Below, in pieces: positions 1-64,000 of a stretch of DNA of 64,000 nt. A program made the translations under genes and the position numbers. Numbering within the stretch: position 1 is the stretch's first letter; the number at the start of each line of letters is the position of its first letter. This stretch comes from the human T2T-CHM13v2.0 reference genome, Homo sapiens. The notes beneath the pieces are model-generated. The model worked only from the letters and a program-made list of their open reading frames with translations, ran no database searches and was not told the origin of the DNA. Location of the stretch: the NCBI RefSeq assembly GCF_009914755.1, contig NC_060943.1. One strand, given 5' to 3'.

Positions 1-284
1 GGATTATATGAGTATGTCTATGTAAATATTTATGTATAAAAGAAATGTTCCCCAAAAGATCATTTTCAATCTCTTAACATATACTAATGATGCAAGTATA
101 GAATTACTTCCAAGCTCCTTTGCACAACAGAATTTCAGAATGGAACATAGCCATTCAATATTGTTTATATAAGCATAAAAATACCTTCACCTTCAGTAGC
201 ATAGGCCTCAGAAATAAGCTGACAGCAAAGCCATGTTATACATGCTGCTTTGATGAAGCTGCAGTTGTTATTTGAATAATTTCT

Positions 285-775
285 TGATTGGATCTACCTG
301 TGCAAAACTAATTGGATTATTGGAATAAACTAAGCTGAGCTAATTGGCTAATTGGATATTCCTGAACTGAGCTAATTGGCTGATTGAAATCACAAGGTTT
401 CAGCTAATTGGCTGATTGGATTTACTAGAACTTAGCTAATTTCCTTATTAAAATCACATGAGCTAACTTTCAGGTTAGAATAACCTAGGCTAAGCTAATC
501 AGCCCATTAGATTCACCTGGGCTGATCTCATGGGCTGATTGAAATTGCCAGGGCTGAACTAATTGGCTGTTTGGAATCACCTGGGCTGAGCTAATTTACT
601 GATTGGAATTGCCTGGGCTGAGCTGATTGGCTAAATAGAATCAGTTGGGCTGAGATAATTGGCTAATGGAAATGACCTGGGCTCAGCTAATTGGCTAATT
701 GGAAACACTCGGGTTGAGCTCATCAACCGATTACATTTACCTGGGCTGAGAAAATTGGCTGATTGTATTCATCTA
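285..775. repeat. 32-bp minisatellite, ~15 diverged units, consensus CTGGGCTGAGCTAATTGGCTGATTGGAATCAC
   Basis: (G/C)AGCTAATTGG starts at 337, 369 and 401 (32-bp period) and continues to ~775. Versions of 2-3 units occur at ~1838-1900, ~3552-3615 and ~5032-5128. Confidence 0.85.
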
Positions 776-906
776 TCTTGAGGGGCATGAGTAGGGACAT
801 AACCTCTGACTTACTTTTCATTTGTGAGTTTCTTACAAAACATAGTCACAAATGAACATTACATACACGTATTTCTATGACCTTGTGTCTTTGTATATGT
901 TTATCT

Positions 907-1190
907 TTTTATTTTTGAGACTGTCTTGCTTTGTCCCCCATGGTGGAATGCAGTGGTGTGATCACGACTCAATGCAACTTTTTCCTCCCAGGTTCAAGTG
1001 ATTCTCGTGCCTCATGAGTAGCTGGGATTACAGGTGTGCACCACCATGCCTGGCTAATATTTGTATTTTTAGTAGAGATGGGGTTTTGCCATGTGTTCAG
1101 GCTACGGTCTTGAACTCCTGGCCCCAAGTGATCAACTCGCCTTGGCCTCCCAATGTGCTGGAATTACAGACGTGAGCCAGTGAACCTGGA
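907..1190 (-). mobile_element. Alu (older S/J type)
   Basis: Antisense Alu body; TSD TGT(A/G)TATGTTTATCT at 892-906 and 1191-1205. Confidence 0.9.
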
Positions 1191-2185
1191 TGTGTATGTT
1201 TATCTATCTACATACATTATATCTGTATTTAAATGTACAGAAAAAAAGTGTCCAAAAAAACCCTGAAGTTTGCTTTCAGTATAGCAGTCTATAGTCAAGT
1301 CCCAGACCTCGTGTTTTATTTTCTTACCCAAAATGTCACTAAGTAAGATTTTGCATTTATGGAAGTTTTTCTTTACATTGCTATAAATGCAAATACTTAT
1401 TTATCCTTTGACCTCCTATATCTTTATTTTGTATGCAAATGGAAAAAATGATAGATCTGTATATAGATATACATGAGTAGATAAATATGAATATAGAATT
1501 ATATGAGCATGCCTATGTAAATATTTATATATATAAAAGATATTAATCAAAAGACATTTTAAATTCCCTAGCCTACACTGAAGATGCAGATGTAAACCTA
1601 CTCTAACCCATATGGATCCACACCATCTCAGACTGGAACACAGCCATACAATGTTATGTTTAAATATCAACAAAGCTTCACATTTAGGTGCATTGCCTGG
1701 GAGGTAAGTTTTCGGCAAAACCATGTTAGACTCTAGTTTCAGCTTAGCATTTCAGGGCCCTGCTTCCTTTCTCACTGTAAACCTATGTGATTCACATTTG
1801 CCATTTGGGGTCTGCCTGGATGCCTGCAACTTCCTAATTTAGCTAATTGACTTATATCAACCTGAGCTGATCTAAGCAGCTCATTAAACTCACCTTGGCT
1901 GCAGAAGCTGGAAAGAAAAATGACCTCTGACCTACTTTTATTCTGAGGCTTCCCTACAGGACATATGCAATAAAGATCATTACGTTGATATACCTATGTT
2001 ACCCATTTTCTGTGTATATGTTTATCTAGCCACCTATCTTATATCTATATCTATATGTACAAAAGACAGCCAACAAGAGTAGGTCAGAGGTGATATTTAT
2101 TTTTTTCCCATTCAGGCCAGGTAAATTCAATCAACCATTAGCTTAGTGAAGATTTATCAAATTCAAGCCATACAGCAAATCATGC

Positions 2186-2501
<316 letters not shown>

Positions 2502-3152
2502 TAAAAATGTCCTCATTACACAGCACCAGGGTGTTTTTAACTCGGTCTCATCAAACTGGCCCATGGGATTCTGTCCATCCAGCTAGAAACATTCAGACAT
2601 GCCTGACACCAGTGGGCCTAACCTTTTTCACAAAGGAGCTTTGGCCTGGCCAAAAAGAACCACCTTTGGTGGTTCAGTGCAGTGTCACTATCACCTATTT
2701 GAAATGTAGCCAGGTAACATGTACCATTATATTTGCTTTCAGTATCACAGTCTATCTTATAATAAGAAACCTAGGCTTTCTTTCCATTACCATAAAGAGC
2801 CTATTTTAGCCACAAAGACAAAAAGAAAAGTGTTTTCACATCGCACGCTCATGGAAATAAACAAGAGTCCCTGTCTTGATGAAAGTCTTAATGAGAAAGA
2901 ATAAACATTCTCAAATTTTGGTGAGAAACTTTGGACTGAGGCTGGTTCAACTTTGGCCGCATGTGCAACAGAAAGAGAAGGGTCAACATTGACATAGCAA
3001 TGAATGACTTCCATTGCCTTAGTGTATTTTTATCTCCCAGAAGCAAGAAACAAGAAAAAATCCTTCTTTAACAATATATGTTAAATGCAGCAGGATATTG
3101 GAGCATATTTTTATTTGTGTAATTCTCTAGATCTTGTTTAAAGGGCAGATAA

Positions 3153-3470
<318 letters not shown>

Positions 3471-3832
3471 CTTGCATTTCTTCTCAGTGTGTGCATGTTC
3501 TACTCACACCCACCATTTTGGTCCTGCCTTGATAAATCCAAAGTCGTTATTTAGATAATTGGCTGATTGGATCCACCTGGGTTCTGCGAATTGGCTTACT
3601 GAATTTACCTTGGCTTCAGGAGAATACGGAGATGACCTTTGACCTACTTTTTTCTGAGGCTTTCTTTGGAGACCTATACACAGATGAATATTATGTAGAC
3701 GTACCCATGTGACTTATTTTGTGAGTATATGTTTAGCCACCTATTTTATGTCTAATGTATATATGTACAGTAAGAAGCCAATAAAATAAAATTCATCAGA
3801 GGTGATTTCCATTATCTTTACCTACAGGTTAG

Positions 3833-4466
<634 letters not shown>

Positions 4467-4475
4467 TCTTGTTGC

Positions 4476-4925
<450 letters not shown>

Positions 4926-5324
4926 TTTAGGACCCCACTCTCATACTCACTGTATGTCTGTGTTATTCATATCAGCCATGTTGTGATGTGGCTTGACAAC
5001 ATCACAAAATGTGATGCTTTCACTTTTCCAACTTAGCTAATTGGCTGATCATATCTATCTGGGCTGAGAGGATTGGCTGATTGATTAACCTGGGTGGAGC
5101 TAATCAGCTTCTCGAATTCACCTGGTTTACAGTTGTGAAGGAAAATAACCTCAGACCTACTTTTTTCCTGAAGCTTTTTGCCAGACGTATGCATATATGG
5201 AGTTTGTATAAACATAACCAGGGGACCCATTCTGTATGTTTATCCACCAATCTTATACCTGTATCTATATGTATTAAAAAAGCCCCCAAGAAAAAAATAG
5301 GTCAGGACTCAACAAAAAATGGTA

Positions 5325-7368
5325 TACAGAAGGCAGAATTAGATCACAGCTTCCACTCAGACACACAGAGCAGCGTGTTGAGACTCGCATCATGAACTTT
5401 TCCTCCAGAACTACTGCAGAAATATACCAGAAAAGCCAAGAAAATCCACAAACCCTCTGAAAAAAGCAGATGCTCCTGCAGGGCCTGGGAGACTGCCCAA
5501 ATGCTGTGAATGCCCAAGCTGTGAAAGTAAGAAAGGGGGATTGTTTGCCACCAAACACACACTTTCACTGAAAAACCTGAAGGTCTAGATCACAGAAAAA
5601 GAATTTGACCTTACCTGGAGCCGAATCAATTTAGAGAGCTGAGCAAAATGCAGGAGTAGAAGCAGCAGCCAGAAAAGACCTGTGGGCTCTCTAGGTCCTC
5701 CAGAAAACCCAGTTCTGATCTATTTTACAGGGGTCATTGGGGAGGGATGCCAGAGGCACTGGGAAAAGGCCACAGGAAGAAGAAAACCTCCAGCTGAACT
5801 TTGTAACAATTCCAACTGGACACGAAGTCTCCTGGCCAGAACATGGGAAGGGTGTGAGTCCGGTGTGCACACATGACAGGCGGTAAGGTGTGAAAGTCCT
5901 GCTTACTTTCTCAGTTGGAAGGCTGGGAGCCTGTGGCAAGTTCTCAGCCCTACTTACCCACTGCCTGGAAACAGACTTGGTGCTGTTGGAGGTGGCACGG
6001 TGAGAGTAAGACAGACCTTTTGGGTTGTACGGAAGCTGGGTGAGGCCTGTAACTGCTGGCTTTCCCCCATTTCTCTGACTGACAACCTGAATGACACAGC
6101 AGAGGCAGCCATAATCCTCCTGGGAACATAACTTTGTTGACCTGAAAACCACACCCCCACTCCCCATAGCAGCCACAGCAAGCCCTGCCCAAGGAGAGTC
6201 TGAGCTCAGATATGCCTAACCCTGCCCCCACCTGATGGTCCTTCCCTACCCACCTTGGTAGCTGAAGACAAAGAGGGTATCCTCTTGGGAGTTATGGGGC
6301 CCTGCCCACTGCCTGATCCTCCTTTTATTACCACAGCTGATGCTGTTTTGAAAGCACCACCTTTTGTCAGGAGCACAAAAATAGTACATTAAACAACCAA
6401 AATTAAGAAACATCACAGAGTCCATTTTACTCCCCTGCCACCTCCACTGAAGCAGGTGCTGGTATCCATGGCTGAGAGACCTGCAGATGGTTCACATCAA
6501 AGGACTCTATGCAGACAAGCCCCAGTACCAGCCCTCAGCCTGGTAGTTCTTCTAAGTTGCTAGATCCAGAAAAGAAATAACAATCACTACAGTTCAGCTC
6601 TAAGAAAGCCACATCCCTAGGAAAAGTGGCAGAGTACTACATCAAGGCAACACCCTGTGGGACAAAAAAATCTGAACAGCAGTCTTGAGCCCCAGGTCTT
6701 GCCTCTGATATTGCCTACCAAAATGAGAAGACACCAGAAAAACAACTCTGGTAATAGGAGAAAACGAAGTTCTTTAACACCCTCCAAAAGTTACACTAGC
6801 TCACCAGGAATGAATTCAAACCAGGAAGAAATCCCTGATTTACGTGAAAAGGAATTCAGAAGGTTGATTATTAAGTTAATCAAGGAGGCACCAGAGAAAT
6901 GCGAAGTCCAATTTTAAAAAATTTGAAAAGATACAAGAAATGAGGGGAGAAATCTTCAGTGAAATAGATAGCATACAAAAAACAAATCACGACTTCGGGA
7001 AATAAAGGACACACTTAGAGAAATGCAAAATGTCCTGAAAAGTCTCAGCAATAAAATTAAACAAGCAGAACAAAGAACTTCAGAGCTCGAAGACAATGTT
7101 TTCAAATCAACCCAATCCAACAAAAACAAAGAAAAGATAATTTTAAAATAATAAAGCCTCCAAGAAGTTTGGGATTATGTTAAACAACCAAATCTGAGAA
7201 TAACTGGCTTTCCTGGAGAAGAAGAGAAATTTAAAAGTTTGGAAAATATTTTTGGTGTAATGATCAAGGAAAACTTTCTCAGCCTTGCTAGAGACCTAGA
7301 TGTCAAAATACGAGAAGCTCAAAGAACATCTGGGAAATTAATCACGATAGATCATTGCCTAGGCAAAT
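5325..7368 (+). mobile_element. Old primate L1 (L1PB/late-L1PA type), 5' UTR plus the N-terminal part of ORF1, 3'-truncated
   Basis: ORF1-like MRRHQKNNSGN...EKEFRRLIIKLIKEAPEK at ~6723. AGCCTCCAAGAAGTTTGGGATTATGT (SLQEVWDY) and ENF-like motifs at 7156-7300. Confidence 0.8.
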
Positions 7369-7697
7369 TGAGGTTTTTAGTTTTCTAGTAAATTAGCCAT
7401 TAAAATAATTTGTTTTGTTCTAATATTGTTGTATTCTTCTGAAAACAGGTACAAACCCATAGTTATACAAACACACTTACTGCATGTTTTTACACCTCAT
7501 GTTTGTCTTCAGAGTAATATATGTATATATTTAATCCTACTTAAATCAAAACTAAAAATCTGTAAATTTTTGCAGGCAGAGTGTCCACATGTTCAAAGAA
7601 AAATATGTAACAAGTTTTTAAAAATATTTAGGTCTCAGATATGTATGGATTTTATGTATACTTGTATATAATTTTTATTATGACCGTAAAATGACCC

Positions 7698-8240
<543 letters not shown>

Positions 8241-9363
8241 AAAACTTAACCTATGAGAACAATAGTCTCTCACTTATTTGCAGATTAAAGCCACTGAAAA
8301 AATAGATTACTAGAGATGTTATTCCACTATGTTACTAAATAATATACTGTTACCATGTTTTACCTACACCCTTGAGTAAGGTGGGATAGGTTAAAGTTAG
8401 TGGCATAATAACACTTCATTGAGTGCACAATAAAATTAACATGTTAAAAAATGTTACAAAATTAAGTTCACATATAATCTAAAAATTTTTAATATACCAT
8501 ATTTTATTACATATAAGCACAATTATAATGATATACTACTAATTTTATTTTTAATTTTAACTAAAATTTAAAAATGTTTTTCTCTCACTATAATGCACAA
8601 GAATATTACTTAGAAACCTACCTCATACACTACTTAATATTATAAGTCAACCACAAAAAGCCTCTTCACTTAGATTTTCATCATGCATCTTATATTTTAA
8701 TATCCTTATTCTTTTATGGAAAAGTTCATAAATAATGCCCACTTAATAAAAATAATCTCTCATATATCTGATGCAGCAATTGATCACATGCTTTCACATG
8801 TGAATACAATAGAAACAAAGAGCAGAAAATAATTTGAGAGTTCAATTGCATCATTATTTGCTTTTCAAAAAGTCTGTATTTTTTCAATAAAAAGTATACT
8901 TCCCATGTAATTATAACTCTACAAAAAATCTACTCCTTTTAAAGTTATATACAAAAAACTTATCTAACAATTTTAGTTTGGAATTATTTTCTATACTCAA
9001 CACTCTGATTTAGTGTAATGTCTGACATTTCAGTGCCTTATTATTACTACTGTATATTCTCTGGTACTGACATAGACTTAATTTTGGATAAAATACTCTA
9101 TATTTACTGTATTTACAAAAAAAATCTTAGTATACACTCTGATGTTTTCTAAGCTGTAGTTTTTTAAAAAATGGTTTTCCAAATTCATTAAATTTGCAGG
9201 GTATTTCTACAGTATAAATTTCCTGGTGTTGAATAAAGTTTGAGCAACTGCCGTAGGGTTTTCCTCTAGCACAAAATGTATACAACAAGATCTGTAATAG
9301 AATTAAAGGCACTAAAACCCTTTTTATATTTGTAATGTTCGTTCATGTTCAAAATTAATACAC

Positions 9364-9660
9364 TTTTTTTTTTTTTGAGGCAGAGTTTCGCTCTTGTTGC
9401 CAAGGCTGGAGTGCAGTGGCGTGATCTTGGCTCACCGCAACCTCCACCTCCTGGGTTCAAGCGATTGTACTGCTTCAGCCTCGCAAGTAGCTAGGATTAC
9501 AGGCATGCACCACCATGCCCGGCTAAGTTTTGTATTTTTAGTAGAGACAGGCTTTCTCCATGTTAGTCAGGCTGGTCTCGAACTCCCAAGCTCAGGTGAT
9601 CTGCCCGCCTCGGCCTCCCAAAGCACTGGGATTATAGGCATGAGCCACCGCACCCAGCCC
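9364..9660 (-). mobile_element. AluSp/Sq-like
   Basis: GAGTTTCGCTCTTGTTGCC signature; full length. Confidence 0.9.
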
Positions 9661-9854
9661 AAAATAAATACTATTAAAGGTTTATATATTCTGATAGATC
9701 TTTTGACAGTAATTGCATTGTTAATGCTTTAAGTATGAACTCCGTGATGTTGAGTAAGATGTGAGCAGATATGAATGGCTTTTCCACATTTTTTATATTA
9801 GTATAATTTTTCTCAAGAATAAATGCTTTCCTGTGCAATAAGATGTGAGCACTG

Positions 9855-10179
<325 letters not shown>

Positions 10180-10581
10180 TTAAACTTTTTGTCGTATTCT
10201 CCATACTTGAAGAAGTTTTCTCCAGTATAAATTATCTTACAATCAAGTGTGACAAGAATTTAAAGGCTTTGTCACATTACTCACACTTCTACTGTTTCTT
10301 ACTAGTATTTCTTTTATTTTTAGAAGTTTGAGGTGTTTTCAAAAACATTGTCACATCTTTCAGATTTGTAGAGTTTCTCTCCAGTATGGTTTGAGAACTT
10401 ATTAAAAGCTTTGCCATATTCTTCACATTTCTAGAATTTCTCTCCAATATGATGTATCCTATGTGTAATAAGGGTTCAAAAGTTAAAGCCTTTTTCACAT
10501 TCTTCGTATTCTTAGGCTTTATCTTCTGTATAAATTCTCTGATGTTCAGTAAGAGTTGAAGACCAATTAAAGACTTTGTTA

Positions 10582-10704
<123 letters not shown>

Positions 10705-11076
10705 TTATTATGTCTAGACTACAGAGCTCATGGTCAGATTAACCCATATATGAGCTCTCCCTGCCACATAAAGATGATCTTTACTGAAAAGGAACAAATT
10801 GTTCCTCAACTGAAAAAGGACATTACCCACAAAAAAAAGGTGTCCCAGAAGAAACTGAAGAAACACAAACTTATGGCCTGTGAGTAAATTCAGCATTAAA
10901 ATAAATGCAATTAAAAAAAGAATAACAACAAAAATATTTAAAATATCAATAAACCCTAGAAATTATGGAGGTAAAAATACAAAGTGAAATAACTGAAAAT
11001 TTTTAAAAGTAATAAAATGTGATGTAAAAATGAAGAAGCTCAACAAACAAACTAGGATGCACACAAAGATATTTCT

Positions 11077-11378
11077 TTCTTTTTTTTTTTTGAGACCCAG
11101 TTTTGCCCTTATTTTCCAGGCTGGAGTGCAGTGGTGCAATCTTGGCTCACCACAACGTCCGCCTCCTGGGTTAAAGCGATTCTCCTGCCTCAGCCTTCTT
11201 GAGTAGCTGGGATTACAGGCATGCACCACCACACCCGGCTAATTTTTATATATTTTTTTTAGCAGAGACGAGGTTTCTCCAGGTTGGTCAGCTGGTTTCA
11301 AACTCCCGACCTCAGATGATCAGCCCGCCTCACCTCCCAACGTGCTGGGATTACAGGTGTGACCCACTGCACCTGGCC
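11077..11378 (-). mobile_element. AluS-type element
   Basis: Full antisense Alu; TSD ACACAAAGATATTTCT at 11061-11076 and 11379-11394. Confidence 0.92.
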
Positions 11379-12087
11379 ACACAAAGATATTTCTAACAAA
11401 CATATATATATAGGCACAATTTTTAAAGTCACAGACAATTAGAGAATCTTGAGAGCTTCAAGGCAAAAGTGATGTGTCATTTAAAAGCATAGTCTAATGA
11501 GATAACCAGTAAATTTGTCGACAAAATTTTGCAGGTTAGGAGGAAACTGTGTGATGTAGTCAAAGTCCTAAAGAAAATAGTTGTCAAGTGAGAATAATGC
11601 TATCAGCAAAACTGTCCTAACAAATAAAAAGAAAAAGACCTTGCAAAGTAACCAAATTCGGAAAAAGTATATTGGCATTTCATATGCCCTACATATTAAA
11701 GATGCTGAAATGAGTTCCTTCCACTGAAAAGAACATGATGAAGGAGAACAACACATAATTTTATAAAAATACATAACTTTCTAAAAAACTTACACACATA
11801 CACAAAACAGAATTCCTTAGCATTATCAAAATGGTGGAAAAAGCACTTTTAGTGTCTAAAATTTGAAACATAAAAGCATAGAAATTATGGTAAACACCTG
11901 TTAATGAATATGCAACATAAAAAGATAATTAGCAACATTAATAACAAGGTTTAGGGCACATGTAATGAGGAAGAAATTTTACAGGCAACTAAAGTTAATT
12001 TTTTACCAGATTAAAATATATTGTTGTATCTTTTAAAGGTTTTATGTAATCTCCAAAGTACCATAGAAAAAACCTGTATAGACTACA

Positions 12088-12272
12088 GCCTGTAGCTGGT
12101 ACTACAGGCACATGCCACCCGCCCGGCTAATTTTTTTTTTTTTTCTGTATTTTTAGTAGAGACACGGTTTCACCATGTTAGCCAGGAAGGTCTCAATCTC
12201 CTGACCTCGTGATCCACCCACCTTGGCCTCCCAAAGTTCTGGGATTACAGATGTAAGCCACTGTGCCCTGCC
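12088..12272 (-). mobile_element. Partial Alu (left arm plus start of right arm)
   Basis: Starts abruptly at GTAGCTGGTACTACAGGC with no tail; deletion junction. Confidence 0.8.
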
Positions 12273-13339
12273 AACAATAATACAATAATAGATTTATGCA
12301 CTGGGAACCTATGACAAATTTGTACATAAGTTTGTGTGTGTGTGTATCTCATATTAGGGTTCTGAATATATAAAGCAAATATTGAAAGAATTGAAGAAAC
12401 ACATAGAGAGCAACATAATTATAGTGAGATATTTCTATACCTTGTGTTCAATAATAAAAATAAGACAAAGCAGAATATTAGTAAGGGAACATTAGATTTG
12501 CAGGCAGTATAAAACAATGATTCCTAAGAAAGGTATAGAGAATACTCCTCAACAGCATAGGACACACACCCTTTGCAGTAGCTCATAACATTCTCTTTGA
12601 TAGATCACCAGTTAGGTCAAAAAAGAAGTCTTAACACATTTTTAAAACTAAAATTGTGTGGATTACTTCTTATAACCAAAATTGAATAAGAATATATAAA
12701 CAACAGAAGAAACCTGAAAAATTCACAAATATCTACAAATTAAACAATACACTCTTGAGCATGCTCTTGGTGAAAAGTTGAAATAATTAATATTGTGAAG
12801 ATGTTTATACTGCCCAATGTAATCTACAGATTTAATGCAATGTTTTTAAAATTTCTCATTGCATTTTTAAAGAGACAAAAACAGCAAATGCAAAAGTATA
12901 TGAAATTGCAAGAGACAATAATGTACCAAAAAATATTTTTAAAAAAACAAATCGGAGGCATTACAGTTCCTGATTTCAAAAAACATTATAAAGCTAAAGA
13001 ATTAAAACAATTTGAATGAGTGTAAAGGTAAAAAAAAGTAGACTAATAAAATAAAATGCAACACATACATAAATTTTCACATATATGGTAATCTGAACAG
13101 TTATTTGCATACCCATAGTTATTGAAGCATTGTTATTGTAAGCCAATAGGCAAAAGCAATGCAAATTTCTGTCACCAAATCATTCAGTAGAGACAATTAG
13201 AAAGATAAATACATTGAAAATTCACTCAGTTTTCAAAAATAAGGAAATATTCTAACAAATATAAACAAATATAACAGATCTCTGTGACTATGTCTAGTTA
13301 GTTCTCAGGACCAGTTAAAAGCTTTGTTTTTTATAACAA

Positions 13340-16300
13340 ATCTCTGGCCCAGCACCCAGGTGATGTGACTCTCGTGCTTGCTACCTACACAAATGTGGAT
13401 TTGTTACATATATACTGTCCCATCTCACAAGTAATATGATGACTTTCATATCTTGAACCAGCCAGTTGCTGAGATACTGTCTCCCAAGGCTAGGCTTAGG
13501 GATATGGGTGTGATCGTGGGTCTCCTATTTTTCTGCAGGTCAGAGGGGATTACCACACTCTCACATATGGTATAAAGCCATTGAATTGTACACAATGTGT
13601 CACCACAGAGCCCAGCCTACAGGTGAAGTTGACTTGCACATATGCACAACCCATCAACCATTAAAATTGTAACCCTCACAGATGGATAGACCTCACTTGT
13701 GAATCTTACACATGGATGCAGTTCACAGTTGGATTTGTGACTGTCATATGTGAGCATCTGGCCAGATTTGTGATGGCGAAACATCTTTAAATGCAGCTTA
13801 TAAGAAGATGAGGGCTCTCCTATCTGGACCCAGAACATTGGAGAGATGTTGCCTCTCCTACCTAGGTTTAGGGACACAGATACAATCATAGGTTCATACC
13901 AGCAAGAAAGTCTCAGACTAGATTGTGACTCTCATTCAAACTGTATAAAGCCCTAGACCCAACACCTAGGTAATGTGAGTCTTCTCTTTTACCTGGGCCT
14001 CTCATATTTTGAGTATTGTGACATATTGCTAGGCCCAACACCTAGGGTATGGGAGGCTCTTGCCTAAAACTTACTCACAGAAAGCCTTGTGACATATCTC
14101 TGCATACATTACCTAGGAGATGACTTTCTCCTGCTTGCACCCTACCCATAGGAGAAATTGTGACATATTACTAGGAGCAGCACCCAGGTGATGTGACTTT
14201 CCTGCCTGGTCTCTGTCCTCAGGGAATGTTGAGAAATATCTCTAGATCCAAACCCACATGATGTGACTCTCCTGCATGCTTCCTATCCACAGGTGGAATT
14301 GTGACATATGTCTTTACTCAGGTAACAGATGTGATGATGACCCTCATTCCTCAAACCTGCCAATAAGAGAAATACTGTCTTTTGTAGGTAGACTTAGAAA
14401 AATGGGTAAGATCCTTGGGTCTCCTCTTTGTACAAAGATCATGGAGGTTTATCACTCTATTGCATGTACCATAAAGCACTCAGCTTGTACTGAGAGTGTC
14501 ACCACAGAGAACAGCACACAATTGAGGTTGTGCTTTACATATTTACACTGTGGCAGTCATTAAGATCATCACCCTCACACATAGACCGAGCCCACTGAGG
14601 AGGTCCTGAATCCCAAATGCAGACACAATCTACAGTTGCAATTGTGACAGAACATTCAGCCTCTGTTAAGATAGTGATTCATTCCTAAACCCAAATCATA
14701 GGTAGGTAAAGACTGTTCTATCTGGAACCCACCAATAGGAGAGATGTTGACCCTCATACCTGGGCTTAAAGCCACAGGTAAAAATCACAAATCCATACTA
14801 GTATGAAGGTTTCAGAATAGATTGTGACTCTCGTGCATACCACATAATACCCTTGTGTGGTACAGAGAGTGTCCTAACAGGGCCCAGGAGTCAGATGAGA
14901 TTGTAATACGTGTGTGCACATCCAGCTGATAGTAAAAATTGTCATCCTCCCACATGAACACAGCCCTCTTTTGAAGTTCTTAATTTCATACCCTGTGGCA
15001 GTGGAAAGTTGGAAAATTGACTATCATCCATGGATCCAATCCACAAGTGGGTTGGTTAATCTCAGACATTCAGCACACAGGTGAGGCTGTGAATCCTCAA
15101 AGAGGACACAGTTTGCAGGAGGGATTGAGGCTGTCATGTATGGACCCACTCTCTCATTGAGATTGCGTGACTCCTGTTTTTAGAGCCAACATACAGGAGG
15201 TGTTGACTCTCGTAAATAAAACCTAGACATGTTCAAGATTGTCAATCACATCCCTGGACCTTCCTAGGTGTGATTGTGACATAAGCCTCTGCCCGGGACC
15301 TTAATAATTTGACTCTCTTGCTTGGGGTCAGACAACAGATAAAAACATGACACATCCATGGACCCAGCACCTAGGTGATGTGACTTTATTCTTTTGCTGT
15401 GGCTCCACCCATAGAGAGCATTTTCACATATCAAAGTGCTCTGTAGACAGGTTATGTGACTCTTTTGCCTGTGTCCAGACAACATTGGCCACTGTGACAT
15501 ATTGCAGGGTCCAACACCCAAAGGAAGTAACTCTTATGACTGGGTTCTATCTACAGAGGGCACTGTTACATATTTCTGTGCTCATCACTCAGTTGATGTG
15601 ACTCTCCTCTTCTGCCTGGGCCATGCCTTCAGGAGAGTGGGAGATAGGGAGAGTGACTTATTGCTAGGCCCAGAACACAGGTGATGTAATACTTCTTCCT
15701 GGTCTCTTTCCACAGGAGTTACTATGATATATCATTAGGCCCATTACCTAGATGATGTGATACTCCTGTTTTTTTCTGCAACTTGTGCACAGTGTGGATT
15801 GTGAACTTGGCTTAGCACCTACATGGTGTGACTCTCTTCTCATGACTAGGTCTTATCACTGGGTTGGTTGTGACATAGAGCTGGGCCCAGTCACTAGGTT
15901 ATGTGACTCTCCTCTTTTTCCTGAGCCCTACCCACAAGAGGACATATTTCTGGGCCATTCATCTTGGTGATGTGAATCTACTTCCTGGGACCTCCCCTCA
16001 AGGGATATTATGAAATATTGCTGGACCCAGCACCTAGTGATATGACTCTCTGCTTTTGCGTGGGCACTGCATACATGTGTAATATATAGCTAGGTTAAAC
16101 ACCTGGGTGATGTGACTTTCCTGCATAAGCTCTGTTCACAGGAATGTTATCACATATCATTTTGTTCATCACCTAGGTGATGCGACTCTACTCTTTTCCT
16201 GAGCCCTGCAAAAAGGAGAGATTGTGACATATCACTGAACTGAGCACCTTGGTGATGTGACTATCCTCTCTTGCTCAAGTGTCACATATTATTGGTATTG

Positions 16301-18295
16301 TGACATACCTCTGTGACCAACACCTATGGGTAGGAAAACTTCCACCCAGACTCAGCCCAAGGGGCCCTCATCACTTTTTTAAAAGATATGTGACTTGAAA
16401 AATGTGACTGTCTTCTGCTTATACCCTGCCCTCAGGGAAGATTGTGGCATATTACTGAACTAAGCAACCTAGTGATGTGTCTCTTCTGACTGGGGTTTGC
16501 CCACAGAGACAATTGTGACATATCACTGGGCCCTAGGTGATGTGACTCTGCTGCCTGTTCCCAACATTCAAGAGAGGATTGTAAATCTTCCTGGCCAAGA
16601 ATTCAGGAGATTTGACTCTCCTTTCTTGTCCCTGCCCTCAAAGAAGATTATGACGTATCTTCAGCCCCAAACCCAGGTAATGTGACTTCCCTGTTTACTC
16701 TCTCTTCAGGGGAGAAATTATTACATATATCCTGGCCCAGCTCACAGGTGTGATGACAGTTCTCATACCTCAAACAAGTCAGTAGAAGCGATACTGTTTC
16801 TTATAGCTAGGCTTAGGAAAACTTATAAAATACCTGTGTCTCCTCTTTATATGACGGTCATAGAGAACTACCATGCACTTGTATATGGTATAAAGCTCTT
16901 GAGTGGTACAGAGAGTGTTCACATGTCCCAAAACAAAAGGGATATTGTGTTTCTTGTATACACACCCAGACACCTGTTAGGATTGTCACCCTAACACCTG
17001 GAAACAGCCCATTGGTGAGGTCTTGTGTCTCACATGCAGATGCAATCCACAGTTTGATTCCTGACTGTCAAATGTAAACACCTGTCCAAAGTTGGGATGG
17101 TGACTCATTTCTAGACCCAGCTCATAGACAAGTGAGGACTCTTCTGTCTGGGCCCAATTAATTTGAGAAATATTAACTTTTCTACCTGGGCCTAGGGAGC
17201 AGCATAAAGGTCTCAGGGAAAATTGTGACTCTCATTCCTAGTCTACGATGATCTTGGGTAGTATTAAATGTCCTAACGGGGTTCAGCGCACAGGTGAGAT
17301 TGTGACAGTGATATCCACACCCAACTGACAGTAAAACTTGCCATCTTTCCTCATGGATACAGCCCACTGTTGAGGTGTTGAATCTCATAACCAAAGGCAG
17401 TTGAAAATTAAAACATTGTCTCTCATTGGTAGACCCAGTCCACAGGGGGGTTGGTGACTCTCAGACCAAAATTCAGCACAGTTATGAGGCCATCACTCCA
17501 CTAAGAAAACGGAATTCATAGAAAAAATTGAGACGCTCATGCACAAATCCAGCCCACCACTGAGATTGTGACTCATTTGCTTAGACCCAAAATATAGGAA
17601 GCGTTGACTCTTATACCTAGAATTGGGACATGTGTAAGATTGTTCATCTTTTCCTCAGACTTTCCTGCAGGAGTGATGCTGACATGTTCCTCTATTTGGC
17701 ATCTGAGTGATATGACTCTTGCCATGGTCTAGCCCACAGATGGAATTGTGATGGGTTGCTCTACCCAGCACCTAGGTGATGTGACTCCATTTTTCTGCCT
17801 CGGCACTGTCCACAAAAGGTATTTTGACATATCTCTGGGGTATATACCCAGGTTACATGACTCTCCTGCCTGTGCCCTTTTCACATATTATCATAAAATA
17901 TTGCTGGGTCCAACACCCAGGTGATGTAACTCTCATGCCTAGGACCTGCCAACAGGGGGAATTGTGACAAATCTCTGTGCCAATAACCCAGGTTATGTGA
18001 CTCTCTTTTTTTGCCTGGTCCCTGCTCACAGGGGGCATTATGACATATTGCTGAACTCAGCACCTAACTGATGTGATTCTCCTTTCTAGTTTTTGTCCAC
18101 AGGGGAGATTGTGACATATCACTGGGCCTCAAACTAAGGTGACGTTACACTTTCATTTTTGAACTGTACTCAGAAGGCATTGTGATATATTCCTGGGAAC
18201 AGCACCAAGGTTATGTGAGTCTCCTGCCTGCACTTTGCCCACAAAGGGCATTGTAACATATATTTAGACCTATCAACTATTCGATGTGACTTCTT
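13340..18295 (-). repeat. Diverged beta-satellite (Sau3A, 68-bp family; ~70-bp units here) with higher-order spacers
   Basis: Repeated CAGCACC(C/T)AGGTGATGTGACTCTCCT...CCCACAGGGG.ATTGTGACATAT is the reverse complement of the beta-satellite consensus as recalled. Beta-satellite blocks between ZNF genes are an established 19p12 feature. Confidence 0.85.
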
Positions 18296-18317
18296 TTCTT
18301 AACGTGTAAGCAAGTTG

Positions 18318-20509
18318 CCCCAACCATGGAGGGGGTCGCGGTGGTGACGGCGGGCAGCGTAAGCGCTGCCAAAGCCGAGGGAGCTGCAGCCTTGCCGCCT
18401 CCGCCTCCTGTCTCCCCGCCCGCCCTCACCCTCGCACCCGCAGCGGGTGAGGAGGGACCGGCGCCTCTGTCTGAGACTGGGGCTCCCGGCTGCTCCGGCT
18501 CCCGGCCCCCTGAGCTGGAGCCAGAGCGCAGCCTGGGCCGCTTCAGAGGCCGCTTCGAGGATAAGGACGAGCAGTTGGAAGAAGAAGAGGAGCTAGAGGA
18601 GGAAGAAGAGGAGGAGGAGGAGGAGGACATGAGTCACTTCTCGTTGAGGCTGGAGGGAGGCCGGCAAGACTCGGAGGACGAGGAGGAGCGCCTGATTAAT
18701 CTCTCTGAGCTGACCCCATATATCTTGTGTTCCATTTGCAAAGGTTACTTAATAGATGCAACTACCATCACAGAATATCTTTATACCTTTTGTAAAAGCT
18801 GCGTCGTAAGACATTTTTACTACAGCAACAGATGTCCAAAATGCAATATAGCAGTACATCAGACACAACCTCTTTATAAGGTTGGACCGACAGTTACAAG
18901 ACATAGTGTACAAATTAGTGATCAATCTAGAGGAAAGAGAAAAAAAGCAAATGCATGATTTCTATCAAGAAAGAGGTCTAGAAGTACCTAAACCTGCTGT
19001 TCCACAGCCAGTCCCTTCAAGCAAAGGAAGATCTAAAAAAATCCGAGAATCAGTGTTTCCTATTCCACCTGAACTTGATATGTCTTTATTACTGGAGTTC
19101 ATTGGTGCTAATGAAGGCACGGGACATTTTAAGCCATTGGAAAAGAAGTTTGTTCGAGTTTCAGGAGAAGCAACTATTGGACATGTAGAAAAATTCTTCA
19201 GAAGAAAAATGGGTCTTGATCCAGCTTGTCAGGTAGATATCATCTGTGGTGATCACCTGTTGGAGCAGTATCAAACTCTAAGGGAAATCCGACGTGCAAT
19301 AGGTGATGCAGCAATGCAGGATGGTCTGCTTGTCCTTCATTATGGTCTTGTAGTTTCTCCTCTGAAGATAACTTGAAGATTCTAGGCACATTATGAGGAG
19401 GGAAACAAAGGAGGCTTCTGCAGGACTGCATCTCACCAAAGATTTCCATGAAATGTAATTGCTACCACTTTGCTGTTCAAGACATAACTTACCTATTTTT
19501 AGCACCAAGAATTATAGCATTTATAAGTACAACTTGGAACGATGGAATGCATCTGTTACTAGAGACTGTATATAAAAAGCAGCGAAAGCTCAGGGGAAAT
19601 TTTTCAAAAATTGAATTTTAAAATTTCTTATGATTTTAAATACCTTGACATTGATTTTGCTTCCCATCTTTGAAGTAATTGGTTAGTTTTCTTTGTTCAG
19701 CCATTTCAAGTTGGTGGTTGGGATATCTGCTCTCTGGGATGGCATCAGTTGGGCAGTCATCCTTTTGGAAGAGAAGTGTGCTTTTGAATGGAAGATCCAA
19801 AGCCAGTCTTTGTTAAACTGCAGGGCGTACTCTCAAAGACCAAAACTATTGGCCACTTTTGTATGTTGCCAGCATATTTTGAACTTGTATCTTTTTTTAT
19901 ACTAGCAACACTACAAAGGAGAAGTTACTCATTTCAAAATGGATGAATTGTTATTATGTGTGAAGAGACTCTGAGTTTATGGTCTGTGCCATAAACTTTC
20001 AGTGTAATAAGACTTCTTCAATACATCTTCCAATAAGGGGTGCTTCTTTGTGACAGTATTTTTATTTCTGACATTCATTTTATTTGGGTACATAGTGTGG
20101 TTGTTGATACCTTGCAAAAGTATTGCTTCTGAAAGTAATAAAAAATTTTAGGAGAATTTGAGAAGTTTACAGAATTACTTATTCATTGTTTTCTTGGTAA
20201 GTCAGTTTAATGTTTATTTTTCTCATTATTTCATCACTGGAATAAAGAATAAGGGTGTTTGAGCTCACCTCCATGCAAAGACTTCAGTTTTAAAACATTA
20301 TTTTGCCTAAAATTAGCATTGTGATGCTCTCTAAAAGAAATATTTTATAAACCCTGTTCACAGCAGAATTTCTGAATCTGTATAGAGACTACTACAAAAT
20401 TGGACAAAGATTGGCAATTCTTTGTAAAGAATTTGTGAACTGTGTATAAATTTATTCTAACATTTAATAAAAATGTATTTAAACCTAAAAAAAGAAAAGA
20501 AAAGAAAAA
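18318..20509 (+). pseudogene. PCGF7P: Processed pseudogene of PCGF6 (polycomb group RING finger 6)
   Basis: Intronless [11 protein letters not shown]...RING...RAWUL...SPLKIT* (18326-19376) with a frameshift near 18880. RING ligands changed (TECLHT to TEYLYT). Full 3' UTR, AATAAA at 20466, A tail at 20487-20509. Confidence 0.92.
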
Positions 20510-20559
20510 CTGAAAACTCGATTGGGTCAGATATGTCATTTCTATTCTATACTTTTTTT

Positions 20560-21493
20560 CTGGAAGTAGTTCCTTCCTCTCCTGATGCAGAGGGAGGCTG
20601 GCTGGGGGATCCTGGGCCCCTCTGTCCTCCCCGCGGTGGCAGTGGCTGATCTCTGCTCAGGTGTGAGGGGTGTGGCCATGTGCTGGGCTTGAGCCTGCCC
20701 GGCCCAGCCCCTCCTCACTTCCCTGGACTCTTCACGGTGTCCACAGGCCCTTACACAATCTTGAGCATCCCTCTGATGGAAGGGGAGGTGGCAGCAGAAA
20801 GCCAGTGGGAGAAACTGGCCCCACAGGTCAAGGAGGGCTTGCCCAGCTGTGGGAAATGCTTTGGTTGACCTCGGATTTCTGTGCGCCAAGCTGAGCCCCA
20901 ATCCTGGCTTTGAGTCCAGGTGTCCTCGGGCTGGGCGACCTTGGCCGTGGGCGCTCTGGCTGCTGCGGTGGTTCCTGCTGTGCTCGGCTGGATCACAACT
21001 GGAACTGGTGCCCTCCAGAAGTGAAGGAGGTGCCCCGCAGGTGGGAGGAGGCAGTAGCCATGGTCCCTGTAAACCAGGCCTTGCTGACAAATCTCAGATG
21101 CCAAGAACAGAAGAACGGAGAGCTTCTGCCAAATGAACAAACTGTTGGAGCGACTGAGTGTGAAGCTGCCCAAACTCCTCAAAGTGGAGCAGTGAAGCAA
21201 ACACCAGAGAAGGACAAGAAAAATGAAAGTCAAAGAAAATGAGCAGAAACCAAAGGCAGATGCTAATGCAGTGCAAAGCAGTTCACACCATGATAGAAAG
21301 AGTTGATGAGTCTCGGAAACTAATCTTAGTGACAGAGTGAAAGGACAGCAGTGAACATGGTAAGGTGCTGACGATTCTGGTCCACTGGATCCCACCATCC
21401 CTAGGACAGTAAATACCATCACAGTCACCACACAGCGAGTTACAACTGCACCATTTCCTGTTTATTCCTAAATGAATAAAGGTGATTCTCATC
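20560..21493 (+). pseudogene. Processed pseudogene of MTDH (metadherin/AEG-1/LYRIC), 5' UTR plus N-terminal ~40% of CDS, heavily decayed
   Basis: Start codon now GTG at 20788. Broken frames give VAAESQWEKLAPQVKEG, LAQLWEML, DLGFL, TVGATECEAAQTPQS..KQTPEKDKKNE and DSGPLDPTIPRTVNTITVTT..KGDSH, collinear with the recalled MTDH N-terminus and without introns. The MTDHP number cannot be assigned from sequence. Confidence 0.85.
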
Positions 21494-23350
21494 ACAAGTG
21501 CAAATAAAAAGTTATTTATCTTTTTTTTAAACTAAAGTGTCTTGCTTTAGCTTTTTTTTTTTTTTTTAGTTCTTATAATTTTGAAAATGAAGTTGACATT
21601 TGTATGGCTTATGAAATTTTCAATAGTCTTGCATTAGTTGAATTGTTCAAAGTAAATATATTTTAAACTAAGAAGAGTAAACTGTGTGTATTTGTTTTAC
21701 ATAGTAAAGGCTGAAAGTAACAAATATTATCTGTTTATGATTTGAAAATTTCAAAGTTTGATTATTTATCCATACATACACAGAATAGTGTATCGTGCTG
21801 AAACATTTGTGTTTTAAAGTGGCAGCCATAGTTCCTGCCTGTCTGGATATATTTTGGACTTTTGTATGTTAAATACAACGTAAAAAGACTTTATTGTGCT
21901 TTAGAAAATCTAAGGTTGGTATACACAAACAAACTTTACAAATTACTGTAGGGTTCAGCAAACTGTGTTTATAATGTGACATTAATACCTCTACATTTTG
22001 ATGTGTAAATCTTTCTTGAGAAAAGATTGTTTTTTAAAAAAATGGCTACAAATTCAGGCTTCAGTTATAAAATGACAAAATAGTAAAGAAATGAGTGGTT
22101 TGCCATACTATATGAATACTGGCATTCAATTAAAATACCAAATATGTTAATGAAAAACTTTTAGACAATAGATTTAAATAATTTCTTGATATTTTACTAC
22201 AGTAATAAATATTCACAAATATTTTATAAGTCATATCTATTAGTACTAGGTTTTACTTAATAGTAGTATATATATAAGATCAAAAATCTGTTAAAAATAG
22301 ATATGCTTATCAATAATTTGGTGTTTCTAAATACCCAGAAGTCTTGTTTTAATCAGATTAGCTCTGGGGATAGTTTACTAATTTCATTTTATATATGGTG
22401 TGTTCAAAGTTTTGTAGTTAAACCTAATATTGATTGATGATGGGTAAACAAATCTTTTTTTGCTAATTCCATAGGTTTATTAAATTGTTGAAGATGTTGT
22501 TAATTAAAAAATTCCAACTTTCAATGTTGTTTACAGGGATTTAGGTCTAGTTTAATCTGCTCAACCTGTTAATCAGTGTCAGGTGCCGGATTCCAATTTA
22601 TTTTCAGTGCGTTTGTATGACTTTTGTTTTTTTTTCTTTCTTTTTTTCAGACAGAGTCTCGCACTCTCATCTGGGCTGGAATGCAATGGTGCAATCTTGG
22701 CTCACTGCAACCTCCACCTCCTGGGTTCATGCAATTCTCCTGCCTCAGGCTCCCCAGTAGCTGGGATTACAGGTGCACACCACCACACCCAGCTAATTTT
22801 TTGTATTTTTAGTAGAGATGGGGTTTCACTATGTTGGCCAGACTGGTCTCAAAATCCTGACCTTGTGATCTACCCCCTTCAGCCTCCCAAAGTGCTGGGA
22901 TTACAGGTGTGAACCACCACACCTGGCCAACTTTTCTTTCTTTAGTCTTTGAATAAAACGTCTATTAACAAAGACAAATTTCTACACATTTATCAAGTTC
23001 CTTTTAGTAACTCAAAAGGTAATATATCCAAAATTCTCATGTTATTGTCTGAGAAAACAGATTCTACTGTTACCAAAAAATCAACTGGAAGGCATTTTTA
23101 TAACCTTGCACCACATAAGAAAAAAACTGTAATGCAGTAGTAATAAGTGAAGATACATCAAATGAAAAATGGTAATTGAGAAAGTCACTTTCAATGTTTG
23201 AGTATTTGGACTTTTTGTTTAAAAAAATTGTAGTAAAATAGAGCTTTTGGTAAGCTTTCTATAGATTAACATTATCATAAATTAGGAAAAAAACCTTTAA
23301 ATTGTAAATAAACAAACAAAAAAACAACAACAAAAAACAACAACAAAAAA
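21494..23350 (+). other. AT-rich 3' UTR-like segment ending in AATAAA and an A-rich tail; probable 3' UTR part of the MTDH retrocopy
   Basis: AATAAA near 23307 followed by (A/AAC)-rich tail to 23350. Identity with the MTDH 3' UTR is inferred, not verified. Confidence 0.45.
22623..22928 (-). mobile_element. AluS-type element
   Basis: Full antisense Alu. Confidence 0.9.
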
Positions 23351-23699
23351 CTAAGATCCAGGACTGCATACATATTGATCCTTATTTTGGGAGATTATGA
23401 AACAGACCATTGCATGAACTTTATATAGATACCTTGCCACATGGGCATACTAATAAAAATCATTATATTTAATTTGAATGAACATGTCCACATCTTAAAA
23501 ATACTGCTTTGTACTATGAATGATAAATGTAAAAGTTTTTATACACAAGAGGATCCTGATTCTTAACTGAACATATATGGCAACCCATTTCTATGTTTCT
23601 TCTGAACTGAAGCCTGATTAAGGCTTAAATGTGGAATGAGAGGGACTCAATAACAGGACATGTGGAACAAAAACAAAAAAATGAGATAGGTTGGTCATT

Positions 23700-34890
<11,191 letters not shown>

Positions 34891-35887
34891 AAAATTTGTA
34901 AAAATCTCACTTCATGTTTAAACTGGTTAAGATTAAATAGAATTATCTATAAGGTTTCATTAAAATTGGGGTTAACATTAATAGTAAACTAATGCAAGGG
35001 GAAAATTTGGCTTTTTCTTTTTAACAGGATTTTTATGTAGTAGTAAGGGCCAATAAAAGATTTTTGCTTTTTCAAATTTTTAATTCTTCATGTTGGCAAA
35101 ACAAATAGCTTATGGTAATCTAAAATTCTATTCCTTAAGATTAACTGTTTTAGACCTCTAACATATTTAAGAAGGTCCCCAAAATCAAACTTCAGTCTCA
35201 AAGGTTGTCTTTCCTGATGCATGGCTTTTTGGTGCTACAAAGAGCCCCTAAAGCATTCAAAAGAAAGGCAAACAGAATTATTGAACATGTTTAGGTACAT
35301 GGGATTGTCAAAATGATGTCTTTTTTTTCAGTTTATATTTAAGTATATAATATTGACATATGTTCCAAAACTATATGGGGTGTCTAAGGTTCTAATGTCT
35401 AAATATGTGCTACCAATCAAAATTAAGGTTGTTATGTTGGGTTATTGTAAACTACAAAGATAACCAAATTTTTTTGTCAGTCGTGTTTCTAACTGTAACC
35501 CTGGATATTTTGTCATTGGCAGACAATTTTCTTGTTTTAATCCTCTTAAAAATGGTTTATAATCAGCTGTGGGACTTTAACAGGTGCTCTCAAATGCAGA
35601 TTTCTGATAACAGATAAAAGTACAGAACTCATAAAAAGCTAAAATGTTTATGGATATCAAGCAGAACAAAGTTAATAGAATGGATTTAGCTAATGGAAAA
35701 CTAAAGCAATGCTTTTAACTTTTGCTTAAAGCATTGCTAATTCTTATTTTGTTTTTCAGAGTCAGAAAAACTTTCTTAAAAGTTTTAAACCACTGAGCAA
35801 GGTATACTGCTTAAACATAATTTGGACCTTGTCTGTTTCTTTTTGCCTGGTTCTGCTAAAAATAAAAAACTATTTATAAGTATTCTT
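34891..35887 (+). mobile_element. ERV1 internal region, middle segment (loop between the two L1s)
   Basis: Continues the ERV across both TSDs; same AT-rich non-coding style as 27900-28749 and 42046-43300. Confidence 0.7.
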
Positions 35888-42045
<6,158 letters not shown>

Positions 42046-43536
42046 AACTAGTTGTAAGTATTCTTAACTTGCAACAATATAGTTGTTTGCATCAATGAAA
42101 CAAAAATCCTTTTTCTATTTTTTCTTTCTTTTGAAACATAGTCTCGCTCTGTCTGTGGCTGGCATGCAGTGGCAAAATCTTAGTTCACTGCAACCTCTGC
42201 CTCCCAGGTTCAAGTGACTCTCCCACCTCAGCCTCCTGAGTAGCCAGTACTACAGGTGTGCACCACCACGGCCAGCTAACTTTTGTATTTTTAGTAGATA
42301 TGGGGTTTCACAATGTTGGCCAAGGTGGTCTTGATCTCTTGATCTGCCCACCTCAGGCTACCAAAGTGCTGTGATTACAGGCATGAGCCACCGTGCCCAG
42401 CTGAAAAATCCATTTTCTTATGCAGTGAAACACAATAGAAAAATGCTAGTTCTTTAGCAAGGCTTTAACTGGAAGGGTGTGTTTTCCTTTAAGAAATCAA
42501 GTTTAAGTTGCAAAGCCAGTAACAGCCTCTTGGGAAAGCTGGTCTCATACCTGTAGTCTACACAGTTCTCATACAGAATTCCTGGCCTGTGGTGAGTAAA
42601 AAAATGTCTCTTTCTAACAGACTCAGAAACACTATGATCTTGGGACCTCAAAAATACAGGAATTTACCCAATTCACAAATATTTAAGGGTACAAATCCAT
42701 GGCTTAGCCCAGCTTTAGAAAGTCCTATCTAAGATTTCTTTTGGAACAGAGTTCCATCAAAGCTTATGAAAAAGGCCTATGGAGAGATAGTTACTCTTGC
42801 TGCACTATGTTCAAATAGGCCAAGTATAATAATAAAGTCTATTTTGCAAACAATTCAGTCTATTGTGAGTTGTTTTTAACTAAAGAAAATCTAAAAACAA
42901 AATCATGTTTCAAAGCTTACCATACATTTCTCATGAACTTCTAGTCTCATTGATTGTTTTAGAGTTTTTGATGACGTTTTAAACTAACCCTGCTTATTCC
43001 TGTAAGCCAACCAGCAATCTCTGCCTGCAGCTCAGAAAACAGAAAGGGAAGGGTAATGTAAAAATCTAAATCAATATGCTAGTTCTGAGCAATTATTCTG
43101 TAAATCCAGCTGGAAATAAATAAGGTGCCAATAACCCAGAGGTTTCTTTTATCAGAAAGTAAAATCAAAGGAGCTAACCAAAGCCAAGCCTCATGCACCC
43201 AAATCTTAGCAAACATAACTATAGCTACCAGGTATCAGGGTGTGTCAACAGCCTCAACATTTTTAGGCTTTTCCTACCCCCCTTAATTCATTTCAATGCC
43301 TCTCCTCTACTAAACCAGATTGTTTCTTTTTGCCTTAAAAACTATCAAGCTCTAAGTGGTAATGCAAATGGAATGACGCATAAACACATGTTTCTTCTGA
43401 GGACAATTAAACTAGCCATGGAAGAAGTCCTAGCTGCTGTTTTCTACACAGCACCCCTTTCCAGCGAGGAATAGCCAAAAATATCAATGCCTCTTCTCCC
43501 TAACAGCAGTTAGGGTCTCCACTCCTGAGGAGGAAC
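42046..43536 (+). mobile_element. ERV1 internal region, 3' part with env tail remnant and polypurine tract
   Basis: TM-tail-like ACTATCAAGCTC..GTGGTAATGCAAATGGAA (TIKL.VVMQME) at ~43340; GAGGAGGAAC immediately before the LTR TG. Confidence 0.7.
42113..42402 (-). mobile_element. AluS-type element
   Basis: Antisense Alu; TSD AAAATCC(T/A)TTTT. Confidence 0.88.
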
Positions 43537-43630
43537 TGAGAGGGATTAGCTAGCTAGCCTAAGGTAGACAGCAAGGGAAGGGTCCCTGGAGAGCACCCAA
43601 CCCATGGGTCAGTGCATCATAACTACATAT
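43537..43630 (+). mobile_element. Start of 3' LTR (LTR25-like), truncated after ~90 bp
   Basis: TGAGAGGGATTAGCTAGC..AGGTAGACAGCAAGGGAAGGGTCCC follows the polypurine tract; family name from memory. Confidence 0.6.
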
Positions 43631-43636
43631 CCACCA

Positions 43637-43790
43637 AGCCCAGCATAATGGCACACACCTGTAATCCTAGTGACTCAGGAGGCTGAGGCATGAGAATTGC
43701 TTGAACCTGGGAGGTGGAGGGTGCAGTGAGATCACACCATTACACTCCAGCCTGGGCAACAGAGCAAGACTCAGTCTTAAGAAAAAAAAA
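43637..43790 (+). mobile_element. Alu right-arm fragment
   Basis: GGCACACACCTGTAATCC...GCAACAGAGCAAGACTC plus A tail. Confidence 0.85.
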
Positions 43791-45224
43791 ACTCATCTTT
43801 CACCAATATTTTAATCGTTTTATGTCTGCACACTTAAGCATCAAGGACAGGGTCCTGGATGATGATAAGTGCATATTTCAATTTATAAAGTAAAAAATGA
43901 CCATCAGAGTCTAATAAATGATGAATACAGCAACATCATACTTCATAAAATCATTCCAGGTATGTTTGACAAACAAGAAGGTTGCATAGGACCTTCTTGT
44001 GCTACTCATGTGAAGTGCTCTTCTCTCTCATGTTAATCTCAACTCCCAACCTTACAAATACCACATACTCACATATACAGAAAAAGAAAAATTAACTTAT
44101 TTTCATAGGAGGCTGTGATTCACATTTTATTCTATTACATCTTTTCCACATTGCTGTTACAATACTGTTGAAGTGCACCCTCTTTCACCAGAAGAATACT
44201 TTTGTGAACGTGAATAGACTGACACTGGAGAAGACCAGCTCAGCACACTCACTTGAATGATCCCTTTGCTTTTCAGGCAGTAAAAATCGGGGAGTGAAAA
44301 TAAAGTGACTGCGGATTAAGCAAAGAGTTATACATGGAAAAACATTTGTCAATTGTTTGAAGATTACATTGCATGGTCTACAACTTTTAAAATATAAAAT
44401 GCATAGCATAAATGTTGCACAAGAAAGTAGAATAAAAATGATGGAGTTGGCCACAAAGGATAGCTAAAGCTGTACTATAGCAATATAGAAAAATACATAT
44501 TTACTGTCAGAAGAAGGTAACTTGAAGTATTTGAAAGATGTTCTCTAAGAAACTAAAACTATTTTTAGTTTTAGATTCTGTAAAAAATGTTTCTTAAGCA
44601 TTTTTAATTTTCAAAAACATTTGAGTGCATTTTTGTCAGCTTAGTTTCTCTGAAGAATTTAAATATAATAAAGTAATACATATTAAAAATAACTTTTCTG
44701 GCAATAGAGCAGCTTAATTTTTAGATTAAAAAAGTAAAATTTTACACAATTTTATGCTGACCAATTTAATCAAAAGCTTCTTTCTTACAACTTGGAGAAA
44801 TGACACAAAGACTCAACTTTTATGTTGGGTGGGAGAGAAAATGATTACCAGGGGCTAGAAACTTGTTTCACTAATCAATGTTGATTTTTATTGCTATATT
44901 GTCTCAAATTATGTTAATAATAAAATAATGGCCTTGATCCAAAAAATTTTTTACAAACTTATTGCTTCAATCAGCCAAAATATTAACCAAAAGAAGGCAT
45001 AGAAATAGAGGTATTTAACAGTCATAATTTATAGTATAAAATTAAAATGTTTCTAGAAATAAAGAAAGATATATAAACAAATAAGAAAAGGAAAAAAAGT
45101 GGATTCCTCACAATAGGTAGGGTGTGAAATCAACATAAGGGTTCATCAACAGTTGAATGAATTTTAAAAAGTGGTATATTTACACAATGGAATGCTCTTT
45201 ATTCCTTAAAAAGAAAGAAGTCTT

Positions 45225-46007
45225 GGAGGTGGGCTCAGCAGTCTGTGTCTCAGCAAGCCTTGCAGAAATTCTGATGCACACTGAAGTTTGAGCGTCACTG
45301 GAATGGACAGTGTCCAAATGATTGCTGGGTCACCCCACCTATCCTGAATGTCAGGAACATCCCGAGTGAGACTAGTCAGTACATTGTAGCTCTTTCTCCA
45401 GCCACAACCAGAAAGTCTTTGCTTCCCCTTTGCCTTCCACCATGATTGTAAGTTTCCTGAAGCCTCTCCAGCTGTGCGAAACTAGAAAAAGATGCACACC
45501 CAAAAGCCCCATTTGAAGCTTCTAGACAGAAAGCCAAGCATTTGGAGAGTGTCTTTGGACAGTTTTAAACACAACTGTGGAAAAGAAAGCAGCCCTACTC
45601 AGTGTGAAGATGATGAGAATGAAGACCTTTATGATGATCTACTTCCACTTAATAAATAGTGACTTTAGAATCCTTAACACAGCACTCAGCTACCAATGCC
45701 AATGAATAAAATTTTGCATCACTGTTGAAATCTGTTCACCACTCCTTTTGTAGATGTTCTGAGTTGGGTACCAGAAGTCAATTATCTCATTATTAAGATG
45801 GCTTCTAAGGTGATTCATTTTTGTGACACATAATGAGTGTTAGTTGAGGTCTAGCTGTATGCTGAAAAATGCTGATGAAAAATGTTGTCTACAGAGAGGA
45901 TAGTCAACTTATATTAACTGTGAGTTATACTAGGAGCTATACTTAATTCATTTAGACTTTATTTGGTCAGCTTTTTTTATATTTCATAAAAAGAAGAAAG
46001 ATTAAAA
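45225..46007 (+). pseudogene. Candidate processed retrocopy of a spliced non-coding RNA made of exonised repeats (MER5A, MST/THE1, Tigger)
   Basis: TSD AAAGAAGTCTT at 45214-45224 and 46008-46018; A-rich tail 45988-46010; repeat fragments end at splice-site positions. Confidence 0.65.
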
Positions 46008-47439
46008 AAAGAAGTCTTTTTAAATATATATTCTGCTCAAATCACCATTTCCTTTTTTTTCTGATTCAAAGGACTTTTTCAAGATCTTTCAGGGATTATA
46101 TTTTCTTTCACCTTCTATCTGCATTCTCTTTCTTCAGCCAATTGATTAAAAAAGAGATGCAGAGAAGACACATTTGCTTCTCATCCACACATCACTTCCA
46201 CTTGCTATTAGTCATTGTGAGTAGAGCTGAGAATAGCAGCTTTCTAGCATGACAGCAACTTCTCAGAAAAAAGCAACACTCGGAAACAAAACTATAAATC
46301 TTTTCAAAAGCTAATGTATTTTAAGCAAAATAAGCAGATGCATCAATAATAAAATGCTTGTGGTAGAATCGATTTATTTTGTTGATTTCTATTGAGTTCA
46401 GATAAGATTTGACCAAAAGCTAGCAAATATAGAGCAGAAAGAAGAATATTATCTGAAATCAGAATATGGTAAATGAAGTTAATTTGTCAAAAGAAATAAG
46501 AATATTATGACCTCATGCTAATAGTCTCATCTATGGTTGTAAAACATCAAATGCTACTTTTTATTATAAACTGTAGTTCATATAAGTATTCCATTTATAT
46601 CACCCTCTTTCACTATTTCAATGTCTTCTCCACTTTGTATCAGTGGAAAACAGGTCAGCTGCTTCCAGGAAAGCAGGCAATGCTCTTCTTACTTTAACAA
46701 TGATGATGAAGAGCACTTGTTTTGGTGATACTCCCATGCCAAAAACTGTTATTTTGCCTGAAGTACTCTATATTTGTTAATAAAATAAAATTATTAACCA
46801 AGAGGAATTTATCCATTCAAGTTTTATGGAATTTTGGTTACATTTAAGTGTCTCTGACTTTCGTGGAATATTGAAATTTTTATGAATCTAAATAGAGTAC
46901 TATAAATAACCTTTTACTAAAAGACTTTTTGAAGTGGAGTGATATTTATAAAAACTTTTCATAGCATTGAAGAAATGTTTTAACCATGTTCCCAGTAACT
47001 ACTCTGAGCACAGAATTTTCCATTTTTAGAATTCGCTCTGAGTCACTCAGGGGAAATTGATATCTTTACGAATGGGCAAAAAAAGGTGCTGAGTGGAGGT
47101 GCAACACATTGCACATCAATGCTTTTCACATGCAACTACTAGGGTCTTAATTTGATTGAACTCTCATTTGCATAGCTAGACACTTACTGAATCTAGTCAT
47201 ACTATTTTTTGGCAACTAATGCCATGTTTGTTACCCATTAGTTTTATACACTTATTTGCTTGGCTGAAAAAACTTAATCTTCTCTTAATTTACTCTAAAT
47301 TGAGAGACTAGATTTACAGTCTGGGTCTATAATAGTAGTTGAATGTTTTTAATACTATTCTTGGCAAATTCTCATATATTCACATTCAAAACAGATATAA
47401 ATTTTATGAAAAGGAGTTGACAAAAAGTAAAAAATTTCA

Positions 47440-47700
47440 AATAGGTTAAGTAAGTTTTGAGATCTATTGCACAGCAGGGTAACTATAGTAAACTATAAAC
47501 TATTCTATATTTCAAAATAACTAAGAGTAAATTCCAAATGTACCACCACAAAAATGATAGGTAAGCAAGTTCATAGATATGTTATTAAATGAAACTTAAT
47601 TATTCAATATTTTATACATATACTAAAACATCACATTGTATCCCATAACTTTATGCAACTGTGATTTGCCAATCAAAAATACTAATACATTTTTTAATAA
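47440..47700 (+). mobile_element. L1MA 3' end fragment
   Basis: GAGATCTATTGCACAGCAGGGTAACTATAGT...CATCACATTGTATCCCATA. Confidence 0.7.
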
Positions 47701-50700
47701 GAAAGAGTGAAATAAGCTTTAAAATATTGCACCAGAGAAAAATGTGGCTGTTAATCTTAAAATTTTAGGAAACATATACATATATGTATATTTTATTTCA
47801 AATGGCTTGCTCATTTACAGATGTAGGTAAGTAAACTTTTAATATCATGAACAGTCAGAACCCAGCACTCAGAAATAGGCTGTTGATTTTTAATGTTCAA
47901 AATAATATAGTACTTTAAAAGACAGACTCTAAAGCAACTGTTTACAGTAAAATTCTAAGTTTTTAAACAAATGATTTCCTTCACTTGTTAGAAAAAAATT
48001 TTAATATATATTTTTAAACTATATTGAAATTTATCAAATTAACATAAATTTATTAAACAAGTAAAAAAATGTGCCTTCTTGTCTCTAATTATAAAACTGA
48101 CAGAGACTCTGCATTTAACCAAATACTTTGGTAAATGGATTTTAACAATGATATCTCTCATGACTTAAAACAGCCACTAGTTTTAATTTAGAAGTATATT
48201 AAATTTTTATATTAAAATCTAGGATTAGTCTATTATTACATAGAAAATTTGTGGTCTGCATGTACATCATCATCCATTGAATGGTCCACAGTTTCTGAGT
48301 TTCAGAAATGTTAATATAAGAATACTTCTTCTGATTGAATAATTTAAGTTTTCTCAGTAACTAAAAAAGATTGGAATTACTGATCACTCACTTATAATGT
48401 GGTTTTAAATGTTATTTAATGAAGATATATAAAGTTTCTTTTAAAATCATTTTAACAACATATTTCTCTTGCTTTTCACTTTTATTAGAAAATAAGTATG
48501 AAAATTTATGTTACCACAAGACTATAAATTTTATTTAAATCTAGACATAATGCTAATCTTAAAAGATCTGTATGTTTAAGATTATGGATAACCAATTTAC
48601 ACTTAAAAGATAAATAACTGCTTTCCAGTAAATCAAATGGGGCAATTTTGACTCTCAATTATAAGCTATTAAAATATTAATACTATCACCTATGTGGAAA
48701 TTTTAGGTATCTGCATGTTCATGTTTTTTAGCATATAATAAATCAGAAACTATAAATTTTTATAAACTATAAATAATAAACTAAAAATTTAAAGTATCAC
48801 TTTTTGTCAGTTTTGAAATACTGTCATTATTTCTAGGTGATATAACACTCAATTACAGAGGCTGTGGCTGTTGAAATTAGAAATGTCATGGTTGATTCTT
48901 CTTTACTTGCTGCCTTTTTATTTCACACAAACTCAGCAGCACAAGGAAGGCAAGAAATGCTACACCTTGATTGCAAACACACCAGTGCCTTTCAAAGGAG
49001 AATAAATGTCTGAGCATATTCTCTTGAAATTCATGGCATCTTTTGCTCAAGTACAGACTTTCATATGGAAAATAATAAAGACAATAATTTCACATGGCAA
49101 TAGCATAAGAAAAGTACTCTAAAAATACCTTCTGACCCATTATTTCTATTTTTCACAAGAATGATTGTGATGGAATGAGCATTTGCAGCACTGTGGTCAT
49201 AAATAACCCCCACTTTCTGTTGAATTATTTTTGGAATGTGACTATAAGACTTTTGTGCTTTTTTTTTGGAAAAAATATTTTATATTTCTAATTCAGTGAT
49301 TTAGCATAATTTTTAGTCTCACACTTTCAAAAATAGTTCATTCTGAAAAAAATAAGACTAAACCACTTACCACCTTTTCCCCCAAAAGAGTAACAAATTA
49401 AATCTATAGTCTACTGCACAGTTAATACATAAACGATAAAGGTGTAATTTGTTTTACCTGCACACTTGAAAATAAAACACTTTTTGGGCTATAGACCAAG
49501 AACTTTCAGAGAGGTTAGCTTATAAAATGTGAGGAGACCTGGTATAGAAACATTCACCACTATGCCTTAAGGGGTGAAAATTTGTCTTTCACCCCTAATT
49601 TCAACCATTAACCCAGAGCTGGAAAAATAGAACATGTCATTATACCAAAAAGCATTTTATTATTTTTATTTTATATTTAAGGGGTACATGTGCAGATTCG
49701 TAAAACAGGTAGACTACATGATATTGAGGTTTGAACACTTAATTATTCCATTGTCTGAGTAGTTTACATCATACCTAAGCCAATTTTCAATGCTTGTCAC
49801 CCTTCCTTCTCTTATTGTTTTCATCTTTGTTTCCATGTGCGCCCAATTTTTAGCGTCCATGTATGAGTGAGAACATGTGGCATTTGTTTTTCTGATGCAT
49901 CAGTTTGCTTAGAATAATGGCCTTCTGTTGCATTCATGTTGCGGCAAAAGACATTACTTCATTCTCTTCCATTGCTGCGTAGTATTGGAGGTTGTATAAG
50001 TACATCATTTTTCTTATCCAATAAAAGATTCATGGGCAACTGGTTTAATTCTGTTTTTGCTATTGTGAATAGTGTTGCAATGAACATGTGAGTGCTTGTG
50101 TCTCTTTGGCAAAATTATTTATTCTTTTTTGGGGCAGATACCCACTAATGGGCTAGATTAGTCAAATGGCAATTCTATTTCTAGTTCTTTGAGAAGTCTC
50201 CAAACTGCTTTGCACAGGCCCTGAATTAATTTGCATTCCCACCAACAGTGTAGAAAGATTTTCTTTTCTCTGCAACTTTAACATCTTATTTATCTTACTT
50301 TTAATAACAGTCATTCTTACTGGTGTGAAATGGTATCACACTGTCACTTTGATTTACATCTTCCTGATAATTAGGAATGTTGAGCAATTTTTACATGTTT
50401 ATTGGCAGTGCTTATGTCTTCCTTTGAGAAGAAGCTGGCTATTCATATCATTTGTTTGCTTTTTTATTAAATGGTTTATAGATTCTGCATATTAATCCTT
50501 CATTGTCGGCAGTTTGCAAATATTTTATTTCATACTGTAGGTCATCTGTTTACTTTGTTGATAGTTTCTTTCACTGTGCAGAAGTTCTTTGCCTTAATTA
50601 GATGTCATTTTTTATTTTTATTTTTGTCGCACTCATGTTCATGTTAGTCATAAATTCTTTAGAGAGGCCAATATTTTCTAAGTGTTCTTCTAAGAATTTT

Positions 50701-50954
50701 GTAGCTTGAAGACTCACAGATCAAGTCTTTAATTTATGTTGTTATTTTTTTATATAGAAAAAGGTAGGACTCCAGTTTTCTTCCACATATGACTAACAAG
50801 TTTTCCCAGTATTATTTACTGAATAGGGATTTAATTCTGTTGGCTTTGTAAAAATAACCTGGTTGTAAAGTATAGCTTAATTCAGGACTGTCTCTTCCAT
50901 TTCATTGGTCTATATGTATATTTTTGTACCAGAATCATGTTATACTGGTTACTC

Positions 50955-51197
50955 TGATGCAATCTTGGCTCACTGCAACCTCCACCTCCCAGTTCAAGTG
51001 GTTCTCTTGCCTCAGCCTCCCAAGTAGCTAGAATTACAGGCATGTGCCACCACATCTGGCTAATTTTTTGTATTTAGTAGAGACGCAGGTTTCACCGTGT
51101 TGGCCAGGGTGGTCTCAAACTTCTGACCTCAGGTGATCCATCTGTGTAAGCCTCCCAAAGGGCTGAGATGACAGGCATGAGCCACCACACTCAGCCC
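50955..51197 (-). mobile_element. Alu lacking its 3' end
   Basis: Begins at GCAATCTTGGCTCACTGCAACC with no poly-T. Confidence 0.85.
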
Positions 51198-52422
51198 AGA
51201 TTTATTCTTTTAGTTTGAAGTTGTATTGGCTATTTGAGCTCTTTAATTCTTTTGTATATATTTTAGAATAGTTTTCTTTTTCTAATTCTATAAAAAAGCA
51301 TCATGGATAGTCTGATAAAAATAGCACTTAATCTGTAGGTTGCTTTAGTCAGAATGACCATTTTAATTATATTCTTTGAATCCATCAGCATGCAATATTT
51401 TTCCATTTATTTGCATTCTCGCTCATTTCTTTCAGCAATGTTTTCTTCTTCTTTGTACAGATATTTTAGCTCCTTGATTTAATGTATTTCTTGTTTTTTT
51501 TTTTTTGTTTGTGGCTATTGTAAATAGAGCTGTGTTTTTTATTTTGTTCTGTTTGAATATTATTGGTGTATAGAAGTGCTATGCATTTGTGTTGATTTTG
51601 TATTCTGAGGTTTTTTTGGAGTCTTTTTTCAGGCTTCAGAGTCTTCTGGTGAAATCTTTAAAGTATTCTAGGTAGACAATTCTATCATCAGTAAAGATAA
51701 CTTGACTTTGTTTTCTGTTTGGATTCCTTTTATTTCTCTGGCTAGGACTTCGTAACTTCAATAGGACTGTTTAGAATGGATATTCTTGTCTTATTTTTAT
51801 TCTTATGGAGAATGCTTTCAGTTTCTGCTTTTTTAGTATGATGTTGGCTAAGGATTTGTCATAGATGACTCATTATTTTGGGGTATGTTTCATCAATGTC
51901 TAGTGTGTTGACAATATTTTTATGAGTCAATATTGGATTTTCTTGAATGCCTTTTCTGCCCCATTGTGTTAAATATTTTTTATTTTATTTTTACATGGTG
52001 ATCATACTTATTGACTTGCATATGATGAAACATCTTTGCATTTATGGAATAAAGTTCACATCATTGTAGCAAAATAACTTTCTGATTTGCTTTTGAATTC
52101 AGTTTGCTAGTATTTCATGGAGGATTATTGTTCCAATATTCACCCAGAATATTGAACTGTAGTTTCTGTTTTTGTTGTGTCTTCACTAGATTTTAGTTTC
52201 ATGTATTTCACTGATTTCATATAATTAGTTAGGGTGAAATCCCACCTTGATTTTTTGGAATACATTCAGTAGGCTTAGGACCAGCTTATCTTCGTATATG
52301 TGGTAAAACTTGTCTGTGATTTCATATGATCCAGGGCTTTTTATGATTAGTAGGTCTATTATTACTTATTAAATGTCATTATACATCTTATACATTTTTG
52401 TTGTTAAAGATTGCTGTTATTA

Positions 52423-52750
52423 GGCCAGGTGCGGTGGCTCAGGCCTGTAATCCCAGCATTTTGGGAGGACAAGGTGGGCAGATCACGAAGTAAGGAGATC
52501 GAGACCATCCTGGCTAAAATGGTGAAACCCCACCTCTACTAAAAATACAAAAAATTAGCCGGGCTTGGTGGCGGGAGCCTGTAGCCCAGCTAATTGGGAG
52601 TCTGAGGTGGGAGAATGGCATGAACCCATGAGGCAGAGCTTGCAGTGAGCCAAGATCACGCCACTGCATTCCAGCCTGGGTGACCGAGTGAGACTCCATC
52701 TCAAAAACAAAACAAAACAAAAACAAACAACAACAAAACAACAAAAAAAA
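52423..52750 (+). mobile_element. AluY
   Basis: GAGATCGAGACCATCCTGGCTAA and GAATGGCATGAACC; (AAAAC)n tail. Confidence 0.92.
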
Positions 52751-52914
52751 AGACTTCTGATTTTCTGGTTCAATCTTGAGAAGTTTTGTGCATCCGGGAG
52801 TTTATCTATTTTCTCTAAATCTTCTACTTTGCATGCATGTTCATAGAAGTCTCTGAGAATATTTTTAAATCTATGTAGAATTAGATGTGATTTCACATCT
52901 CTAACATTTAAATA

Positions 52915-55150
52915 AATGCAGAATAAGAGTTAAACAAAATTCAACATTCCTTCATGATAAATTTCTGAAAAAAGTAGGTATAGGACAAACGAACCTCAAG
53001 CCAATAAATGCCACATATAACAAACAAACAAAAAAAAGCACAGCTAATAACATACTAAACAGGGAAATCTTGTAAGCTTTTACTCTAAGAGCAAGAAGAC
53101 AAAAATGCCCACTTTCTTCAGTCTTATTAAACATAGTATGAACTATCCAAGACAGAAATATTAGAAAATAAAATCAAAGTGCTGAGATTAGAAAAATTGT
53201 TAAATTATTCCTTTGCAATTTTTTATTTCTATACATAATCTTAAGTAAACAAAAGCCTAAGACATTACTAAAAATTAGTAGGACTAATAAACAAATTTAT
53301 TGAACTTTCAGAATACAAAAGCAACATCCAAGTGTCAGTAGAATTTCTATATATTGACAACTATCTCTAAATGAAATGACAGAAATTAATACACAATTGG
53401 AAAATATTACTCCTTTATAAATTGGCATTACTAATATTGTTAAGCATCTGTATTATACAAAATGATGTACAGATATAATGCAACCTCTATCAAAATACCA
53501 GTGATATAATTAACAAATTTAAAAAACTACATCTAAAATTTATAGGGTACCACAAGAGAACCTGAATAGCCAAAGCAACCAAGCCGTAGAAAAAGTGAAG
53601 GTATCACTACCTGACTTTGAAATATATTAAAAGTTTTAGTAAAAAAAAAAAAAAAAAAGTACGGTACTTGCACAAAAACAGACACACAGGCCAGTAGAGA
53701 AGAAAAAGGAGACTAAAATATACTGATGTATTTACAGCCATCTGCTTTTTAAATAAAGGTGGCAATTTCTTAGGGAAAAGGCAGTATCTTCAATAAATGG
53801 TGTTGAGAAAACTTTATATCCACATGCAGAGGAATATAATAAGACCCTCAACTCACACCATATATAAATAAATTAGATATTTAAATAAAATAAAAACACA
53901 AAATAAATTTGATACTTAAATGTAAGGTCTAAAACTCTGAAACTACTACAAAAAATAAAGACTGAAAGCCCTGTAACATTGGTTGGGCAGTGACTTTTAA
54001 AATTTGACCTCAAGTCTCAAGGAGCAAAATGAAAAAAATAGATCAATCAGATTATTTAAATTAAAAAACTGCTGCAAAGAACATAATACAATCAACAGGA
54101 TGAGACAACCAAAAAATGGAAGGAAATATTTGCAAATCATAAATGTGACAAGGGATTAATATCAAAACTATGTAACAAACTCAAATGACTATAGAACAAA
54201 AAACAAGTAACTATTAAAAATGAGAAAAAGGCTTAAATATTTTTCAGAAAAAGACATACATATGGCCAACAGATATATTTTTAAAATGCTCAATGTCAAT
54301 TATTATCAGGGAAAGACAAGCAAAAAAAAAAAAGAAAAACGATGAGATATCAACTCGCTTCTGTTAGAATGACTCTAATTAAGAAGAAAACGTGATGGTA
54401 GAAATCTGAAGAAAAGAAAATGCTTGCACACTATTTGTTTGAATGTAAGTGAGGACAGCCATTATGAAAAACTTAATAGAGTTTTCTTAAAAAACTTAAA
54501 AATCAAACTACCATATAACAATTGCACCATTGTATATCCAAAACAAATGAAATCAGAATGAAGAAACATTTGCACTTCTAGGTTGTTTGCAGCACTCTTC
54601 ACATGTAAAATATATAAAATCAACAGTTCAACATCTAATGAGTAAATAAAGACAATGTGGTAGATATATACAATGGAATACTATTCATCTTTAAACAACA
54701 AAAATTCTGTTATTTTCAATCACAGGGATTAACCTGGAGGACATTATATTAGTTGAAATAAGCAAGGCACAGAAAGATTCATGTCTCATGATTTCACTTA
54801 CACGTGGCTTCTAAAAAAGTTCATCTCATTGACGTAGAGAGTAAAATGGTGACCACCAAGTGCCAAGGTATTTAGAAGAAATAGGGGCATTGAAAGATGT
54901 CTGTCAAAGAATATATAATTATACTTGGATAAAAGAAATAATTTCCAGAGATTTATTGTACAGCATGGTGACTATAGTTCATAATAATGCATTTGTATTT
55001 TTGAAAAATGCTTACAATTTCATGTTGTCTAACCACAAAAATGTTACCAATATGAGACAAAGCATTAATCACATAGAACTAAGCATTTGACAATGTATAT
55101 ACACTTCAAAATGTTGTTTTATAAAATAAATATTTTGTCAAGTTAAAAAT
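52915..55150 (+). mobile_element. L1MA-type 3' half, decayed
   Basis: ORF2-like AAAATTCAACATTCCTTCATGATAAA and TCTTCAATAAATGGTG; 3' UTR GATTTATTGTACAGCATGGTGACTATAGTT. Confidence 0.75.
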
Positions 55151-56830
55151 ATATTTTTAGACACTATAGAAGGATAACAATGTTCCAAATACTGTCTGTT
55201 TCTTTTATAAAACTTAGCAGTATCCTATCGTACAGTTTTTCAGCTGTTTTGCCAGTCATAACCATAGGAACGTTGATGTTCAACAGCATGTTCTGAACCC
55301 AGCACAGGGCATGGGAGAAGCCAATGACTTTAGGGCTTTTATTTTAAGCTTGCGGCACCTGGAGTTACTGGTGCTTATGGTAACAGTACGAAAGACAGGA
55401 AAAGGGCAGGTTGCTTATGCTCCCATGACTGGCCACTGTGTGATCACAGTAAACTGGTTTGCATGCAAACTCACAGGAAATGTTTTAATCCAAAAGCTGC
55501 CATTATCTCCAAAAGTTTTGAGAGAAAATGATCAAGGAGATCGCTACACTTAGGTGACCAACAATATAAACTGTAGACTAAACTTCAGCCACTAAAATTT
55601 TTATTTAAAAAGTGAGCGATACATTTCTCCAAATTGTAGTATCAATATGGAAAATAAATATTATTCCAAATTTACAGGTTATTTTATTGTTTTGCAACCT
55701 TTAACATTCACTTTAAAATAGACAATTTTGCATGGAAATGTAGGTTGTGCTCTAAGTACATCCTAAATAACTAAATTTAAAATTGCTTACTTACTATTCT
55801 CTTAAAAATTGAATCTTTATAATATACATATGGTCTAGCAAATTATGTATTTGCCACACTATGTATAAAAATCTAATATTTTTCTTTTACAAAGAAACAC
55901 CATGTTGATTTAATCCTCTCTTCGGTAGACAGTGTATGTCTTTTATGTTAATTAACCAATCTTAAAGTTATACTGATAAGCAAACTTTCCAGTTAAAACC
56001 AATGTTTCAGTGCATTAAAAAATACCGATGTTCTCCTTAAAACCTACAACATACCATGTGAAATCGCATGGCATGAAAACAACAGTGAGAAAACTGTAGC
56101 CATAACACAGAAAAAGGACTGTGATGCATATATGGTTTGAGTGCACTTAAAAAGACAAAACTTAGATAATTAAGACGTGAATGAAGCATTTCTCTTTAAA
56201 TTCAGCAAGATTCAGCTTTGCAGCCTGGAAAAAGATGTTCTGCTCACATGAAGAATCAATGTTATTTCTTCACAATTTGTATTTTCCATCTCTGACTTGA
56301 AGTTACAAACTTCAGCAGGAATATTTATGACTAATTATAAAGCATCTGTTACACACTGAGCACTGTCATGTTTGTTTGCTACATTTATATATAAAAGCAT
56401 CCACATGACTTATGAAGCTTCCCTAGTACTTACTGAAACAAATTGACTCAATAAATAAAATTTACTTTTGTTACTTATAAAAAGTTAAGGGAACAATAAC
56501 TAAAGTAAGCCTATATATGGTTCTCCCATAGAAGCTAATGGAATGTTTTAACTAAATAAAATGTAACAATACACAAATTGTGGAATTATATCTAAAAATA
56601 ATTTTGTTTGCATGATGAAATTTTACAAAAATTATTCTTTTAACTACAAATCAGCTCAGATTAAATACTTCATAAACTATAAAACAAAAAAATAAGAAAC
56701 AAAAAGATTATGGGTCTAGCATGAGTATCATGCAAGTAAAAACAAAATTTACATGGAAATATTCTAAATGATAAGCTATAAGATAGGTGTATAAATTGAA
56801 TACAAAGCAGAGAGTATACATTTGCTTTTA

Positions 56831-56970
56831 TTTTATTTTTTTAATTTTTGTATTTTTAGTAGAGACGGGGTTTAGTAGAGGTCAGGGGTCTCGATCTCCT
56901 GACCTCGTGATCCGCCCGCCTCAGCCTCCCAAAGTGCTGGGATTACAGGCGTGAGCCACCGCGCCCAGCC
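56831..56970 (-). mobile_element. AluY-like left-arm monomer with its own A tail and TSD
   Basis: TSD TACATTTGCTTTTA at 56817-56830 and 56971-56984; CpGs largely intact. Confidence 0.85.
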
Positions 56971-57902
56971 TACATTTGCTTTTAGCATTTTTGAGGATTT
57001 TTGTTTCCTAGTAAATTAGACATCTTATTAAATGCTTTGTGGTTTCAATATTCCTCTTTTCTCCTGAAAATAGTTACAAACTTACAGTCAAACAAACACA
57101 CTTACTCCTTAAACCTAAGTTATATCTTTAGACTAATAGATGTGTATATTTAACTCTATGTAAGTCAAAACTAAAACTCGATTATGTGCTTTCAGGCAGA
57201 GGCCACATGTGCAAAAAATACATAATAAATTTTTGAAAATTATTCAGGACTCAGAAATATATTGATTTTATTTACACTTATTTACAATTTTTATGATGAC
57301 CATAAAAATAACCATGTAGTCAATAACAATTTAATTGTACAATTTAGAATAACTAAGACTGTAGAATTGGTTTGTAATACAAAACATAAAAGCCAGAGGT
57401 TATAGGTACCTTATTTATCACAATGTGATTATTATATATTGTATGACTGTATCAAAATATGCCATCTATGGCATAAATGTATACACATATTATGTACACA
57501 CAAAAACTAAGAAAAATTTAAATGTAAAAAAAATTTAACCTGCAGGAACCATATTCTTTAACTTATTTGCAGTTTAAAGCCACTGAAAAAGAATACTAGA
57601 GATGTTAGTCTATTATGTTACCAAATAGTGTATTGTTACCATCTTTTAAATATACCCTTAAGTAAGGTGGAATAGGTTAAAACTAGTGGCATAATAACAC
57701 TTTATTGAATGTATAACAGTATTTAACATGTTATAAATGTTGAAATAAAAAATTAACACATAATCTAAAACTTTAAAAATGCAATTTTATCACATAAAAG
57801 TACAATTAATAAAATGACATACTAATTTAATTAATTTTAACTATAAAATATGTTATTCTCTCATAATATTCTCTCATAATACTACATTAGTACATCACTT
57901 AG

Positions 57903-58217
<315 letters not shown>

Positions 58218-58467
58218 TCATACATCACTCAATTCTATAAGTTAATCACAAATAGCCTTCCTACTTAGATTTTCATCGTGCATCTTACATTTTAATGTCC
58301 TTAGTCATCCATAAGAAATGTCATAATGACCATGTAAAAAGTCTCCCAAATCTTTGATGCAGAAAGAATTGATCACATGCTTTTATATGGGAATACAAGA
58401 GAAATTAAGAAATAGCATGAAGCAATTTAAGAGTTGAATTCCGTCATTATTCAGTTTCCAAATAAGC

Positions 58468-58763
58468 TTTTTTTTTTCTTTTGAGACAATCTCATTATCA
58501 CCCGGGCTTCAGTGCAGTGGCAAAATCTCAGCTCACTGAAACCTCTGGCTCCCAGGTTCAAGTGATTCTCATGCCTCAGCCTCCCAAGTAGCTGGGACTA
58601 CAGGTGTGCACCACCATGTTTGGCTAATTTTTGTATTTATTTTTAGTAGACATGGGGTTCCACCTTGTTGGCCAGGCTGGTCTTGAACTCCTGACCTCAG
58701 GTGATCTGCCCATCTTGGCATCACAAAGTATTGGCCTTACAGGTGTAAGCCACTGTGTCTGGC
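58468..58763 (-). mobile_element. AluS-type element
   Basis: Full antisense Alu. Confidence 0.88.
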
Positions 58764-59439
58764 AAAAAAAAAAAAAAAAAAAAAAAAATCGGTATTTTTA
58801 AGATAAAAGTATACTTTAAATGTAAATGTAACTCTTCAAAGGTCTACTTCTTTCAAAGTCATATACAAATAATTTTTCTTTTTAACAACTTTAGTTTTGG
58901 ATTTTTTCCTATACTCAGCAGTCTGATTTAGTGTAATGTCTGAAGTTTGAGAGATAGGTATTTCTACTGTGAATTATCTATATTTACATAAACAATTTTG
59001 GATTAAATATTTTTATATTTACTGTATCTGCAAAAATATATTTTAGTATAAACTCTTTTGTGTTTTATAATTCTGTAGTTTTTGTAAAAATGTTTTTCCA
59101 AATTTATTAAATTTGCACGGTCATTCAATATAAATTCCCTGATGTTTAGCAAAGTTGGAACAACTACCTAAGGTTTTCCTGTAGTACAAAATGTGTACAA
59201 TAAAATCTGTGATACAAGTAAAGGCACTACAACCCTCTTTATATTTGTAATGTTTTTCCTCAAAATAAATATTCTTCTGTATTTTAAGGGCTTTTATTTT
59301 CTGAAAGATCTAGTGACAATAATTGTACTTTTAATACTTTATTTAATATGAACTCTCTGGTGTTGAATAAGATGTGAGAAGATATTAGTGGCATTCACAA
59401 TTTTTTTTTCCCAGTCTCTCTGTTGCCCAGGCTAGTATA

Positions 59440-62295
<2,856 letters not shown>

Positions 62296-63099
62296 CTATA
62301 AAATTATTCAAACTACATAAGCAAGACGACATTGCAATATGACACAGGCCCTAATTCTTCATAGATATATAAATGTAATAAAAACATATAGACCAAAATA
62401 CATATGTGAATAATTTATACATGAGTTAAGTGTGTGCATTTCCTCAATTAAGCCCAATGCAAAGAGCCACATAGAAAACAAGAAAAGTTTGTTAAATTTA
62501 CCCAATACAACTCTTTCTGCTCCTCAATATTACCTAGTCCCTTCAGAAGCAAATTGTCCATTTCTGATTTTTTTTTTTTTTTAAGGAAAGTAAAATATTG
62601 ACACATCCAATTTAATTTTTGTCTTCTATGGCTCTTTCCACACACTGGTTTCTGTCTCTCATGACATAAAGTGCTGAAATACATGGTGGTATACTTTGAA
62701 ATGAAAGTTTGAGCCTGCTGAGATCAAAGGTAAATGCACTGCAGCAGAGCACTGCAGTGCCACAGAGAGAGTACAGGTGTACCAAGTGATTACTTTTCAG
62801 AAGAAACATAAATAGTCTCTTTTAACTAAAAATAAACACAAAATTTCAGACAAGACAAACCTGAAGATGTTTGAGAGACCCACATAATCTCTAGCCAAGA
62901 CCATTATTTTCTGACTATGCCAGGACAAAGCTACATTATAAATTTTGTGACAGGTGGCCTTTTTAAATGTCCAAATCTCAAAGATTACAGTCTATACAAA
63001 ATAGGGCAATATAATCTTATCAAAAATATTATAAAGTTTTCAGAAAGAAACCATTGAAAATGTATATACTAATTTTAAAAATTGAATAGCACTCAATGA

Positions 63100-63960
63100 G
63101 TGAAGCAGGAACACAAAAGACTATAGAAAATGAGAAAAATGAGGATAAGAACAAAAATAACCAGTGAATTGTCAACAAAAGATTTGCAGGATAGAAGAGA
63201 ACAGTGTGATATAGTCAAAGTTCTAAAAAAAAAAAAAAAAAGCAAACAAAAAAAAGAAGCTATAAAGTGAGAATAAATACCATCAGCAAATCTGTCCTGC
63301 CTAAAAGAAAAAAAAAAAAAGAGCTTTCAAAATAACCAAATTCTTAAAAAGTATATTTTGCACTGCATACGTCTTCCATAGGAAAGATGCTGAAAGTAGT
63401 TCTTACCACTGAAAATAACATAATGTAAGAAAACAACACCTAGTCATATAAAAATACATTATTTTCTAGGAAAGATATGCACACACAAAAAAATTGAATT
63501 TCTAGCATTATTCTAATGGTGCAGAAAACATTTTTAATTATTCTCTAACATTTGAGAGATAAAAGCACAGGAATTATTATAAACATCTGTTAATGAATAT
63601 ACAACATAAATAGATAAACTTAGCAACATCAGTGAAAAATTTAAGAGCAGACATAATAAGGAGGACTTTTTTATGCAACTGAAGTTAATTTTTCACCTGA
63701 TTAAAATATATTGTTTTATTTTTAGAGGTTTTATGTAATCCCCAAGATACCACACAAAAAAATCTGTATACATACACAAAAGAAAAATAAGAAAATGAAA
63801 GCATATCAATACGAAAACCAGAAAGAAACAAAGGAAGACAGAAAGAGAAAATGAGGGACAAGATGAAAGAATTAAATAGAATAGGTAATAAAATAAAAGT
63901 AACTCCTTTACTTTCAGAAAATTATTTAAATATACGGAAAATTAACTTTCAAATCAACAG
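63100..63960 (+). mobile_element. Decayed L1M fragment in the ZNF676 intron
   Basis: Paralogous to 11510-12080; A-rich, L1-like composition. Confidence 0.55.
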
Positions 63961-64000
63961 AATTTTAATAGATTTATTAACATTTTTTCTTTTGAGACAA

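What the first reader, a model, noticed from the sequence alone, without database searches (positions are those of the whole stretch)
45214..46018. Fossil of a spliced non-coding RNA: retrocopy assembled from exonised transposon pieces
Seen: an ~780-bp insert bounded by an 11-bp TSD (AAAGAAGTCTT), preceded on the left by TT|AAAA within an L1M-like 3' fragment, and ending in an A-rich tail. It contains a MER5A end (45225-45300), a ~72-bp MST/THE1 piece (45412-45483) and a ~65-bp Tigger piece (45594-45658), separated by unique sequence. From recalled consensi, the MST piece stops exactly at GAACT|GTGAGT (a commonly used donor), and the Tigger piece runs from CAG|CCTACTC to AATA|GTAAAT (acceptor to donor). 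There is no long ORF. Inference: a processed copy of a multi-exon lncRNA or non-coding isoform, a class that protein-based pseudogene pipelines miss, recording an ancestral primate splice form.
Basis: partly seen in the sequence, partly recalled or inferred. Interest (0 to 1): 0.75.

Follow-up and report, generated by a model that had tools for sequence, protein, structure and literature searches.

The report
Retrocopy of a spliced, probably non-coding RNA

Summary
Window 45225-46007 is an insert flanked by an exact 11-base duplication (45214-45224 and 46008-46018). It ends in a 20-base A-rich tail and sits in an L1 3' fragment just after TTAAAAA.

A search of the window's own genome found the predicted gapped source twice. 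The loci are C7:78198052-78215157 and C1:83302961-83320084, both on the minus strand. Each matches in five blocks at about 90% identity.

The block borders fall at window 45411/45412, 45483/45484, 45593/45594 and 45661/45662. The first three introns are GT..AG in both sources. The fourth has a usable GT but no AG.

Nine of nine older paralogues of the surrounding ZNF duplicon have the unfilled target site. Two younger chr19 duplicons carry the same insert with the same flanks. This means one insertion followed by segmental duplication.

The three repeat-derived pieces are internal parts of longer repeat copies in the sources. They are cut at the transcript's start and splice sites.

The longest sense reading frame is 55 codons and has no Pfam match. 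I could not name the source gene or confirm that it is transcribed.

This is an ordinary L1-made retrocopy with an unusual, probably non-coding parent.

The parts
45206..45213 (+). TTAAAAAG just upstream of the duplicated target. It fits the L1 endonuclease preference TT|AAAA, and the A-run may itself belong to a longer duplication of 15-17 bases.
   Evidence: D3: 14 of 15 bases; the endonuclease consensus is recalled knowledge
45214..45224 (+). Left copy of the target-site duplication, AAAGAAGTCTT.
   Evidence: the target occurs once in 9 of 9 paralogous unfilled sites
45225..45411 (+). Exon 1 equivalent. Base 45225 is an extra G absent from the sources. 45226-45411 matches C7:78215157-78214972 and C1:83320084-83319899. 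The first ~77 bases (to 45301) come from an old dispersed repeat that in the sources extends about 117 bases further upstream.
45412..45483 (+). Exon 2 equivalent (72 bases). It lies wholly inside a dispersed repeat copy that in the sources runs on at least 142 bases upstream and about 82 bases downstream. In the sources the acceptor is AG and the donor is ...AACT|GTGAGT.
   Evidence: 38 of 38 dispersed matches span the exon
45484..45593 (+). Exon 3 equivalent (110 bases), single-copy sequence. In the sources the acceptor is CAG| and the donor is ...GCAAT|GTGAGT. The window copy reads GC where the sources read AT and the two sister copies read AC.
   Evidence: (5 of 5 matches are the 3 chr19 copies and 2 sources)
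45594..45661 (+). Exon 4 equivalent (68 bases, border uncertain by 1). It is an internal piece of a high-copy dispersed repeat that in the sources runs about 85 bases upstream and about 250 bases downstream. In the sources the acceptor is CAG|/TAG|.
   Evidence: 38 of 38 dispersed matches span the exon
45662..45987 (+). Exon 5 equivalent (326 bases), single-copy. The junction with exon 4 is not GT..AG in the present sources. No poly(A) hexamer lies near its end.
45988..46007 (+). Decayed A-rich tail, not templated by the source loci.
46008..46018 (+). Right copy of the target-site duplication, AAAGAAGTCTT.
46019..46022 (+). Scar of a later deletion. About 345 bases of the target L1 3' part are missing here and in the C19:22.10 Mb copy. 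They are present in the C19:23.10 Mb copy and in the paralogues.
45492..45659 (+). Longest sense ORF (55 codons plus stop), running from exon 3 into exon 4. It is open in all five copies but shows no sign of constraint.

Best explanation
An L1-mediated processed retrocopy. A capped, spliced and polyadenylated five-exon transcript was reverse-transcribed at a nick in an L1 3' fragment of a chr19p12 ZNF duplicon. Its exons measure about 186, 72, 110, 68 and 326 bases. The transcript came from the ancestor of the loci now at C7:78.198-78.215 Mb and C1:83.303-83.320 Mb. The insertion left an 11-17 base target duplication and an A tail.

The transcript was most likely a long non-coding RNA assembled partly from transposon pieces. 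It starts inside one repeat, and two of its internal exons are exonised pieces of two other repeats.

The insertion came after the older ZNF duplicons had diverged. It came before the segmental duplications that made the copies at C19:22.10 Mb and C19:23.10 Mb. It also long preceded the chr7/chr1 duplication of the source. The copy itself is most likely inert.

Shown here: intron loss relative to a gapped source, the duplication, the tail, the empty paralogous sites, and the order of events. Inferred: that L1 was the agent, that the source is non-coding, and the absolute dates.
For: Gapped source. One search gives five collinear blocks on the minus strand at both C7 and C1, covering query bases 2-763 of 783 at 89-96% identity. 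The introns are about 812, 14,033, 445 and 1,054 bases.

Splice sites. In both sources introns 1-3 are GT..AG, and two of them have GTGAGT donors.

Insertion hallmarks. There is an exact 11-base duplication, or 14 of 15 extended. TTAAAAA lies upstream. The 20-base A-rich tail is absent from the sources.

Empty sites. 0 of 9 older paralogues (L031-L039, 74-84% identical flanks) hold any insert sequence. 9 of 9 show one copy of the target followed directly by the rest of the L1.

Sister copies. Both share flanks on both sides at 91-93% identity, so there was one insertion and then duplication.

Direction of copying. In the sources, exons 2 and 4 and the start of exon 1 lie inside longer repeat copies that run on into the introns or upstream. 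38 of 38, 38 of 38 and 35 of 35 dispersed matches span the borders. The window holds only the exonic parts.

Order of events. K2P distances are 0.098-0.115 from copy to source, 0.066-0.093 among the chr19 copies, and 0.019 between chr7 and chr1.

Non-coding reading. The longest sense ORF is 55 aa. 0 of 3 ORFs tested match Pfam at E<=1. Differences in that ORF between the window and chr7 are 7 in codons whose amino acid is unchanged against 14 in codons whose amino acid differs. There are no Rfam families in the copy or in 30 kb of the chr7 source.
Against: The fourth junction (45661/45662) is not GT..AG in either present-day source. The sequence before the copied exon 5 ends in CA or CC, and the good CAG acceptor lies 6-7 bases further in.

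None of 16 poly(A) hexamer variants occurs in the last 60 bases of the copy or of either source.

The tail is short and impure, and two sister copies have a run of T inside it.

No RNA evidence or annotation for the source loci could be seen, so its transcription today and its non-coding status are untested. The copy could also be 5'-truncated from a longer transcript, possibly a coding one.

The 55-codon ORF is open in 5 of 5 copies, which leaves a small-protein reading open.

The empty site was shown only in paralogues, not in other primates.

The genome search scores only the best 40 candidates, so further copies could have been missed.
Confidence: 0.9

Rival explanations
1. It is a retrocopy, but of a non-coding isoform, a UTR-only part or a 5'-truncated mRNA of a protein-coding gene, not of a true lncRNA. 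A variant of this reading is that the source encodes a 55-aa small protein.
For: The copy starts in the middle of a repeat with no feature marking a transcription start, so 5' truncation cannot be excluded. The 55-codon ORF is open at the same length in 5 of 5 copies. No annotation of the source could be consulted.
Against: An extra G at the 5' end, absent from the sources, fits a copied cap and hence a full-length copy; this is inference from recalled knowledge. There is no Pfam hit for 3 of 3 ORFs. Most differences in the ORF change the amino acid, 14 against 7. 3 of 4 sense ORFs of 20 aa or more in the copy are also kept at the same length in both sources, so at this divergence retention is expected by chance. 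Between chr7 and chr1 the exons differ by 14 of 762 bases, the same as the 98% identity of the whole 30 kb, so there is no visible constraint.
Confidence: 0.15
2. It is a DNA-level duplicate of the chr7/chr1 locus that later lost its introns by deletion. Alternatively, chr19 is the original and the chr7/chr1 'introns' are later insertions.
For: The fourth junction is not at canonical splice sites, as a deletion might leave it.
Against: Three of four gaps are removed to the base at GT..AG. A non-templated A tail and a target duplication bound the insert. Homology to chr7/chr1 stops at the transcript's ends. 9 of 9 paralogous sites are empty. In the sources the repeats run on across the exon borders into the introns, so the gapped arrangement is the original one.
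Confidence: 0.01
3. It is a chance neighbourhood of separately inserted, decayed transposon fragments with unique sequence between them.
For: Three stretches are indeed repeat-derived.
Against: The whole 783 bases is absent as one block from 9 of 9 paralogues. It is collinear with one spliced source. The fragment borders are splice sites, not repeat ends.
Confidence: 0.01

Closest known systems
L1-mediated processed pseudogenes and retrocopies of protein-coding mRNAs
   Same: It is intron-less relative to a multi-exon source, has a 3' A tail and an 11-17 base target-site duplication, and inserted at a TT|AAAA-like site. It has no promoter of its own, and it was later carried along by segmental duplication.
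   Different: The source has no ORF over 55 aa and no protein-family match, so protein-homology pipelines would not find it. The hub's RefSeq table has no row for 45214-46018. Two reviews and analyses of retrocopies, of which I read only passages (PMC5470649 and PMC7290577), treat retrocopies as copies of mRNAs of genes. In the passages shown they do not discuss lncRNA parents.
Long non-coding RNAs built from exonised transposons
   Same: In the source, the start of exon 1 and all of exons 2 and 4 are pieces of dispersed repeats. These repeats supply splice sites, including a GTGAGT donor inside the LTR-like repeat.
   Different: What lies in the window is a DNA copy of the RNA, not the gene. 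I have no evidence that the source is an annotated or expressed lncRNA. That TE-rich lncRNA exons are common is recalled knowledge, not tested here.
Retrocopies amplified by segmental duplication (for example the equid LCORL retrocopies, PMC10249811; seen in a search listing and abstract only)
   Same: One retrotransposition event was followed by DNA-level duplication of the copy with its flanks, giving three copies on chr19.
   Different: The parent here is probably non-coding, and the copies show no sign of function.

Membership tests
L1-mediated processed retrocopy | Collinear with a multi-exon source, with the introns precisely missing | tested here: met
   Five blocks match at C7 and C1. 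Introns 1-3 are GT..AG in both sources. Intron 4 is removed, but not at GT..AG.
L1-mediated processed retrocopy | 3' poly(A) tail not encoded at the source | tested here: met
   The 20-base A-rich stretch at 45988-46007 is absent from both sources. It is decayed and impure.
L1-mediated processed retrocopy | Target-site duplication flanking the insert exactly | tested here: met
   An exact 11-mer, or 14 of 15 extended. The target is single-copy in 9 of 9 paralogous sites.
L1-mediated processed retrocopy | Insertion at an L1 endonuclease-type site (TT|AAAA) | tested here: met
   TTAAAAAG lies at 45206-45213, directly before or inside the duplicated target. The consensus itself is recalled.
L1-mediated processed retrocopy | Empty (pre-insertion) site in related genomes | tested here: inconclusive
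   Shown in 9 of 9 paralogous duplicons of the same genome. Orthologous sites in other primates could not be searched with these tools.
Long non-coding RNA (as the parent) | No ORF of 100 aa or more and no protein-family similarity | tested here: met
   The longest sense ORF is 55 aa in the copy and in both spliced source models. 0 of 3 ORFs match Pfam at E<=1.
Long non-coding RNA (as the parent) | Evidence that the source is transcribed and spliced in this form and has no coding exons elsewhere | not testable with these tools
   No annotation or RNA data for C7:78.20 Mb or C1:83.30 Mb were available. The retrocopy itself is indirect evidence that the spliced RNA once existed in the germ line.
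Named repeat families (MER5A, MST/THE1, Tigger) | Similarity to the family consensus | not testable with these tools
No repeat library was on hand. Only 'dispersed, multi-copy' was shown.

The most novel reading that the evidence does not exclude
The copy may be a dated record of a transposon-assembled five-exon RNA. That RNA starts inside one repeat and has two exonised repeat pieces. It already had this exact splice pattern when the insertion happened, tens of millions of years ago. Seven of its eight splice-site dinucleotides are still intact in both present-day source copies.

That would point to a long-maintained gene. In the boldest version it encodes a 55-aa small protein whose C-terminus and stop codon come from a transposon. 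That ORF is open in all five copies.
Probability: 0.08. Interest if true: 0.5.

Novelty: new member of a known kind. Interest (0 to 1): 0.3.

Why it matters
The element itself is an ordinary product of L1 activity and is probably inert.

Its value is as an example. Retrocopies of non-coding, transposon-rich transcripts cannot be found by pseudogene pipelines that start from proteins. Repeat masking also shows them only as scattered fragments. Even so, they preserve an old splice form of an RNA.

Here the copy shows that a five-exon RNA from the ancestor of the chr7/chr1 loci was spliced and polyadenylated in the germ line. This happened before three chr19p12 ZNF duplicons separated. The copy therefore also gives a marker for ordering those duplications.

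The case also shows that such copies can be recognised from raw sequence, by spotting repeat pieces that end at splice-site motifs.

Tried and rejected
- Rfam: no family reached the gathering score in 30 kb of the chr7 source. The window region gave only one sub-threshold match, at E 0.43. The source is therefore not an evident snoRNA or miRNA host.
- Pfam on three ORFs gave nothing.
- A poly(A) signal search with 16 hexamer variants gave nothing in the copy or the sources.
- I tried to place junction 4 at canonical sites in four ways: donor AATA|GTGAGT with the downstream CAG, the upstream ACAG acceptor plus deletions, an AT-AC reading, and a U12-like reading. Each needs extra indels or does not fit the motifs, so I rejected them. 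The junction stays unexplained (note).
- Literature. Four searches for phrases such as 'lncRNA retrocopies', 'retrocopies of lncRNA' and 'retroposed lncRNA' found no paper in the held library that catalogues retrocopies of lncRNAs. 'Retrocopies of lncRNA' gave 0 papers. The six-phrase search gave 5 papers, all of them hits on 'lncRNA pseudogenes' used in another sense. This shows only that these phrases are rare in that library, not that the class is undescribed.
- I could not name the source gene. I considered guessing an hg38 gene from recalled coordinates and rejected that as unreliable.
- I considered using the open 55-codon ORF as evidence of coding and rejected it.
Full report
**What is in the window.**

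- The exact 11-mer AAAGAAGTCTT lies at 45214-45224 and again at 46008-46018. Extended, 14 of 15 bases match.
- The left copy follows TTAAAAAG (45206-45213), within sequence that looks like the 3' end of an L1. The L1 identification is my recall.
- The 783 bases between the two copies (45225-46007) end in a 20-base A-rich stretch (45988-46007).

**The source.**

I searched the window's own assembly with the 783 bases. Of the 42 rows returned:
- 4 rows belong to three chr19 loci: the window itself, C19:23101035-23101802, and C19:22098970-22099527 plus 22100658-22100870.
- 5 rows form a collinear minus-strand series on C7 (78198052-78215157).
- 5 rows form the same series on C1 (83302961-83320084).
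- 24 rows are dispersed copies of query bases ~366-449.
- 4 rows are dispersed copies of query bases ~163-260.

The two gapped series cover query bases 2-763 at 89-96% identity. Over about 29 kb the C7 and C1 loci are 98% identical to each other, so they are a young segmental duplication of one source.

**Exon borders and splice sites.**

| Block | Window coordinates |
|---|---|
| Exon 1 | 45226-45411 |
| Exon 2 | 45412-45483 |
| Exon 3 | 45484-45593 |
| Exon 4 | 45594-45661 (±1) |
| Exon 5 | 45662-45987 |

In both sources:
- Intron 1 (about 812 bases) is ...CCAG|GT...AG|AAAGTC.
- Intron 2 (about 14,033 bases) is ...AACT|GTGAGT...CAG|.
- Intron 3 (445 bases) is ...GCAAT|GTGAGT...CAG| (TAG| on C1).

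The last two bases of exon 3 read AT in the sources, AC in both sister copies and GC in the window. These are ordinary substitutions and do not shift the junction.

The first three are exact.

The fourth junction is 3-4 bases further on and does not fit.
- On the donor side the sources read AATAGTGA|GTATAT. A stronger AATA|GTGAGT lies 4 bases upstream.
- On the acceptor side the copied sequence begins 6-7 bases before the good CAG acceptor. It is preceded by CA or CC, not AG.
- All three chr19 copies share this junction.

I could not explain it. Possible causes are an acceptor that has since mutated in the source lineage, a non-canonical splice, or a small rearrangement at insertion.

**Direction of copying and the repeat pieces.**

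I searched the genome with the source's exon 4 and exon 2 together with their intronic flanks. In each search, 38 of 38 dispersed matches (40 rows minus the two sources) span the whole exon and run on into both flanks. With the source's exon 1 start and its upstream flank, 35 of 35 dispersed matches span the point where the copy begins.

So in the source these are ordinary, longer repeat copies, while the window holds only the exonic parts. This rules out separately decayed local insertions. It also rules out the idea that chr19 is the original and the chr7/chr1 'introns' are later inserts.

Exon 3 is single-copy: 5 of 5 matches are the three chr19 copies and the two sources. Exon 5 and the second part of exon 1 matched only those five loci.

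The first ~77 bases are an old repeat: 23 of 28 matches lie elsewhere at about 80% identity.

The family names (MER5A, MST/THE1, Tigger) could not be tested, because no repeat library was available. They agree with my recall.

**Empty sites and sister copies.**

The flanks belong to a ZNF-cluster duplicon with many paralogues on chr19 and chr7. I fetched nine of them.
- 0 of 9 contain any of the insert. Homology stops at window 45217-45225, and where it resumes early it does so at 46023.
- 9 of 9 show a single copy of the target followed directly by the continuing L1 3' sequence.

These are paralogous empty sites.

The two chr19 sister copies share both flanks with the window at 91-93% identity. 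So there was one retrotransposition event, then segmental duplication.

The C19:23.10 Mb copy (L002) still has the L1 remainder after the right target copy. The window and the C19:22.10 Mb copy both lack about 345 bases there, leaving a scar at 46019-46022. The C19:22.10 Mb copy also carries a 1.13-kb insertion at the point matching window ~45783.

**Order and rough age.**

| Comparison | K2P distance |
|---|---|
| chr19 copies to spliced source models | 0.098-0.115 |
| Among the three chr19 copies | 0.066-0.093 |
| chr7 to chr1 | 0.019 |

The insertion therefore precedes the chr19 duplications, and both long precede the chr7/chr1 duplication.

With recalled neutral rates of about 1-2.2e-9 per site per year, this puts the insertion at roughly 25-50 Myr. 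That date is an inference, not a measurement.

One inconsistency remains. The shared deletion groups the window with the 22.10 Mb copy, but the distances put the window closest to the 23.10 Mb copy. Gene conversion or rate noise could account for this; I did not resolve it.

**Coding or not.**
- The longest sense ORF is 55 codons (45492-45659), running from exon 3 into the repeat-derived exon 4.
- It is open at the same length in all five sequences.
- Between the window and chr7, 14 differing bases lie in codons whose amino acid differs and 7 in codons whose amino acid is unchanged.
- It has no Pfam match; none of the 3 ORFs tested matched at E<=1.
- 3 of 4 sense ORFs of 20 aa or more in the copy are likewise kept in both sources, so staying open at this divergence means little.
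- Between chr7 and chr1 the exons differ at 14 of 762 bases. That is the same as the surrounding 98% identity, so no constraint is visible.
- No Rfam family is present.

A non-coding parent is the best reading. It rests on absence of evidence, though, because no annotation or RNA data for the source could be consulted. The copy may also be 5'-truncated. An extra G at 45225, absent from the sources, fits a copied cap and a full-length copy, but only weakly.

No poly(A) hexamer (16 variants tried) lies in the last 60 bases of the copy or the sources.

**Comparison with what is known.**

The element meets the tested hallmarks of an L1-made processed retrocopy. Only the parent is unusual: short, rich in transposon pieces and apparently non-coding.

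The hub's RefSeq table has no row for it. Four literature searches and passages of two papers (PMC5470649 and PMC7290577) turned up no catalogue of lncRNA retrocopies in the held library. That shows only that my phrases are rare in that library.

**Verdict.**

It is a new member of a known kind, of modest interest.

Noticed in passing
window 45661-45668; sources L021 (C7) and L024 (C1): The exon 4/exon 5 junction of the copy does not map to GT..AG in either source. A canonical CAG acceptor lies 6-7 bases inside the copied sequence, and a GTGAGT donor lies 4 bases before the junction. All three chr19 copies share it.
   Followed up: partly
window 45492-45659 (+): A 55-codon ORF that ends at the repeat-derived stop codon is open at the same length in all 5 copies (3 on chr19, plus the chr7 and chr1 spliced models). 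Most differences change the amino acid, and there is no Pfam hit.
   Followed up: partly
window 46019-46022; L002:2288-2754: About 345 bases of the target L1 3' part, directly after the right target duplication, are deleted in the window and in the C19:22.10 Mb copy. They are kept in the C19:23.10 Mb copy, where the stretch is 467 bases because of an extra piece of about 120 bases. The shared deletion conflicts with the distances, which place the window closest to the 23.10 Mb copy.
   Followed up: partly
L003:2059-3188 (C19:22099528-22100657): A 1.13-kb insertion interrupts the sister retrocopy at the point matching window ~45783. A few bases (AATTG) are repeated at its two ends. I did not identify it.
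   Followed up: no
L021-L023 (C7:78196001-78226000) versus L024-L026 (C1:83300901-83330900): The two source loci are 97.7-98.3% identical over about 29 kb and the similarity reaches both ends of what I fetched. This is a young inter-chromosomal segmental duplication whose extent I did not map.
   Followed up: no
L033:1200-2270 (C19:22507200-22508270): One older paralogue of the target site has about 1.1-1.4 kb of extra inserts inside the L1 part. One block begins with a run of T, and two blocks look Alu-like by recall.
   Followed up: no
window 45225: The copy begins with a G that is not in either source, where the homologous base is T. The sister copies read G and A at this position. It may be a copied 5' cap or just a substitution.
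   Followed up: no
window 45928-45987 and the source 3' ends: No poly(A) signal hexamer (16 variants) lies within 60 bases of the copy's 3' end, in the copy or in either source.
   Followed up: partly
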